This document shows positions 1 to 64,000 of a stretch of 64,000 bases of DNA, one piece after another. The notes below the pieces were generated by a model. The model searched no databases. It was not told the DNA's origin and saw only the letters and a list, made by a program, of their open reading frames with translations. The stretch's first letter is position 1, and each line of letters opens with the position of its first letter. The stretch spans positions 219-64,218 of the IMG/VR virus record IMGVR_UViG_3300025138_000037, one strand, 5' to 3'. The DNA comes from a virus (lineage: Duplodnaviria > Caudoviricetes). The translations under genes and the position numbers were made by a program.

Positions 1-412
1 CTTCTGGACTATGTGGAATACTTGAAGAATAATTTATAAATCTATTATACTTATTTTCTATTATTGTTTTTTTCTCATTAATATATAGTATTGTTCCAGA
101 GTTTGATTGTGGATTATTATGTAGATAAATTAAACCGGCAGTAGTATGGTCATCTGTGTGAATACAATTTTCATCTAACTGTACGTCAGCTGTTTGATAG
201 GCAAACCATAGATATATTTTACCACTTGATAGACCACAGTATTCTAGTATCTGCCTAGAGATATCATCATAGATACTATCTGGTACATCTGCTCTCATAC
301 CTCTAAAGTATGACGTACCTGTATTACTATACCAATTCTGTTCTAATGCAATCTGACGAATGCCAGGAGCATCATCAAAGAAATTATCTGCCGTGTTGAT
401 TTCTTTGTGCAT
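1..412 (-). CDS. 2OG-Fe(II) oxygenase-like protein (DUF6445-like), 3'-truncated by window edge
   Basis: Manual translation from ATG at 412: MHKEINTADNFFDDAPGIRQIAL...CIHTDDHTTAGLIYL...SGT...ENKYNR...PH. Has an HxD motif and resembles 27239..27943. Not in the ORF track. Confidence 0.75.
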   Translation of the reverse strand, partial: MHKEINTADNFFDDAPGIRQIALEQNWYSNTGTSYFRGMRADVPDSIYDDISRQILEYCGLSSGKIYLWFAYQTADVQLDENCIHTDDHTTAGLIYLHNNPQSNSGTILYINEKKTIIENKYNRFINYSSSIPHSPE

Positions 413-1019
413 TGTTTTTAAACGTCTCACCTTCCGCTCTTGTAAGTGTTGGTGTTTTGTCGTTTTCATCTAACCAACTATACCAACCTGTAATAATATA
501 TTTGTCTTCCGTCATAGACTTAATGCCATGATGTGCATGTGTCCATTGTGCAGGCCATATCATTGTAAGACCTTTGAGTGGTGCTTTTCTATATTTTTGA
601 TACCAAAATTCTGTATGTCCTTCATCAGTTACCGTATTGAGAAAAGTCATAAAGGCTAAATGTCTTTTTCTACACACTATGTTACCATTATTCTCATAAT
701 GCCATTGTGGGTAACCTTGACCTGGTGCATAGTGTTGAAGACTAATTTTTTCAGATATACTAAATTCTTCCTGGTTTTCATCTGACCAACGATATGTTCT
801 CATATATTCCTCTAAACATCTTTGTAATATACCAACATATTTTTTGATTGTATCATTTTCATCTGCCCAATAATCTGTATCAGTAGATGATTTTACATCA
901 GGTTTTATTTCACCGTCACCTACTCTACCTGGTCCTTTATTTGGGTTGTTGTTATGTAAATGAATTAATTCGTCACATGTGCCAGGGTCAATGGCATAAT
1001 TGCCTATAAATGTTGTCAT
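384..1019 (-). CDS. 2OG-Fe(II) oxygenase (prolyl-4-hydroxylase-like)
   Basis: QHYAPGQGYPQWHYE (HxE), FMTFLN..EGHTEF, WPAQWTHAHHG, KYIITGW. Confidence 0.85.
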   Translation of the reverse strand: MTTFIGNYAIDPGTCDELIHLHNNNPNKGPGRVGDGEIKPDVKSSTDTDYWADENDTIKKYVGILQRCLEEYMRTYRWSDENQEEFSISEKISLQHYAPGQGYPQWHYENNGNIVCRKRHLAFMTFLNTVTDEGHTEFWYQKYRKAPLKGLTMIWPAQWTHAHHGIKSMTEDKYIITGWYSWLDENDKTPTLTRAEGETFKNNAQRNQHGR

Positions 1020-1579
1020 ACTATTTTAAACTCCTTCATATCTGTTATAATATAATTGCCTGCTACACTATATCTTTCTTCATGTGTTTTCAGTATCTTA
1101 TGTGGTGTGTTAGATAGAAATATTAATAAACTACCTTGTTCAACTGGCATATTAAAACTTGTCATGTTGAATATATTATATCCTTTGACATGTGGTCTTA
1201 ATCCGTCATTTGGCCAATTTTGAAACTGACAACTTTCTCCTTTATTTATATACAGTACAAAACTATATGTTGCGTTATTGTGTATATGTACTTCACCTTC
1301 CGTGTTAGGTTCATATTTTGTTGACCAAGACCTAGTAAGTTTTATTGGTGTGTCAAACACCATTACATTATCGTTAAATGCTTGTACTTCTTTTTCTACT
1401 TGATTTTTTATATATGAAAATTTATCAAGTAAATGTTCATCAACAGATTGATAACCAAATTCTATTTTACGATATTCTGTTTTCTTAACCCAATCTATAA
1501 AATCTTCCGTTAAATGTATCTTTGTAAATCCTAAAGGTTTACTGAATAATGGTTGTATTTTCAATTCTTGCGAGTTCAC
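1016..1579 (-). CDS. Putative 2OG-Fe(II) oxygenase (TIGR02466-like)
   Basis: SW..Y...HIH.NATYSFVLY, GSLLIFLSNTPH, RYSVAGN. Confidence 0.8.
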   Translation of the reverse strand: MNSQELKIQPLFSKPLGFTKIHLTEDFIDWVKKTEYRKIEFGYQSVDEHLLDKFSYIKNQVEKEVQAFNDNVMVFDTPIKLTRSWSTKYEPNTEGEVHIHNNATYSFVLYINKGESCQFQNWPNDGLRPHVKGYNIFNMTSFNMPVEQGSLLIFLSNTPHKILKTHEERYSVAGNYIITDMKEFKIV

Positions 1580-2096
1580 TATCTAATATTCCTTTCATCT
1601 CAACATTAAATGATATAATAATCTTTTCTTTATCTAGTAACATTTCTGGTGCTCTATGTAGTGTGTGACTAGGAAACATAACAATATCTCCTTCATCTGC
1701 CTTAATAGGAAACACACCCAACTCTCTATCATATATTTGTGTTTTTGGTGTGCCTTCAGGTAGATTAACATAATAAACACCTGTGAAGTTTCTACCATGT
1801 ATGTGCCAACCATGTGTTGAATTTTGCACATAAGATTGAAACCATATTTCAAACAATTCGTAGTTTGCATAACCGGCAGCCTGTACCATATTCAACAAGT
1901 GAGGTTCAAAGTAAGGTAGAAAAAATTTTAGCCAAGGTCTTTCATAGTCATTTGATATATCCCAATCCGTCTTTGTAATATTATCATTATAGTATTTGTC
2001 ATTACTTTGTTTGGGTTCTGCCCAGCCATCATGTACTGCTTGTATTAATTCTTTTTTGATTTTATTGTGATTAAGAAATTTTTGTTTTATTATCAT
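1539..2096 (-). CDS. Putative 2OG-Fe(II) oxygenase
   Basis: WFQSY...HGWHIH, FTGVYY, EGDIVMFPSHTLH, IIISFN. Start set to ATG 2096, which makes an ATGA overlap with the upstream gene. Confidence 0.8.
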   Translation of the reverse strand: MIIKQKFLNHNKIKKELIQAVHDGWAEPKQSNDKYYNDNITKTDWDISNDYERPWLKFFLPYFEPHLLNMVQAAGYANYELFEIWFQSYVQNSTHGWHIHGRNFTGVYYVNLPEGTPKTQIYDRELGVFPIKADEGDIVMFPSHTLHRAPEMLLDKEKIIISFNVEMKGILDSELARIENTTIIQ

Positions 2097-2692
2097 TTGT
2101 ATGGGTATCCTAAGTTCCAAATTACTAACGAGTGTCTTATACCTTTTGTAACAGGCGTTACTCTATGCTTAACAAAAGAAGGAAATACACAAATAGACCC
2201 TCTTTGCCTTATCTCATCTACTTTAAATATGCCATTAGGTGTTTCAAACTCTAAGTCACCACCTTCATATTCATCAGAATGTGATAGTTGTAATGTACAG
2301 GATAACTTTCTTATCTTGCCTTGATATGCCTCATTTTGATTGTCAAAAGGTTTTACATCTTGGTCTTCATGCCAATGATAGTATTGATTGAGTTTATACC
2401 TGGTAAATTGTGCAGGTTCTGAATAGTCCCATTCAAAGTTCCAACCAGCATTTGTATTTGCTTGATGTATGAGAGGGTGTAATTCATTATAGACCCACGG
2501 CTCTGATATCCAAGATACATTACTGTTTCTATGTACTTTGATTTCTTCTTTTTTACCCTCTGCCTCTTTAGCAGATATCTGACCTGTTGTAGCAAAATCT
2601 TCTTGGAGGGACTTACCAAACTGTACAATTTCGTCACATATCTTTGGTGGTATCGCTGATGTAAAATAATAATAATAGTTTTCCAATATCAT
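2093..2692 (-). CDS. 2OG-Fe(II) oxygenase (PKHD-type hydroxylase-like)
   Basis: QFTRY...YHWHED, RKLSCTLQLS...YEGGDLEF, FPSFVKHRVTPVTKGIRHSLVIW. Confidence 0.9.
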   Translation of the reverse strand: MILENYYYYFTSAIPPKICDEIVQFGKSLQEDFATTGQISAKEAEGKKEEIKVHRNSNVSWISEPWVYNELHPLIHQANTNAGWNFEWDYSEPAQFTRYKLNQYYHWHEDQDVKPFDNQNEAYQGKIRKLSCTLQLSHSDEYEGGDLEFETPNGIFKVDEIRQRGSICVFPSFVKHRVTPVTKGIRHSLVIWNLGYPYK

Positions 2693-2708
2693 ATAGGTAT
2701 ATATAATG

Positions 2709-2716
2709 CATAAATA
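2709..2716 (+). promoter_or_regulatory. T4-type late promoter (CATAAATA)
   Basis: One mismatch to TATAAATA, directly before gp13. Confidence 0.6.
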
Positions 2717-2721
2717 GTATC

Positions 2722-3549
2722 ATGGCACAGAATAATCCAATTACAAGTAGAGAGACGTTAAAACAGTATTGTCTAAGGTCCTTAGGTAAACCTGTTATAG
2801 AAATCAATGTAGAAGATGACCAAGTAGAAGATAGAATTGATGAAGCATTGCAATACTTCGCACAATATCACTATGATGGTACAGAAAGAATGTATCTTAA
2901 ATACCAGATTACAGCAGATGATAAAACAAGGGCAGTAGCAAACGAAACTCTATCTACAGTAACAGATAGTGCTGATAGTACAGTAACAGCAGTATGGCGT
3001 GAAGGTAAAAATTATATACCCATGCCATCTAATGTTATGTCTGTGGTACAAGTCTTTCCTTTTACAGATAAGGCCGCATTAAATTTATTTGATGTACGAT
3101 ATCAATTAAGATTAAATGATTTGTATGATTTTTCATCAACAAGTATAGTACATTACGATATGACGTTGAGACATTTAGATATGTTAGACCATATACTTAC
3201 AGGTGAAAGACCTATAAGATACAATGCACACAAAAACAGATTGTATATAGACATGGACTGGAACCATGATGTGGATGCAGGTGATTACCTCATCATAGAA
3301 TGTTTTAGAAAACTAGATGGTTCTTCCTTTACAGACGTTTTTGATGACATATTTTTAAAGAAGTACCTTACACAGTTAATCAAAAGACAATGGGGTGCCA
3401 ACTTAATTAAGTTTCAAGGTGTTGCAATGTTAGGTGGTGTTGCATTAAATGGCGAACAACTCTATACACAGGCGCAAGAAGAACTAAACAAACTAGAAGA
3501 ACAAATACAATTAGCTTACGAATTACCACCGCAATACATGGTAGGATAA
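2722..3549 (+). CDS. gp13: Neck protein gp13
   Basis: LKQYCLRSLGKPVIEINVEDDQVEDRIDEALQYF; QWGANLIKF..LGGVALNG; synteny gp13-14-15-16-17. Confidence 0.93.
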   Translation: MAQNNPITSRETLKQYCLRSLGKPVIEINVEDDQVEDRIDEALQYFAQYHYDGTERMYLKYQITADDKTRAVANETLSTVTDSADSTVTAVWREGKNYIPMPSNVMSVVQVFPFTDKAALNLFDVRYQLRLNDLYDFSSTSIVHYDMTLRHLDMLDHILTGERPIRYNAHKNRLYIDMDWNHDVDAGDYLIIECFRKLDGSSFTDVFDDIFLKKYLTQLIKRQWGANLIKFQGVAMLGGVALNGEQLYTQAQEELNKLEEQIQLAYELPPQYMVG

Positions 3550-3553
3550 AAAC

Positions 3554-4426
3554 ATGCGAAATAATTATTTCAGTCATGGCACACGCTCTGAAAAAAATCT
3601 ATATGAAGATTTAATTATAGAGCAACTAAAGATATACGGACATGAAGTTCATTATCTGCCAAGAAAAACTGTTACGGAAGATAAAATATTAGGCGAAGTA
3701 CCTGATAGTCAGTACACAGAAAATTACATGATTGAAATGTATGTGGAAGACGTAAATGGTTTTGCAGGTTCAGGTGATTTAGTAGGTAAGTTTGGATTAG
3801 AAATAAGAGACGAATTAACTTTTGTGGTCAGCAGACGTACATTTGAAATGCTTGTCGACCAACCATCAAATACAATATCAATTAATCGTCCTATAGAAGG
3901 TGATGTTATATACATGCCTCTATTCAAAAAGTTTTGGCAAGTTGATTTTGTTGAAGATGAGGACCCAATGTATCAAATCAATGATTTGCCTATCTTCAAA
4001 CTTAAATGTTCAGTATGGGAATACAGTTCAGAATTAGTTGATACAGGTATTACAGAAATTGATGAGAAACTAGAAAACGTATCACTAGACTTGTTACTTA
4101 ATCAGATTACATTAGAGAGTGGTACAACAAGTGCAGGTTCATTAATGGCTGAAGCATCTGACGGTAACATTGAAGCGTTATTGACAGAAGCAGGCGCTTA
4201 CTTAGTAGATGAGGTAGATGGTGATAATATAATTATGGAAGATGACCCTAATTATGTTGACTATATAGTACAAGAGGATGCATTAACAGGTAACTTAGCA
4301 ACGGATTCAAGTGGTGCAAGTAATATAAGTTTTGATGATGAGGCAGGATTAAATGATACTGATTCCTCAAACGATATATTTGACTTTAGTGAAAAGAACC
4401 CATTTGGTGACCCAAGCGATATATAA
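3554..4426 (+). CDS. gp14: Neck protein gp14
   Basis: LIIEQLKIYGHEVHYLPR, KFGLEIRDE, RPIEGDVIY, C-terminal FDFSEKNPFG. Confidence 0.92.
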   Translation: MRNNYFSHGTRSEKNLYEDLIIEQLKIYGHEVHYLPRKTVTEDKILGEVPDSQYTENYMIEMYVEDVNGFAGSGDLVGKFGLEIRDELTFVVSRRTFEMLVDQPSNTISINRPIEGDVIYMPLFKKFWQVDFVEDEDPMYQINDLPIFKLKCSVWEYSSELVDTGITEIDEKLENVSLDLLLNQITLESGTTSAGSLMAEASDGNIEALLTEAGAYLVDEVDGDNIIMEDDPNYVDYIVQEDALTGNLATDSSGASNISFDDEAGLNDTDSSNDIFDFSEKNPFGDPSDI

Positions 4427-4436
4427 AGGATAAATT

Positions 4437-5255
4437 ATGTTTAAAGACGCACAATACCATGAATTGATAAGAAAAACAATTGTGGCATTTGGCACATTGT
4501 TTAACGATATTTACATCTATCGTAAATCAAGCACAGGTAAAGTAACTCAGAAAATGAAAGTACCTTTAGCATATGGGCCAAAACAAAAATTTTTAGCAAG
4601 AATAGACCAAGATAGTTCAAGGTCAGCAGATAACCCTATTACTACAGCGTTAACTTTACCAAGAATAGGTTTTGAATTAACAAGTTTATCTTACGACCCA
4701 GCAAGAAAATTAAATAGAGTACAAAAGTTTAAAAAGGTAAAAGGTGCAGACGCTAAGTCAGTACAAAGTTCTTACATGCCAGTACCTTACAATGTAGGGT
4801 TTACTATGTTTACAATGGCAAAAAATAGTGAAGACGCTTTACAAATTGTAGAACAAATATTACCTATGTTTCAACCTGACTATACTGTGGCACTCAATGT
4901 TATGCCTAACTTAAATATAGTAAGAGACGTACCTATTGTATTAAATGATGTATCTTACGAAGATAGTTATGATGGTGCATTTACAGAAAGACGAGTGTTA
5001 ATGTACACTATGACTTTCACAGCGAAAATGTATTTATACGGACCAGTAACATCAACAGGTGTTATCAAACAAGTACAAGTAGACCAATACACGGATACAA
5101 ATACTACTACGGCAAAACGTGAACAAAGATATGTTGTAAAACCAAACCCAACTACGGCCAATGCTGATGATGATTTTGGATTTACAGAAACAACTTCTTT
5201 CTTCCAAGACGCTGATGAATATGACCCAGATAGCGGTACAGATAAAGAGTCCTAA
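4437..5255 (+). CDS. gp15: Tail sheath stabilizer / completion protein gp15
   Basis: IVAFGTLFN, VPLAYGPKQKFLAR, QIVEQILPMFQP. Confidence 0.93.
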   Translation: MFKDAQYHELIRKTIVAFGTLFNDIYIYRKSSTGKVTQKMKVPLAYGPKQKFLARIDQDSSRSADNPITTALTLPRIGFELTSLSYDPARKLNRVQKFKKVKGADAKSVQSSYMPVPYNVGFTMFTMAKNSEDALQIVEQILPMFQPDYTVALNVMPNLNIVRDVPIVLNDVSYEDSYDGAFTERRVLMYTMTFTAKMYLYGPVTSTGVIKQVQVDQYTDTNTTTAKREQRYVVKPNPTTANADDDFGFTETTSFFQDADEYDPDSGTDKES

Positions 5256-5656
5256 TGAAAAAAGTCGAGGACAAACTAAACGAAATCCTTGATATATCTG
5301 AAACACTAGAGACAGTAAAACCTACACCAGTTATACCTCGTCCTAAAGAAAAAGAAGATATAGATAGTGATTATAAGTATAGCAGAGAAAATCTTTATAG
5401 TCTTGTAGAAAGAGGACAAGACGCCATTGATGGTATTGTTAATCTTGCAAAAGAAACAGACCACCCACGTGCCTATGAAGTTGCAGGTACCTTAATTAAA
5501 AACGTAGGTGATGTGACAGAAAAATTATTGATATTACAAGAGAAGATGAAAAAACTAAATGATGAAGTGGTGAAAGGTCCTAATAAAGTTGAAAATAATT
5601 TGTTTGTAGGTTCTACAGCAGAATTACAGAAACTTATAAAAAAGAAAAATGATTAA
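5255..5656 (+). CDS. gp16: Terminase small subunit gp16
   Basis: DYKYSRENLY, HPRAYEVA, NNLFVGSTAELQK. Confidence 0.92.
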   Translation: MKKVEDKLNEILDISETLETVKPTPVIPRPKEKEDIDSDYKYSRENLYSLVERGQDAIDGIVNLAKETDHPRAYEVAGTLIKNVGDVTEKLLILQEKMKKLNDEVVKGPNKVENNLFVGSTAELQKLIKKKND

Positions 5657-6251
5657 TACTTGGATAAATGATACTCACTTATGGACAACACCTTTATTTA
5701 ACTTTAACTTTCCTGTTGAACATAAATGGGTGCAATACATAAAAGATAAACAAGACCAGTTAAAAGACAATACACAAAATCCAGAAGGTGCATATACAAC
5801 AAGAACTAACTTATATGAACTCAAAGTTTTTGAACCTTTAGTTTCAACATTTAAAGAAATGAGTTATGCTACATTTGGTAAAAATTGTGTAGATGTAAAA
5901 GTAAGTAACATGTGGGCAAACATATTAAAACGTGGTGACTATCATTTGTTACATACACATAACGAACACACTATGAGTGGTGCATACTATTTACGAGTAC
6001 CTGAAAACTCAGGTCAAATATATTTTAGAGACCCAAGACCACAAACAAACTCATGGACAACAAAGTTTATAGACAAAGGTAATATGAGATTTTATAATGT
6101 AGGTGAAGGTGATTTATATTTTTGGCCATCTTTCTTAGACCATGGTACAACACCACATGGTTCTGACGAAGAAAGAATTGTAATATCTTTTGATTTAGAT
6201 TATTCAGGACCTGATTATAAGTTTGGAGATAATGGATACAATGGCGAATAA
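5649..6251 (+). CDS. Putative 2OG-Fe(II) oxygenase (TIGR02466-like) inserted between gp16 and gp17
   Basis: WANILKRGDYHLLHTH, SGAYYL, F.DPRP, WPSFLDH, RIVISF. Confidence 0.85.
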   Translation: MINTWINDTHLWTTPLFNFNFPVEHKWVQYIKDKQDQLKDNTQNPEGAYTTRTNLYELKVFEPLVSTFKEMSYATFGKNCVDVKVSNMWANILKRGDYHLLHTHNEHTMSGAYYLRVPENSGQIYFRDPRPQTNSWTTKFIDKGNMRFYNVGEGDLYFWPSFLDHGTTPHGSDEERIVISFDLDYSGPDYKFGDNGYNGE

Positions 6252-6280
6252 AATAAACGAAGACTATGAAAGGTTAATAC

Positions 6281-7930
6281 ATGTACGCTAGTCAAAGTAA
6301 AAGTTACCTTGGAAATCCTAATTTAAAGGCAGCCAATCAAAAGATACGTTACACAAAGAAACAAGTACGAGAATTTGTGGCGTGCCAAGATAACCCTATT
6401 TATTTTATTACAAATTATTTACAGATAGTTACACTTGACCATGGACTACAACCATTTAAGTTATACGAGTTTCAAAAAGAAATGGTTGATAAGTTTCATA
6501 ACAATAGATTTACCATATGTAAATTACCAAGACAGACAGGTAAATCAACAACAATTATTGCTTATCTATTACACTATGCCATATTTAATCAAAATGTAAA
6601 TATTGCCATACTGGCCAACAAGGCTGCGGTTGCAAGAGACTTACTAGGTCGTTTACAACTGGCATATGAAAATTTACCTAAGTGGTTACAACAAGGTGTT
6701 ATTAACTGGAATAAAGGTAACTTAGAATTAGAAAATGGTAGTAAAATACTGGCGGCTGCAACATCATCAAGTGCCGTACGTGGTGGTTCTTATAACGTTA
6801 TATTCTTAGACGAGTTTGCCTATGTACCTAATAATATTGCAGAACAATTTTTTAGTTCAGTTTATCCTACAATCTCCTCTGGTAAAAGTTCTAAGGTAAT
6901 GATAGTTTCTACACCACATGGTATGAATATGTTTTACAAGTTATGGAATGACGCACAAAATCAACGCAACAGTTATGTACCTATTGAAGTACATTGGTCA
7001 GAGGTACCAGGTAGAGACGAACAATGGAAAGCAGAAACAATAAAGAATACAAGTGAGGCACAGTTTAGAACAGAGTTTGATTGTGAGTTCTTAGGTAGTG
7101 TAGATACATTAATTACACCTAGTAAGTTAAGAATGTTATCACATAACACACCAAGAACAAGTAATGCAGGTTTAGATATACATGAAATGCCACAAAAAGA
7201 TAAAAGATATGTAATCACCGTTGATGTTGCAAGAGGCACCGTCAATGACTATTCTGCTTTTGTTGTTATAGACGCAACAAGTATACCTTATAGAGTTGTT
7301 GCAAAGTATAAGAACAATGAAATCAAACCATTACTCTTTCCACAAATTATTCATAAGATTGCAACACAGTACAATCAGGCAGAGGTACTCATTGAGGTAA
7401 ATGACATTGGTGGTCAAGTTGCAGACACAATGCAGTTTGATTTAGAATATGATAATCTGATTATGGTCAATCAACGAGGCAGGTCAGGTCAAGTTGCAGG
7501 TACAGGATTTAGTGGAAAACAAAGTCAATTAGGTTTACGAACAACAAAGGCTACAAAGAAAATAGGTTGCTCTAACCTTAAAGCAATGGTAGAACATGAT
7601 AAGATAATTATACAAGACTTTCATATTATACAAGAATTATCTACTTATATATTAAAAGGTAAAGAAAAATTTGAAGCGGAAGAAGGGTCAAGTGACGATT
7701 TAGTTACCTGTTTAGTTATGTTTGCATGGTTATCAAATCAAACATATTTCAAAGAACTCACAGACCAAGATATACGTGCCAGATTAGTAGATGAACAATC
7801 ACATCAAATGGAACAAGACATGGCACCCTTTGGATTTATTGATGACGGTGTAGATAATCCAGAAGGCGAGACATACAAAGACCCCTATGGTACTACTTGG
7901 TCACCAGTTAAATACAAGAGAGGACTGTGA
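6281..7930 (+). CDS. gp17: Terminase large subunit gp17
   Basis: YLGNPNLK, Walker A PRQTGKST, Walker B IFLDEFA, STPHG, nuclease DVARG..DYSAF, DDLV. Confidence 0.97.
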   Translation: MYASQSKSYLGNPNLKAANQKIRYTKKQVREFVACQDNPIYFITNYLQIVTLDHGLQPFKLYEFQKEMVDKFHNNRFTICKLPRQTGKSTTIIAYLLHYAIFNQNVNIAILANKAAVARDLLGRLQLAYENLPKWLQQGVINWNKGNLELENGSKILAAATSSSAVRGGSYNVIFLDEFAYVPNNIAEQFFSSVYPTISSGKSSKVMIVSTPHGMNMFYKLWNDAQNQRNSYVPIEVHWSEVPGRDEQWKAETIKNTSEAQFRTEFDCEFLGSVDTLITPSKLRMLSHNTPRTSNAGLDIHEMPQKDKRYVITVDVARGTVNDYSAFVVIDATSIPYRVVAKYKNNEIKPLLFPQIIHKIATQYNQAEVLIEVNDIGGQVADTMQFDLEYDNLIMVNQRGRSGQVAGTGFSGKQSQLGLRTTKATKKIGCSNLKAMVEHDKIIIQDFHIIQELSTYILKGKEKFEAEEGSSDDLVTCLVMFAWLSNQTYFKELTDQDIRARLVDEQSHQMEQDMAPFGFIDDGVDNPEGETYKDPYGTTWSPVKYKRGL

Positions 7931-7942
7931 AAGTTTGATTAT

Positions 7943-7950
7943 ACTAAATA
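7943..7950 (+). promoter_or_regulatory. T4-type late promoter (ACTAAATA)
   Basis: CTAAATA variant before the gp18 RBS AAGGAG. Confidence 0.55.
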
Positions 7951-7987
7951 GTAGTAAGAAAAAACTTAAATTTAAGGAGAAAACAAG

Positions 7988-9964
7988 ATGGCTTTTTTAG
8001 TTTCACCAGGCGTTCTGGTTACAGAAAAAGACCTTACTAATGTCGTACCGGCAGTATCAACTAGTATTGGTGGTGCGGTAGTCGTTAGTGAGAGAGGGCC
8101 AATGGAAGAGGTTACGTTAATCTCTAGTGAAGACGAATTTGTTTCTGTATTTGGGAAACCAGACAGTAGCACATTTGAATATTTTTTTAGTGCAACCAAC
8201 TTTTTACAGTACGGAAATGCCTTAAAAGTGGTAAGAGCAGCAACTGGTTGCGTAAACGCAGCCGTGTCAGGCACACCAGTTTTAATTAAAAACACAACAG
8301 ACTATCTTAATAATTACTCCACAGGACAAGGAAGTGTAGGTGCATGGGCCGCTAGAGAAGCAGGCACATGGGGAAATAACTTACAAGTTTCTACTTGTAC
8401 CAACTCAACAGCATATGCTCAGACCGCTTCTGGTCTAGTAAATGATTCAACTGCTGCTATTGGCGATACAACTATTACAGTTGACGCTGGTACTCAGTTT
8501 CAGGTTGGTGACTTGTTAGAATTTGGCGATATTTCAAACAACTTTACTGCCGCTCCTAGTGGTAATTATTATAAAATAACAAATATAGCAACTCATGTAT
8601 TAACTATCGCAAGATTTGACCCAGCAACTGGTGCAACTCAAACAGGTGGTTTAAGACATGCTGTAGCAGACAATGCATATGTCAAAAGATATTGGGAACA
8701 TTATTTCCAATTCTCCGCAGCACCATCTACAACTGATGATGTATCAAATGCTGGAGGTTCTAATGACGAATTGCACATAGCAATCGTTGACCAAGATGGC
8801 GGTATCACAGGTACTGCTGGTTCTATCTTAGAGAAGTTTGAGGGTTTATCTCAAGCGTCAGACGCTAAGACAGCACAAGGTGACACGAACTATTATGCTG
8901 ATGTTATATATCAACAATCACAATATATTTACTGGATGGATCACCAAACAGTATTATCAACTGCTGGTAACACAAAGACTGGTACTGCTTTTGATAATGC
9001 ATCCACTTCAGCACATATTGTGTTCCAAGACGCATTAACAGGCGGAACTGATGATTTAGTTCCTACTGCTGCTGAACTATCCCTTGCATGGGATAAATTT
9101 GGCGACGCTGAAACAGTAGATGTAAATTTATTGATAGGCGGACCATCACAAACAAATGCTGATGCTACTGGTGATACCATGGCAACAAAAGTAATTGATA
9201 CTGCTGAATTTAGAAAAGATTGTGTGGCATTTATTTCACCTGCTAGAGCAGATGTTGTAAACGTAACAAATCCTATCGCACAGACAGCAAACGTCAAAGC
9301 TTTTGCTGACGGTCTTGCTAGTTCAAGTTATGCAGTAGTAGATAGTGGTTACAAATACATGTACGACAAATACAATGCAGTATATCGTTTTGTACCATTA
9401 AACGGTGATATCGCCGGTCTATGTGCAAGAACAGACAGCGTAGCAGACGCTTGGTTCTCACCGGCAGGATTTAGTAGAGGTCAAGTACGTGGCGCTATTA
9501 AACTTGCATTTGATCCAACAAACGCACAAAGAGATGAATTGTATAAAGCTAGAGTAAATCCAGTTGTTACATTCCCTGGACAAGGCACGGTCTTGTTTGG
9601 TGATAAAACAATGCAGACTAAACCTAGTGCTTTTGACAGAATTAATGTTAGAAGACTATTCATTGTGTTAGAAAAGGCAATCGCAACGGCGGCTAAATTT
9701 CAACTCTTTGAGTTCAATGATGAATTTACAAGAGCAAACTTTAGAAACCTGATTGAACCATTCTTACGAGACGTTCAAGGTCGAAGAGGTATTACAGACT
9801 TTTCTGTAGTATGTGATGAGACTAACAACACATCAGCGTTAATTGATAGAAACGAGTTTATTGCAGACATCTTCATTAAACCAAATCGTTCAATTAACTT
9901 TATTCAACTTAACTTTGTCGCAACACGAACAGGCGTAGCCTTTAGTGAAGTGGCAGGCGCATAG
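7988..9964 (+). CDS. gp18: Tail sheath protein gp18
   Basis: SPGVLVTEKDLT, WFSPAGFSRG, FDRINVRRLF, FEFNDEFTR. Confidence 0.97.
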   Translation: MAFLVSPGVLVTEKDLTNVVPAVSTSIGGAVVVSERGPMEEVTLISSEDEFVSVFGKPDSSTFEYFFSATNFLQYGNALKVVRAATGCVNAAVSGTPVLIKNTTDYLNNYSTGQGSVGAWAAREAGTWGNNLQVSTCTNSTAYAQTASGLVNDSTAAIGDTTITVDAGTQFQVGDLLEFGDISNNFTAAPSGNYYKITNIATHVLTIARFDPATGATQTGGLRHAVADNAYVKRYWEHYFQFSAAPSTTDDVSNAGGSNDELHIAIVDQDGGITGTAGSILEKFEGLSQASDAKTAQGDTNYYADVIYQQSQYIYWMDHQTVLSTAGNTKTGTAFDNASTSAHIVFQDALTGGTDDLVPTAAELSLAWDKFGDAETVDVNLLIGGPSQTNADATGDTMATKVIDTAEFRKDCVAFISPARADVVNVTNPIAQTANVKAFADGLASSSYAVVDSGYKYMYDKYNAVYRFVPLNGDIAGLCARTDSVADAWFSPAGFSRGQVRGAIKLAFDPTNAQRDELYKARVNPVVTFPGQGTVLFGDKTMQTKPSAFDRINVRRLFIVLEKAIATAAKFQLFEFNDEFTRANFRNLIEPFLRDVQGRRGITDFSVVCDETNNTSALIDRNEFIADIFIKPNRSINFIQLNFVATRTGVAFSEVAGA

Positions 9965-9978
9965 AGAGGAGATAGAAC

Positions 9979-10506
9979 ATGGCTAACGTATCAGACTTTA
10001 TCTCTAAACTAAAAGGTGGCGGAGCAAGACAGAACCAGTTTAAGGTAACTTTACCTTTTCCAGGTTATGCTGCTGTAGGTGGCGAAACAGAAAACTTAGC
10101 GTTTTTATGTAGTGCTACTCAACTACCAAGCTCAGAGATAGGTGAATTAACAGTAAACTTCCGTGGTAGACCAATCTACATGGCGGGTGATAGAACATTC
10201 CAAACTTGGACAACCACTATCATCAACGATACATCTTTTGATATTCGTAACGCAATAGAAAGATGGTCAAATGGTATCAACAACCATTCAGACAACGAAG
10301 GATTATCAAACCCTACAGACTATCAAGTGGACGCATTTGTCGACCATTTAGATAGAAGTGGGAATACTTTGAAATCTTATACCTTTAGAGGCTTATGGCC
10401 ATTAACTATAGGTACAGTTGACTTGAATATGGACCAAGTATCAGCACTTGAAACTTTTGAGTGTACTTGGAGATATCAATACTGGGAATCAAATACCACA
10501 ACTTAA
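9979..10506 (+). CDS. gp19: Tail tube protein gp19
   Basis: GGARQNQF, FRGRPIYMAGDRTF..WT.TIIND; follows the sheath gene. Confidence 0.95.
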   Translation: MANVSDFISKLKGGGARQNQFKVTLPFPGYAAVGGETENLAFLCSATQLPSSEIGELTVNFRGRPIYMAGDRTFQTWTTTIINDTSFDIRNAIERWSNGINNHSDNEGLSNPTDYQVDAFVDHLDRSGNTLKSYTFRGLWPLTIGTVDLNMDQVSALETFECTWRYQYWESNTTT

Positions 10507-10515
10507 TTGTGATAG

Positions 10516-10535
10516 GGGCGTCCTCCGGGACGCCC
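10516..10535 (+). terminator. GC hairpin GGGCGTCC-TCCG-GGACGCCC (C(UNCG)G tetraloop) after gp19
   Basis: Perfect 8-bp stem with no U-tract, overlapping a CCTAAATA late-promoter-like site (10534-10541). Confidence 0.55.
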
Positions 10536-10561
10536 TAAATATATAAAAAGGAGTAAAAGTA

Positions 10562-12118
10562 GTGGCAGAAATTTTTGGATTTGAAATCAAACGTAAACCA
10601 ACGGCTTCTAATAGTCAATCATTTACAGCACCAACAGCTGACGATGGTACACAGACTATTATGGGTGGTGGTCACTTTGGTACATACCTCGACATAGAGG
10701 GTAAAGTAAATAACGAGGCAGACTTAGTTCGCAGGTATAGAGAGGTTGCAATACAACCTGAATGTGACCAGGCGATAGAAGAAATTATCAGCGAAGCAAT
10801 TGTTGTTGATGATAATAAAGAGACGGTCAGACTTAACTTAGGTAAAGTACCGTTCTCACCTAAAATCAAAAAAAGTATAAATGAAGAATTTAATAACATC
10901 CTGTCTTTGATAGAATTTGAAAACAAAGGACATGATATTTTTAGAAGATGGTACGTTGATGGTAGAATAGTGTATCATAAAGTAATAGACCCTAAAAATG
11001 TTAAAGCAGGTATAACAGAATTACGTTACATTGACCCTCGTAAGATTAAGAAGGTCAGAGCAGCAAAACAAAAACCAGGTGCAGAAAGTTTTGCACCAAA
11101 AGACCCTAACAAACCTGGGGTTGTAGAATTTGAAGAATTTTTTATCTACAATGAAAAAGGTGTACAACCTGGCGCAAGTGCAACACAGGGTTTAAAAATT
11201 GCAAAAGACGCTATAGCATTTTGTCCTAGTGGTCTTGTTGACCAACAAAAGAATATGATATTGTCTTACTTACATAAGGCAATCAAACCAGTTAATCAAC
11301 TGAGAATGATTGAGGATAGTGTAGTCATATACCGTATTAGTAGGGCACCAGAAAGAAGAATTTTTTATATTGATGTAGGTAATTTACCAAAAGTAAAGGC
11401 TGAACAATATCTAAAAGACGTTATGAACAGATATAGAAACAAACTTGTTTATGACGCTAGCACGGGAGAGATAAGAGACGATAGACAGTATATGTCTATG
11501 CTAGAAGACTTTTGGCTACCTAGACGTGAAGGTGGGAGAGGAACAGAAATTACTACATTACCAGGTGGTTCAAACTTAGGTGAGATAGATGATATTAAAT
11601 ATTTTCAAAAGAAATTGTTTCAATCATTGAATGTTCCTTCTTCTCGTTTAGAGGCTGAAGGTAGTTTCAACATGGGTGTTGCAACAGAAATTAATAGAGA
11701 CGAATTAAAGTTTAGTAAATTTGTATATAGACTAAGAAATCGTTTTAATAATTTATTCCATGACCTGCTAAAAACACAGTTAATTCTCAAAGGTATTATT
11801 ACTATTGAGGATTGGGAAAACTCTTTGGCACGTACCATACGTTACGATTATGTGAATGATGGTTATTTTGCTGAGATAAAAGAAAGTGAAATGCTTAAAA
11901 ACCGTATGCAAATCTTTGCAGAGATGAAGAACAATGAAATGGTTGGTACATTCTTTTCACAAGATTTCGTAATGAGACATATATTAAAAATGTCAGATGG
12001 TGAAATGTTAGAACAACAAGAAAAGATTGCTGCTGAAGCAAAAGCGGCAGAACAGCAACAAGAAGATGAACCTGAACAACAGGACCAAGAAGGAGATAAT
12101 GATGACGGACAAGAATAA
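10562..12118 (+). CDS. gp20: Portal vertex protein gp20
   Basis: LSYLHKAIKPVNQLRMIEDSVVIYRISRAPERRIFYIDVGNLPK, EDFWLPRREGGRGTEI; GTG start. Confidence 0.97.
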   Translation: MAEIFGFEIKRKPTASNSQSFTAPTADDGTQTIMGGGHFGTYLDIEGKVNNEADLVRRYREVAIQPECDQAIEEIISEAIVVDDNKETVRLNLGKVPFSPKIKKSINEEFNNILSLIEFENKGHDIFRRWYVDGRIVYHKVIDPKNVKAGITELRYIDPRKIKKVRAAKQKPGAESFAPKDPNKPGVVEFEEFFIYNEKGVQPGASATQGLKIAKDAIAFCPSGLVDQQKNMILSYLHKAIKPVNQLRMIEDSVVIYRISRAPERRIFYIDVGNLPKVKAEQYLKDVMNRYRNKLVYDASTGEIRDDRQYMSMLEDFWLPRREGGRGTEITTLPGGSNLGEIDDIKYFQKKLFQSLNVPSSRLEAEGSFNMGVATEINRDELKFSKFVYRLRNRFNNLFHDLLKTQLILKGIITIEDWENSLARTIRYDYVNDGYFAEIKESEMLKNRMQIFAEMKNNEMVGTFFSQDFVMRHILKMSDGEMLEQQEKIAAEAKAAEQQQEDEPEQQDQEGDNDDGQE

Positions 12119-12317
12119 TCCTACAAGGGATATGATAGACGCTTTAGCCAATGATGATACTATTGAAGCAGAGAAAAACTTTAAGGGTGCATTGAGTGCT
12201 AAAGTAGGTACAGAGCTAGATGATAAAAGAAAAGATTTAGCAAGTACAATAATGGCAAAACCACCAGAAAGTACAAATGACGATAACGCTGAGCAATCTA
12301 CGGAAATTGACGATTGA
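12099..12317 (+). CDS. Small prohead core protein (gp67-like)
   Basis: Small acidic helical protein directly after the portal gene; RBS AGGAG at 12091. Confidence 0.6.
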   Translation: MMTDKNNPTRDMIDALANDDTIEAEKNFKGALSAKVGTELDDKRKDLASTIMAKPPESTNDDNAEQSTEIDD

Positions 12318-12528
12318 GAGAGACGAACATAAACGTTCTCCAGTCTATAAAAAACAATCACCAAAGGCCAAAAAGGCAATTGATGATGTAATGACTATGT
12401 TGGCAAAAACGCCATCAAAGGTCTTAACTACGTTCCCAAAAATAATTAAGGACGTGGCAAAAAAGTATGGCGTTAAGCCAAAAGATATTGAAACCTATTT
12501 CGCAAAAGAAACAGGTCTAACCATATAA
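12277..12528 (+). CDS. Hypothetical basic protein (possible prohead core/internal protein)
   Basis: ORF in the gp67/gp68 position. Confidence 0.5.
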   Translation: MTITLSNLRKLTIERDEHKRSPVYKKQSPKAKKAIDDVMTMLAKTPSKVLTTFPKIIKDVAKKYGVKPKDIETYFAKETGLTI

Positions 12529-12540
12529 AGGAGAGTAAAA

Positions 12541-12945
12541 ATGGCAGTAGTAAATAAAAGAACATTAGTAGATAGTGGCACACGCCATGTCGTAATGTTT
12601 GAAATCAACAATGCAACAAATGATGGAGTATCAGTTGTAGACGCTTCAACATTAAGAGGACACGTTGAAAAACCAACACTAGACATTAGAAGTATTAAAT
12701 GGAATACAACCGCAGCAACAAGTGATGTAGCATTTGAATTTGACGCTAGTACAGACGACCACGGAATATCAGTACATGGTAGTGGTGAGTTTGGTTTTCA
12801 TGGTAAACAACCAATGATAACAAATCCAGAAAGTTCTGGCGTTACTGGTGATATAGTTATCACTAACGCAAGTGCTGTTACAGGTACTTTTATTTTAGAA
12901 GTAGTAAAAACTAAAGGTTATACTAACTCAGGACAAACAAGATAA
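12541..12945 (+). CDS. Hypothetical virion-associated protein (paralog 1)
   Basis: RBS AAGGAG; beta-rich; similar to the next ORF (GVTGDIVIT vs SPTGDILFS; C-terminal ILEV). Confidence 0.6.
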   Translation: MAVVNKRTLVDSGTRHVVMFEINNATNDGVSVVDASTLRGHVEKPTLDIRSIKWNTTAATSDVAFEFDASTDDHGISVHGSGEFGFHGKQPMITNPESSGVTGDIVITNASAVTGTFILEVVKTKGYTNSGQTR

Positions 12946-13331
12946 TGGCTGATACAGTAACTTCACAAACTATAACAGATGTAGCCGGCACAAAGACCGT
13001 AATGAAATTTACGAATAAGAGTGACGGTACAGGAGAAACACTTGTAGCAAAGATGGACGCTAGTGAATTAAATCACGCTTCAACATCTACAAAGATTGCA
13101 AGAGTAATTTATAGTATTAACACAACGGATCCTAAAGGGTCCGTTGAAATACTCTTTGACGGTACAACAAATGCAACCGCATTGTTTCTTGCCGGTCAAG
13201 GTACAATAGATTTACAAACATCTGCTATACAGATATCTAACAATGCGAGCTCACCAACAGGCGACATTTTGTTTTCCACTCACAATTTTGTAAATGGAGA
13301 CAGTTATTCCGTCATTTTAGAGGTTAGATAA
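12945..13331 (+). CDS. Hypothetical virion-associated protein (paralog 2)
   Basis: MADTVTSQTI...VMKFTNKSDGTGE; translationally coupled to paralog 1. Confidence 0.6.
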   Translation: MADTVTSQTITDVAGTKTVMKFTNKSDGTGETLVAKMDASELNHASTSTKIARVIYSINTTDPKGSVEILFDGTTNATALFLAGQGTIDLQTSAIQISNNASSPTGDILFSTHNFVNGDSYSVILEVR

Positions 13332-13339
13332 TATAAATA
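13332..13339 (+). promoter_or_regulatory. T4-type late promoter TATAAATA
   Basis: Exact consensus before gp21. Confidence 0.75.
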
Positions 13340-13363
13340 GAACAAAAGGGGAAAATACGCAAC

Positions 13364-14023
13364 ATGAAACTAATTAGAGAAGAAATCAATCAGGCTGAAT
13401 ACATTATTGAAGCAGATAATAATGGTAAAAAGTCTCATAAAATTAAAGGTATCTTCATGCAGGCAAACATTAAAAACCGCAATGGTCGTGTTTACCCACA
13501 GGAAGTATTAGAAAAAGAAGTAGGCAGATATAATAGAGAATTTGTACAGAAAAAAAGAGCGTTTGGTGAGTTAGGACATCCTGACGGACCAACAGTTAAT
13601 TTAGAGAGAGTATCACATATCATAACTAAACTTGAAGGTGATAACAAAGGTAACTATATTGGTGAGGCAAAAATTACAGATACACCATATGGTAAGATTG
13701 TAAAATCTCTAATTGACGAAGGCGCACAATTAGGAGTTTCATCTAGGGGCATGGGTTCCTTGGAGAATAAAGGTGGTACGAACTATGTAAAATCAGACTT
13801 TTACTTAGCAACTGCTGCTGATATTGTTGCAGACCCTTCAGCACCTCAAGCATTCGTCAATGGCGTAATGGAAGGTAAAGAATGGGTATGGGACAATGGT
13901 ATTATCAAGGAACAAGATGTTTCTGAAATACAAGACCAACTAAACCGTGCTAGGCGTGATGAGATTGCCAAAGCGCAAACTACTGCTTTTAATAATTTCA
14001 TGCAGAAATTAACAAAACAATAA
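13364..14023 (+). CDS. gp21: Prohead protease gp21
   Basis: NRNGRVYP, GELGHPDGPTVNL, LGVSSRGMGSL, DIVADPSAP. Confidence 0.96.
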   Translation: MKLIREEINQAEYIIEADNNGKKSHKIKGIFMQANIKNRNGRVYPQEVLEKEVGRYNREFVQKKRAFGELGHPDGPTVNLERVSHIITKLEGDNKGNYIGEAKITDTPYGKIVKSLIDEGAQLGVSSRGMGSLENKGGTNYVKSDFYLATAADIVADPSAPQAFVNGVMEGKEWVWDNGIIKEQDVSEIQDQLNRARRDEIAKAQTTAFNNFMQKLTKQ

Positions 14024-14072
14024 ATAGTAGTACGCAATTTAAAATATTTTAAAATACGGAGAGATATTAAAA

Positions 14073-15359
14073 ATGTCAGAAGAATTAAACAACGAAACAG
14101 AAATCGTTTCTGAAGCTCCTAAGGGACAAGACGCACCAAAAGCAGGTGCGACTAAAGGTGATTCCATGGTAAAAGGCGGTGATTACGAAGACGGAGGACC
14201 TGCAGTAGTAAGTCCAGACGCAAAATCTTCACCAACTGACCACGCTAAGAAAGTGAAAAAGGATTCATCTGCTCCTACGAAAGGTGCCGGTTCTCCGGAC
14301 TCTGCTGAAAAAATGAAAAAAGAAGACGCAGATATGGACGACGCTGATGAAAAAGAAGACGATAAAGAAGATGAAAAAGATATGGAAGAAGCAATGCCTA
14401 AAACTAAATCAGGCATGATTCAAGCAATGTATGACAACATGAATAAAATGAAAAAGTCAGACATAGCTGCTTCTTACAAAAAAGTCATGGCTGCGATGAA
14501 AGGCATGGACGAAGAAGACGAAGACGAAGACGAAGATAAAAAAGAAAAAGAAATGGCATCTGCCTCTGAGAAAAAAGAAGCAGTAGAAAAAAGAGTAAAA
14601 TCTATTGATGTATCAAATGATGTTAACGCTCTTGTTTCTGGCGATGATAGTTTATCTGAGGACTTTAAAACTAAAGCTGCAACAATCTTTGAAGCGGCAG
14701 TTAAATCAAAAGTAAAATCTGAAATTGAAAGATTAGAAGATGAATACTCAAATGAAATAACTGAAGCGAAAGAAAGTGTTAAAGAAGATTTAACTAATAA
14801 AGTTGATAACTACTTAAACTATGTTGTGGAAGAGTGGATGAAAGAAAACGAATTAGCAATTGAAAAAGGTATCAAAGGCGAAATTGCGGAAGATTTCATT
14901 GGCGGTCTAAAACAATTATTTGAAGACCATTACATTGACGTACCAGATGAAAAATATGATGTCCTAGAGGCAAAAGAAAAAGAACTGGATGAAGCGAAAG
15001 CTAAAATCAATGAAATGACGGCTTCAATGATTGAAAAGTCTCAACAAATCGCAGAGTTTACTAAAGAAGAAATTTTAGAAGACATTACATCTGGTCTTGC
15101 AGACACAGAAGTAGAAAAACTAAAATCTTTAGTAGAAGATATAAGTTACGAAGGTGCTGATGAGTACAAGAAAAAATTAGAAACTATTAAAGAATCTTAT
15201 TTTGGTGCATCAAAAGCAGCTCCGGAATCAACTGAAAACGTTGATACAATTAACAACACTAGTAATGACAGCACAGTAGCGGATATGTCTGATAGCATGT
15301 CTCGTTATACGGATGCAATTAGTAGGGTAAAAGGTAGAGATATCTACAATAACCAATAA
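14073..15359 (+). CDS. gp22: Prohead core scaffold protein gp22
   Basis: LSEDFKTKAATIFEAAV, VDNYLNYVVEEWMKENELAI; acidic coiled coil. Confidence 0.93.
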   Translation: MSEELNNETEIVSEAPKGQDAPKAGATKGDSMVKGGDYEDGGPAVVSPDAKSSPTDHAKKVKKDSSAPTKGAGSPDSAEKMKKEDADMDDADEKEDDKEDEKDMEEAMPKTKSGMIQAMYDNMNKMKKSDIAASYKKVMAAMKGMDEEDEDEDEDKKEKEMASASEKKEAVEKRVKSIDVSNDVNALVSGDDSLSEDFKTKAATIFEAAVKSKVKSEIERLEDEYSNEITEAKESVKEDLTNKVDNYLNYVVEEWMKENELAIEKGIKGEIAEDFIGGLKQLFEDHYIDVPDEKYDVLEAKEKELDEAKAKINEMTASMIEKSQQIAEFTKEEILEDITSGLADTEVEKLKSLVEDISYEGADEYKKKLETIKESYFGASKAAPESTENVDTINNTSNDSTVADMSDSMSRYTDAISRVKGRDIYNNQ

Positions 15360-15381
15360 TTAAGAAAAGGATAGAATTAAA

Positions 15382-16644
15382 ATGTATAATTCAGAAAACT
15401 TACAGGAAAAGTGGTCTCCGGTTCTTGAGCATGCGGATCTACCAAAAATAGATAACCCATACAAAAGAGCGGTAACTGCTGTTATCCTAGAAAACCAAGA
15501 AAAAGCGGCGAGAGAAGACAAAGCTTTCTTAGGTGAGATTGCGAATGTAACTGGTTCAGCGATAGCTAACTGGGACCCAATCCTAATTTCACTTGTAAGA
15601 AGAGCAATGCCAAATCTTATTGCTTACGACATCTGTGGCGTTCAACCAATGACAGGACCAACTGGTCTTATCTTTGCAATGAAGTCCAGATTTACTTCAA
15701 ACTCAGGTACAGAAGCACTATTTAACGAAGCAGATTCAGATTTCTCTGGAACTGGAACTCAAAGTGGTACTCTAAATCCAGGGTTGATGAACGATACTAC
15801 AACTTCCGTTACTGCTGGTACTGGTATTGCAACTGCTACGGCAGAAGCATCATCATCTTTTGCAGAAATGGCGTTCAGTATTGAGAAATCAACTGTAACA
15901 GCTAAAACTAGACAGTTAAAAGCTGAGTACACAATGGAACTTGCACAAGACCTTAAAGCAATTCACGGCTTAGACGCTGAAACTGAATTAGCTAACATCT
16001 TGTCTGCTGAGATTCTTGCTGAGATTAACCGTGAAGTAGTAAGAACTATTTACGAAAAAGCAAAAAAAGGTGCAGGTGTTAATACAACAACTGCTGGAAC
16101 TTTCGACCTTGATACTGATTCAAATGGTAGATGGTCTGTTGAGAAATTCAAAGGACTAATGTTCCAAGTTGAAAGAGACGCTAACGTAATCGCACAAGAA
16201 ACAAGAAGAGGAAAAGGTAACATTGTTATCTGTTCATCTGACGTAGCAAGTGCTTTACAAATGGCAGGTATCTTAGATTACACTCCTGCTTTAAACAACA
16301 GTCTAAACGTAGATGATACTGGTAATACTTTTGCTGGAACATTAAACGGTAGATACAAAGTATATATTGATCCATATGCAAGTAACAATACTGCTGCTCA
16401 ATACTATACTGTTGGATATAAAGGAACTTCACCTTACGATGCTGGTATGTTCTATTGCCCATACGTTCCACTACAAATGGTGAGAGCGGTTGGTGAGAAC
16501 ACATTCCAACCAAAAATTGGTTTCAAAACTAGATATGGTCTAATTAGAAACCCATTTGCGGAATCAAGTGCTCAAACTACTGACACTGGAAGTGACCAAT
16601 CAAACATTTACTACAGAATGGTAAAAGTTACAAACTTAATGTAG
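15382..16644 (+). CDS. gp23: Major capsid protein gp23
   Basis: LVRRAMPNLIAYDICGVQPMTGPTGLIFAM, ELAQDLKAIHGLDAE, FYCPYVPL, FQPKIGFKTRYG. Confidence 0.98.
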   Translation: MYNSENLQEKWSPVLEHADLPKIDNPYKRAVTAVILENQEKAAREDKAFLGEIANVTGSAIANWDPILISLVRRAMPNLIAYDICGVQPMTGPTGLIFAMKSRFTSNSGTEALFNEADSDFSGTGTQSGTLNPGLMNDTTTSVTAGTGIATATAEASSSFAEMAFSIEKSTVTAKTRQLKAEYTMELAQDLKAIHGLDAETELANILSAEILAEINREVVRTIYEKAKKGAGVNTTTAGTFDLDTDSNGRWSVEKFKGLMFQVERDANVIAQETRRGKGNIVICSSDVASALQMAGILDYTPALNNSLNVDDTGNTFAGTLNGRYKVYIDPYASNNTAAQYYTVGYKGTSPYDAGMFYCPYVPLQMVRAVGENTFQPKIGFKTRYGLIRNPFAESSAQTTDTGSDQSNIYYRMVKVTNLM

Positions 16645-16667
16645 GATTCATTTCCTCCAATGAAATC

Positions 16668-16694
16668 AAAGGGCGCTCAGGCGCCCTTTTTTTT
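16668..16694 (+). terminator. Rho-independent terminator after gp23
   Basis: AAAGGGCGC-TCAG-GCGCCC followed by T8. Confidence 0.88.
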
Positions 16695-16769
16695 GGTCTC
16701 CTGTTCTTATACATAGTATAGTCATCAACTTAAACAACTAGCAGGTGAGGCTAGAGATATGGAGAATAT

Positions 16770-17834
16770 ATGTTTAAAAAACTGACTTCATTCCTGATTG
16801 TAGTATCAGGCATGATTTTATTATCTACAACTACACAAGCAAAAGACCCTAAAATTGGTTTCATCTACATTGGTCCTCCAGGCGACCACGGCTGGACTTA
16901 TATGCACGACCAAGGTAGACAAGACATTGAAATTGAATTAGGTTTTGAAACCACATACATTGAAAACGTACCAGAAAACGCTGATGCTACTAGAGCAATA
17001 CAAAAATTAGCAGCTTCTGGACACGATTTAATCTTTACAACATCTTTCAATTACATGGATCAAACTTTAGAAGTGGCAGAACAATACCCAGATATAAAGT
17101 TTGAACATGCAACTGGTTACAAAAGACTAGACAATGTTTCAACATATTCATCAAGGTTCTATGAAGGTAGAACTATTAGTGGACATATTGCCGCTAAAGA
17201 AAGTAAGACAGGCATTATAGGTTATATTGCCAGTTTTCCAATACCTGAAGTTGTAAGAGGTATTAACGCTTTCATGTTGGCTGCACAAAAGGTAAATCCA
17301 GATATTCAAATTAAGATTATATGGGCATACACTTGGTACGACCCGGCAAAAGAAGGTGATAGTGCAAAAACTTTAATCAATCAAGGTGCAGATATTATAG
17401 TACAACATACTGATACATATGCACCATGTAGAGTGGCACAGGAGATGGGTGTGAAAGCATTTGGTCAAGCAAGTGACCAATATAAGTTTTGTCCAGAGGC
17501 ACATCTAACCGCAATCATTGATGAGTGGGGACCCTACTATGTTGCAAGAGCGAAAGCATTAGCAGATGGTACATGGGAATCTACTGATACATGGAAAGGT
17601 TTAGATAGTGGCATGGTACAAATGGCAAAATACACCAATATGCATCCAAATACAAAGTATGAGGCGATTGCCATAGAGAATGCTTTGAGTGAAGGTAAAA
17701 TGCATTCCTTTGAAGGACCTATTTACAATCAGGCAGGCGAACTAATGGTACCAGAAGGTGAAGTTGCACCTGACGGTATGTTACTAGGCATGAACTGGTA
17801 CGTAAAAGGTATAGACGGACAACTACCACAATAA
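16770..17834 (+). CDS. BMP-family ABC transporter substrate-binding protein (purine nucleoside-binding type)
   Basis: Signal peptide; GFIYIGPPGDHGWTYMHDQGR, IFTTSFNY, FEHATGYK, PIPEVVRGINAF, QGADIIVQHTD. Confidence 0.92.
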   Translation: MFKKLTSFLIVVSGMILLSTTTQAKDPKIGFIYIGPPGDHGWTYMHDQGRQDIEIELGFETTYIENVPENADATRAIQKLAASGHDLIFTTSFNYMDQTLEVAEQYPDIKFEHATGYKRLDNVSTYSSRFYEGRTISGHIAAKESKTGIIGYIASFPIPEVVRGINAFMLAAQKVNPDIQIKIIWAYTWYDPAKEGDSAKTLINQGADIIVQHTDTYAPCRVAQEMGVKAFGQASDQYKFCPEAHLTAIIDEWGPYYVARAKALADGTWESTDTWKGLDSGMVQMAKYTNMHPNTKYEAIAIENALSEGKMHSFEGPIYNQAGELMVPEGEVAPDGMLLGMNWYVKGIDGQLPQ

Positions 17835-17841
17835 TTAACAA

Positions 17842-17869
17842 AAGGCGCCTTCACGGCGCCTTATAAATA
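17842..17869 (+). terminator. Hairpin AAGGCGCC-TTCAC-GGCGCCTT fused to late promoter TATAAATA (17862-17869)
   Basis: 8-bp stem closing the BMP gene, immediately followed by an exact late-promoter consensus for gp3. Confidence 0.65.
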
Positions 17870-17874
17870 GTAGT

Positions 17875-18450
17875 ATGACAGATTTAAGTTTATCAGAAAA
17901 ACAACCTACTACTTTAGATTACGCTGACCCTACGAAATTTAAGTTTCAGATAATCAAATTACCTACTGTAGAGTACAATACCACAGCGGCAAACGTGCCT
18001 GGTATTACATTAACAGAAATGACCCAACCTACAAGACTACAGCAATTAAAGATTGCAGGTAATGATATAAGCTTTGATGATTTAACAGTTACATTTATTG
18101 TAGATGATGAACTCATTAATTATAGAAAAGTACATGACTGGATGGTAGGTCTAGGTCAAGTAGATAGTGATAACAAGTTTAGAGATATATTAACAGAAGG
18201 AAAAGATAGATTTCCTTTATCTCAATTACATGCAACAAAAGGTAGCACACCTGATGGTGCAGTATATTCAGACGCTAAACTTATACATTTGTCAAACAGA
18301 AACGTACCTAAAGTAGAGGTAAGTTTTGTAGATTGTTACCCTAAATCATTAAGTGCTTTAGACTACAATCAAGGTGCAACTGATACAGAATACTTACAAG
18401 CGACAGTAACCTTTGGTTACAAGTATCACAGTTTCACTACGCCTTTTTAA
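17875..18450 (+). CDS. gp3: Tail completion / tube terminator gp3
   Basis: PTKFKF.I.KLP.VEY....NVPGI, L.VTFIVDDEL.NY; position before uvsY. Confidence 0.88.
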   Translation: MTDLSLSEKQPTTLDYADPTKFKFQIIKLPTVEYNTTAANVPGITLTEMTQPTRLQQLKIAGNDISFDDLTVTFIVDDELINYRKVHDWMVGLGQVDSDNKFRDILTEGKDRFPLSQLHATKGSTPDGAVYSDAKLIHLSNRNVPKVEVSFVDCYPKSLSALDYNQGATDTEYLQATVTFGYKYHSFTTPF

Positions 18451-18478
18451 GACGTATATATATTATTAGGATTAAATT

Positions 18479-18907
18479 ATGAACTTAGACGAACTACAGC
18501 AGGCTGCTGAAAAAGATTTGAAGATTGACGATACTGAACTTGACATAGAAAGTTTAAATACACCAATCATACACGCCAAGTACCTCAAACATTACTCTAC
18601 CTATAGTCTCATGCTGACAAAAGCACAGAGTGAATATTCTTCTTTGTATAAAAGAAAGTGGGTATTCTATACAGGTAAAGCAGACCCAGAGGAATATAAA
18701 GAGAAAAACTTTGAACTTAAAGTATTACGACAAGACGTAGGCACTTTTATAGAAGCAGACGAAGAAATTGTTAAACAACAACAAAAAGTTTCTTATTTAA
18801 AAATTGTATGCCATTATTTAGAGAACACATTGAAACAAGTCAACAACAGAGGTTTTCAAATAAAGAACGCCATTGACTGGAAAAGATTTACGGAAGGAAG
18901 TATGTAA
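18479..18907 (+). CDS. uvsY: Recombination mediator UvsY
   Basis: DLKID..ELD.ESL..P.IHAKY; RGFQIKNAIDWKRF. Confidence 0.92.
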   Translation: MNLDELQQAAEKDLKIDDTELDIESLNTPIIHAKYLKHYSTYSLMLTKAQSEYSSLYKRKWVFYTGKADPEEYKEKNFELKVLRQDVGTFIEADEEIVKQQQKVSYLKIVCHYLENTLKQVNNRGFQIKNAIDWKRFTEGSM

Positions 18908-19728
18908 TGATATTTTGTATAGGTAACGGCGAAAGCAGAAAGAACTTTGATTTAGAAACACTACGACCATACGGTAAGATATATGGTTGTAACGGACTGT
19001 ATAGAGATTTTACACCTGACATATTACTGGCAATGGACTATAACATATGCCACGAAATATATCGTAGTGGTTATGCCTTTGACCATCCTGTTTATTTAAA
19101 AACATGGCAAAAGAATCCACATTCCATGTATGAAAAACTATTTCATCCTGAAACCGCGGCAAAATTTATTGGTCAAAACATAGACCCATATGAATATACT
19201 GATGAGTGGGCATGGCGTGGCGAGAAGAAAAGATTTTTTGTTTGTTGGGCAAACAATAGAGACTTAATGAAAAAAATGAGAGAAGAACGAAAAGACTGGA
19301 ACGAAGATGATTTTAAGTTATATCTCAGCGAAGACCAAGAAGGTTATCTCATTACATGGACAAAGAAAAAAGATAAAGTAATGGGTTTAGGTAAGTATGC
19401 GGTGGAGAAAACAAATGCAGGTATATTAATTGCACAGATGGCAGCAGATAAAGATAAACTCATTTATCTACTAGGTTATGATTATCACTCTAAAGACAAA
19501 ACAGTAAACAATATGTACAAGGGTACAAAAGGTTATGTAGGTACAAATGCAAAAGCAATAGTACCAGATAACTGGATAATGCACACAAAGAGATTACTTA
19601 ATCACTATGACAAAGACCACAAATTTGTCCATGTTGGTGATCCTATAGAAGAATTAGCAGACAAAAAGAACTGGGAAAATATCTCTTACGAAGAACTTAA
19701 TGAGCGAATTAGCCGTAACGAAATTTAA
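18907..19728 (+). CDS. Hypothetical protein, Rossmann-like N-terminus (MptE/DUF115/glycosyltransferase-like)
   Basis: IGNGESRK, IYGCNGLYRDFTPDILLAMD, IYLLGYD. Confidence 0.55.
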   Translation: MIFCIGNGESRKNFDLETLRPYGKIYGCNGLYRDFTPDILLAMDYNICHEIYRSGYAFDHPVYLKTWQKNPHSMYEKLFHPETAAKFIGQNIDPYEYTDEWAWRGEKKRFFVCWANNRDLMKKMREERKDWNEDDFKLYLSEDQEGYLITWTKKKDKVMGLGKYAVEKTNAGILIAQMAADKDKLIYLLGYDYHSKDKTVNNMYKGTKGYVGTNAKAIVPDNWIMHTKRLLNHYDKDHKFVHVGDPIEELADKKNWENISYEELNERISRNEI

Positions 19729-21169
19729 CGAAGCGTACATTAAGTGTACAAGTGAAGATTTAGGACTCTTACAGTCTCTATCTGACTTCTTTACGTTTCC
19801 TGTACCAGGTGCCAGTTTTATGCCATCAGTACGAGCCAAAAGATGGGACGGCAAAGTACGTCTTTTTTCAAAGGCGACAGGAAAAATTTATGCTGGACTG
19901 TTACCTTACATACAGCATTTTTGCAAGGAAAACAGCCATACAATCATACTAGACGAGTCCTTAACCATTGGTGATGGCGTTCCTACCAATGATGTTTCCA
20001 AGTTTATTGACAAATTATCATTGAAAGACATAGAGATAAGAGATTATCAATTAAATGCGGTGACCCATGCATTGAACAATAAAAAGACAATACTCTTGTC
20101 ACCTACTGCCTCAGGTAAGTCATTAATCATTTATTGTATTATAAGAATGATGAAAGTTTTAGGTCACAGGTGTTTATTGATTGTGCCTACCACATCTTTG
20201 GTAGAACAAATGTACAAAGACTTTATTGATTATGGTTGGGACGCTGAGAAGTATGTACAACGAAAGTATTATGGTTATGAGATTGATGATAGCAAACCTA
20301 TTGTTGTTTCTACATGGCAATCACTGGCGACCTTTGATAAGAAATACTTTGACCAATTTGGTTGTGTCATAGGTGATGAAGCACATTTATTTAAGTCTAA
20401 AGAGTTACAGAAAATATTAGGTGCTTTAATAAACGCTAAATATAGAATAGGTACCACTGGTACTTTAGATGATAGTAAGACACACAAGCTTGTACTTGAA
20501 GGTCTATTTGGCACCGTACATCATGTTACGACAACACGAGAGCTGATAGACAGGAAACAACTTGCTGACCTAAAAATACAATGTATTGTGTTGAAGTATC
20601 CTAAAGAGGATTGTATTCAAGTCAAAGGTCTAAAGTACCAGGAAGAAATGGATTTTATAGTTTCACATGAAAAGAGAAACAAGTTTATTCGTAACTTAGT
20701 ACGAAAACAAACTGGTAATACTTTGGTATTATTTCAGTATGTAGAAAAACATGGTAAGATATTACATCAAATGATTGGTGATACTATTGACCCACAAACA
20801 CGAAAACTCTTTTTTGTTTATGGTGGTACAGATACAAAAGATAGAGAAACAGTCAGGAGTATAACAGAAAATGAGACCAATGCTATTATCGTTGCAAGCT
20901 ACGGTACGTTCAGTACCGGTATTAACATCCGCAATTTACATAACATTGTTTTTGCTAGTCCTTCTAAATCTAAAATTCGCAATCTCCAGTCTATTGGTAG
21001 GGGTCTTCGTCTTGGTGGTAATAAAGACGTTGCTACGTTGTATGATATATCTGATGATTTTACCTATAAGAGTTATAAGAACTTTACTATGAACCATTTC
21101 CTAGAAAGGATAAATATCTATAGTGAGCAAGAGTTTGACTATGAAATATTTAATGTGGACCTTATATGA
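19700..21169 (+). CDS. uvsW: DNA helicase UvsW
   Basis: RDYQ, SPTASGKS, GDEAH, GTTGT, STGINI, QSIGRGLR. Confidence 0.95.
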   Translation: MSELAVTKFNEAYIKCTSEDLGLLQSLSDFFTFPVPGASFMPSVRAKRWDGKVRLFSKATGKIYAGLLPYIQHFCKENSHTIILDESLTIGDGVPTNDVSKFIDKLSLKDIEIRDYQLNAVTHALNNKKTILLSPTASGKSLIIYCIIRMMKVLGHRCLLIVPTTSLVEQMYKDFIDYGWDAEKYVQRKYYGYEIDDSKPIVVSTWQSLATFDKKYFDQFGCVIGDEAHLFKSKELQKILGALINAKYRIGTTGTLDDSKTHKLVLEGLFGTVHHVTTTRELIDRKQLADLKIQCIVLKYPKEDCIQVKGLKYQEEMDFIVSHEKRNKFIRNLVRKQTGNTLVLFQYVEKHGKILHQMIGDTIDPQTRKLFFVYGGTDTKDRETVRSITENETNAIIVASYGTFSTGINIRNLHNIVFASPSKSKIRNLQSIGRGLRLGGNKDVATLYDISDDFTYKSYKNFTMNHFLERINIYSEQEFDYEIFNVDLI

Positions 21170-21627
21170 CAGATAGAAAAGAAATAAAAACAAAGACAGT
21201 TACAATACCTACACCTAGAATGTTAAAATTATCAACAGGTGAACAGGTTATCTGTATCATGTATGTACAGGAAGGTAGTGATTTTATTCGCTTATCTGAC
21301 CCTTATAAAATAGAATTACATAATTTTGATATGGATCCTACACAATACTATATGGAAGAAAGAATGTCAATGAAACCTTGGGTGTGGCAATCCAGTGATA
21401 AAATCTTTTCTATACATAAGAATAATATAATGACTATCGCCATGCCTAACGCAGAAATCAAAGATTACTATAATAATATACGTTTAGGGCATATAAAGAT
21501 TCCTGCACAGGAAAAACTAAAACCCATGCCTAGTGAGGACGAGTTTAACAGATTACTTGATAAACTTGGTGATGAAGACTACTTTGATGTCATTGAACAT
21601 CTTAAAGGTAAGAAGACGGTACACTAA
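21166..21627 (+). CDS. Conserved hypothetical protein (Sm-like fold candidate)
   Basis: LKLSTGEQVI motif typical of the T4-like ORF between uvsW and gp55. Confidence 0.6.
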   Translation: MTDRKEIKTKTVTIPTPRMLKLSTGEQVICIMYVQEGSDFIRLSDPYKIELHNFDMDPTQYYMEERMSMKPWVWQSSDKIFSIHKNNIMTIAMPNAEIKDYYNNIRLGHIKIPAQEKLKPMPSEDEFNRLLDKLGDEDYFDVIEHLKGKKTVH

Positions 21628-21660
21628 GATATACCTGTATCTGAAGGAGGGACACCGCCC

Positions 21661-21689
21661 ATTATATACTAACCCACCAATAAAGTCAA
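21661..21689 (-). promoter_or_regulatory. Antisense sigma70-type promoter (TTGACT-N17-TATAAT)
   Basis: Minus strand reads GGCTTGACT TTATTGGTGGGTTAGTA TATAAT, with the same GGCTTGAC context as the phage early promoters. Confidence 0.7.
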
Positions 21690-21716
21690 GCCTTTTTTTA
21701 ATTAACTTATTAAAGC

Positions 21717-21745
21717 TTTACTTTTTATCAAAAATGTGTTATAAT
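21717..21745 (+). promoter_or_regulatory. Sigma70-type promoter for gp55 (TTTACT-N17-TATAAT)
   Basis: TG-extended -10 element, 28 nt upstream of the ATG. Confidence 0.65.
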
Positions 21746-21773
21746 ACATATAATTTAATAAAGGAAATTTATT

Positions 21774-22331
21774 ATGACTGAAACAGTAAAACTAAAAACA
21801 CCTAAGAAAAAGGAACATTATGTTTCCAATAAGGAGTTTTTAGTTGCAATGAAAGAATTTAAAAAGAAGTGTTTAGCTGCAGAGAAAAGAGGAAGAAGGC
21901 AACCACCTATAAGTGATTACATAGGTGAATGTTTTTTAAAGATTGCCAATCATCTATCTTACAGACCAAACTTCATTAACTACACATACAAAGAAGATAT
22001 GATATCTGATGGTATAGAGAATTGCCTACAGTATGTATCAAACTTTGATCCAGAAAAAAGTAACAATCCTTTTGCTTACTTTACACAAATTATATACTAC
22101 GCTTTTATTCGTAGAATACAAAAAGAAAAGAAACAAACAACAATCAAACAGAAACTTATTCTTAAATCAGGACTAGATGAATTAGTTTTACAGGCCGGTG
22201 ATGATGGTGATTATCAAAATCAATATGCGGACTTTCTAAAGAAGAACATGATTGAGACAGAACCAGAGAAACCAAAAGAGAAAAAGGTAAGAAAGAAAGA
22301 ACCTAAGAAATTAGAATACTTTATGCAATGA
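21774..22331 (+). CDS. gp55: Late transcription sigma factor gp55
   Basis: HYVSNKEFL, IANHLSYRPNFINYTY, DGIENCLQY..NFDPEKS.NPFAYFTQI. Confidence 0.96.
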   Translation: MTETVKLKTPKKKEHYVSNKEFLVAMKEFKKKCLAAEKRGRRQPPISDYIGECFLKIANHLSYRPNFINYTYKEDMISDGIENCLQYVSNFDPEKSNNPFAYFTQIIYYAFIRRIQKEKKQTTIKQKLILKSGLDELVLQAGDDGDYQNQYADFLKKNMIETEPEKPKEKKVRKKEPKKLEYFMQ

Positions 22332-23809
22332 CAGAAAAGATTATAATTGTAGGAGGTGGTAGTGCAGGCTGGATGTCAGCGGCAACACTTATCAAAGCCT
22401 TTCCTCACAAAGACATCACCGTAATAGAAAGTCCTAATACACCCACCGTAGGTGTAGGTGAAAGTACCATTGGTAGTATTAATGATTGGTTATCTTTCTT
22501 AGAACTAGAAGATAAGGACTGGATGCCTCATGTAGGTGCTTCCTATAAATTAAGTATTAAGTTTACAGACTTTTATAAAAAAGGTGAAGAATTTCATTAC
22601 CCATTTGGTTTACCTTATGAACCTTATATTTCTAATGATACACGAAACAAATGGTATTTAAAGAAACATTTACAGAATTGTAAAACATCTGACTATGCTG
22701 AATGTATGGCACCACAAATTGCCTTAGCGAATACAAACAAAATGGCAAAATCTTTTGATGGTTTTGATTATCACAAAGACGCTGCTTATCATTTTGACGC
22801 TTTACTCTTTGCAAAATATCTAAAAGAGAATTATTGTTTACCAAGAGGTGTAAAACATATAAAAGAACATATAAACACCGTAGAAACAAATGAACATGGT
22901 ATTATATCATTGAACGATAAACATACTGCCGACCTATACTTAGATTGCACAGGCTTTAAATCTTTGTTAATGAAAGAAGTAAATAGTAAGTTTATTCACA
23001 TGAACCATATTTTACCAAATGATAGTGCATGGTCAACAAAATTAGAATATACAGATAAAGAAAAACAATTAGAACCATATACAAATTGTACCGCTATAGA
23101 AAACGGTTGGGTATGGAATATACCTCAATGGCAAAAGATTGGTACTGGTTATGTTTATTCAAGTAAGTATATTGATGATGACCAAGCGTTAGAAGACTTT
23201 CATAACTATTTGGGAAAACCAAAGAATGTAAATTATAAAAAAACAGGTATGAGAGTAGGTAGACATAAACATATGTGGAAAAAGAATGTATGCTCTATAG
23301 GACTGGCTGCAGGTTTTATTGAACCTTTAGAAAGTACAGGTCTCCTTCAAACACATGTATTTTTATTAAAACTTGTAAAGAATTTAGAACGAGGCAAAGT
23401 ATCACAGTTTGATAAAGATACACACAATTTAGAATGTAATGATATATTTGATAACTTTGTTGCCTTTGTGGCGATGCATTATTCTTTATCACATAGAGAC
23501 GATACACAATATTGGCGTGATGTAAGAGAAAGAAGTATTGCGGAGTTAGAACTAGTGCAAAAAGTAATGAAAGTAAAACACATTGACCATTATTTTACAA
23601 TAGATGGTGGTATGCATTATATTGCCACAGGTATGAATTATGATCCTATCTCTATGACAGATATATTAACAAAACAATATGAACTAGACACAGATATAAT
23701 AGATGAAAAATATGTGGCAACATTTGATACAAATAAGAATAGATGGAAAAATAATGCCAAAAAAGAACTTACATTATATAAATTTTTAAAGGAGAATATA
23801 CATGGGTAA
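22328..23809 (+). CDS. Flavin-dependent (tryptophan-type) halogenase family protein
   Basis: GGGSAGW, GVGEST, K in ASYKLSIKF, WVWNIP (WxWxIP), FIEPLESTG. Confidence 0.9.
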   Translation: MTEKIIIVGGGSAGWMSAATLIKAFPHKDITVIESPNTPTVGVGESTIGSINDWLSFLELEDKDWMPHVGASYKLSIKFTDFYKKGEEFHYPFGLPYEPYISNDTRNKWYLKKHLQNCKTSDYAECMAPQIALANTNKMAKSFDGFDYHKDAAYHFDALLFAKYLKENYCLPRGVKHIKEHINTVETNEHGIISLNDKHTADLYLDCTGFKSLLMKEVNSKFIHMNHILPNDSAWSTKLEYTDKEKQLEPYTNCTAIENGWVWNIPQWQKIGTGYVYSSKYIDDDQALEDFHNYLGKPKNVNYKKTGMRVGRHKHMWKKNVCSIGLAAGFIEPLESTGLLQTHVFLLKLVKNLERGKVSQFDKDTHNLECNDIFDNFVAFVAMHYSLSHRDDTQYWRDVRERSIAELELVQKVMKVKHIDHYFTIDGGMHYIATGMNYDPISMTDILTKQYELDTDIIDEKYVATFDTNKNRWKNNAKKELTLYKFLKENIHG

Positions 23810-24848
23810 AATTGCCTTGATTAACGACACCCATTTAGGTTGTAGAAATGATAATCCTAATTACCATGAGTATATCTACAAGTTTTGGGAAGAACAGTTT
23901 TTTCCTTATATAGAACAAAACAATATAGATACAATCATACATTTAGGTGACGTGTTAGATAGACGTAAGTATGTGAATTTTAAAACACTACAAGATTTCA
24001 ATGAAAGAATAGTCAAAAGATTAAACGCCTATAATGTACATATCATTGTAGGTAACCATGACACCTATTATAAGAACACAAACAATGTCAATGCACCACA
24101 AGAATTGTTAAGTCAATACCATGTGTATAGTCAACCAACAAAGGTGACAATAGATGATATGAACATGTTAATGATACCTTGGGTAACACCTGAGAACTAT
24201 GATAAAACAAAGATGATGTTAGAACAAGAAAGTGCTGACATGGTACTAGGTCATTTAGAAATCAAAGGTTTTGAAATGCACAATGGTCATGTGAGTGATA
24301 CAGGTTTAGAACAATCATTATTCAGTAGATATGAAAAAGTATTATCTGGTCACTTTCACAAAAAGAGTGACAACGGCCATATATACTATTTGGGTAGTCA
24401 ATATGAAATGACTTGGTCAGATTATAATTGTCCTAAAAACTTTCATGTACTGGACACAGAAACAAGAGAAATAGAAGCCATTCGTAACCCTTTGACTATT
24501 CATTCTAAAATATATTACAATGATGAAACAACAGACTATGCAAATTTTGATTATGATACATGCAACCATAAATATATTAAACTCATTGTAGAAAAGAAAA
24601 CAGATTACTTTATGTTTGATAAGTTTGTTGATAACATATATCAAAACGCCAAACCTTATGACTTAAAGATAATAGAAGACTATTCAGACTTAGACGCTAC
24701 GAGTGTGGCAGACGATATAGTGGAACAAAGTGAAGATACCCCTACTTTACTGGACACCTATATAGAACAAACAGATACTACCTTAGATAAAGGTAGATTA
24801 AAAAACTTGATGAAAAGTTTATACACGGAGGCATTTGATTATGAGTAA
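23802..24848 (+). CDS. gp47: Recombination endonuclease subunit gp47 (Mre11/SbcD-like)
   Basis: DTHLG, HLGDVLDRRK, GNHD, SGHFH. Confidence 0.95.
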   Translation: MGKIALINDTHLGCRNDNPNYHEYIYKFWEEQFFPYIEQNNIDTIIHLGDVLDRRKYVNFKTLQDFNERIVKRLNAYNVHIIVGNHDTYYKNTNNVNAPQELLSQYHVYSQPTKVTIDDMNMLMIPWVTPENYDKTKMMLEQESADMVLGHLEIKGFEMHNGHVSDTGLEQSLFSRYEKVLSGHFHKKSDNGHIYYLGSQYEMTWSDYNCPKNFHVLDTETREIEAIRNPLTIHSKIYYNDETTDYANFDYDTCNHKYIKLIVEKKTDYFMFDKFVDNIYQNAKPYDLKIIEDYSDLDATSVADDIVEQSEDTPTLLDTYIEQTDTTLDKGRLKNLMKSLYTEAFDYE

Positions 24849-25530
24849 TGATTACCCAGACCACTTGTATTATAACAATACATACTTTTTTGGTCCTTAT
24901 TTACATCATGGTAGAGTTGACCCTAAATTTATTAAAGACTTATTAGCCATAGGTGAGAAATCACAGGATATGGTTGATATGAAAAAGAACTTAGCAGGTG
25001 ATTTAAAAGGTGAGTGGAAGTTTAGTGAAGAAGACCAAAGATGGTTTTGTAAACACATGAGATTAAACTTTGAACATTATGTGAAACAACGTGCCAGTTG
25101 GCATGCTGATTCAGAATTAGAAAAAAGAGGATATATTATAGATAACGTATGGATTAATTATCAACATCCAGGTGATTATCAACCAGAGCATATACATGCA
25201 GGTGATTTTAGTTGGGTTATTTATTTACAGAATCCACCAGGACTAGAAGAAGAAAGAGATAACCACGATACACGAGGTCCTGCACCAGGTACAATTACCT
25301 TCTCTTATGGTGAGGGTGTTGGTATGTCAATTGAAAACTATGCTGTCATCAATCAAAACTTTGCCAATAAAGTAGGTGACTTCTTTATATTTCCGGCACA
25401 ATTAAGGCATTCTGTACCACAATTTAAGAGTGAGGGTGTGAGAATATCTATAAGTGGGAATGGTAGTTTCCAAGAAAAACATAGTCCATATAATGATTAC
25501 TTTTATGGAGAACAAAGAATAAACAATTAA
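24841..25530 (+). CDS. Putative 2OG-Fe(II) oxygenase inserted between gp47 and gp46
   Basis: WINYQHPGDYQPEHIH, FSWVIYL, FIFPAQLRHSV, RISISGN. Confidence 0.83.
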   Translation: MSNDYPDHLYYNNTYFFGPYLHHGRVDPKFIKDLLAIGEKSQDMVDMKKNLAGDLKGEWKFSEEDQRWFCKHMRLNFEHYVKQRASWHADSELEKRGYIIDNVWINYQHPGDYQPEHIHAGDFSWVIYLQNPPGLEEERDNHDTRGPAPGTITFSYGEGVGMSIENYAVINQNFANKVGDFFIFPAQLRHSVPQFKSEGVRISISGNGSFQEKHSPYNDYFYGEQRINN

Positions 25531-27242
25531 TGATAATATTTGAAACGATAAGGTGGAAGAACTTTCTTTCCACTGGCAATACCGGTATAGAAGTAAAACT
25601 AAACGAACACCAAGATACACTTATTGTAGGTCACAATGGTGCAGGTAAATCAACAATACTTGACGCCTTGTGTTTTGGTCTTTTTAATAAACCTTTTAGA
25701 GATATTAAGAAAGAACAAATGGTCAATAGTGTTAATCTAGGTGGCACAGAAATAGAAATAGAGTTTAGTATCTCTAATAATAAGTACAGAATTAAACGTG
25801 GCATTAAACCTAATGTGTTTGAAATACACCTGAATGGTGAACTTGTCAATCAGGATGCCTCTATTGCTGACCAACAAAAATACTTAGAACAACAAATATT
25901 GAAATTTAATTACCGTAGTTTTACACAGGTTGTTATACTAGGCAGTAGTGCATTTGTACCTTTTATGGAATTAAAATCACCACATAGACGAGAAGTTGTG
26001 GAAGATATACTTGATATAAAGATATTTTCTGTAATGAATATGTTAGTAAAGATACAAATAAAAGAAATACAAGACCAGTTACGAGATATTGATAGAGAGA
26101 TTGATATTACCAAAAACAAAGTAGAGACACAGGAAAGATATATTGAACAAACAGGTAAGCAAACACAATCTACAATAGATGATTACAATAAGAAGATACA
26201 AGAAAACAAAGACGCATTAAACAAATACAATGACCATAAAGCAGAGTTAGAAAAAGTATTAAACAAAGAAAAAGAAAAGATACTAGATGAGAATAAGGTA
26301 CGAGAACAAGTAAAGAGATTAAATGCCTTTGAAACACAGTTTGAAACAAAAGTCAATGAGTGTACTAAACATAAAAAGTTTTATGAAGCACATGATAATT
26401 GTCCTACATGTCAACAGACTATAGACCCACAGTTTAAATCAGAAAAGATATCTAAAGAAAACAACCAGATGTTAAAGTTTAATCAGGCATTAGAAGATGT
26501 TGCCAAAGAAATATCTAGTAAACAACGAAGACTACAAGCCATTGCAAGTGTCTATGAGAATATGAAAGTAACAGAAATAGATATTGCGAAGTTTGAACAA
26601 TCTAGTAACGAACTACAAAACATTAATCGTAAATTAGAAAGTCAAGTAAATACTCTTATGCAACAAAGTGAAGAAACAGGTAATGCAAAAGGTAAACTAG
26701 AGTCCTTACAAGAAATGATGGCACACCACGAGAGTGAACAGTTACGAAAAAAAGAAGAACTAGATTATCTACAGGCTGCCAGAGTAATGTTGGCAGATAC
26801 AGGTATCAAAACAAAAGTTATCAAACAATATCTGCCTATAATGAACCAGTTGATAAACAAATATTTGGCGTCTATGGACTTCTTTGTTAATTTTAAATTA
26901 GATGATGAGTTTAGAGAGATTATAAGAAGTAGATTCCGTGATGACTTTAGTTATAGTAGTTTTAGTGAAGGTGAAAAGATGAGAATAAATCTGGCACTAT
27001 TGTTTACATGGCGTGCCATTGCTAAGATGAAGAACAGTATATCTACCAATCTATTAATGTTAGATGAAATATTTGACAGTAGTTTAGATGGTCAAGGTAC
27101 AGATGACTTTCTAAAGATACTGAATACACTAGAAGGTGAGAATGTGTTTATCATATCACATAAGACAGACCTGATGGCAGATAAGTTTAAAAACATAATG
27201 AGGTTTGAGAAGTACAAAAACTTTACAAGGATTGTTGAGTGA
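25530..27242 (+). CDS. gp46: Recombination ATPase subunit gp46 (Rad50/SbcC-like)
   Basis: GHNGAGKST, CPTC zinc hook, FSEGEK, LDEIFD, ISH. Confidence 0.96.
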   Translation: MIIFETIRWKNFLSTGNTGIEVKLNEHQDTLIVGHNGAGKSTILDALCFGLFNKPFRDIKKEQMVNSVNLGGTEIEIEFSISNNKYRIKRGIKPNVFEIHLNGELVNQDASIADQQKYLEQQILKFNYRSFTQVVILGSSAFVPFMELKSPHRREVVEDILDIKIFSVMNMLVKIQIKEIQDQLRDIDREIDITKNKVETQERYIEQTGKQTQSTIDDYNKKIQENKDALNKYNDHKAELEKVLNKEKEKILDENKVREQVKRLNAFETQFETKVNECTKHKKFYEAHDNCPTCQQTIDPQFKSEKISKENNQMLKFNQALEDVAKEISSKQRRLQAIASVYENMKVTEIDIAKFEQSSNELQNINRKLESQVNTLMQQSEETGNAKGKLESLQEMMAHHESEQLRKKEELDYLQAARVMLADTGIKTKVIKQYLPIMNQLINKYLASMDFFVNFKLDDEFREIIRSRFRDDFSYSSFSEGEKMRINLALLFTWRAIAKMKNSISTNLLMLDEIFDSSLDGQGTDDFLKILNTLEGENVFIISHKTDLMADKFKNIMRFEKYKNFTRIVE

Positions 27243-27943
27243 AATATTTTCCAGTAGTTGTAGATAATTTCTTCCGTAATCCAGATTTGATAAGAAAACT
27301 GGCATTGAGTTTAAACTATACACCTGATGATAAAGGTAGATGGCCTGGTCAGCGAAGCGAACAGTTACATACAATAGACTATGAATTGTTTATGAGTATT
27401 ATGTTAAAGATTATGTCTATCTATACAGACTTTGCTTATTCAAACGTTACATGGGAAAATGCTAGTCTTTACTTTCACAAAATAAAAGATACAGGTGATA
27501 AAGAACTGAATAAAGGTTGGATTCATATTGACCAAGACTTTGAATTAGCAGGACTATGTTATTTGAATCCTGGTGTAAATGATATAAACACAGGCACCTC
27601 ACTTCACTCAATAGAAGACCACCACAAGTACGAAAGACATTATTATAAACATTTGTATTATCGAGGCGACAATGTGGATATAAATGATTATAAGAAAGAA
27701 CTGAAAGAACACAATGACAAATATACAGAAACAATGAGAATATCTAACGTGTATAATAGAATGATTACCTATGATACAAAAGAACATCATTGTTTAAATG
27801 GCATATCAGAGAATGAAGAAAGATTAACTATGTTATTGTTTATGAGTGATATATCACCAGAAGGTAAGTTTCCTGTTTCCAGAATACAAGATGACAAACA
27901 GTATGATAACTTTATTGAAGAAAGGATAAATTTTTTATTATGA
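27239..27943 (+). CDS. 2OG-Fe(II) oxygenase-like protein (DUF6445-like)
   Basis: VVDNFF.NPD.IR, WPGQRS, GWIHID, AGLCYL, YNRMITY...HH, RLT. Confidence 0.8.
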   Translation: MKYFPVVVDNFFRNPDLIRKLALSLNYTPDDKGRWPGQRSEQLHTIDYELFMSIMLKIMSIYTDFAYSNVTWENASLYFHKIKDTGDKELNKGWIHIDQDFELAGLCYLNPGVNDINTGTSLHSIEDHHKYERHYYKHLYYRGDNVDINDYKKELKEHNDKYTETMRISNVYNRMITYDTKEHHCLNGISENEERLTMLLFMSDISPEGKFPVSRIQDDKQYDNFIEERINFLL

Positions 27944-28950
27944 AGATAACAATTGCCAGATTACGAAGTGGTACAAATTATAAAGAACCACTACACGATA
28001 TTATGGATAGTTTCTATGACCTATACAGACGATACATGGAAGAAAATACACAACACACTTATGGTGTTTATAACTTTGGATGGGGTCATGCAAACAGAAA
28101 AAAGTTAGATGATATACCAGATAGTGACGTTATTATTATACCAAGTGAGAATGAATTTACACAACACATTAAAAACTTTGTTGACCCAAGGCACAAAGCA
28201 AGAAGTGATGAAATGGTCAAACAAATAGGTGAACACCTATCAAATAAACATGTAATGATATGGCGTAGTGATAGAGCAGATAATGAAGAACTGTATCGTA
28301 ACAAAACATTTAAAGACCAACCCATTGGCAAGTTTAGTACATTAGACGAAATGGATATACCTGGTGGACTACATGGCATGAAGTATCATTTTATTACAGA
28401 AAACTATCCGGCAAAACTAGATGAAACACGAGACATAGATTTTGTCTATTGGGGTACAGATAAACGTAAGACAACAGAAAATGTTGATAGTGGTGATCCT
28501 AGGCACAAAGTATTTAAACAGATATACAAAGAAAAGAAGTTGTCCTCATACTGGATTGGTAAATTTAGTAATATAGAAAGAAATATGAAGATAAACCGTA
28601 TGGTGCATATATTACCATATCTAACAAGTGGTAAAGGTACATTGTGTTTTAACTGGATGAGTGAGACAGCCACAACAAGTAGATACCATGAGGCATTGGC
28701 CTGTGGGTTGATACCATTTGTATGGCATAACTATGATGTAAACAATACAATAGTCGCTGACCCATGGCAGAGAGTATCAAGTGTAGAAGAACTCTATGAA
28801 AAGTATGAAGAATTAAATGGAGCCAAAGGTGATTTATGGGGTCAAAAACTGATGGACATAGAAGAAGAATATAAAAAGAATGTCCTGAAATCAAAAGATG
28901 AGTATTATCAACTATTTAAGACAAGGCTTGACAAATTGTTAGAATTATGA
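27940..28950 (+). CDS. GT-B glycosyltransferase, T4 DNA beta-glucosyltransferase-like
   Basis: MKITIA N-terminus, DIDFVYWG..KR and TTSRYHEALACGLIPFV resemble the T4 BGT motifs (recalled as LDVIYGG..R and TLRVWETMAS); similar length. Confidence 0.6.
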   Translation: MKITIARLRSGTNYKEPLHDIMDSFYDLYRRYMEENTQHTYGVYNFGWGHANRKKLDDIPDSDVIIIPSENEFTQHIKNFVDPRHKARSDEMVKQIGEHLSNKHVMIWRSDRADNEELYRNKTFKDQPIGKFSTLDEMDIPGGLHGMKYHFITENYPAKLDETRDIDFVYWGTDKRKTTENVDSGDPRHKVFKQIYKEKKLSSYWIGKFSNIERNMKINRMVHILPYLTSGKGTLCFNWMSETATTSRYHEALACGLIPFVWHNYDVNNTIVADPWQRVSSVEELYEKYEELNGAKGDLWGQKLMDIEEEYKKNVLKSKDEYYQLFKTRLDKLLEL

Positions 28951-28956
28951 TAGGAT
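28928..28956 (+). promoter_or_regulatory. Early/middle sigma70-type promoter TTGACA-N17-TAGGAT
   Basis: GGCTTGACA...TGA TAGGAT, a motif recurring in this window. Confidence 0.7.
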
Positions 28957-28969
28957 ATAGAATTATATT

Positions 28970-30226
28970 ATGGAAAAGAAAATAGATCCGCTACTAGAAG
29001 AGCAATGGGAGGTTTTTCAAAAAGAAAACCCAAGTGCGACATATCGTCACGTTGATGAGAATGAACTGGTAGATAGACTAACAAAAGAATTAACTTATGC
29101 TTCTAATATGTCAGTAGAAGAATACACACTATATCAAAAATGGTGTGAAGTAAAAAACAAATATCCTGCACAAAAAGTAAATACTTTATTTGGTGAAGAA
29201 AGTCAATTAGTTGACCAGTCAAAAGATAAGTTATTAGTACATGTGAAAAACAATATATGGTCACCTAAAGACCCTATGGACTTTGAAAAGTTAGAACCAG
29301 AGTTAATCTATACAAAAGACATACCCAATGGGTCACAATTGTGGAATGCAATTCGTACATTTGCTTCTACAATGAAAAACAATAACAACATAGGTCGTAA
29401 CCTTAACTTTATTGTAAGAGATAAACCAACAAAGAAATACTTAGGTGTTATTTGTATCTCATCAGACTTTTTAGATTTAACACCAAGAGACAATTACATA
29501 GGTTGGGATAGAGAACGTAAAACGAAGAAGATGATTAATCATACGGCAATAGGTAGTACGATTGTGCCACTACAACCACTAGGGTTTAATTATACAGGTG
29601 GTAAGTTATTGGCGTTATTATGTTTATCTGATAAAGTACAAGAAATATGGAAAAGAGAATATGGTGACACGATGGTAGGTGTAACAACAACAAGTCTATA
29701 TGGTAGTTTTAGTCAGTATCAAAATCTTAAATACTGGAAGAAAAGAGGTCATAGTTCAGGTAGTGTATCTTATGAAGCAACAAAACCTACAATTTCTATG
29801 ATACGAGATTGGTTAAAAGAAAATCATACAAGAAAATACTTTGAATGGTATGGTGCAACAAAACCTACAGGCCAACCTTATAAGAGAGACCACAGAAATA
29901 GGTCACATACATTTGCCTACAGTAAGTTAGGCATACCAAGAGAGATTACAAAGTCTGCTCATAGTCGTGGTATCTATTTTAGTACACTATATGATAACAC
30001 TTGCGAATTTTTAAAAGAAGAAATAACGGAAGATAAGTTAAAAAAATCATTTGATAGTAGTATTGAAGGACTTGTAAATGTATGGAAAAACAAGTATGCT
30101 AGTAAGCGTATTAAATCATTGATTAACCAGTCTAGGACGAACATGGAGACACTTTATTATGATGACTTGATACATCTAACTTGGGAAGAAACAAAGAATA
30201 AGTATCTAAAACAGGTAGGAAGATGA
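28970..30226 (+). CDS. DUF4338 (DruA-like) protein, paralog A
   Basis: GRNLNFIVRD..T.KYLGVI.ISSD..DL.PRD.YIGW, IVPLQPLGFNYTGGKLLALL, TTTSLYG..SQY. Confidence 0.8.
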   Translation: MEKKIDPLLEEQWEVFQKENPSATYRHVDENELVDRLTKELTYASNMSVEEYTLYQKWCEVKNKYPAQKVNTLFGEESQLVDQSKDKLLVHVKNNIWSPKDPMDFEKLEPELIYTKDIPNGSQLWNAIRTFASTMKNNNNIGRNLNFIVRDKPTKKYLGVICISSDFLDLTPRDNYIGWDRERKTKKMINHTAIGSTIVPLQPLGFNYTGGKLLALLCLSDKVQEIWKREYGDTMVGVTTTSLYGSFSQYQNLKYWKKRGHSSGSVSYEATKPTISMIRDWLKENHTRKYFEWYGATKPTGQPYKRDHRNRSHTFAYSKLGIPREITKSAHSRGIYFSTLYDNTCEFLKEEITEDKLKKSFDSSIEGLVNVWKNKYASKRIKSLINQSRTNMETLYYDDLIHLTWEETKNKYLKQVGR

Positions 30227-30241
30227 GAACATTTAGCGAAC
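30227..30241 (+). promoter_or_regulatory. Alphaproteobacterial-type LexA box (GAAC-N7-GAAC)
   Basis: GAAC ATTTAGC GAAC in intergenic DNA upstream of a strong promoter. Confidence 0.5.
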
Positions 30242-30276
30242 ACCACATCTGTTGCAAAAATACAACAGTACAAAAA

Positions 30277-30363
30277 TGATAAGTCATTGAAAAACAACGA
30301 TTTTAATTTATATTATTTTGTTGACATTTGAACCAAAATGGTATAGGATATAGAAATAATTAA
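30277..30363 (+). repeat. 87-bp promoter-containing imperfect repeat, copy 1 (TTGACA 30321, TAGGAT 30344)
   Basis: Gapless similarity to 32699..32785. Confidence 0.8.
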
Positions 30364-30372
30364 CGAGGTATT

Positions 30373-32664
30373 ATGAAACAAATTAGTAAAGAACAAAAAT
30401 CAAATTTAGCAAGATTACTTGCAACAGAAAATCTTAACATAGAACACAGAAAAGTTAAGACGGCTTATTTTATTCCTAAAACTAGAACTTTATGCCTTCC
30501 AATATGGGAAGATATGAGTAACGATTTATATGACCTTTTATGCGGACACGAAGTTGGTCACGCTTTATATACTCCACAAGATGAAACAGTTTTAAAAGAA
30601 GCGATGAAGAATATTCCTCATTCATACTTTAATGTTGTAGAAGACATTAGAATTGATATGAACATGAAGAAGAAATATCCTGGTTTAAGAAAATCTTATT
30701 TCAATGGTTATAAAGAATTAGTTGAAAGAGACTTCTTTGGTAATATCCAAGAAGACGCTAACTCTATGAGATTTATTGATAGACTTAATATCTTTACTAA
30801 ATCTGGTAACTTAGAACAAACAATTGAATTTAACGAACAAGAACAAGAATTTGTTAACAAGTCACAAAAACTTGTTACATTTGATGATGTTATACAATTA
30901 GCAACAGAAATCTTTGAATACTCTAAAGAAGAAAACTACGATCCTGAAAATGACCCATTACAACAAGTAGAAGCACAAAATGAAAATGGCGAAGAAGGTG
31001 AAGAAGAAACACAATCAGAGGAAAGTGAAAGTAATGGCGAAGAAGAAAACCAACAAGATAATGATGAAGGCGATACTACCACATCTACAAATGATAAACC
31101 TGCGACCAACGAAGAAGCAGAAACACAATCAAAACCGTCAACAGGTGAAAAAGGTAGTCACAACCCAGATATAAATGCTGGTGTAACAAAACCTACTAAT
31201 GTGGCACAAACAGATGTTGCCTTTGAAGAAAACAAATCTACTCTATCTAATACTGATGAAAAAACAAAAGATAATTTATATGTTACATTACCAAGTATTA
31301 AATCTAGTGTGATTGTTGATTACAAAGAAGTATCAAACAAAATGAGTGAGTATCTTTCTACCACATATACAGATAAGTCATACAATTATAATATTAAAGA
31401 TATTGCTAAAAGAAATACAAGATTTGCTGAGTTCAAAAGAAAACAAATGAAAACTGTACATTATATGGCAAAAGAATTTGAAATGAAGAAAGCGGCAGAT
31501 AACTATAATAAAACACAACAAGCAGTATCTGGTTCTTTAAATATGAACAAAATACATTCTTACAAATATAATGATGATATCTTTAAGAAGTTACAAGTAG
31601 AACCAGGTGCTAAAAATCATGGTATGATTATGTTTATTGATTGGTCTGGTAGTATGAGTGATAACTTAGAGGATACTATTAATCAAACATTAAACTTAGT
31701 TATGTTTTGTAAGGCAGTACAAATACCTTTTGAAGTATATGCCTTCTCAGATATCAATTCTAAATATTTTGAACCCAATAGTGAAATGAATGATTACTGG
31801 AGAAGTGATAGAAAGTCAATTCAAATTGCACCATTCAATCACAAACCTGGTGACTTGTTTGTTGAAAATGTTACACTTATTAATTTTCTATCAAGTAGAA
31901 TGAAACCAAGAGAATACAATGAAGGTATGCAAAACCTTTTTGGTATAGGTGAGTGTTATGGTAGTCATCATCGAGGTAGATATTATAGAAGTGCTTATGA
32001 ACCACAATCTGAGGAAGATTACAACGTGGTACAATCACCACAATGTATGAGACTTGGTGGTACGCCGTTAGACCCTTGTATCATTGCGGCTACAACTATT
32101 GTAAAAGAATTTATTACAAAGAATAAAATACAGAAAATGAACACAATCTTTTTAACTGATGGTTGTGGTCACACATTACAAAATGTTGTATTGAATGACG
32201 GTAGAGTATCTAACGAAAATAGTCACAAACACAATATTGTTATTAGAGATAATGAAACAAAAACAAATACTACTTATGATGGTTATGGTTTTAACTCAAC
32301 ACATAAACCTATGTTAGATTTGTTTAAAAGAAAAACTGGTAGTAAAGTTATTGGATTTTATATATCTGCTCGTAATAATGTATCCTATTATGACATCAAT
32401 AATTTTCTACCAGTTGAAGCAGGCAACGAAGGTGTTGAAGCAGTAAGACAAAAAATGAGAAAAGATAAAGTTGGTATCATTACTGGTAATGGTTATGATG
32501 AATTGTTTATCTTACCTAAAAAGAACTTAAAAATTGTTGATGAAGAAGCGAATATAGACCCTTCTATGACACCAGCAAAAATGAAACAACAATTCCTTAA
32601 AACGCTGAAAACAAAGAAAACAAGCAGAGTTTTATTAAATAAATTCGTAGAAAGAGTAGCATAA
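30373..32664 (+). CDS. Metallopeptidase-like + vWA domain protein (CobT-like partner)
   Basis: HEVGH motif, FNVVEDIRI, acidic linker, MIDAS DWSGS, GGTPL, LTDG. Confidence 0.85.
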   Translation: MKQISKEQKSNLARLLATENLNIEHRKVKTAYFIPKTRTLCLPIWEDMSNDLYDLLCGHEVGHALYTPQDETVLKEAMKNIPHSYFNVVEDIRIDMNMKKKYPGLRKSYFNGYKELVERDFFGNIQEDANSMRFIDRLNIFTKSGNLEQTIEFNEQEQEFVNKSQKLVTFDDVIQLATEIFEYSKEENYDPENDPLQQVEAQNENGEEGEEETQSEESESNGEEENQQDNDEGDTTTSTNDKPATNEEAETQSKPSTGEKGSHNPDINAGVTKPTNVAQTDVAFEENKSTLSNTDEKTKDNLYVTLPSIKSSVIVDYKEVSNKMSEYLSTTYTDKSYNYNIKDIAKRNTRFAEFKRKQMKTVHYMAKEFEMKKAADNYNKTQQAVSGSLNMNKIHSYKYNDDIFKKLQVEPGAKNHGMIMFIDWSGSMSDNLEDTINQTLNLVMFCKAVQIPFEVYAFSDINSKYFEPNSEMNDYWRSDRKSIQIAPFNHKPGDLFVENVTLINFLSSRMKPREYNEGMQNLFGIGECYGSHHRGRYYRSAYEPQSEEDYNVVQSPQCMRLGGTPLDPCIIAATTIVKEFITKNKIQKMNTIFLTDGCGHTLQNVVLNDGRVSNENSHKHNIVIRDNETKTNTTYDGYGFNSTHKPMLDLFKRKTGSKVIGFYISARNNVSYYDINNFLPVEAGNEGVEAVRQKMRKDKVGIITGNGYDELFILPKKNLKIVDEEANIDPSMTPAKMKQQFLKTLKTKKTSRVLLNKFVERVA

Positions 32665-32698
32665 TGAGTGGCTGCGACAAGTTGTCAAGTAAATTAAT

Positions 32699-32785
32699 TG
32701 ATAACCTATTGAAAAATAAAGGTTTTAAATTGTATTATTTACTTGACTTTACAGCAAAACTATGATAGGATATAGAGATAATTAA
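32699..32785 (+). repeat. 87-bp promoter-containing imperfect repeat, copy 2 (TTGACT 32743, TAGGAT 32766)
   Basis: Gapless similarity to 30277..30363. Confidence 0.8.
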
Positions 32786-32804
32786 AAATAAAGAGGAAAA
32801 CATT

Positions 32805-33965
32805 ATGAAATTAAATGATAAACAAAAACAATTTGTAGAGACTGCTTACAAAGAACTTGGTACTGATACAGTAACAAGAAAGCAAGTCCAAGAAATTGAG
32901 ACTAAATTTAATCTAACTGGTAACAGTTGGTTAGTTAATTCAGGAGACTACAAAGTGGGTCGTGGTGTATATAAATTACCTGTTAACGGTATGGTTAATC
33001 CATCTAAGAATGTTAAACAGAAATTATCACCTGTACAACCACAAGAAAAGGTTACACTTAAAACTACTGAACGTGTTGCTGATAATCTAGTGCCTTCTAA
33101 AGAGGCAACTTTTGTATCTTTTGGTAACTACAAAGATATTAAGAATATTGTTAAATCTGGTATCTTTTATCCTACTTTCATTACTGGTTTATCTGGTAAT
33201 GGTAAGACACTTAACATAATTCAAAGTTGTGCTGAGTTAAAACGTGAATTAATTAGAGTTAACATAACTGTTGAAACGGACGAAGATGATTTACTTGGTG
33301 GTTTCAGATTAGTTGACGGTGCTACAGTATGGCATGACGGTCCTGTTGTTGACGCTATGAAACGTGGCGCTGTTCTTTTACTTGATGAGATTGACTTAGC
33401 AAGTAATAAGATTATGTGTTTACAACCTATCTTAGAAGGTAACGGTGTGTTCCTTAAAAAGATTGGTAAATTTGTAGAACCACAATCTGGTTTTAATGTA
33501 ATCGCTACTGCCAATACAAAAGGTAAAGGTAGTGATGACGGAAGATTTATTGGTACTAACATACTCAATGAAGCATTCCTTGAAAGATTTCCTGTTACTT
33601 TTGAGCAACAGTATCCTCCTATCAAGGTAGAACAAAAAATACTTGATAACGTTATGGATGCCTATAACTTAAAAGATGACAAGTTTACAGAAAACCTAGT
33701 TAAATGGGCTGATGTAATTCGTAAGACTTTCTATGATGGTGGTGTTGATGAGATTATCGCTACTCGTAGATTAGTACATATCATTAATGCTTATGCTATC
33801 TTTAAGAACAAACTAAAATCTGTTCAAGTGTGTGTAAACAGATTTGATGATGATACTAAAAACAGTTTCCTTGATTTGTATTCCAAAGTTGACGCAGGCG
33901 TTAATATGGAAGACCTATCAGGAAATGTCAATGATGATGAGACAGTAGAGGATAGTAATATCTAA
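32805..33965 (+). CDS. MoxR/CobS-like AAA+ ATPase
   Basis: GLSGNGKT, DLLGG, LLLDEID, ATANTKG, NEAFLERF. Confidence 0.92.
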   Translation: MKLNDKQKQFVETAYKELGTDTVTRKQVQEIETKFNLTGNSWLVNSGDYKVGRGVYKLPVNGMVNPSKNVKQKLSPVQPQEKVTLKTTERVADNLVPSKEATFVSFGNYKDIKNIVKSGIFYPTFITGLSGNGKTLNIIQSCAELKRELIRVNITVETDEDDLLGGFRLVDGATVWHDGPVVDAMKRGAVLLLDEIDLASNKIMCLQPILEGNGVFLKKIGKFVEPQSGFNVIATANTKGKGSDDGRFIGTNILNEAFLERFPVTFEQQYPPIKVEQKILDNVMDAYNLKDDKFTENLVKWADVIRKTFYDGGVDEIIATRRLVHIINAYAIFKNKLKSVQVCVNRFDDDTKNSFLDLYSKVDAGVNMEDLSGNVNDDETVEDSNI

Positions 33966-33996
33966 TATGAAATTCATTCATAATGTAGACCTCGTA

Positions 33997-34023
33997 GGTG
34001 GCGGAACTCATAATCCCGCCACC
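33997..34023 (+). other. Stem-loop with tRNA-Met-like anticodon loop CTCATAA
   Basis: GGTGGCGGAA-CTCATAA-TCCCGCCACC; 9 of 10 positions pair. Confidence 0.55.
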
Positions 34024-34039
34024 GCTAAATCTACTTTGA

Positions 34040-34113
34040 GCGGGTTAAGCATAAAAGTAATGTGTGTTAATTCCATTAACAAGAACTTCGGGCAGTACGA
34101 AGGATCCGCTCCA
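34040..34113 (+). tRNA. tRNA-Gly(TCC), non-canonical D and T loops, encoded CCA
   Basis: Acceptor GCGGGTT/GATCCGC, U73, CCA; D stem GCAT/ATGT; anticodon stem TGTTA/TAACA with loop AT-TCC-AT; T stem CTTCG/CGAAG with loop GGCAGTA; 74 nt. Confidence 0.85.
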
Positions 34114-34129
34114 ACTAACTAATAAAGAT

Positions 34130-34336
34130 ATGACAATAACAGTAATAGTAAAAAATAACAACGTAGAAAAAGCTATTAGAACCTTAAAGAAAAAGGTCCT
34201 AAAAGAAGGTCTCTTAAAAGAAATAAAACAAAGGCAATATTACGAAAAGCCTACGTTAAAGAGACAAAGAAGACATAAAGAAAATCTAAAACGTGTTGCT
34301 AAATTAAATAAGCAACGAGAACGTGAAGGATTTTAA
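34130..34336 (+). CDS. rpsU: Ribosomal protein bS21
   Basis: V.VKNNNVEKAIRTLKKKVLKEGLLKEIKQRQYYEKPT.KR; the start is ATG 34130 because the track's longer ORF runs through the tRNA. Confidence 0.92.
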   Translation: MTITVIVKNNNVEKAIRTLKKKVLKEGLLKEIKQRQYYEKPTLKRQRRHKENLKRVAKLNKQREREGF

Positions 34337-34392
34337 AAGAATTTCTGTTGATGACACGGCGGAATAAACACCATAAACTAAAGGAGTATATT

Positions 34393-34644
34393 ATGGCAAG
34401 AACAAGAATAGCAAACAGCACAAAATTTCTTAATGCAATGTTAAGAGGTGCTAGTGTAACCTGGACGGAAGCACAAAAAAAATTTAGTTTGAAATCACCA
34501 AGAAGCGTGGTTAACAAATTAAGAGAAGATGGACATTGTGTGTACATCAATAAATCAGCAAAAGGTACTAGTTACAGAATTGGTACACCTTCAAAAGCGT
34601 TAGTGGCTGCAGGTTTTGCTATGTTAGAAGGCGCTTCTGCATAA
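34393..34644 (+). CDS. Small winged-HTH-like DNA/RNA-binding protein
   Basis: RBS AAGGAG; G.SVTWTEAQKKF.LKSPRSVVNKLREDGHCVYIN....YRIG. Confidence 0.65.
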   Translation: MARTRIANSTKFLNAMLRGASVTWTEAQKKFSLKSPRSVVNKLREDGHCVYINKSAKGTSYRIGTPSKALVAAGFAMLEGASA

Positions 34645-34651
34645 ATAGTCA

Positions 34652-34746
34652 TGTGGCAATTCATAAGACCACTTGAATGTTGCCTCTCGTAAAGACAACA
34701 TATTCAGCCTTTTTATGGTTTGGGCTTGTAAAAAATTAAACCATAA
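34652..34746 (+). ncRNA. Candidate small RNA: three hairpins with YTYRTAA loops
   Basis: Follows CATAAATA (34640-34647). Loops are TTCATAA (34660), CTCGTAA (34686) and CTTGTAA (34725), each on a stem. Confidence 0.45.
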
Positions 34747-34749
34747 CTA

Positions 34750-34757
34750 TATAAATA
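34750..34757 (+). promoter_or_regulatory. T4-type late promoter TATAAATA for hsp20
   Basis: Exact consensus. Confidence 0.7.
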
Positions 34758-34760
34758 CTA

Positions 34761-34803
34761 ATGTACGCCATAATGGGTACATTTTAAACTCGCTTAAAAG
34801 GAG
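34761..34803 (+). promoter_or_regulatory. ROSE-like RNA thermometer in the hsp20 5' UTR
   Basis: Hairpin ATGTAC..GTACAT, then CTCGCTT pairing with the SD AAGGAG with a bulged G (UCGCU motif). Confidence 0.6.
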
Positions 34804-34810
34804 AAAAACT

Positions 34811-35236
34811 ATGAATAAAACTCTATCAATATGGAATGACCTACGACCATTTACTGTAGGCTTTGATAGTATCTTTGACCATTTTGACAATCAGTTAGAA
34901 CATACAAGGTCACAAAATCAAACTTATCCCCCATACAACATTAACAGAATTGACGACCTCAATTATCAAGTTGAAATGGCACTTGCCGGTTTCAGTAGAA
35001 GTGATATTGATGTCCAGTACGCTGACAATCAATTAACTGTTAAGTCCGTACATAGTGATAAAGATGAAAAAGATACTATTCATAGAGGCATATCAAAAAG
35101 ACATTTTACTAGACGATTTACTGTAGCAGATGATGTTATGGTAAAAGGTGCTAAGATGGAAGATGGTATGCTTTTAATTGACTTGGAAAAAATAGTACCA
35201 GAGGAAAAGAAACCTAGAACTATTGAAATTAAATAA
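34811..35236 (+). CDS. hsp20: Small heat shock protein Hsp20 (IbpA-like)
   Basis: TVGFD, YPPYNI, EMALAGFS, HRGISKRHFTRRF, DGML.I.L...PEEKKPR.I.I. Confidence 0.95.
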   Translation: MNKTLSIWNDLRPFTVGFDSIFDHFDNQLEHTRSQNQTYPPYNINRIDDLNYQVEMALAGFSRSDIDVQYADNQLTVKSVHSDKDEKDTIHRGISKRHFTRRFTVADDVMVKGAKMEDGMLLIDLEKIVPEEKKPRTIEIK

Positions 35237-35249
35237 TGAATAAATGATA

Positions 35250-35270
35250 GGGTGGGCGTTATGCCCACCC
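35250..35270 (+). terminator. Hairpin after hsp20
   Basis: GGGTGGGC-GTTAT-GCCCACCC with no U-tract. Confidence 0.5.
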
Positions 35271-35281
35271 ACCACTATATT

Positions 35282-35836
35282 ATGAGCATACTTTTTGAAA
35301 CACATATACTACACAAACACTTAGACCTTAACCTAGAGGTCATTAAACATCATTGTCGTGGCATAAGAATACATGGCAAAGGTAGAGACGTTTCTAACAT
35401 AGGTGGTTGGCAAAGTGAAGACTTATACGGCGACCATCCTGAACTTTACGATTTATTTGAATCCATAGATGAATATGGTAATGAATATTCTCAACATGTA
35501 AATAGAGACCACGTTAAACTTGATAACGTGTGGGTAAACTTTAATGGTTACAAAGATTACAATAGACCACATGTACATAGTGGTGCATATGTGAGTGGTG
35601 TGTATTATGTACAAACACCTGAAGATTGTGGCAACTTATGTTTTGAACACCCTTCGCCACTACACAATACTGAATGGGACCATGTACCAAATGTAATGGG
35701 ATATGTTCCACAAGAGAATGATTTGTTTTTATTTCCTAATTGGCTAAGTCATTATGTATTACCAAATCTAAACAAAAAAGAGGAAAGAATTTCAATCTCA
35801 TTTAATCTAAGGCTTGACAAATCAACTGAATTATGA
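35282..35836 (+). CDS. Putative 2OG-Fe(II) oxygenase (TIGR02466-like)
   Basis: SNIGGWQS, WVNFN...YNRPHVH, SGVYYV, FPNWLSHYV.PN, RISISFN. Confidence 0.87.
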   Translation: MSILFETHILHKHLDLNLEVIKHHCRGIRIHGKGRDVSNIGGWQSEDLYGDHPELYDLFESIDEYGNEYSQHVNRDHVKLDNVWVNFNGYKDYNRPHVHSGAYVSGVYYVQTPEDCGNLCFEHPSPLHNTEWDHVPNVMGYVPQENDLFLFPNWLSHYVLPNLNKKEERISISFNLRLDKSTEL

Positions 35837-35842
35837 TAGGAT
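35814..35842 (+). promoter_or_regulatory. Early/middle sigma70-type promoter TTGACA-N17-TAGGAT
   Basis: GGCTTGACA...TGA TAGGAT; heads the gp45-44-62 operon. Confidence 0.7.
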
Positions 35843-35848
35843 ACCATT

Positions 35849-36220
35849 ATGTATAAATTTAAAGAAGATATTATATTAGATGATGTAAAGAGTTATATTG
35901 ACAAAACATATAGTTCTCATTATTCATCTACAAAAAAACAGGCTACTGAAATCATTATCGACCAAGGACACGGTGAAGGTTTTTGTATGGGCAATATTTT
36001 AAAATATGCTCAACGTTATGGCAAAAAAGATGGCAAGAATAAGAATGACCTTATGAAAGTTATACATTATGCTGTAATTCAATTGTCCCAAGACCACTAT
36101 CAGCAAGAGAATTTGTTAAAAAACTTACAACAAGACTTATTACAATATGATATTGGCAAACATGAAGAACCTGCCTTACGCTCTGTAATGTCAGAAAAAT
36201 ATAACAAGGAAAATATATAA
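35849..36220 (+). CDS. DUF3310-like protein (putative nucleotide kinase/pyrophosphatase)
   Basis: HY, GFCMGNILKYAQRYGKKDG, DLMKVIHYA. Confidence 0.7.
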   Translation: MYKFKEDIILDDVKSYIDKTYSSHYSSTKKQATEIIIDQGHGEGFCMGNILKYAQRYGKKDGKNKNDLMKVIHYAVIQLSQDHYQQENLLKNLQQDLLQYDIGKHEEPALRSVMSEKYNKENI

Positions 36221-36888
36221 TGAAACTAAGTGAAGCGACCAAAGAGATATTGAAGAACTTTTCTGACATCAATCCTAACTTGATGATTAAACCAGGTAAA
36301 GAACTAAAAACAATCTCTACTATGAAGAATATCCTTGCCACAGCGCAAGTAGAAGAAGACTTTCCACAAGATATTGCTATCTATGACCTATCTGAGTTCT
36401 TAGGTGTAATGTCTTTATTTAACAAACCTACATTTGCTTTTGATGATAAGTCATTGTCAATTAGTGAAGAAGGTACAAAAACAAAGTCAAAGTATTACTT
36501 TGCTGATGCCTCTATTTTAACAACACCACAAAAAGATGTTAAAATGCCAGAAGCAGAGGTAAACTTTACATTGACGGAAACTGACTTAACAAAAGTTAAG
36601 AAAGCGGCTGCAATGTTACAACTACCTGATATCGCTGTATCAAGTGAAGGTGGTGATATTACATTGTCGGCGATGGATAAAAAGAATGATACTGCCAATA
36701 ACTTCAATCTCAAAGTAGGTACAAGTGATAAGACATTTGTATTTCACTTTAAAACAGAACATTTGAAAATGTTACCTGGTGATTATGATGTGGCAATCTC
36801 ATCTAAATTAATTAGTAATTTTAAACACAAATCTAAATCAATTCAATATTGGGTTGCATTAGAGAATACAAGTAAATATACTGGCTAA
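36220..36888 (+). CDS. gp45: Sliding clamp gp45
   Basis: MKLS..T..ILKNFS.IN, IYDLSEFL, LPGDYDV, YWVALE. Confidence 0.95.
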   Translation: MKLSEATKEILKNFSDINPNLMIKPGKELKTISTMKNILATAQVEEDFPQDIAIYDLSEFLGVMSLFNKPTFAFDDKSLSISEEGTKTKSKYYFADASILTTPQKDVKMPEAEVNFTLTETDLTKVKKAAAMLQLPDIAVSSEGGDITLSAMDKKNDTANNFNLKVGTSDKTFVFHFKTEHLKMLPGDYDVAISSKLISNFKHKSKSIQYWVALENTSKYTG

Positions 36889-36906
36889 TTAGATGAGGAT
36901 TTTATT

Positions 36907-37851
36907 ATGGATAACTTTTTATGGGTAGAGCGATATAGGCCTGCCAAGATTGACGAATGTATTCTTCCTGTTGAGATTAAGAATACATTTAAACAACTAC
37001 TATCTAAGGGTGAGATACCTAACTTATTGTTAAGTGGTACTGCTGGCACAGGCAAAACTACTGTAGCGAAAGCATTATGTACTGAATTAGGTTTAGATGT
37101 AATGATGATTAATGGTTCTGATGAAGGCCGTTCAATTGACATTGTAAGAAATCAAATTCGTAACTTTGCCAGTACAGTATCACTTAATCAAACAGGCAAA
37201 CCTAAAGTTGTAATTGTTGATGAAGCAGATTACATGAATGCTGAAAGTGTTCAACCTGCATTAAGAAACTTTATAGAAACGTTTAGTGGTAACTGTAGAT
37301 TTATATTTACATGTAATTACAAGAACAAAATTATACCTGCAATTCACAGTAGATGTACTGTAATTAATTTTACAATACAAAACAAAGACAAAGAAAAACT
37401 AGCAGGACAATTTCATACACGCCTTTCTAAAATACTTGACCAAGAAAACATTGAGTTTGACCCTAAGGTATTGGCAGAATTAATTATTAAATTCTATCCA
37501 GACTTTAGACGAACTATCAATGAACTACAGCGTTATAGTGTAAGTGGTAAGATTGATACTGGTATACTTGTATCTATTTCAGATATGAATATACAAGGTC
37601 TTAATACGGCGTTAAAGAAACGAAACTTTCCTGATATGAGAAAGTGGGTTGTTGATAATATAGATAAAGACCCTGCTGGTCTCTATAAAGAACTTTATGA
37701 TAACTTATACCGTGTATTAGAACCTAACACTATTCCTGCAATGGTCATTCTTTTGGCTGACTATCAATACAAGAATGCTTTTGTGGCGGATCCTGAATTA
37801 AACATGGTCGCTTGCCTGACAGAGATTATGGGTGAGTGTAAGTTTAAATGA
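36907..37851 (+). CDS. gp44: Clamp loader large subunit gp44
   Basis: LWVERYRP, GTAGTGKTT, DEAD, SRC. Confidence 0.96.
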   Translation: MDNFLWVERYRPAKIDECILPVEIKNTFKQLLSKGEIPNLLLSGTAGTGKTTVAKALCTELGLDVMMINGSDEGRSIDIVRNQIRNFASTVSLNQTGKPKVVIVDEADYMNAESVQPALRNFIETFSGNCRFIFTCNYKNKIIPAIHSRCTVINFTIQNKDKEKLAGQFHTRLSKILDQENIEFDPKVLAELIIKFYPDFRRTINELQRYSVSGKIDTGILVSISDMNIQGLNTALKKRNFPDMRKWVVDNIDKDPAGLYKELYDNLYRVLEPNTIPAMVILLADYQYKNAFVADPELNMVACLTEIMGECKFK

Positions 37852-38240
37852 ATGATTATAGTTTAACAAAGTACCTTACGGCCATTAATTGGTCAAAAGA
37901 AAAGTTACTAGATACTGACGATAAAGATTGGGAGAAAAAATACCCACCTTATATAATCAATAAAGGCCTATCTTATTTTTCAGATACCGTAATGTATGCT
38001 AATGAAATGAATAGATTACATGGCGCTTCTAAGCACATGCAATTCTCGTTTTTACTAAATACTATTAGACCTAAAAAAAGGTTTAGTAAGTGGCTAAAAG
38101 CGTCAAAACTTAGCAACCTAGACTTGGTTAAAGTTTATTACGGATATAGCAATGAAAAGGCTAAACAGGCACTTGAACTGCTTACGAAAAAACAGATTGA
38201 ATATATAAAGAATAAATTATATAGGGGTGGGAAAAAATGA
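37848..38240 (+). CDS. gp62: Clamp loader small subunit gp62
   Basis: YPPYIINKGLS, RPKKRFSKW, YYGYSNEKA. Confidence 0.92.
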   Translation: MNDYSLTKYLTAINWSKEKLLDTDDKDWEKKYPPYIINKGLSYFSDTVMYANEMNRLHGASKHMQFSFLLNTIRPKKRFSKWLKASKLSNLDLVKVYYGYSNEKAKQALELLTKKQIEYIKNKLYRGGKK

Positions 38241-38686
38241 GTGAAAATATAGAATGGAAGCCAGAGCATATGCTCGAGGTTCGTCTAAAAGAACCTGATG
38301 ACTTTCTGAAGATAAGAGAAACACTTACAAGAATTGGTGTAGCAAGTCGTAAAGAACGTAAGATATACCAATCATGCCACATACTACATAAACAAGGTAG
38401 GTATTTTATTGTCCATTTCAAAGAACTGTTTGCCCTAGACGGCAAGCAAAGTAATATTTCCGCTAATGATGTTGAACGTAGAAATACAATATCACAGTTA
38501 TTAGCAGATTGGGGATTAATTGAGTTGATTAGTCCTGTTGAAACCAAGGCACCATTATCACAAATAAAAGTTTTACCTTTTAAAGAGAAAAGCGAATGGA
38601 TACTGGAACCTAAATATAATATTGGAAAGAAACCTGAAAATGACACCAGACCCACAGAACAAACTAATACTACTACAAGCGCTTAA
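38237..38686 (+). CDS. regA: Translational repressor RegA
   Basis: PDDFLKIRETLTRIGVAS, QSCHILHKQGRYFIVHFKELF. Confidence 0.96.
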   Translation: MSENIEWKPEHMLEVRLKEPDDFLKIRETLTRIGVASRKERKIYQSCHILHKQGRYFIVHFKELFALDGKQSNISANDVERRNTISQLLADWGLIELISPVETKAPLSQIKVLPFKEKSEWILEPKYNIGKKPENDTRPTEQTNTTTSA

Positions 38687-38861
38687 ATCTAGCGCTCAAG
38701 GCAATATAGATAAACATAAAGCAAATGTGGATATCTATCTACGAAATGCCATTGGCATTGGCGAGCATTCTGATATTGTGGAAACAATTGAAAAAGAAAT
38801 CGACCACATTGCCAAATACCAAGACCAACTTGATATAATTGAAAAATACTTTGATAATTAG
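38640..38861 (+). CDS. Conserved hypothetical protein
   Basis: G.IDKHKANVDIYL.N.IGIGEHSDI motif, typical of marine T4-like phages. Confidence 0.65.
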   Translation: MTPDPQNKLILLQALKSSAQGNIDKHKANVDIYLRNAIGIGEHSDIVETIEKEIDHIAKYQDQLDIIEKYFDN

Positions 38862-38863
38862 GC

Positions 38864-38892
38864 TTGACTTTTAGCACATTTTGTGTTATAAT
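38864..38892 (+). promoter_or_regulatory. Sigma70-type promoter TTGACT-N17-TATAAT for gp43
   Basis: GGCTTGACT...TGT TATAAT. Confidence 0.75.
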
Positions 38893-38902
38893 GTTATTTT
38901 AA

Positions 38903-41374
38903 ATGCAAGAATTTTATACAAACGTTTCACCTTACGGTGATGAATTATTGGTACGAGGTTTCACAGGCGGTAAAAGATTTACTGATAGACTTCGTTATGC
39001 ACCAAAACTATATCATCCGTACAAAGGTAAAACTACACACAAATCCTTAGATGGCACACCTCTTATAGCGAGAACTTGTAAGACAGTTAAAGAAGCAAGA
39101 ATACTCATTAAGAGATATGAAGACCACCCTAACTTTTTATATGGCACAGATAGATGGCAATATCAATACATGGCAGACTATTGGCCTGGCGAAATTGAAT
39201 ATGATAAAGAGAAATTAAGAATATACACAATTGATATTGAAGTTGAAAGTGAGTATGGTTTTCCACATGTAGATGACGCTGACGAGAAAATGATTTGTAT
39301 TACAATCAAAGACCAAATCAAAAAACAATTTCTTGTATGGGGTATGGCAGATTACAAAGTCTCTAAAGACAATGTAAGTTATGTAAAATGTAAAGATGAA
39401 AAAGATTTACTTATTAAGTTTCTAAAGTTTTGGCGTGAATATACACCTGATGTTGTTACAGGTTGGAATAGTAAATACTTTGATATGCCATATCTTATCA
39501 ATAGAACAAAGAAGGTATTAGGTGAACATGCTATCAAAAGATATTCACCTTGGGATATAGTTGATGAATCTACTGCCTATCACAATGGCAGACAAGTTAC
39601 ATTTTTTAGATTACTAGGCATTGCTCAACTTGACTATCTACAATTGTATGCCAAATTTACAATTAAGAACCAAGAACGATATACACTTGACCATATTGCC
39701 TTTGTTGAGTTAGGTGAGCAAAAAGATAAAAACCCATATGATACTTTCAAAGAATGGTATCAAAATGACATACAATCTTTTATTGATTACAATGTCATTG
39801 ACGTTGAACTTGTTGATAAACTAGAAGATAGATTACAACTGATTGAACTTGCATTAACAATGGCATATCATGCCAAAGCAAATTATGAAGATGTATTCTC
39901 ACAGGTTAGAATGTGGGATACAATTATCTTTAATGAATTGTTAAAAGATAATATTGTCGTACCAATGAGAAAGGTTGGTCGTATAGAAGCAAAAGAACTT
40001 GTAGGTGCATATGTAAAAGAACCTAAGACAGGTTTCCATGAATGGGTTGTCTCTTTTGATTTGAACTCACTATATCCTCATTTGATTATGCAATACAACA
40101 TATCACCTGAAACAATACTAGAAGGCCAAAAAGATATTACCATAGATAAACTTATTAGCAAAGAAATTGATACAACAGACGGTCATTGTTTGGCTGCAAA
40201 TGGCACAATGTATAAATCAGATAAACAAGGTATGTTGCCACGAATTATACAAAAAGAATATAATGCTCGTACAATTTTTAAAAAGAAAATGTTAGAAGCA
40301 GAACAAATGTATGCCAACACAAAAGATAAGAAGTATGAAAAACTGGCACGTAAGTATTACATAGTACAACACTCTAAAAAGATATCATTGAATAGTGCTT
40401 ACGGTGCAATTGGTAACAAATACTTTAGATACTATGACCACAGACAGGCAGAAGCAATCACCATGTCAGGTCAATTAAATATTAAGTGGATTGAGAAGAA
40501 ACTAAACGAATACTTTAACAAGTTATACAATACAAATGATGATTACATCATTGCTTCAGACACAGATTCCGTGTATATCAATATGGCGCCACTTGTAAAA
40601 ATGACTGGCGCAACAGACAAAGTAAAGATTGTAAAGGCACTTGACAAGTTTTGTAAAGAAAAGGTAGAACCATATATCGCCACAGTTTACAAAGAACTGG
40701 CTGACTATATGAATGTGTATCAACAAAAGATGGAAATGGCAAGAGAAGTTATTGCTGATAGAGGTATCTGGACGGCAAAGAAAAGATATATTTTGAATGT
40801 ACATAATAGTGAAGGTGTACAATATCCTGAACCTAAGTTAAAGATTATGGGTATAGAAGCAGTAAAGACATCAACGCCATTACCTTGTAGAGATAAGTTA
40901 AAAGAATGTTTTAAGATACTAATGAATGGTGATGAAAAAGAAATGAAAGAGTTTTGTGTAAATTTCAGACGTGAGTTTGAACTATTACCACCTGAAGACA
41001 TAGGTTTCCCTCGTAGTGTAAACAATGTAGAAAAGTATTCTGATACAACATCTATATACAAGAAAGGTACACCAATGCATGTCAAAGGTGCATTACTATA
41101 TAATCATCTATTGAAAACAAAAAAAGTATCACACAAACACCAAACAATATATGAAGGTGATAAAGGTAAGTTTGTCCATCTAAGAAAGAATCCTTGGAAT
41201 GCCAATGTCATTACGTTCATTGGTAGTTTGCCAACAGAATTTGATATGCACAAACTCATTGACTATGAACAACAATTTACTAAATCATTTATGGATCCTC
41301 TACGATTTATATTAGAAGCAATAAACTGGAAAGTGGATGCAAGTGATAGTAATACAATTGAGGATTTCTTTTGA
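38903..41374 (+). CDS. gp43: DNA polymerase gp43 (family B)
   Basis: Exo DIE, GWNS..FD, YN..D; Pol SFDLNSLYP, K...NSAYG, DTDS, KKRY. Confidence 0.98.
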   Translation: MQEFYTNVSPYGDELLVRGFTGGKRFTDRLRYAPKLYHPYKGKTTHKSLDGTPLIARTCKTVKEARILIKRYEDHPNFLYGTDRWQYQYMADYWPGEIEYDKEKLRIYTIDIEVESEYGFPHVDDADEKMICITIKDQIKKQFLVWGMADYKVSKDNVSYVKCKDEKDLLIKFLKFWREYTPDVVTGWNSKYFDMPYLINRTKKVLGEHAIKRYSPWDIVDESTAYHNGRQVTFFRLLGIAQLDYLQLYAKFTIKNQERYTLDHIAFVELGEQKDKNPYDTFKEWYQNDIQSFIDYNVIDVELVDKLEDRLQLIELALTMAYHAKANYEDVFSQVRMWDTIIFNELLKDNIVVPMRKVGRIEAKELVGAYVKEPKTGFHEWVVSFDLNSLYPHLIMQYNISPETILEGQKDITIDKLISKEIDTTDGHCLAANGTMYKSDKQGMLPRIIQKEYNARTIFKKKMLEAEQMYANTKDKKYEKLARKYYIVQHSKKISLNSAYGAIGNKYFRYYDHRQAEAITMSGQLNIKWIEKKLNEYFNKLYNTNDDYIIASDTDSVYINMAPLVKMTGATDKVKIVKALDKFCKEKVEPYIATVYKELADYMNVYQQKMEMAREVIADRGIWTAKKRYILNVHNSEGVQYPEPKLKIMGIEAVKTSTPLPCRDKLKECFKILMNGDEKEMKEFCVNFRREFELLPPEDIGFPRSVNNVEKYSDTTSIYKKGTPMHVKGALLYNHLLKTKKVSHKHQTIYEGDKGKFVHLRKNPWNANVITFIGSLPTEFDMHKLIDYEQQFTKSFMDPLRFILEAINWKVDASDSNTIEDFF

Positions 41375-41847
41375 TATCTAATCCAAGTTTAAGAAAAGCA
41401 AGAACTAACGGCATGTCATATGAAAAGAAATTTGAATTGTTTTGTAATTCAAAAGGTATTGGTAGTGTATATCACACTAGATGGTCAAGGAGTGGTACAG
41501 GTTCTTTTGATGATGATAACAAGATATTAGTAAAAGACTTTCCATATGAAAGTATCTACCCAGGTCGTATATGTAAAACAGAATTTGTGTTAATACTCAA
41601 CGATAGAAGAATAAGAATAGAGTTTAAATCTCAGGATATGCCAGGTTCAACTGATGAAAAAATACCATATCTTTTAGAAAATGTAAGACATAGTTTTCCT
41701 GAAGATGAAGTAATACTTGGTATTATAGGACAAGGATGGCGACCAGGTATAAAAGAATATGTAAATAAACAAAAATTTAAGAATAAAAAAGTTTTAATTT
41801 TTTATGATTATGATAAACTAGAGGAATATGTGAGTACAATTGTATGA
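41371..41847 (+). CDS. PD-(D/E)XK nuclease-like protein
   Basis: G..YE, KTEFVL...IRIEFKSQ..PGSTDEKIPY; TTG start overlapping the gp43 stop. Confidence 0.7.
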   Translation: MISNPSLRKARTNGMSYEKKFELFCNSKGIGSVYHTRWSRSGTGSFDDDNKILVKDFPYESIYPGRICKTEFVLILNDRRIRIEFKSQDMPGSTDEKIPYLLENVRHSFPEDEVILGIIGQGWRPGIKEYVNKQKFKNKKVLIFYDYDKLEEYVSTIV

Positions 41848-42974
41848 TATTAAATGACCAAGACAGTACCTGGGCAATGAATTACTTTATTGAATACTTT
41901 GGCCAATTTGAAAGAATTGACCAGTATCTTAAAGAACAAAAACTAGAGCAAGTTAAATCTTTTCCATTTCAGTTACCTGGTATGGCAGATGAAGATGATT
42001 TCTTTTCTACATTTGATATACACCCACATGATATGAAATTTAGTGTGACGATACCTAATGGTCAGATATTTGACCGTATGTTAAACAAGACATCTAGTCA
42101 TACAAACATGTCATCTATACCTGGTAAGTCAATACGTTTATTAGTAACAGAAACAACGACCAATACTATTGTAGGTTTTATAAGACTAGGTAGTCCAGTT
42201 ATTAACAGTAAGCCACGAAATGATTTTTTAGGCAGACCACTGGCAACAACAGACTTAAAAGAAATGGGTCGTTTCAATGCGAGTGCCATTATGGGTTTTG
42301 TTATAGTACCTACACAACCTTTTGGTTATAACTATCTAGGTGGCAAACTATTAGCCGCCATATGTTGTAGTCATCATGTCCGTAATTTACTAAATAAAAA
42401 GTACGATACAAATATATGTTTGTTTGAAACAACTAGTTTATATGGTAGTAGTAAGTCCTCAAGTCAATATGATGGCATGAAACCGTATCTGAGATTTAAA
42501 GGATTAACAGATAGTAATTTTTTACCACTATTACATGGTGACGCCTTTAAACAAATGAACAAATGGTTTACAGAAAGAAATGAAAACACACCTTTAGTTG
42601 ACCCAGAAGCAAGTAGTAGAAAACTTAAAACTCAACAAAAGATGGTATCTGTTATAAAGGAATCATTAAAGAAACACAATTCAAACTTATATGAAAAGTT
42701 TGGTAAGTTTGTGAATAAGACTAGAGACTTAACAGAAAGAAAAAGATTTTACATATCTGATTATGGTTATGATAATGTACCACAATATATAAAAGGTGAA
42801 ACAGATACACTAAATAAAAGTGTACATCACTATGACAAGTTTGCCTTAGAAAATACAATTAAGTGGTGGCAAAAAATTGCAGGTAAAAGATATGATAAAT
42901 TAAAGCAAGGTGCAACATTGAGAAATGAGTTAGAGATATGGCACCAAGATGCTGAAATACAAATCATAAGATAA
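41844..42974 (+). CDS. DUF4338 (DruA-like) protein, paralog B
   Basis: PGKSIRLLV.E..T..IVGFIRLGSP.IN.KPRN, IVPTQPFGYNYLGGKLLAAI, ETTSLYG...SQYDG. Confidence 0.8.
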   Translation: MILNDQDSTWAMNYFIEYFGQFERIDQYLKEQKLEQVKSFPFQLPGMADEDDFFSTFDIHPHDMKFSVTIPNGQIFDRMLNKTSSHTNMSSIPGKSIRLLVTETTTNTIVGFIRLGSPVINSKPRNDFLGRPLATTDLKEMGRFNASAIMGFVIVPTQPFGYNYLGGKLLAAICCSHHVRNLLNKKYDTNICLFETTSLYGSSKSSSQYDGMKPYLRFKGLTDSNFLPLLHGDAFKQMNKWFTERNENTPLVDPEASSRKLKTQQKMVSVIKESLKKHNSNLYEKFGKFVNKTRDLTERKRFYISDYGYDNVPQYIKGETDTLNKSVHHYDKFALENTIKWWQKIAGKRYDKLKQGATLRNELEIWHQDAEIQIIR

Positions 42975-42977
42975 GGC

Positions 42978-43005
42978 TTGACTTTTGAAAGGAGTATGAT
43001 ATAAT
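42978..43005 (+). promoter_or_regulatory. Sigma70-type promoter TTGACT-N16-TATAAT
   Basis: GGCTTGACT context upstream of uvsX. Confidence 0.55.
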
Positions 43006-43216
43006 GGAAGAGTTGATTAAAACAATAGACAAACAAAATATAACAGTTGATGATTATATGACCATGGTAAAGATAATACAAGCGTCTTTACAACGAGGAA
43101 GTATAAGAGCGGAAGAATGTACTACTGTTGGTACACTTTACGATAAACTAAAATTTATGATAGAGAAAACAAATAAGGAGAATGAGAATGCCAGACTTTC
43201 TGAAACAGATAATTAA
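43004..43216 (+). CDS. Hypothetical protein
   Basis: RBS AAGGAG; [16 protein letters not shown]. Confidence 0.6.
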
Positions 43217-44210
43217 AGATACAGGAAACGAATACGCCAGTTTAGTAAGTGAAGGTGTTGAAGCAGGTGATGTAGATACATTTATTGATACAGGTTCTTA
43301 TATGTTTAATGCCTTACTATCAGGTAGTATTCATGGTGGTATTCCATCAAACAAAATTACTGCTGTTGCAGGTGAAAGTGCCACAGGTAAAACTTTCTTT
43401 GTATTAGGAATGTGTAAACATTTTTTAGATAATAATCCTGATGCTGGTGTTATTTACTTTGAAAGTGAAAGTGCATTAACAAAAAAATTAATTGAAGATA
43501 GAGGTATTGATAGCACTAGAATGGTTATTATGCCAGTCACTACCGTACAAGAATTTAGACATCAATCATTGTCCGTTGCAGAAAAGTATTTAGAACAAGC
43601 TGAAGGTGATAGAAAACCTTTATTGTTTGTATTAGATAGTTTAGGTATGTTATCTACAACAAAAGAAGTTGAAGATACTGCTGATGGTAAAGAAACAAGA
43701 GATATGACTAGAGCACAGGTACTCAAAGCGGCGTTTAGAGTTTTGACTTTAAAACTAGGCCGTGCAAAAGTGCCAATGGTTATTACAAATCACACTTATG
43801 ATGTAGTTGGCGCCTATATGCCAATGAAAGAAATGGGTGGTGGTAGTGGTCTTAAATATGCTGCCAGTACAATTGTTTATCTATCAAAGAAGAAAGACAA
43901 AGAAGGTACTGAGGTAGTAGGAAACATTATACATTGTAAGACACATAAATCCAGATTGTCAAAAGAGAACATGATGGTAGATGTACGATTACGATATGAT
44001 ACAGGTTTAGACAAATACTATGGCTTACTTGACTTAGCGACAAAGTATGGTATCTTCAAACAAGTATCAACAAGAATAGAGTTACCAGATGGTACGAAAC
44101 AATATGCTAAATCAATATACAGCGACCCAGAGAAATATTTCACAGACGATATACTAAAACAAATAGACGAAGCAGCACACAAAGAATATAGTTATGGTAA
44201 CGAAATATAG
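43188..44210 (+). CDS. uvsX: RecA-like recombinase UvsX
   Basis: [33 protein letters not shown]. Confidence 0.96.
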
Positions 44211-44499
44211 TTATGCAGACAATCCTAAGAGTGAAGTTTCAGGCTTTCACATTATGGAAGGGACTTATGATGGTGTTGTATACACTTATGGTAAAGTCTC
44301 TTTTGTTGAAGACAAAGTAAGTGATAATCTAAGACTAAAGTTTGAGTATAACGTACATGAAAATCCCAATGAGGTGGATACAGATTGTAATGATTTTATA
44401 AATGTTATTGGTGACATTTTAGCAATTGAAGTAGAAAGGAATCCTAGTGGTAACAGCGGAGAGAATAGAGAGAACAGCACTAAAAAATTTAATACATAA
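44194..44499 (+). CDS. Hypothetical protein (T4 gp40 position)
   Basis: Lies between uvsX and gp41; [11 protein letters not shown]...L.FEY. Confidence 0.55.
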
Positions 44500-45847
44500 C
44501 GAAGAATATATTCGTAAAGTATTACCTTTTTTAAAGGCAGAATATTTTGATGACAGAAACGAAAAGATAATCTTTTCTGAAATTGAAAAATTTATATCTC
44601 AATATAATAAACCACCTACAAAAGAAACACTACAGATTGATATAGGCAAACGTAAAGACCTAAACGAAAAAGAATATCAAAACATAGTTGATTTAATTTC
44701 TACACTTAACAAGGAAGAAATAGATTTAGAGTGGTTAGTTAATACTACAGAAAGATTTTGTAAAGACCGTGCAATTCATAATGCTGTTATGGAAGGTATT
44801 CACATCATTGATGGTAGAGATAAGAACCACACACCAGAAGCAATACCAGAAATATTGAAAGATGCTCTCGCTGTATCTTTTGATAATAATGTAGGGCATG
44901 ATTACCTTGCAGATATAGAAAAAAGATTTGACTTCTATCATAAGAAAGAAAACCGTATTGCTTTTGACTTAGATTATTTCAATAGAGCGACCAAAGGTGG
45001 TTTGCCCAACAAAACATTGAATGTTGCTCTTGCAGGTACAGGTGTAGGTAAAACTCTATTCATGTGCCATCAGGCCGCAGCCGCCTTAAATGATAACAAG
45101 AATGTATTGTATATCACTATGGAAATGGCAGAGGAAAGAATTGCTGAACGTATAGACGCCAACTTACTAGGTGTATCTATGGAAGATTTACATATGCTAA
45201 ACAAAAAAATGTTTAGTGATAAAGTAACACAGTTACAAAGTAAAACAACAGGTACAGTTATCATCAAAGAATATCCAACCGCAGGTGCAGGTGCAAATCA
45301 TTATAGAGCATTAGTCAATGAGTTGGCATTAAAGAAAAGTTTTAAACCAGATATTATATTCATAGACTATATCAATATCTGTGCAAGTAGTAGATTTAAG
45401 GCAGGTGCAAATGTAAATAGTTATACTTACATTAAAGCAATTGCAGAGGAATTAAGAGGATTGGCCGTAGAGTTAGATGTGCCAATTGTAACGGCAACAC
45501 AAACCACGAGAACTGGTTTTGTCTCCACAGATATAGGTTTAGAAGACACATCTGAAAGTTTTGGATTACCAGCGACAGCAGACTTTATGTTTGCTTTGAT
45601 TAGTAGTGAAGAATTAGAGAAGGCAGGTCAAATGCTTGTCAAACAATTAAAAAACAGATACAATGACCCAACAATGAACCGTAAGTTTATTATAGGTGTT
45701 GATAGAAGTAGAATGAAATTGTTTGATATAGAACAGTCCGCACAGAACCTAATACAACCAGAACAGGAGAAATATGTCGAACACAACATCAAAAACGAAG
45801 AAACCACGGAAGAAAAGTACAAGAAGTTCCAGAACATCCAATTCTAA
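44447..45847 (+). CDS. gp41: Replicative DNA helicase gp41
   Basis: AGTGVGKT, ITMEMAEE, IDYINI, ATQTTR, SESFGLPATAD, KQLKNRY. Confidence 0.97.
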   Translation: MVTAERIERTALKNLIHNEEYIRKVLPFLKAEYFDDRNEKIIFSEIEKFISQYNKPPTKETLQIDIGKRKDLNEKEYQNIVDLISTLNKEEIDLEWLVNTTERFCKDRAIHNAVMEGIHIIDGRDKNHTPEAIPEILKDALAVSFDNNVGHDYLADIEKRFDFYHKKENRIAFDLDYFNRATKGGLPNKTLNVALAGTGVGKTLFMCHQAAAALNDNKNVLYITMEMAEERIAERIDANLLGVSMEDLHMLNKKMFSDKVTQLQSKTTGTVIIKEYPTAGAGANHYRALVNELALKKSFKPDIIFIDYINICASSRFKAGANVNSYTYIKAIAEELRGLAVELDVPIVTATQTTRTGFVSTDIGLEDTSESFGLPATADFMFALISSEELEKAGQMLVKQLKNRYNDPTMNRKFIIGVDRSRMKLFDIEQSAQNLIQPEQEKYVEHNIKNEETTEEKYKKFQNIQF

Positions 45848-46034
45848 ATTGACATACACAGTAAAAACTGTTAAAAAACAAAAAGATATACAGTTTGAAG
45901 TATGGCAAGAGAAACCAAAGGGTAGATTAAAAACCTTTGATTTTAAAAAGGATGCTAAAGAACTTGCAGATTTCCACAATAATAATCAAGTGTGGAGTGT
46001 AAATGGTGGTATTCCTAACTTTCTACTTGACTAA
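45774..46034 (+). CDS. Hypothetical protein
   Basis: ORF overlapping the gp41 end; C-terminal GGIPNFL. Confidence 0.55.
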   Translation: MSNTTSKTKKPRKKSTRSSRTSNSKLTYTVKTVKKQKDIQFEVWQEKPKGRLKTFDFKKDAKELADFHNNNQVWSVNGGIPNFLLD

Positions 46035-46037
46035 ATA
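46030..46037 (+). promoter_or_regulatory. Late promoter-like ACTAAATA
   Basis: Start of the late gene block after gp41. Confidence 0.5.
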
Positions 46038-46104
46038 GTATTATTAGTATATAAGTGTATAATTAATAAACACTAAAGTTTATTATACACAATGGGAGTT
46101 ATGA

Positions 46105-47163
46105 ATGTTAAGTTTAAAAGGTCACAACCTATTATCTGAAGCACGAAGTCGTGGCGAAGAAATGGAAGAATTTATTATTGCCGCTGTAAATGGCAGTAAA
46201 GAACCTACGTCAAAGTACGGTATACCTGCCGGTGCAGGTAAGAACGTGGCAAAATTTCTCAAATCAAAAGGTATATCAGGCAAGGGTAAAGTCCTTGGTG
46301 CAGATACAATTACTGTAACACCAGAATGGTCATCTTATTGGCCTGGTGGTAGTGTGCCTGGTTCTACGAAAACACCTAAGACAGATTTTGTTATAGGTAA
46401 AAATAAGATATCATTAAAATCAGGAAGTGCGGCCCAACTAATGAGTGGTGGTCGTAATGAAAGTATTGCTACATTTTACACAGCGTTGAGTAGTGTTGAA
46501 GGTATGCAAAAGAAAATGATTGATAAACTCACAAAGATGTTTGAAGGTCTTGCGCCAGCCAGTGTTGCAGGTAGTGAGTTAGGTAAAGAAATCAAAAAAG
46601 GTAAAGATAAGGCAGTAATGCAAGCAAATGCCTCTCATAAAGAATTAATGGGTGAGTTAAAAGCAATCTTTGCTAAAAACAAACAGTTTGCCAATGCATT
46701 TGCTTACGAAGCAATGTCTGGTGATGTTAAGTTTGGCCGTAAGTCACTAGGTAGTTGTAGTCATTTTCTCACAACAAGTTTTGATGGCAAGAAAGCGGCA
46801 TTGAAAAAAGTATCAGATAAATCTTATGTTAATAAAATTGCAAACCAAATGAAAGTATCTGTACGTTTTAAATCATCTAGTCAAAAAGTAGGTGGTAAAA
46901 AAACTGGTAAATACAAATACTGGTCTGCTGTAGGACTGATTGTCGATAAACTGGAAGAAGAAATGAAACCTATTGAAGGACAAATACTACATGAAGGTAT
47001 TATGGACAAACTCAAAGGTATATACAATAGAATGAAAGATTTTGTTGTAAAAATATTCAAAGACATCATGGCCTATGTTTCAAAAGGATTTAAAAATCTT
47101 ATATCCTTTTTAGATGTAGAACCAGTTGTTGATGTTAAATCTGATGTAAAGATAGATGTATAG
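46105..47163 (+). CDS. Hypothetical protein with PD-(D/E)XK-like motif; candidate internal virion protein
   Basis: E..E...TPKTD...ISLK; N-terminal leader ending LLSE. Confidence 0.5.
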   Translation: MLSLKGHNLLSEARSRGEEMEEFIIAAVNGSKEPTSKYGIPAGAGKNVAKFLKSKGISGKGKVLGADTITVTPEWSSYWPGGSVPGSTKTPKTDFVIGKNKISLKSGSAAQLMSGGRNESIATFYTALSSVEGMQKKMIDKLTKMFEGLAPASVAGSELGKEIKKGKDKAVMQANASHKELMGELKAIFAKNKQFANAFAYEAMSGDVKFGRKSLGSCSHFLTTSFDGKKAALKKVSDKSYVNKIANQMKVSVRFKSSSQKVGGKKTGKYKYWSAVGLIVDKLEEEMKPIEGQILHEGIMDKLKGIYNRMKDFVVKIFKDIMAYVSKGFKNLISFLDVEPVVDVKSDVKIDV

Positions 47164-48394
47164 TTTAAATAATTATTTGGTTGAGGATAAGAATACTCAT
47201 TTAGAACATTTAGAAGATGATATAATCAATAATGGTTATGCAGGTGGTCAAAATGCAGTAAACTTCCTTAAAGCAACGGCAGATTTACTTTCTGGTAATA
47301 GTGCTAAGAGTGTATCTGTTACCGTCAAGTGGGACGGTGCACCAGCAATAGTATGCGGACCTAATCCAGAAACTGGTAAGTTTTTTGTAGGTACAAAGTC
47401 TGTATTCAATGCTAAACCAAAGATTAATTATACTGTACAAGACATTAAGAACAATCATACTGGCGAAGTTGCCAACATATTACAAGATTGTTTGAGATAT
47501 CTTTCTGGTTTGAACATGAAAGAAATATTACAAGGGGACCTGATGTACAGGTCCTCAACACTAAAGAAAACTACTTACAAAACAAGTAGTGGCAAATCTG
47601 AGCAAATGTTTTCTTTTCAACCTAATACAATTGTTTATATGGTACCTGAAAACTCAGGTCTTGGTAGAAGAATGAACAGTAGTAAATTAGGTATTATATT
47701 TCATACAACCTATAAAGGTAATAAGATGAATAAGTTATCTGCTAAGTTTGGTGCCAATGTAAAGAAACTAAGAAAAACACCTACAGTATGGTATGATGAC
47801 GCTTCATATAAAGATGTATCAGGTCATGCAACAATGACAATAGGTGAAATGCAACAACTACAAAAGACATTAAACATGGCAGAGGGTAGTTTAAAACAAT
47901 CTAAAGAAATGTTAAACAAGATTAAAACAGAAACAAGTACATTGTCTGTAGGTGTGCAACTTAAAACATATCTTAACAGTTTTATTCGTGCAGCCACAGA
48001 TTTACCAAGTACAAAAGAAGTGGCGACAAAGTTTAGAGAATACTTTGAACAACGAACACAAAAAGAGATAGACAGTAAGAAGACAGATAAAGGTAAAGAG
48101 AAGTATATTGAAATACAAAAGAATGGTTTAAAATTTATTGATAGTCAAGGTAAACAAGTTTACTTTGCATGTGCCACTTATAAGACTTTACAAACAGCAA
48201 AGAAAATGTTAATAGATAAGTTAAATAAGGCAAAGAGTATAGGTACATTTAAAACAACGCCTAAGGGTCTACAAACAACAAATCCAGAGGGATATGTTGC
48301 AGTAGATAAAAAAGGTAAGGCAGTAAAGTTAGTAGATAGAATGGAGTTCTCTTTACAAAACTTTACAGCGGCTAAGGCATGGGATAAGGGGTAA
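47156..48394 (+). CDS. Conserved T4-like protein with RNA/DNA-ligase-type nucleotidyltransferase motifs
   Basis: TVKWDG (motif I), LQGD (III), IIFH (IIIa), EGYV (IV), AVKLVDR (V). Confidence 0.6.
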   Translation: MYSLNNYLVEDKNTHLEHLEDDIINNGYAGGQNAVNFLKATADLLSGNSAKSVSVTVKWDGAPAIVCGPNPETGKFFVGTKSVFNAKPKINYTVQDIKNNHTGEVANILQDCLRYLSGLNMKEILQGDLMYRSSTLKKTTYKTSSGKSEQMFSFQPNTIVYMVPENSGLGRRMNSSKLGIIFHTTYKGNKMNKLSAKFGANVKKLRKTPTVWYDDASYKDVSGHATMTIGEMQQLQKTLNMAEGSLKQSKEMLNKIKTETSTLSVGVQLKTYLNSFIRAATDLPSTKEVATKFREYFEQRTQKEIDSKKTDKGKEKYIEIQKNGLKFIDSQGKQVYFACATYKTLQTAKKMLIDKLNKAKSIGTFKTTPKGLQTTNPEGYVAVDKKGKAVKLVDRMEFSLQNFTAAKAWDKG

Positions 48395-48395
48395 C

Positions 48396-48917
48396 ATGAA
48401 AGAACAAGGTAAAGGTCTTTGGCATAATATCAGAATGAAAAGAAAAAAAGGGAAACCTAAGGCGAAACCTGGTGATAAAGGATATCCTGGACCAGGTGCA
48501 TTTGATAGAGCCAATGAAGAAAAAGAAAAAAGACTAACAACAAAGATTGAAGGTAGAGATTACAAAAAAGAATATGCTAAGTTTCAATCAACAAAAGAAC
48601 GTATTGCCTACCGGGCACAATTAGTAAAGTACAATAGAGACAAAGGTACTTATGGTAATGGTGACAACCTAGACGCTTCACACAAAGATGGTAAGATTGC
48701 CGGTTTTGAGAACGCTAGTAAAAACAGAGGTAGAATAGAAAAGAGTAGAGTAAAAGGCTACAAAGAAATGAGAAAAGAAAACGCACCAAATACTGCTGAC
48801 GCTATGAAAAGATACAAAGCGGGTAAAGCAGGATTTACTGACAAGGCACACCTGAAAGCAAAAGGTAAGATTCCAAGGTCAGATGGTGAGAAAAGAAAGA
48901 GCGACAAGTACAAATAA
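48396..48917 (+). CDS. Basic modular hypothetical protein with degenerate HNH-like segment
   Basis: GLWHNIRMKR module; RDYKKEY...GNGDNLDASH....NASKNRGR. Confidence 0.55.
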   Translation: MKEQGKGLWHNIRMKRKKGKPKAKPGDKGYPGPGAFDRANEEKEKRLTTKIEGRDYKKEYAKFQSTKERIAYRAQLVKYNRDKGTYGNGDNLDASHKDGKIAGFENASKNRGRIEKSRVKGYKEMRKENAPNTADAMKRYKAGKAGFTDKAHLKAKGKIPRSDGEKRKSDKYK

Positions 48918-50674
48918 TGAAAACGTTAAAAGAATTACTATCAAAAGGTTCAGTAGGTCGTAAGCAACCTGTAGTGTTTGCCTTTGGCAGATTTAATCCG
49001 CCAACTGTAGGACATCAAAAACTAATTGATAGAGTAATAACAATGGCAAAACGAGTGAAAGGTTTGCCTGTATTGTATGTAAGTGCTTCACAAGATAAAA
49101 AGAAGAATCCACTTACAGCAAAACAAAAATTAGATTATTTGAAGAAAGTATATCCAAGAGGTATCAAATTATTACCTGCTACAAATAAAGAGAGAACATT
49201 CATGGAGATACTAAAGAACAATTTTGACAAGAAATATACTGATGTTTATATGATTGCAGGTAGTGATAGAGTAGCAGAATTTAAAAGATTAATTAAGAGT
49301 TATAACGGTAAAGATTATAACTTTGATACAGTAAATGTGGTAAGTGCAGGTGAGAGAGACCCAGACGCTGATGGCGTATCAGGTATCTCAGCAAGTAAGA
49401 TGAGGGAGTTTGCCACAAGAAATGACTATAAAAATTTTAGGAGTAACCTTATGACAGGCACAAAGGAGAAGGATGCCATGAAACTATTTAAAGACCTTAA
49501 AAACCAAATGGGCGTTAGAGAGAACATGTTAGCACCTAGTGACAATGACAAAGAATTAAGAGAAGAATACCACAACAATGAAATCTTTAATATTAATGAA
49601 TATGTTGAAAACAAAAAAGATGGCAGTGTTGGAAAAATAATTAAAAGAGGACCAAACTATGTACAATATGAAATGGAAGACGGTGGTGTACAGAAAGCAT
49701 GGTTAGAAGACTTAGCACCTAGTGAAAGCTTAGACAGAGATTTACAAGTAGAGAGTGTTGACAAAAAGAAATTAGTATTACAAAAGAATAGTGAACAACT
49801 AAAATCTTTTAAAACATTTGACGAAGAAATTGATTCTGCTAAAGACGCACAGAAAAAAGATAAAGAAAAAAAGAAAGTAGATAAGGTAAGAAAAATGCCT
49901 CAGACTACACCAGGACAACCGGCAGTGACAGACATTGATAACTGGACACAAGGACCTGACAATGCAGACCAAATCAAAACAATGAGAACATTCAATAATA
50001 AAACACCAGGACAGGATAGAGATTATTCTAAACTGATAACAACAAGAAAGTTTCAAAAGTTTGAAGGTACTGATAAGACAAGACAGGATCCTGATGTTGC
50101 AGATAAAAAAGGTACACAACCGGCAAAGTATTACTCTGGTTTATCTAAATCTACAAAGTCAGCGAGAGACGCTCACTTTAAAAAGAAAACAAAGGTAGAT
50201 GATGATAGTCCATCAGCATATACACCGGCACCTGGCGATAGTAAAGGTAAAACGAAACCTAGTGTACATACAAAGAAGTTTAAACAAATGTATGGTGAAG
50301 ATACAGAGGTACTATCTCTTAATGACGTGAAGATGTGGGCATTAGAAACCTCCACTATCAACAAGTTCAAAGACCGTTATCAAACTGAGTGGCGTATAGA
50401 ATTAGACAAGGCTGTTGCAGACCTTTTAGAACAAGTAGAAATAGAAGAAAGCAAAGAAGCAGGTTTAAAGAAGAAAGCAGAGAAATCTGGTATGCCAATT
50501 GGTGTGTTAAGAAAAGTATATAACAGAGGCATGGCTGCATGGCGTACAGGACATAGACCAGGTACAACACCACAACAATGGGCGATGGCAAGAGTTAATA
50601 GTTTTGTGACTAAATCATCTGGTACATGGGGTAAAGCAGATAGTGACTTAGCTAAACAAGTAAGAGGTAAATAG
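48917..50674 (+). CDS. Cytidyltransferase-like (HIGH-superfamily) multidomain protein
   Basis: FGRFNPPTVGH, AGSDR, SAGERDPD, ISASKMR; C-terminal VYNRGMAAWRTGHRPG.TPQQWAMARVNSF module. Confidence 0.85.
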   Translation: MKTLKELLSKGSVGRKQPVVFAFGRFNPPTVGHQKLIDRVITMAKRVKGLPVLYVSASQDKKKNPLTAKQKLDYLKKVYPRGIKLLPATNKERTFMEILKNNFDKKYTDVYMIAGSDRVAEFKRLIKSYNGKDYNFDTVNVVSAGERDPDADGVSGISASKMREFATRNDYKNFRSNLMTGTKEKDAMKLFKDLKNQMGVRENMLAPSDNDKELREEYHNNEIFNINEYVENKKDGSVGKIIKRGPNYVQYEMEDGGVQKAWLEDLAPSESLDRDLQVESVDKKKLVLQKNSEQLKSFKTFDEEIDSAKDAQKKDKEKKKVDKVRKMPQTTPGQPAVTDIDNWTQGPDNADQIKTMRTFNNKTPGQDRDYSKLITTRKFQKFEGTDKTRQDPDVADKKGTQPAKYYSGLSKSTKSARDAHFKKKTKVDDDSPSAYTPAPGDSKGKTKPSVHTKKFKQMYGEDTEVLSLNDVKMWALETSTINKFKDRYQTEWRIELDKAVADLLEQVEIEESKEAGLKKKAEKSGMPIGVLRKVYNRGMAAWRTGHRPGTTPQQWAMARVNSFVTKSSGTWGKADSDLAKQVRGK

Positions 50675-50675
50675 T

Positions 50676-51026
50676 ATGAAAATCAAAACAATGAAACAAG
50701 TAGAAGAAATTGATTTGGTATGTGAGGGTATGATATATGAACATGAAGAAGAAGGAATCATGGAAGCAGAATATCAAGGCAAGAAAGTTACTTTAAATGA
50801 CCCTGTAAGAGGTGGCACGAAAAAGTTTTATGTCTATGTAAAGAATGCTAAAGGTAACATTGTGAAAGTATCTTTTGGTGATCCTAACATGAGTATTAAC
50901 CGTGATGACCCAGGTGCTAGAAAGTCTTTCAGAGCGAGACATAACTGTGACCAGAAAAAAGATAAGACAACCGCAGGCTATTGGTCATGTTATCAATGGC
51001 GAGCAGGTGCTAAGGTTGATAATTAG
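50676..51026 (+). CDS. Conserved hypothetical protein
   Basis: EAEYQGKKV.LN.P, KKFYVYV, VSFGDP, RKSFRARHNC, AGYWSC. Confidence 0.75.
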   Translation: MKIKTMKQVEEIDLVCEGMIYEHEEEGIMEAEYQGKKVTLNDPVRGGTKKFYVYVKNAKGNIVKVSFGDPNMSINRDDPGARKSFRARHNCDQKKDKTTAGYWSCYQWRAGAKVDN

Positions 51027-51034
51027 TATAAATA
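51027..51034 (+). promoter_or_regulatory. T4-type late promoter TATAAATA
   Basis: Exact consensus followed by GTAACA, as at 53507. Confidence 0.75.
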
Positions 51035-51052
51035 GTAACACGGAGAGAAAAA

Positions 51053-52129
51053 ATGAGATATAGTACAACTATGGCACAAATCCACGAACAGATGATGTTT
51101 GAGGAATACATTGATGGTGTTTTACAATTAGATGATGAAGCATTTGAAGAATACTATGATAGTTTGGATGCGAGCCAACAACAAGAATTAGAAGAAGTAA
51201 TTGGTAAAATTGCAAAAGGAATAGGCAAAGTTGCTGTATCTCCTATTACTTTACCATTTAAGGCAGTAAAAGGTCTTGCTAAAGGTGCGGCTAAAGTGGC
51301 GAAAGGTGCGGCTAAGGCAGTAACATCTAAACCAGCCAAAGCTGCCGGTAGTGCTGTTGCTAAAGGTGCAGGCGCAGCGGCAAAAGGTGCAGTTGGTGGT
51401 ATTAAGAAACTTGCAAAAAGACTTTCAACAACAGGTCGAGCAGACGCTGCTGCAAAAAAAGCAGACGCAATCGCAAAGAGAACATCTGAAAGAGAAAGAC
51501 TGGCAAAAGAAAAAGAACGTGTAGATACTGAAAGACAAAAAGCAAAAGACAGTATGAAGAAGGACATTGAAAAAGAAAAAACTACCTCTGCTGAATATGA
51601 GCCTAAAGATGATAAGAAACATAAGGACATGAAAGAAGACTATGAGACAACTCTTGTAGAATTTACATCTTCACAAATCGCAAGATTGAAAAAAGAGTAT
51701 GAAAGTTTAAGAGGCAAAGAAACTGGCGCTAGTCCAGAAAAGTTTGCCAAACTTCGTAAGATAATGGATAGATTTAGTAAGAAACAATTACTACAACTTG
51801 TGAAGGCAGATATACCTATTCTTACATCAGGTGCTAAATCAAAGTTAGTTATTAAGTATGGTATGAAGTGGAAACAATTACCAGAAGAATTAATACCTTA
51901 CATAGAGGTATTTGCTAGTGATGAGAAAGAACTAGGTGAGGAAAAGAAAAGTAATTTTAAAGAAGTTGATCCTAAAGTGATAGATAGGATTGAAAAAATG
52001 ATGAGAGGTAGTAGACAAGAAAAAGATTCTATTGCTAATATGTTGAATTATTTCATGCCACCAGAAGTAGTGGACATGGTAAGATATAAACTAAAGATAC
52101 CGCAAAAACGTGGTAAGATTAAATTTTAA
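51053..52129 (+). CDS. Hypothetical protein with Ala/Lys/Gly-rich (histone H1-like) repeats
   Basis: AKGAAKVAKGAAKA repeats; 21-nt-period tandem at 51281-51315. Confidence 0.7.
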   Translation: MRYSTTMAQIHEQMMFEEYIDGVLQLDDEAFEEYYDSLDASQQQELEEVIGKIAKGIGKVAVSPITLPFKAVKGLAKGAAKVAKGAAKAVTSKPAKAAGSAVAKGAGAAAKGAVGGIKKLAKRLSTTGRADAAAKKADAIAKRTSERERLAKEKERVDTERQKAKDSMKKDIEKEKTTSAEYEPKDDKKHKDMKEDYETTLVEFTSSQIARLKKEYESLRGKETGASPEKFAKLRKIMDRFSKKQLLQLVKADIPILTSGAKSKLVIKYGMKWKQLPEELIPYIEVFASDEKELGEEKKSNFKEVDPKVIDRIEKMMRGSRQEKDSIANMLNYFMPPEVVDMVRYKLKIPQKRGKIKF

Positions 52130-52140
52130 GGGAGACTAAA

Positions 52141-52923
52141 ATGACAAATAAAATACATGGCTGGAATAGTTCTTACTTTGGTGAGGCAAAACCCGGCAGT
52201 TTAAAAGATGTAATCAATGGGATTACTGACAAACAAAATGCATTAGTAGGTGATAAACCTGTTGTTGCAGACCCAATTACACCTGAACAAGTAGCAAACA
52301 AAGAAAAGTTTCAACAAGAAGAAAAATACACAGTATCTATTGAAACAAACAAGAATGATAAATCTGATGATGGTGAAGGTATGGACGCTGTTCAACCTAA
52401 AGCAGTAAAAAAGAAGTTTGCTAACAGAAAAGATAAAGATATTGACAACGATGGTGATGTAGATAGTTCAGACAAGTTCTTACACAAAAGACGTAAAGCA
52501 GTATCTAAAGCAATGGCAAAAGAGAAACACACTAAAGACCATGACGAAGATGAAAAAGAAGAAGGTAACGCTTTTGGTAAAGCATTACAAGCCGCTAAAG
52601 AAAAAGGTGAAAAAACATTCGTAGTATCTGGCAAAAAATTTGATGTGAAAACAAAAAAAGAAATGAAAGATGACGAAGAAGAAAAGCCTATCAAAGCAAA
52701 CAAAGACAAAAATGGCGTAGAAGTACATGGCGAATCAACTGATTGGGAAAGAGTTAGAGAGTTCAAAGTATCATCTATGAAACAGGCATTAGCTCAAGTA
52801 TATGGTGAAGCATTAAAAGATGATGATACACCAGAAGTAAAAGATACTATCAAAGGTCTTAAAAAGGCTAGTGGGTTACATGCTAAACAGGCAAAGTCAT
52901 TAGAAAAACAGATTAAAGACTAA
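52141..52923 (+). CDS. Hypothetical charged protein with DxDxDGD (EF-hand-like) motif
   Basis: DKDIDNDGDVDSSDKFLHKRRKA. Confidence 0.65.
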   Translation: MTNKIHGWNSSYFGEAKPGSLKDVINGITDKQNALVGDKPVVADPITPEQVANKEKFQQEEKYTVSIETNKNDKSDDGEGMDAVQPKAVKKKFANRKDKDIDNDGDVDSSDKFLHKRRKAVSKAMAKEKHTKDHDEDEKEEGNAFGKALQAAKEKGEKTFVVSGKKFDVKTKKEMKDDEEEKPIKANKDKNGVEVHGESTDWERVREFKVSSMKQALAQVYGEALKDDDTPEVKDTIKGLKKASGLHAKQAKSLEKQIKD

Positions 52924-52924
52924 A

Positions 52925-53515
52925 ATGAAATATTCCGCTTTGGCGGAGACAGTACATGGCATCCATATTATACAGGAAGCAGATAGTCTCCCAACTATTT
53001 ACTGTGATATGGATGGTGTTCTGGTGGATTTCAACCAAGGCATACAAAATATGTTTAAGGTTAAGTCTAAAGACCCTTCACAACCTGGTCCCATGCAAAT
53101 GGCAGGATATTCTGACGCTAATGATTGGCTAAAAGCGCCAATGACGGCACAAAAATGGCAACCTATCACTAACTATGGCATGTTTTGGCCTACACTACCG
53201 TGGATGAAAGACGGTCTAAAGTTGTGGTCCTATATAAGAAAGTTCAATCCTCATATACTATCTGCTTATACACCCTATGATAAGAATAGTATACGAGGTA
53301 AACAATTATGGATACAACGTAATCTAAAGATTAAGGATTCAAGTAAGATACACTTAGTAAGAAGACAAGAAAAGAGAGTATATGCCAATGGTAATGTACT
53401 TATTGATGATTATGGTAAGAATGTGAAAGAATGGAAGGCATACAAAGGTATTCCTATCAAACATAAAAATACGGCAACTACTATTTCAGCTTTAAGAAAA
53501 CTAGGTTATAAATAG
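52925..53515 (+). CDS. HAD-superfamily 5'(3')-nucleotidase/phosphatase
   Basis: IYCDMDGVLVDF, ILSA, GKQLWI, VLIDD..KN..EW. Confidence 0.88.
   Translation: MKYSALAETVHGIHIIQEADSLPTIYCDMDGVLVDFNQGIQNMFKVKSKDPSQPGPMQMAGYSDANDWLKAPMTAQKWQPITNYGMFWPTLPWMKDGLKLWSYIRKFNPHILSAYTPYDKNSIRGKQLWIQRNLKIKDSSKIHLVRRQEKRVYANGNVLIDDYGKNVKEWKAYKGIPIKHKNTATTISALRKLGYK
53507..53514 (+). promoter_or_regulatory. T4-type late promoter TATAAATA
   Basis: Exact consensus. Confidence 0.75.
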
Positions 53516-53553
53516 TAACAGTTATATAACAAACTTAATTAAGGAGAATTAAA

Positions 53554-54303
53554 ATGGGACTATGGGGAAAATCTACTTCCGCGGATAGTAGACCAAAGTT
53601 TCTGAAAGGTGACGGCGCTGAAGGTGCAGGGGGCAAACAAGAAGACGCTCTAGCAACTACAAGAGGCTGGGAACTAAAAGCAGGAACAGCGGCAAGCGGA
53701 AACGACAACGCTAATGCTCAAAGTGAGATATTAGTTTCAATAGGCGGATTGTCTGCTACTCTTGGAGCAGCTAACATAATGTCTGTTGACTTTACAGCAG
53801 GAACTTACGCACACGATGGCAGTGATGACTTTGACTTAGTATATACTTTTGACGAAGCAGTTACAGTTACATCAGCGGCAGCAACAGCGAACAATACAAT
53901 TTCAAACAAAGTACATGTAAATGTACAATGTTTAGGACCAACTGATATGGCAAATGATGGTGCAATGGAACTTCAATACCATTCAGGTTCAGGTACCAAC
54001 AAATTAACATTCAGAGGAAGAATACCTTCAGCAGCAGTTGCAGGTGGTTACATTGCAGACCTTAACGGTACATTTGCAATGGCAACAGACGGTTCTTCAG
54101 CAATTGTTGATGGTAACGGAACAACAGTAGCGGCAGCAGATGCAGACCACGATGGTGGTTCAGCGGCAGCAGGTGCTGATGGCGCAAGTGCAATCTTTGG
54201 AACTGATGTTGTAAAAACAGGTTCAACAGTAAATACTCTAACAACAACAGCTGGTTCATCCAGTGGTTCAGTTGCAGTATTAACTGGCGTTGTATTTGGA
54301 TAA
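53554..54303 (+). CDS. Putative virion structural protein (head decoration/fibre-like)
   Basis: MGLWG N-terminus, FDEAVTV, YHSGSGTNKLTF (Ig-like); Gly/Ala/Thr-rich; late promoter. Confidence 0.6.
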   Translation: MGLWGKSTSADSRPKFLKGDGAEGAGGKQEDALATTRGWELKAGTAASGNDNANAQSEILVSIGGLSATLGAANIMSVDFTAGTYAHDGSDDFDLVYTFDEAVTVTSAAATANNTISNKVHVNVQCLGPTDMANDGAMELQYHSGSGTNKLTFRGRIPSAAVAGGYIADLNGTFAMATDGSSAIVDGNGTTVAAADADHDGGSAAAGADGASAIFGTDVVKTGSTVNTLTTTAGSSSGSVAVLTGVVFG

Positions 54304-54316
54304 TAAATAGAATTAA

Positions 54317-54397
54317 ATGGGGAGGTAATCTCCCCATATAATGATGGTAGTTAAGCATATGCGTACTACCAGTAGCATTCCCCTAATACATACGGGG
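54317..54397 (+). ncRNA. Candidate structured 5' UTR / ncRNA with three hairpins
   Basis: ATGGGGAG/CTCCCCAT; TGGTAG...CTACCA; CCCC/GGGG; follows AATAAATA (54302). Confidence 0.4.
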
Positions 54398-54417
54398 TTT
54401 ATATAAGGAGAAAAGAC

Positions 54418-55089
54418 ATGGCTGATAAAAAAATTACAGCATTAACTGACCTAGGTTCTGGTAACATAGCGTCAGCTGACTTATTACATGTTATTGATGA
54501 TCCATCTGGAACACCAATTAACAAAAAAATATCTATAGCGAGTATGTTCGCTTCAATACCAACAGCAGTATCAATTAACCCTGGTGCTTCCGCTAACATT
54601 ACTTTCAATAGTGACGCTACGGATTCAGACTTTATTGTATCAAATGACAATGAAGAGGCATTTAGATGTGATGGTGCAAATAGAGAAGTAGTTATCAACG
54701 AAGCTTCTGGTCAAACAGACTTTAGAGCAGAAACTAATTCTTACGCTAGTGCATTACTAGTTGACGCTTCTGCTGACCAAGTACAAATCAATGCAACACC
54801 AGTTTTTGGGTTAACTCAATTACTTACAGGTGCAGGTGCAATTGATGTAGTATCTGCTATCACAGAGGTAGTATCTACAGGTGCTCAAGCAGGAACTTTT
54901 GCTGATGGTGTCGAAGGACAAATCAAGTTTATAGTAATGAAAACTGACGGTGGTGATTTTACCATTACACCAACAAACTTTAATAGTGGTTCAACAATCG
55001 CTTTAAATACTGCTGGTGACGCTGTACTATTGTTATTTACAAATAGTGCATGGTACTTAATTTCAAACCAAGGTGCTACTATAGCATAA
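54418..55089 (+). CDS. Putative virion structural protein (fibre-like)
   Basis: [12 protein letters not shown]...DLLHVIDD...NKKI; [14 protein letters not shown]...GDAVLLLF...WY. Confidence 0.6.
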
Positions 55090-55096
55090 ATCATAT

Positions 55097-55120
55097 AGGG
55101 GGCACTTGTTGCCCCCTTTT
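55097..55120 (+). terminator. Rho-independent terminator
   Basis: AGGGGGCA-CTTGT-TGCCCCC-TTTT. Confidence 0.75.
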
Positions 55121-55134
55121 ACTATGGAGATACA

Positions 55135-55320
55135 ATGAAAGAACAACTTGAAGCGAAGAAAACACAGTTACTAGAAAATAAAAAGATAGTAGAGGGTCAA
55201 ATACAAGAAGGCACTAGACTATTAGAAAAGGCGAGGGCAGACTTGAACGCAATATTAGGTGCAATTCAGGTAGTCAATCAACTTTTAGAAGAAGGTGATA
55301 AAGATGGCACAAAAGATTAG
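55135..55320 (+). CDS. Small coiled-coil hypothetical protein
   Basis: RBS GGAG; heptad pattern. Confidence 0.6.
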   Translation: MKEQLEAKKTQLLENKKIVEGQIQEGTRLLEKARADLNAILGAIQVVNQLLEEGDKDGTKD

Positions 55321-55516
55321 ATATGGTGCAGGTGGCGTTCCTTACTACGAACAAACCTCAGACATTGAAAAAGAACAAAAAGATTTAGAAGCGTCTTTGA
55401 AACAATCAAAAGCGGCAAAAGCAGAGAGAGTGACAAAGAAAAAGAAAAAAGTAATCCAGGAAATCATGGGAGATGACCTGAAAGAACAAAGGGAGTTATT
55501 AGATGAAATCATTTAA
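55304..55516 (+). CDS. Hypothetical protein
   Basis: Coupled ORF; start set to ATG 55304. Confidence 0.55.
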   Translation: MAQKIRYGAGGVPYYEQTSDIEKEQKDLEASLKQSKAAKAERVTKKKKKVIQEIMGDDLKEQRELLDEII

Positions 55517-55934
55517 AGAGTTTGACAACAAACAGATAGATGAAGTATTGTCTTCAACTACTCCAGTAAATGCACCTGCTGAAAGTGATATGGCATTAAA
55601 CGATATAACAAATGACGAGATTGTTAGCCGTATCAATAAGTTTGTTGGTTCAATTGCATCCATGGAACACATTAATCCTATGGCAGCAGTAAATCACTTA
55701 CGAAGCAAGTTGCACGGTTTAGGGGTAGAGTTTGCAGGTGATACGGAGTTACCTGAAGACGCTAAAGACGGAACAATTAAAATACCATTAAGTAAATTTG
55801 GTGGTGTGTATGGAAAAACAGGTGAAGAACCTGCAGGTGAGGTAAAAAATGATGATGGTATAGTAAGAAGTTTATCACTTACATACGAAACATTAAAAAA
55901 CGGAGCATGCAAGGTTTACGCTAAATTAGTTTAG
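55503..55934 (+). CDS. Hypothetical protein with capsid-targeting-like N-terminus
   Basis: MKSFKEF...IDE; KFGGVYGK. Confidence 0.65.
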   Translation: MKSFKEFDNKQIDEVLSSTTPVNAPAESDMALNDITNDEIVSRINKFVGSIASMEHINPMAAVNHLRSKLHGLGVEFAGDTELPEDAKDGTIKIPLSKFGGVYGKTGEEPAGEVKNDDGIVRSLSLTYETLKNGACKVYAKLV

Positions 55935-55942
55935 GACCTAGA

Positions 55943-56308
55943 ATGAGATTTGATAAGCTGACTAAGGGCAATGTCCTGATGTTCGCAATACAAAATTATG
56001 ACAATCCTCAAGCAGAGGGTGAAAAAGAGTTTTATGATGACATGAAACGCTTTAAGTATCTTAAACGCTTGTTTAAGAAATTCAGTAAGACTGGCATACT
56101 TAAAGAACGATTGATTATGAACCACATAATTGTGTTAGCAAATGTGTTTGGTCCAGAAGCAGTTAAAGTTTTATTATTCTTTAAAGTTGACCAGATGTTC
56201 TGGCCACAATTAAAGACTTTTTTGATATTTCTAAATTATATGACTATGGACGAGTTGACACAAATCTCACTAGATTATAAACTATTAGAAACCTTGAAAG
56301 GAATATAA
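55943..56308 (+). CDS. Conserved T4-like hypothetical protein
   Basis: FAIQNYDNPQ..EFYDDMKRFKYLKRL, ERLIMNHIIVL.NVFG. Confidence 0.8.
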   Translation: MRFDKLTKGNVLMFAIQNYDNPQAEGEKEFYDDMKRFKYLKRLFKKFSKTGILKERLIMNHIIVLANVFGPEAVKVLLFFKVDQMFWPQLKTFLIFLNYMTMDELTQISLDYKLLETLKGI

Positions 56309-56914
56309 ATGGCAAGTAGAGCAATAGACGCTTTTATTACTTTTCGTTTTTTAAAACTACTGGTCACACCTTTTGATAAGACTGAGGCATTTAAACTTGG
56401 TATTATTGATAACAGGGGTAAAGTATTAAGAAGATATAAGACACTTGAGCGAATAGAAGAAAGGCAAGCATATACTATTTTACACAGGCTCGTTTTCAAT
56501 ATAAAGAAATTAATTGAAAAAATTCCTGGTGGTAAGTCCAGATTGGCGAGTTATGCGGCCGCTCTATTTCTTATTAAAGAACATGTAAGTGAAATGAACG
56601 ATAGTGATGGAGAATTACTTGAAAAAGAGTTTTATAAATACTTAAAAGAGCATGATTTATTAGTTGAAGAAGATAACTCAATACAAGAAGATATTGCCTT
56701 CGCTGATAAATTATTAAAAGGTTCTTACAGATTAGTACAAGATGTAGGAACAGATGAGGATGATAAAGTGATTGGAAAGACAGGCGACATGGTAACAGTA
56801 TATGCTGATACAAACGCCAAAGATAATGTTATGGGACAAGATGTATTTGAGGTTATACATGATAAAACAAAAGATGTTTTATTAGTAACAGTAGAGGATA
56901 TAGAAGAAGCATGA
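56309..56914 (+). CDS. Conserved T4-like hypothetical protein
   Basis: FRFLKLLVTPFDKTEAFKLGIID, HRLVFNIKKL, SYAAALFLIKE. Confidence 0.8.
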   Translation: MASRAIDAFITFRFLKLLVTPFDKTEAFKLGIIDNRGKVLRRYKTLERIEERQAYTILHRLVFNIKKLIEKIPGGKSRLASYAAALFLIKEHVSEMNDSDGELLEKEFYKYLKEHDLLVEEDNSIQEDIAFADKLLKGSYRLVQDVGTDEDDKVIGKTGDMVTVYADTNAKDNVMGQDVFEVIHDKTKDVLLVTVEDIEEA

Positions 56915-57999
56915 CCAAAAGTTTTACAGATTTTTCAACAGGCCTATTGGCATTAAAAGAAAAATTAGAAAAAAAGGAAGATATTGCCAACGTTGCAGGT
57001 GATGGTGCAGTATCTATGCCACCTACTGCCAAGAAAGTAATCAAAAGAAAAAAACAAACATTTAACGTATCACAAAAAGTTTTTGATATGTTTAGAAATG
57101 GTAAAAAGAAATTTGAGAAGTGGTCAAAATACTTAGACCTTGCTGATGAAAGTCAATTAGCCCTATACAATTGGGCAATCAAAAATCATACAGGTGTTAT
57201 TATACTACAAAACGCAACAACAGGTGAAGTCAGAGCAATACGACATAACCGTATGGGTGGCGGCCAATGGCATAAACTAAGTCGTGGTCTCAAAGAAGAC
57301 AAAGTACCACCTAGTGTAGAGAAAGACGCTGAGAAATTTGTTAAAGATTTAAAACCTAAAAAAGCAGACTTTGTAAAGAGATATGGCAAAGACGCTAAGA
57401 AAGTTATGTATGCTACAGGCATGAACATGGCAAAGAAAAAACATGGTATTGAGAATAAACAATTTGGTAGTTTCATATCACAAATCAAAGATAGTATAGA
57501 GAACATAGGTGTAAGAAAAGAAAGTTTTAATACACAGGCTGCAAAGATGATGTATGAAACACCAGCAACACCAAACGAGAACAACATAGAAGTATTAAGA
57601 GATATAGTCAAAGATAATATTACAAAGAAAGTAGTATTTGAAAAAGCAGGTACAATGAGAGTTGACCCACAAACGGCAAACGTATTGTTATCTGTTTATG
57701 ATGAGTTGCACGAAGACCTGAAGAATAAATTTCAACAAATGTTAAACTTCAATCAAATGGGTCTAAAGTCATTACGAAATATGGCCTATGAGATTGCAAC
57801 GGTGGGTGAAATGAGCCGTGGTATGGGCGAACCTATGGGTCTGGCAAGACCTATTGCAAGTATAGGTAATATGAAATCACCTAGAAGTCGTCCTGCATAT
57901 GCTCTTAATGCAAAGAAGAAAAAAGAAATTAAATCAACGGCAAAAGGTCCTGGTCTAGGTACTTTTAAACCTATGAATTTAATAGCGAGGAAGAAATAA
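56911..57999 (+). CDS. Modular hypothetical protein (candidate internal protein)
   Basis: MTKSFTDF start; EDIANVAG; FVKRYGKDAKKVMYAT module. Confidence 0.65.
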   Translation: MTKSFTDFSTGLLALKEKLEKKEDIANVAGDGAVSMPPTAKKVIKRKKQTFNVSQKVFDMFRNGKKKFEKWSKYLDLADESQLALYNWAIKNHTGVIILQNATTGEVRAIRHNRMGGGQWHKLSRGLKEDKVPPSVEKDAEKFVKDLKPKKADFVKRYGKDAKKVMYATGMNMAKKKHGIENKQFGSFISQIKDSIENIGVRKESFNTQAAKMMYETPATPNENNIEVLRDIVKDNITKKVVFEKAGTMRVDPQTANVLLSVYDELHEDLKNKFQQMLNFNQMGLKSLRNMAYEIATVGEMSRGMGEPMGLARPIASIGNMKSPRSRPAYALNAKKKKEIKSTAKGPGLGTFKPMNLIARKK

Positions 58000-58748
58000 T
58001 GTTAGGACTACAACCAGAATTTTCGTGGAAGAACGCAACAATAATGGCGAAAGCGGCAGCAACAGCATACAATGATTTGACCGCATTTCAAAAACAATTT
58101 GACCCAGAAGCAGTATTATTTGATAAAGACGGTACACAAGTATTTTGTTATAAAGATGGTAAACATGCTTGTGTTGCATTTAGAGGTACAGAACCAACAG
58201 CATGGTCAGATATTAAAGCAGATTTAAAAATAAGACGAGTAAAATGTCCTACAGGATTTGTCCATAGAGGATTTAGAGACGCATTAGACGAAGTATGGGC
58301 AGATGTAGTTGCCTGGATTGCTAAACAAAAGTGTGAACATGTATTCTTTACTGGTCACAGTTTAGGTGGTGCATTAGCGACACTAGCTGCAAGTAGATGG
58401 AACACAGTAACAACTCATTTATATACATATGGGTCACCAAGAGTAGGTGGTAAAAAGTTCATACAATCTTTTAAAACAAAAGAAAGATATAGATTTAGAA
58501 ACAATAACGATATCGTAACAAGAGTACCATTTGAAGTATTTGGTTACAAACATGTATCAGGTGAGGGTGGTAACTTTATATACTTTGATATTGATGGTAA
58601 TTTAGCGACAAAATTTAGCAGATGGTATATGTTTAAACAATGGTGGAAAGGTACATTTAGAGGTGTGTCTCATCTACAGATAGATGGTTTTAGTGACCAT
58701 GGCATACATAACTACCACGATTATTGTAAAAGAGAAATGGATAAGTAA
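57999..58748 (+). CDS. Class 3 lipase (alpha/beta hydrolase)
   Basis: VAFRGT, VHRGF, GHSLGG nucleophile elbow, TYGSPRVG, NDIVTRVP, DH. Confidence 0.92.
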   Translation: MLGLQPEFSWKNATIMAKAAATAYNDLTAFQKQFDPEAVLFDKDGTQVFCYKDGKHACVAFRGTEPTAWSDIKADLKIRRVKCPTGFVHRGFRDALDEVWADVVAWIAKQKCEHVFFTGHSLGGALATLAASRWNTVTTHLYTYGSPRVGGKKFIQSFKTKERYRFRNNNDIVTRVPFEVFGYKHVSGEGGNFIYFDIDGNLATKFSRWYMFKQWWKGTFRGVSHLQIDGFSDHGIHNYHDYCKREMDK

Positions 58749-59035
58749 TGTGGGATATGATATCTCAAATGGCAGGTGATAGACTATGGATTTACACCGC
58801 TATTGCAGGTTCTTTACTGAGTGCTGCCTTTTTATTCTGGTTTAAAGATACAAGAATGGCAACATGGGGTGTCGCCAAGTTTGACCGTACATTAGAATAT
58901 CTAGTAAATAGATGGGGTTGGACATGGTTACAGAATGACCCAGACGCATGGCGTAAGAAATACCCACGCATAACAAAAAAGATAGACGATTTAGAAAGCA
59001 GATTAGACGAATTAGAAAAATTTGATAAACAGTAA
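58748..59035 (+). CDS. Small membrane protein
   Basis: One hydrophobic helix (LWIYTAIAGSLLSAAFLFW) and a C-terminal coiled coil. Confidence 0.65.
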   Translation: MWDMISQMAGDRLWIYTAIAGSLLSAAFLFWFKDTRMATWGVAKFDRTLEYLVNRWGWTWLQNDPDAWRKKYPRITKKIDDLESRLDELEKFDKQ

Positions 59036-59487
59036 TGTTCAGTAGTTTGAAAATAGGTTTGGTATTATTAATGATGGCAGGTGCCGGTGGAGGTTTTCTA
59101 TATGTCAAAAAATTACAAAAAGATAATGAAATACTTAAAGTCAATCAGGCTAAACTTGAAACGGCTGTGGAAGAAAGTACGGCTGTTATTGAACAACAAA
59201 CTAAAGACTTAGGTAAAATAAGAGATACATTAAGTAAAGTACAAGAACAAAAAGACAGATTACAAAAAGACAAAGACGCATTGAGTAATAGACTAGGTAA
59301 GCATGATATTGGTAATCTTGCAGAAAATAAACCTGGTCTTGTAGAGAAAATAATTAACAAAGCAAGTGATAGTGCTACCAGATGTTTAGAAATTGCAAGT
59401 GGTAGTCCTTTAACGGAAGAGGAGATAAATGGAACGCCTAATAGGGAATGTCCTGGTTTTTGGCCTGACGATACTGTTTCTGAATAG
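59035..59487 (+). CDS. Putative inner-membrane spanin (Rz-like)
   Basis: N-terminal TM helix, long coiled coil, KPGLVEKIIN, C-terminal Cys; overlaps the lipoprotein gene. Confidence 0.7.
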   Translation: MFSSLKIGLVLLMMAGAGGGFLYVKKLQKDNEILKVNQAKLETAVEESTAVIEQQTKDLGKIRDTLSKVQEQKDRLQKDKDALSNRLGKHDIGNLAENKPGLVEKIINKASDSATRCLEIASGSPLTEEEINGTPNRECPGFWPDDTVSE

Positions 59488-59794
59488 TTGTGCAGGTCTA
59501 GCTGTAAAGGAGATATCTAATTATAAGATTGAAAAAAAGCGGGAACCGTTAGCGTTAACTGCCCCATCCCCTTTAAGTTTACAGGATGTAGATTGGATTA
59601 TAATAACAAAAGATAATGCTGACGAAGTATTTGATAAGATAAAGAATGAAAAGAACGGTGACTATGCTTTGTTTGCAGTTACAGATAAAGGTTATGAAAA
59701 ACTTGCTCTGAACATGGCAGATATCAGAAACAAGTTGGCGGAACAAAGACAAATCATTCTGTCATATAAGGAATACTACGAGGATGGCGAATAA
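59429..59794 (+). CDS. Putative outer-membrane spanin (Rz1-like lipoprotein)
   Basis: Lipobox LNSC; Pro-rich segment; YEKLALNMADIR. Confidence 0.7.
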   Translation: MERLIGNVLVFGLTILFLNSCAGLAVKEISNYKIEKKREPLALTAPSPLSLQDVDWIIITKDNADEVFDKIKNEKNGDYALFAVTDKGYEKLALNMADIRNKLAEQRQIILSYKEYYEDGE

Positions 59795-60248
59795 TATAGA
59801 TGATTTGGTTAAAGATATTGCAACATTAAAGGCAGACGTTAAACAATCAAATCAAATACATTCAAGGTTAGATGACGCTATAGTTAGACTTACAGATATA
59901 TCTAGCAGTATCAAGTCTATGTTAGCCGTACATGATGAGAAAATAAAGAGAGTTGATTCCTCACAAGAAGATATTCTATCTCTATTAGAAGATAGAAGAC
60001 GAGAGTGGGACGTTGATTTAAAAGAATTACATAGTCGTATAAGTACACAAGGACGAGAATTACGAGAGGCAATCCAAGATACTACTTTACGAGGTGAGAG
60101 ACAACACCGTGAACACGCTGAAGCTATTGAGAAAGTTGAAGACGCTTTATCTAATAGAGTTGGCGTGTTAGAAAAATGGCGTTGGTTAATAATTGGTGGT
60201 GCAATACTACTAGGTTTTATTATACAAAACATGTCGTTTCTACAGTAG
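59784..60248 (+). CDS. Coiled-coil protein with C-terminal TM helix (holin/XhlA-like candidate)
   Basis: LAVHDEKI, RVGVLEKWRWLIIGGAILLGF. Confidence 0.55.
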   Translation: MANNIDDLVKDIATLKADVKQSNQIHSRLDDAIVRLTDISSSIKSMLAVHDEKIKRVDSSQEDILSLLEDRRREWDVDLKELHSRISTQGRELREAIQDTTLRGERQHREHAEAIEKVEDALSNRVGVLEKWRWLIIGGAILLGFIIQNMSFLQ

Positions 60249-60388
60249 CACAAAATTAACACATAATTGGCACAGTTTTAAGTATGTTCTCCTTGCATGG
60301 AGACTATGCAAACATAATGCGTTACAAACATGTTAAAATATGTTATAATATGATAAATATTTTTGAACATGAAAGGAAAAATGAACAC

Positions 60389-60565
60389 ATGGTACAACTC
60401 ATACAAAACTTCTTTAGCGCACTTAGGTTTTCACCTGTCAATTATGGCTATAATTTTGATAATGTGGATGCAAATCTTGTCCGTTATTTTAGGAACGAAT
60501 ATGGACGGGACTGGCAAGGGGCGCTTGGCGAACACTTACATAAAACAAACAAAATTAGAAGATAA
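60389..60565 (+). CDS. Small hypothetical protein
   Basis: MVQLIQNFF...LVRYFRNEYGRDW; frame choice uncertain (alternative ATG at 60381). Confidence 0.45.
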   Translation: MVQLIQNFFSALRFSPVNYGYNFDNVDANLVRYFRNEYGRDWQGALGEHLHKTNKIRR

Positions 60566-60571
60566 TTAGGC

Positions 60572-60600
60572 TTGACTTTATAGCAGTTTTGTGATATAAT
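60572..60600 (+). promoter_or_regulatory. Sigma70-type promoter TTGACT-N17-TATAAT
   Basis: GGCTTGACT...TGA TATAAT; heads the oxygenase-primase-nrdA unit. Confidence 0.75.
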
Positions 60601-60610
60601 ACATAGTATT

Positions 60611-61135
60611 ATGAAATTGCAACAAATATTTCCACGAATTATTGGCGAGGCTCACTTTAACTTTGACCTATTAGACGATATAAACAAAATACGAGATAAT
60701 CCCTCTGGTACACCTAAACGTTGGGTATCAAACAAAACATACAGTACATTTGGTAAAGACTTATGGGATTATCCTAGTTTTCACCCTTTCTTAGAATGGC
60801 AAGATAGTCAAGTCACCACCTATTGTAAAGACCAAAATATCAAGTTTGAACAATTCAATTGTCAATCTTGGTTTAACATCTATACTAAAGGTGACTTCCA
60901 AGAAACACATAATCACAATATATCTGGACAACATCTAAGCACAATTTATATGTGTAAAGGACCTACAGGTAGCGCATATACATACTTTAGTGATTTTCAA
61001 ATACAAGACCAGTATCGCTTTGAATTTGAAGAAGGTACATTACTGATATTTCCATCACACATGTTGCATGGTGTATCTCAACACGAATTAGATGATGAAA
61101 GGATTACTATTGCTAGTAATTATAAATTAACTTGA
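60611..61135 (+). CDS. Putative 2OG-Fe(II) oxygenase
   Basis: SWFNIYTKGDFQETHNH, LSTIY, EGTLLIFPSHMLHGV, RITIASN. Confidence 0.85.
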   Translation: MKLQQIFPRIIGEAHFNFDLLDDINKIRDNPSGTPKRWVSNKTYSTFGKDLWDYPSFHPFLEWQDSQVTTYCKDQNIKFEQFNCQSWFNIYTKGDFQETHNHNISGQHLSTIYMCKGPTGSAYTYFSDFQIQDQYRFEFEEGTLLIFPSHMLHGVSQHELDDERITIASNYKLT

Positions 61136-62115
61136 TAGACTTACAATATTTACACCAGATATCCTACAAACTAGATAGATTTAAAAAGAAATCTCAACAT
61201 CTATATAACTTTAGATGTCCTTACTGTGGCGATAGTCAAAAGAAACAATCTAAAGCAAGAGGTTTTGTTTATCGTAGTAAACAAGATTATTTTTTTAAAT
61301 GTCATAACTGTGGTAAAGGTACATCATTAGGCAAACTGATAGAACATATTGACCCAGACCTTTATAAGAAGTGGGTTGTAGAGAAGTTTAAAAAAGGTAG
61401 TAAGAAACACAAAGAACCAGAATTTGAATTTAAACCTGTACGATTTGATGATAAAAATTTAAAGAAGTTAAAGAAACTATCTGAGTTGCCTCATCACCCA
61501 GCCTATGACTTATTCATTACAAAGCGTAAGTTAGAAGACCACGCTGACAAGTTCTATGTTACATGGCATTTTATGACATGGGTCAATAGTATCATACCTA
61601 ACAAGTTTCCTAATATAAAAGAAGACCATCCACGTATCATCATACCATTCTTTGATACATCAGGTAAGATGTTTGCCTTTCAAGGCAGAGCGTTTGGTGA
61701 TGAAGAACCAAAATATATCACCATCAAATTAGATGAGAACAAAAGAAGAATATATGGCCTAGACAGAATAGACATAAAGAAAGAGATTAAAGTGGTAGAA
61801 GGTCCTATTGATAGTCTCTTTATAGACAATGCTGTTGCCTGTGCAGGTGCAGATATGGTCTTACCAAGAAGTAAAGATAATGCTGTGTATATCTTTGACA
61901 ATGAACCAAGAAATACCGTCATTATTAAAAAAATAGAAAATTTAATTACTCAAGGATACCGTGTGTGTATCTGGCCTAAAAACATAAAAGAGAAGGATAT
62001 CAATGATTTAATAATGTCAGGTTATTCTAAAGTAGAGATTGAAGATATTATACATAATAATACGTTTTCAAAATTATCAGCAATACAACAATTAAACAAT
62101 TATAAGGAGGTATAA
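61132..62115 (+). CDS. gp61: DNA primase gp61
   Basis: RCPYCGDS, CHNC, FQGR, VEGPIDSLF, FDNEPRN, KDIND; TTG start. Confidence 0.95.
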   Translation: MIDLQYLHQISYKLDRFKKKSQHLYNFRCPYCGDSQKKQSKARGFVYRSKQDYFFKCHNCGKGTSLGKLIEHIDPDLYKKWVVEKFKKGSKKHKEPEFEFKPVRFDDKNLKKLKKLSELPHHPAYDLFITKRKLEDHADKFYVTWHFMTWVNSIIPNKFPNIKEDHPRIIIPFFDTSGKMFAFQGRAFGDEEPKYITIKLDENKRRIYGLDRIDIKKEIKVVEGPIDSLFIDNAVACAGADMVLPRSKDNAVYIFDNEPRNTVIIKKIENLITQGYRVCIWPKNIKEKDINDLIMSGYSKVEIEDIIHNNTFSKLSAIQQLNNYKEV

Positions 62116-62116
62116 A

Positions 62117-64000
62117 TTGTCCCAAGACACTATTAACGTACAGAAAAGAAATGGTAGGGGCTTAGAACCTCTGGATATTCAGAAAATACATTCCATGGTG
62201 GCGTATGCATGTGAAGGTTTATCTAACGTATCTGAAAGTCAGGTAGAAATGGCAAGTGGACTACAATTCCATGACGGCATGACTACAGATGCTATACAAC
62301 AAATACTGATTAAATCAGCAAATGATTTGATTACTTTAGAGAATCCTAATTATCAATATGTGGCTGCTAGATTGTTATTGTTTAGTCTTCGTAAATCTCT
62401 CCATCATAAATTATGGGACCACCCAACAGTAAAAGAACATATACATAAATGTATTGAGTTGGGTGTCTATGATAAAGAAATTGTAAACTGGTATGATGAG
62501 GACGAACTAGACCAGATGAACAGTTTTATCAAACATGATAGAGATTATTTGTTTTCATATGCAGGTATGCGACAAGTAATTGATAAATACCTTGTCCAAG
62601 ACCGTTCAAACGGTGCTATATTTGAAACACCACAATACATGTATATGATGATTGCGGCTACATTGTTTCGTAATTATGGTAAAGACAGGAGAATGAGTTA
62701 TGTTAAGAAATATTACAATGCAATTTCAAATCATCTTATCAATATTCCCACACCTGTTATGGCTGGTGTCCGTACTCCTCTTCGCCAGTTTGCTAGTTGT
62801 GTTTTGGTCGATAGTGATGATACTATTAATAGTATTTTTTCTAGTGACATGGCTATTGGACGTTACGTTTCGCAAAGGGCAGGCATTGGTATCAACGCAG
62901 GCAGAATCCGTGGAATCAATAGTAGAATACGGGGTGGAGAAGTCCAGCACACTGGCGTTGTCCCTTTTCTCAAAAAATTTGAGGCAACTGTTAAATGCTG
63001 TACTCAAAACGGTGTACGAGGCGGGTCAGCAACTGTACACTTTCCTATTTGGCACCAAGAAATAGAAGATATCATTGTTTTAAAGAACAATAAAGGCACG
63101 GAAGACAATAGAGTCCGTAAATTAGATTACTCTATACAAATCTCAAAACTATTCTATGAAAGATTTATTTCTGGTGGTGATATTACACTATTCTCACCAC
63201 ATGAAGTACCAGGTCTTTATGACGCTTTTGGTACAGATGAGTTTGACGATTTATATACAAAGTTTGAACGAAGTACAAAAGTAAAAGGTAAGAAAATACC
63301 GGCACAAAAACTATTTGGTGATATACTCAAAGAAAGAGCAGAAACAGGTCGTATTTACATAATGAATATTGACCACGTTAACACACATTCAAGTTTCAAA
63401 GACCATGTGTATATGTCAAACTTATGTCAGGAGATTACACTACCTACTGACCCATTAGAGCATATTGATGGTGAAGGTGAGATTGCATTATGTATATTAA
63501 GCGCAATTAATATGGGTGCAATAACAGACAAGGAAGAGTTAGAAGGACTATGTGATTTATCAGTACGAGGACTAGAGGAATTGATAGACCTCCAACAATA
63601 TCCAGTTCACGCTGCAGAGATATCAACTAAGGCTAGACGTAGTTTAGGCATTGGTTATATTGGGTTGGCACACTTTCTGGCAAAGAATAAAGTTAATTAT
63701 GCTAGTAAAGAAGCATGGCGTTTGATTGACGAATATACTGAAGCATTCCAATACTATTTACTTAAATCAAGTAATGCAATTGCCAAAGAAAAAGGTATGT
63801 GTGAATATTTTGATAGAACTAAATATTATGATGGAATATTACCTATTGACACTTACAAAAAAGATGTTGATACTGTTGTAAAAAGGAAACTATCATATGA
63901 TTGGACTACTCTTAGACAAGATATCAAGGAATACGGACTACGACACTCTACGCTTTCAGCCCAAATGCCGTCAGAAAGCTCATCTGTTGTGTGTAATGAA
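62117..64000 (+). CDS. nrdA: Ribonucleotide reductase class Ia alpha subunit (3'-truncated)
   Basis: RBS AAGGAGG, TTG start; ATP cone VQKRNG; PTPVMAGVRTP..QFASC; SNLCQE; RHSTLSAQMPSESSS. Not in the ORF track. Confidence 0.95.
   Translation, partial: MSQDTINVQKRNGRGLEPLDIQKIHSMVAYACEGLSNVSESQVEMASGLQFHDGMTTDAIQQILIKSANDLITLENPNYQYVAARLLLFSLRKSLHHKLWDHPTVKEHIHKCIELGVYDKEIVNWYDEDELDQMNSFIKHDRDYLFSYAGMRQVIDKYLVQDRSNGAIFETPQYMYMMIAATLFRNYGKDRRMSYVKKYYNAISNHLINIPTPVMAGVRTPLRQFASCVLVDSDDTINSIFSSDMAIGRYVSQRAGIGINAGRIRGINSRIRGGEVQHTGVVPFLKKFEATVKCCTQNGVRGGSATVHFPIWHQEIEDIIVLKNNKGTEDNRVRKLDYSIQISKLFYERFISGGDITLFSPHEVPGLYDAFGTDEFDDLYTKFERSTKVKGKKIPAQKLFGDILKERAETGRIYIMNIDHVNTHSSFKDHVYMSNLCQEITLPTDPLEHIDGEGEIALCILSAINMGAITDKEELEGLCDLSVRGLEELIDLQQYPVHAAEISTKARRSLGIGYIGLAHFLAKNKVNYASKEAWRLIDEYTEAFQYYLLKSSNAIAKEKGMCEYFDRTKYYDGILPIDTYKKDVDTVVKRKLSYDWTTLRQDIKEYGLRHSTLSAQMPSESSSVVCNE

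Follow-up and report, generated by a model that had tools for sequence, protein, structure and literature searches.

The window, a 64,000-nt stretch of DNA from a marine SAR11-type phage, carries a real, conserved glycine tRNA gene (Table 1). The gene is one of a widespread and hitherto overlooked type of phage tRNA with an alternative elbow base pair. With a probability of roughly one half, this gene encodes a working glycine tRNA that the phage uses in ordinary decoding. The original prediction, made from the letters of the window, had described a tRNA that could be charged with glycine but was apparently not built for translation. The latter part of that view is not supported, given the covariation within the elbow, the presence of the same elbow in a tRNA-Asp, and the finding that a tRNA of this class is the sole tRNA-Gly of a complete phage.

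Table 1. Features of the window at and around the tRNA-Gly gene
Feature	Position	Strand	Basis or remark
DruA-like (PF14236) protein, predicted GNAT fold	28970..30226	+	structure model; possible user of Gly-tRNA (speculative)
AAA+ ATPase gene, CobS-like, 5' of the tRNA gene	32805..33965	+	Pfam AAA_5, E = 4.9e-17
51-codon ORF overlapping the tRNA	33967..34122	+	judged spurious
Intergenic 22-mer CATTCATAATGTAGACCTCGTA, conserved, 5' of the tRNA gene	33975..33996	+	identical in window and HTVC008M
Hairpin GGUGGCGG-loop-CCGCCACC	33997..34023	+	sequence varies between lineages, pairing kept
tRNA-Gly(UCC) gene with encoded CCA, A18/G55 "remodelled elbow" class	34040..34113	+	sequence, MFE fold, covariation
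D loop AAAAGUA	34053..34059	+	no GG; keeps A14, A21 and G19; A replaces G18
Anticodon loop AUUCCAU	34070..34076	+	anticodon UCC 34072-34074; conserved U33, C35, C36, A37
T arm	34086..34102	+	stem CUUCG/CGAAG: C49-G65, U50-A64, U51-A63
T loop GGCAGUA	34091..34097	+	G54 G55 C56 A57 G58 U59 A60
Ribosomal protein S21 gene	34130..34336	+	Pfam PF01165, E = 4.2e-16; start 16 nt after CCA
Second DruA-like paralogue	41844..42974	+	Pfam E = 1.2e-8; 25% identity to the first

Structure and conservation of the tRNA gene

The sequence items on which the original prediction was built (the 74-nt length, the CCA, A8, the loops and the base pairs) are all present at the coordinates given. In standard numbering, the 7-bp acceptor stem consists of G1-C72, C2-G71, G3-C70, G4-C69, G5-U68, U6-A67 and U7-G66; its 5' strand is followed by A8 A9, a D stem GCAU/AUGU, an anticodon stem UGUUA/UAACA and a 4-nt variable loop, and the 3' end is U73 with the encoded CCA (34111-34113). 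Stems of 7, 4, 5 and 5 bp, a 7-nt anticodon loop, U33 and a purine at position 37 make up a regular cloverleaf. The canonical elbow set G18, G19, U54, U55 and C56 is incomplete: the window copy has A18, G54 and G55, and only G19 and C56 are kept. The bacterial glycine identity set, given in PMC9976931 as U73, G1-C72, C2-G71, C35, C36 and (G10-Y25):G45, is complete in the window copy, as had been claimed for the GlyRS identity elements, and U73 occurs in 56 of 56 class members.

The minimum free energy fold is the cloverleaf (-18.6 kcal/mol, z = -2.19), which was equalled by 7 of 200 shuffles; taken alone, this is modest evidence for a tRNA. It is the comparison with relatives that shows the cloverleaf of the window to be more than chance. 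Ten distinct orthologues were located by means of an upstream 18-mer, independently of the tRNA sequence itself. In these, 97.1% of stem cells are paired (36-49% in slid controls), and 12 of the 21 stem pairs have changed on both sides, a level reached by none of 500 shuffles. Among 21 distinct family members the paired fraction is 95.5%, compared to 36-53% in slid controls. The original prediction had read the intact stems as an argument against random decay and had looked to related phages for covariation; compensatory changes are indeed found there, and they indicate a gene under selection. All copies are exactly 74 nt long. Within the 10 orthologues, U33, C35, C36 and A37 do not vary; at position 34, nine have A and one has U.

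These data also bear on the proposal that the element is not an RNA gene at all, being instead either a small protein gene (the overlapping ORF of Table 1) or a decaying tRNA pseudogene. The proposal is highly improbable, even though the window copy is missed by tRNA finders. The ORF shows no 3-periodicity (14, 12 and 13 variable columns by codon position), the synonymous fraction of its frame (0.05) is below that of the other two, it has no ATG in HTVC008M or L024 and no Pfam hit, and the paired substitutions in the stems scramble its peptide. The frame is open in just 27 of the 56 class members, and on this count, together with the missing ATGs and the lack of periodicity, a protein-coding ORF is rejected. 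Decay is incompatible with a length of 74 nt in every copy and with invariant loops. In the S21-adjacent clade the frame is nonetheless open in all 10 orthologues, where the four spacer lengths (49, 52, 61 and 64 nt) are equal modulo 3, and both observations count in favour of the proposal.

The failure of standard detectors had been predicted, and both ARAGORN and the Rfam tRNA model miss the window copy. ARAGORN reports no tRNA within the 64-kb window. With the Rfam pass mark of at least 29 bits for RF00005, the window copy is unmatched; no tRNA match was obtained at E <= 10 in an 801-nt segment, and RF00005 has no match anywhere in the 64,218-bp record. The covariance model built here gives the same copy 83.3 bits. 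Most of its relatives are easier to recognize: among 20 distinct class members, 17 exceed the Rfam gathering score (36.6-52 bits) and 5 are called by ARAGORN. The HTVC008M orthologue scores 49.5 bits on the Rfam tRNA model and is called as tRNA-Gly(ACC) by ARAGORN. The window copy is the most derived member of the class, with A8, A32/U38 and AU-rich stems, and this is why the tRNA finders miss it.

The A18/G55 elbow

Few tertiary contacts of tRNA are as conserved as that between G18 and Psi55. Over 93 distinct sequences, positions 18 and 55 are A and G in 56, G and U in 36, and G and C in one, with no mixed combinations. The missing GG and T-Psi-C motifs, which the original prediction had set beside their loss in staphylococcal tRNA-Gly, do not amount to a loss, since A18 is always found with G55 (56 sequences) and G18 with U55 or C55 (37 sequences). 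Such perfect covariation argues that the elbow contact has been remodelled and kept in another form. Judging from these alignments, the G18-Psi55 contact has probably been replaced by A18/G55, with G19 and C56 retained. In the T loop, G55, C56, U59 and A60 are invariant in 21 of 21 distinct class sequences, which were retrieved by a search pattern from which the T loop had been excluded. No relevant description of an A18/G55 tRNA variant was found in the open-access literature searched.

A close comparison is with the "U55" cousins, tRNA-Gly genes of canonical type in marine T4-like phages, an example of which is the first gene of a tandem in contig L144. The cousins and the class have in common the acceptor stem GCGGR...YCCGC-U-CCA, a D stem GUAU/UUAC or GCAU/AUGC, a 7-nt D loop, a 4-nt variable loop, a length of 71+3 nt and the anticodons UCC and GCC, and both were retrieved with one backbone pattern. 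The cousins differ in having G18-G19, U54-U55-C56 and the T loop TTCGATT. Positions 54 and 58 are variable in the A18/G55 class, unlike the U54 of the cousins, and the 51:63 pair is mostly G-C or C-G in the cousins (30 of 37) but A-U or U-A in the class (52 of 56).

Class anticodons are UCC, ACC and, rarely, GCC, with ACC in 22 of the 56 distinct sequences. The anticodon loop is ordinary in most members (UUACCAA or UUUCCAA). Position 32 is U in 17 of 21 members and most have U32/A38, so that the A32/U38 of the window copy is unusual within the class.

The elbow is found as well in phage tRNA-Asp(GUC) of 6 contigs, whose 5 distinct sequences each have G55-C56, and is thus not specific for glycine. 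That the altered elbow is conserved and common to two identities points to a property of the RNA body as a whole rather than to glycine chemistry. One such property would be escape: the tRNA would be translational, with elbow and loops remodelled to avoid a host tRNA-cleaving nuclease, phage-induced turnover, or dependence on the host modifications of U54 and U55. The original prediction had mentioned a nuclease-resistant or decoy tRNA in this connection. Phage tRNAs can evade tRNA-targeting defences and, judging from the bases, G54 and G55 would not be substrates for the formation of m5U54 or Psi55. Against this, the anticodon loop, which is the usual nuclease target, is ordinary in most class members, and no nuclease or defence system aimed at tRNA-Gly or at the tRNA elbow was identified in the analyses made. 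Escape as the main explanation is accordingly judged unlikely.

The S21 locus

The tRNA gene lies between the CobS-like gene, whose HTVC008M counterpart is annotated CobS / porphyrin biosynthesis, and the S21 gene. The 18-mer core of the intergenic 22-mer is found exactly in 23 viral contigs and differs in the variant L103; phage Mosig has a diverged form of the 22-mer before S21, with no tRNA there. The arms of the neighbouring hairpin are TCCGTGG/CCACGGA in HTVC008M, GAGAGCGG/CCGCTCTC in L014 and GTGGAGGG/CCCTCCAC in Mosig. A promoter scan of 33700-34450 gave only one plus-strand hit near the element (TAGACC-17-CATAAT, 33986-34014), which is given no weight because it uses the non-conserved hairpin loop, and the plus strand of this interval has no predicted terminator-like site.

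The proximity to S21 raises the question of a cis-acting element, in which the shape of the tRNA would bring in RNase P and 3' processing and thereby release or stabilise the S21 mRNA, with charging being irrelevant. The short interval between the CCA end and the S21 start belongs to an arrangement kept in 10 of 10 distinct orthologues of the clade, and tRNA and S21 are bridged by RNA-library contigs. There is also a parallel in the Methylophilales (OM43) phage Melnitz, a related T4-like marine myophage in which a tRNA-Arg(UCU) lies 13 nt before the S21 gene, rpsU (Buchholz et al., PMC9004378). In both phages the tRNA is on the same strand as S21 and ends 13-16 nt before its start. The Melnitz tRNA is fully canonical (D-loop GG, T loop TTCGAGT), has another identity and is not a homologous copy. 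However, the class occurs without S21 in many contexts, including Mosig (between hsp20 and gp45), G001, G002 and others, and the element is absent from each of 61 S21 loci that are more distant. On these two results an S21 leader is rejected as the main function. In addition, a processing signal would not need the conserved anticodon bases C35/C36, U73 and CCA. The cis-acting proposal is thus very unlikely. In the phage collection, tblastn with S21 recovered only HTVC008M at the default threshold, and Mosig only at E <= 5.

Probable decoding and possible glycine donation

If the element serves in ordinary decoding, as is favoured here, it would be transcribed from the cobS-tRNA-S21 stretch and processed at both ends, and would then be glycylated by the host GlyRS. 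On the ribosome, the UCC copy would read GGA and GGG, and the ACC copies of sister lineages would read GGU, the phage's main Gly codon. The remodelled elbow may make the tRNA independent of the usual U54/U55 modifications, and the T stem would make it a weaker EF-Tu ligand than a normal tRNA-Gly.

Ordinary decoding is favoured by G001, a complete phage of 176 kb whose 29 Rfam tRNA hits are read as spanning all 20 amino acids, and whose sole tRNA-Gly belongs to the A18/G55 class. The sole tRNA-Gly of G002 (230 kb) likewise belongs to the class, in a genome whose tRNAs for A-ending codons are Arg UCU, Ile UAU, Leu UAA and Thr UGU. In three contigs two genes of the G55 class, one with UCC and one with GCC, lie 2.8 kb apart, a pairing that resembles a decoding set. 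The locus is also covered, without mismatches, by contigs from RNA libraries of several studies, which bridge cobS, tRNA and S21 (33919-34166; 34082-34232), although such contigs may include DNA carry-over and the mature ends cannot be read from them. Two of the RNA contigs, X19 and X20, both end at 34093 (C56); this stop is at most a weak hint of blocked reverse transcription or of an edge of coverage, and uncovered parts of the locus carry no weight as evidence.

Codon usage gives a mixed picture. Among the 1,208 Gly codons of the window genes, GGT accounts for 67.5%, GGA for 14.2% and GGG for 2.6%, and ACC is the Watson-Crick partner of GGT. The window's own UCC anticodon reads the minor codons GGA and GGG, which counts against decoding. 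In HTVC008M this tRNA is the only tRNA, and codon supply by itself hardly accounts for a lone tRNA-Gly. The ACC anticodon is itself unusual, since natural A34 tRNAs are otherwise confined to tRNA-Arg according to PMC10853795. That paper provides a parallel in the single tRNA-Gly(UCC) of Mycoplasma mycoides and its A34 and G34 mutants, which likewise involve one tRNA-Gly with U34 or A34. The M. mycoides tRNA is capable of superwobbling, which according to that paper requires C32. The phage class differs in mostly having U32/A38, with A32/U38 in the window copy, and four-way codon reading is therefore not expected.

The alternative that deserves most attention is a dedicated or dual-use glycyl donor, where the host GlyRS would charge the tRNA and the Gly-tRNA would be handed to a phage transferase; a poor EF-Tu ligand would keep its glycine off the ribosome. 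This inference of the original prediction is possible, if doubtful, and has real evidence on its side. It derives from a resemblance, noted in the original prediction, to the tRNA-Gly species NP1-3 of Staphylococcus, which are glycine donors for FmhB/FemA/FemB and have TGC or TGT instead of TTC (Rietmeyer et al., PMC7826273). G55, and hence the absence of Psi55, is common to these tRNAs and to 56 of 56 class members. A/U pairs at 50:64 and 51:63 and the anticodon UCC are further points of resemblance; chargeability by a normal GlyRS is presumably also common to both.

Affinity for EF-Tu was calculated from the first three T-stem pairs with the additive model of Schrader & Uhlenbeck (Table 2 of PMC3239215). 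Weak binding is predicted by this model, with -9.1 kcal/mol for the window copy (pairs 49-65, 50-64 and 51-63). The calculated class mean is -9.06 (n=55), or -9.36 without G50:U64 stems, and 50 of 55 members have a value of -9.6 or a weaker one. Calculated values for comparison are a mean of -10.8 for bacterial tRNA-Gly(UCC), -9.5 for the staphylococcal non-proteogenic type and a mean of -9.99 for the canonical phage cousins. The calculated binding of both NP1-3 and the phage class is thus about 1.3-1.7 kcal/mol weaker than that of normal tRNA-Gly. The G55-elbow tRNA-Asp has G51:C63 in 5 of 5 sequences and calculated energies of -10.3 to -11.0, so by these predictions the weak T stem is confined, among G55-elbow tRNAs, to those for Gly. 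The low calculated affinity and its restriction to Gly count for a glycyl donor and against ordinary decoding.

The resemblance to the staphylococcal tRNAs is one of features, and kinship is not implied. The non-proteogenic lineage is described in PMC7826273 as restricted to staphylococci, and NP1-3 lack G19, with dihydrouridine placed at position 19 by the same paper; in the phage class one G able to pair with C56 is retained. NP1-3 also have a known Fem-family partner; none was found in the phage genomes scanned, and the phage elbow is also that of a tRNA-Asp, which is another point against a donor. A split between proteogenic and non-proteogenic isoacceptors might be one reading of contig L144/G005, where a canonical tRNA-Gly(UCC) and a G55-class tRNA-Gly(UCC) lie 8 nt apart, with the same anticodon on different bodies. 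This combination was seen in only 1 of 5 phage records, although the host has a normal tRNA-Gly anyway. The UCC and GCC pairs described above argue in the other direction.

Neither the Fem family (FemAB, PF02388) nor Acetyltransf_1 has a match in five class-carrying genomes. In the window, no Fem-family or classical GNAT (Acetyltransf_1) protein was found among 73 ORFs scanned with Pfam, scans in which 21 of 70 ORFs in one set and 2 of 5 in the other had no hit at all. The sole candidate user is instead the DruA-like protein, which might carry out a Mom-like transfer of glycine from Gly-tRNA to DNA adenine. The Mom protein of phage Mu is a GNAT, with R111 and S124 as catalytic residues, whose transfer of glycine from Gly-tRNA-Gly to N6 of DNA adenine is established in PMC13219725. 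A GNAT fold is predicted for the DruA-like protein by an alignment-based model (single-sequence prediction reached a pLDDT of only 34.8), and the top structural match of that model is Mu Mom.

Genomic association is consistent with such a link. PF14236 occurs in 15 of 49 mostly short G55-class contigs versus 7 of 50 longer canonical contigs, as raw counts uncorrected for kinship and length. A PF14236 gene lies within ~1 kb of a G55-class tRNA-Gly in four contigs, and in G002 and G003 the only tRNA near the DruA-like gene is tRNA-Gly, with other tRNAs elsewhere. Several results point the other way. In G001 the class provides the sole tRNA-Gly, yet a PF14236 gene is absent; a canonical tRNA-Gly (L183) likewise adjoins a DruA-like gene; and many of the tRNA-DruA-like distances (5.6-7.4 kb) fit conserved T4-type synteny. 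At the sequence level, a 34-sequence profile for the DruA-like protein matches neither Mom nor any chain of the PDB at E <= 10, and phmmer of the DruA-like protein against the PDB gave chance-level matches only (best E = 0.026, a mitoribosomal protein). A protein atlas returned only DruA-family viral clusters with no structure, and the Druantia preprint 10.1101/2025.09.15.676423 is silent on DruA's fold, all text matches to "DruA" being to "Druantia". Finally, Mom takes all host tRNA-Gly isoacceptors (PMC13219725), and so no dedicated tRNA is needed. The full proposal, that in marine T4-like phages (pelagimyophages and cyanophage-like relatives) an EF-Tu-poor tRNA-Gly feeds a Mom-like PF14236 enzyme a few kb away that glycylates or carbamoylmethylates phage DNA or another target, is for now an improbable conjecture. 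If true, it would provide a phage counterpart of the staphylococcal proteogenic/non-proteogenic tRNA-Gly split and the first indication of what DruA does in the Druantia defence system.

Whichever role applies, the annotation of abundant ocean phages has overlooked or mis-called a conserved tRNA gene: Table 1 of PMC7029224 lists HTVC008M with 0 tRNAs, and in Mosig the gene has been entered as a hypothetical protein. The A18/G55 swap in 56 distinct tRNA-Gly and 5 distinct tRNA-Asp genes is a natural test of the need for the elbow contact and for the modifications of U54 and U55. The Gly members often bear the otherwise almost unused ACC anticodon, and combine the elbow with T stems that are predicted to be as EF-Tu-weak as those of the only known non-proteogenic tRNA-Gly. 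These features may reflect tuning for translation in SAR11-type hosts or, alternatively, the diversion of glycine to a phage enzyme.

A tRNA-Gly gene missed by standard detectors

The window is a fragment of a T4-like pelagimyophage: Pfam identifies T4-type portal, capsid, sheath, clamp, polymerase, RegA and UvsX/W/Y genes, and identity to Pelagibacter phage HTVC008M at the tRNA locus is about 72%. The original prediction described a complete cloverleaf at this locus, and every feature that it stated is present. The 7-bp acceptor stem begins with G1-C72, C2-G71 and G3-C70; position 8 is A; the D stem is GCAU/AUGU with loop AAAAGUA; the anticodon stem is UGUUA/UAACA with loop AUUCCAU, giving anticodon UCC; the variable loop has 4 nt; the T stem is CUUCG/CGAAG with loop GGCAGUA; and U73 is followed by an encoded CCA. 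The cloverleaf is also the minimum-energy fold, by a modest margin over shuffles (z = -2.19). The low detector score that had been expected was found: ARAGORN reports 0 tRNAs across the window, and Rfam gives nothing for this tRNA at gathering score, no tRNA match in an 801-nt slice at E <= 10, and no match of its tRNA model to the whole 64,218-bp viral record.

Features of the window and RNA contigs (X-numbers, RNA libraries) that match it
Feature	Position	Strand	Remark
tRNA-Gly(UCC)-like gene	34040-34113	+	74-nt cloverleaf read from sequence
CobS-like AAA+ gene	32805-33965		upstream neighbour of tRNA
ORF	33967-34122		51 codons; overlaps tRNA
22-mer and hairpin	33975-34023		intergenic
Ribosomal protein S21 gene	34130-34336		downstream neighbour of tRNA; Pfam E = 4e-16
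DruA-like protein (PF14236)	28970-30226		Pfam E = 3e-21
Second DruA-like paralogue (PF14236)	41844-42974		Pfam E = 1e-8
X15 contig	33919-34166		cobS end into S21
X16 contig	34082-34232		tRNA 3' half into S21
X19 contig	33883-34093
X20 contig	33895-34093
2OG-Fe(II) oxygenase-family ORFs	384-2692, 5649-6251, 24835-25530, 35252-35836, 60611-61135		eight separate ORFs in the 64 kb
Tryptophan-halogenase-like gene	22328-23809
PnrA/Bmp-like substrate-binding protein	16770-17834

It is very improbable that the locus is a protein gene or a decaying remnant and not an RNA gene. In HTVC008M an unannotated 150-nt gap at the equivalent locus contains a tRNA-Gly(ACC) by ARAGORN (Rfam tRNA 49.5 bits versus a gathering score of 29), and the anticodon-stem and T-stem sequences of the two phages are entirely unlike, yet paired in both. 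Orthologues (23 viral contigs found through a conserved upstream 18-mer, plus S21-based loci) fall into 10 distinct versions, and the length is exactly 74 nt in every one. Against the cloverleaf, 97.1% of their cells are paired, versus 36-49% with the 3' partners slid; both sides have changed at 12 of 21 pairs, and the observed pairing values were reached in 0 of 500 shuffles. This covariation in related phages bears out the earlier argument against random decay, and the locus is a real tRNA-Gly gene under selection.

The overlapping 51-codon ORF was rejected as a protein gene. Its variable columns number 14, 12 and 13 at codon positions 1, 2 and 3, its synonymous fraction (0.05) is the lowest of the frames, ATG is absent in two lineages, it has no Pfam match, and, among the matches listed, only 27 of 56 wider-class members keep the frame open. 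In the 10 S21-adjacent variants this frame runs without a stop across motif, hairpin and tRNA every time, yet with no codon-position signal; their spacer lengths (49, 52, 61 and 64 nt) are equal modulo 3. Elsewhere, the 64 kb contain eight separate 2OG-Fe(II) oxygenase-family ORFs.

A phage tRNA subclass with an A18/G55 elbow

A family pattern made from the tRNA 5' half alone (acceptor 5' strand, D arm and anticodon) matched 44 viral loci with 20 distinct sequences, 10 of them away from S21. The copy in Pelagibacter phage Mosig lies between hsp20 and the gp45 clamp and is annotated as hypothetical protein Mosig_000011. The Rfam tRNA threshold is passed by 17 of the 20 (36.6-52 bits), with the window type, its sister L105 and L127 below it, and ARAGORN recognizes 5. 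Pairing in 21 distinct class sequences is 95.5%, versus 36-53% in controls, and G55, C56, U59, A60 and U73 are invariant in all 21, though outside the search pattern. Loops of this non-canonical form identify a subclass of phage tRNAs (the G55 class) that is widespread and has an alternative elbow; the window copy is its most derived member.

A relaxed pattern (any D-loop interior, any base 34) matched at least 123 loci, including canonical cousins with U55 on the same backbone. Among the matches listed, 93 distinct sequences in fixed register were compared at positions 18 and 55: 56 have A18 with G55, 36 have G18 with U55, one has G18 with C55, and none is mixed. This perfect covariation argues that an A18/G55 combination replaces the usual G18-Psi55 contact. 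Judged from these alignments, the elbow is remodelled and not lost, with G19 and C56 retained; in the G55 class positions 54/58 are G/G, A/U, U/U, U/A or C/A. The same elbow occurs in tRNA-Asp(GUC). The complete phage G001 has one such gene, and an A18 D-arm pattern matched tRNA-Asp(GUC) in 6 contigs (5 distinct sequences), all with G55-C56. No description of an A18/G55 tRNA elbow was found in the literature searched. Evasion of nucleases, or of dependence on modification, could be a reason for replacing a contact that involves Psi55, but an unlikely one.

The manA RNA motif (RF01745, 161-187 bits) lies 4-50 nt from a G55-class tRNA-Gly at 4 of the 20 distinct loci (L100, L101, L109 and L139); it precedes the tRNA at two of these and follows it at the other two. 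Near-consensus sigma-70-type promoters (TTGACA/TTGACT, 17 nt, TATATT) in Mosig (L143:1165-1200; TTGACA-17-TATATT), L111 and L127 end 8 nt before G1, so that the transcript could start at or beside the mature 5' end, and little or no leader might then be left for RNase P.

Expression and the S21 junction

Between 37 and 47% of sampled words from 33900-34400 are present in six RNA libraries, and contigs from four of these have 0 mismatches to the window at the locus. They are compatible with cobS-tRNA-S21 co-transcription, although such contigs show neither ends nor strand and could include DNA carry-over. The X19 and X20 contigs, from two studies, both stop at C56 of the T loop, and X15 and X16 read through; the shared stop may reflect either the edge of coverage or blocked reverse transcription. 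A shared transcript would allow the tRNA to act as a processing element for S21; with half of the distinct class sequences lying elsewhere, this role is improbable.

In two lineages, OM43 phage Melnitz (L098:15299-15376) and the window (34040-34129), only 13-16 nt separate the end of a tRNA from the S21 start. The two tRNAs are non-homologous (canonical Arg UCU and G55-class Gly, respectively), which suggests that the junction itself may matter. The intergenic stretch from the cobS-like gene to the tRNA/S21 contains a 22-mer, CATTCATAATGTAGACCTCGTA, and then a GC-rich hairpin whose arms vary by lineage with pairing always kept (also L001:1885-1930 and L097:1425-1470). In Mosig a diverged 22-mer, hairpin and T-run directly precede S21 without a tRNA, annotated as hypothetical protein Mosig_00017. 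The element could be a terminator, a promoter or 5' leader, or an S21 regulatory element.

Ordinary decoding or glycyl donation

Ordinary decoding is the leading reading for the window tRNA and its class, with a probability of roughly one half. Phage G001 (176 kb, terminal repeats, rated 100% complete) has 29 Rfam tRNA matches; its tRNAs cover all 20 amino acids by ARAGORN plus manual reading of six it missed, a tally that leaves out one Rfam match (12220-12340), and its sole tRNA-Gly is of the G55 class. The sole tRNA-Gly of G002 (230 kb), beside tRNAs Arg(UCU), Ile(UAU), Leu(UAA) and Thr(UGU), is a G55-class UCC gene. Both were counted for decoding, as were three contigs with G55-class UCC and GCC genes 2.8 kb apart, which are probably one lineage and were therefore taken as one observation.

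Gly codons in window genes (n=1,208) are GGT 67.5%, GGC 15.6%, GGA 14.2% and GGG 2.6%. Anticodon ACC, the Watson-Crick partner of GGT, occurs in 9 of the 10 S21-adjacent types and, among the matches listed, 22 of 56 class members; the UCC of the window tRNA fits minor codons. PMC10853795 describes natural A34 as essentially unknown outside tRNA-Arg and four-way codon reading as requiring C32, whereas the phage class has U32 in 17 of 21.

G001 also has a tRNA-like gene (G001:C1:7586-7657, in L287; 34.4 bits with Rfam, missed by ARAGORN) with anticodon loop CUUCAAU, whose anticodon UCA would read the UGA stop codon. A 109-nt Rfam tRNA match (G001:C1:161920-162028, in L291; 57 bits), which contains an insertion past the anticodon region, looks like an intron-containing phage tRNA.

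A dedicated glycyl-donor role, as originally proposed, or a dual one, is a tentative alternative. According to Rietmeyer et al. (PMC7826273), staphylococcal non-proteogenic tRNA-Gly has TGC/TGT replacing TTC in its T loop, which places G at position 55, the pairs A49-U65, U50-A64 and A51-U63, and poor EF-Tu binding. Calculated from per-pair values (Schrader & Uhlenbeck Table 2, PMC3239215), EF-Tu binding is -9.1 kcal/mol for the window copy and, among the matches listed, averages -9.06 for 55 G55-class members (-9.36 without G50:U64 stems, flagged there as non-additive) and -9.99 for 36 U55 cousins (Mann-Whitney p = 3e-7, which ignores kinship and is not a true probability). Published values are -10.8 (mean) for bacterial tRNA-Gly(UCC) and -9.5 for the staphylococcal type. 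Among the same matches, binding is -9.6 or weaker for 50 of 55 G55-class bodies versus 11 of 36 cousins, and 51:63 is A-U/U-A in 52 of 56 class members and G-C/C-G in 30 of 37 cousins. The tRNA-Asp with the G55 elbow keeps a strong stem (G51:C63 in 5/5; calculated -10.3 to -11.0), arguing that the weak stem belongs to the Gly members and not to the elbow. A donor role is also favoured by G005 (L144), in which a canonical tRNA-Gly(UCC) is followed 8 nt on by a G55-class tRNA-Gly(UCC), and by HTVC008M, whose sole tRNA is a G55-class tRNA-Gly.

A Pfam scan of 73 window ORFs matched none of them to a Fem, L/F-transferase or classical GNAT family (21/70 and 2/5 ORFs in two batches lacked a match, the spurious tRNA-overlapping ORF among them), and FemAB and Acetyltransf_1 are absent from five genomes carrying the class. 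The first DruA-like protein in the table is a possible partner enzyme. Its model (34-sequence alignment) is confident (pLDDT 87.2, pTM 0.83) and predicts a GNAT fold with confidence: the top PDB structural matches are all GNATs, with phage Mu Mom the best, and among viral models the first match with a name is again Mom (rank 9, E = 2e-3). A sequence profile matched no PDB chain at E <= 10. According to PMC13219725, Mom moves glycine from Gly-tRNA-Gly onto DNA adenine and accepts every host tRNA-Gly isoacceptor. No assigned function for DruA of the Druantia defence system was found in the literature searched.

PF14236 occurs in 15 of 49 G55-class records, mostly <10 kb, versus 7 of 50 canonical ones, much longer on average; these counts ignore kinship and cover 50 of 84 non-S21 G55-class loci (113 G55-class in all) and 50 of 54 U55-class loci. 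By contig coordinates, the gene lies about 1 kb or less from the tRNA in G019, G021, G028 and G039, and 3-10 kb away in the others that carry it. However, G001 has no PF14236 gene, a canonical tRNA-Gly (L183/G073) likewise adjoins one, and many of the distances match conserved T4-type gene order.

Four traits of the class are apparently undescribed, as far as the literature searched shows: covariation between positions 18 and 55, T stems whose weakness is specific to the Gly members, common occurrence of anticodon ACC, and escape from standard annotation. All are directly testable.
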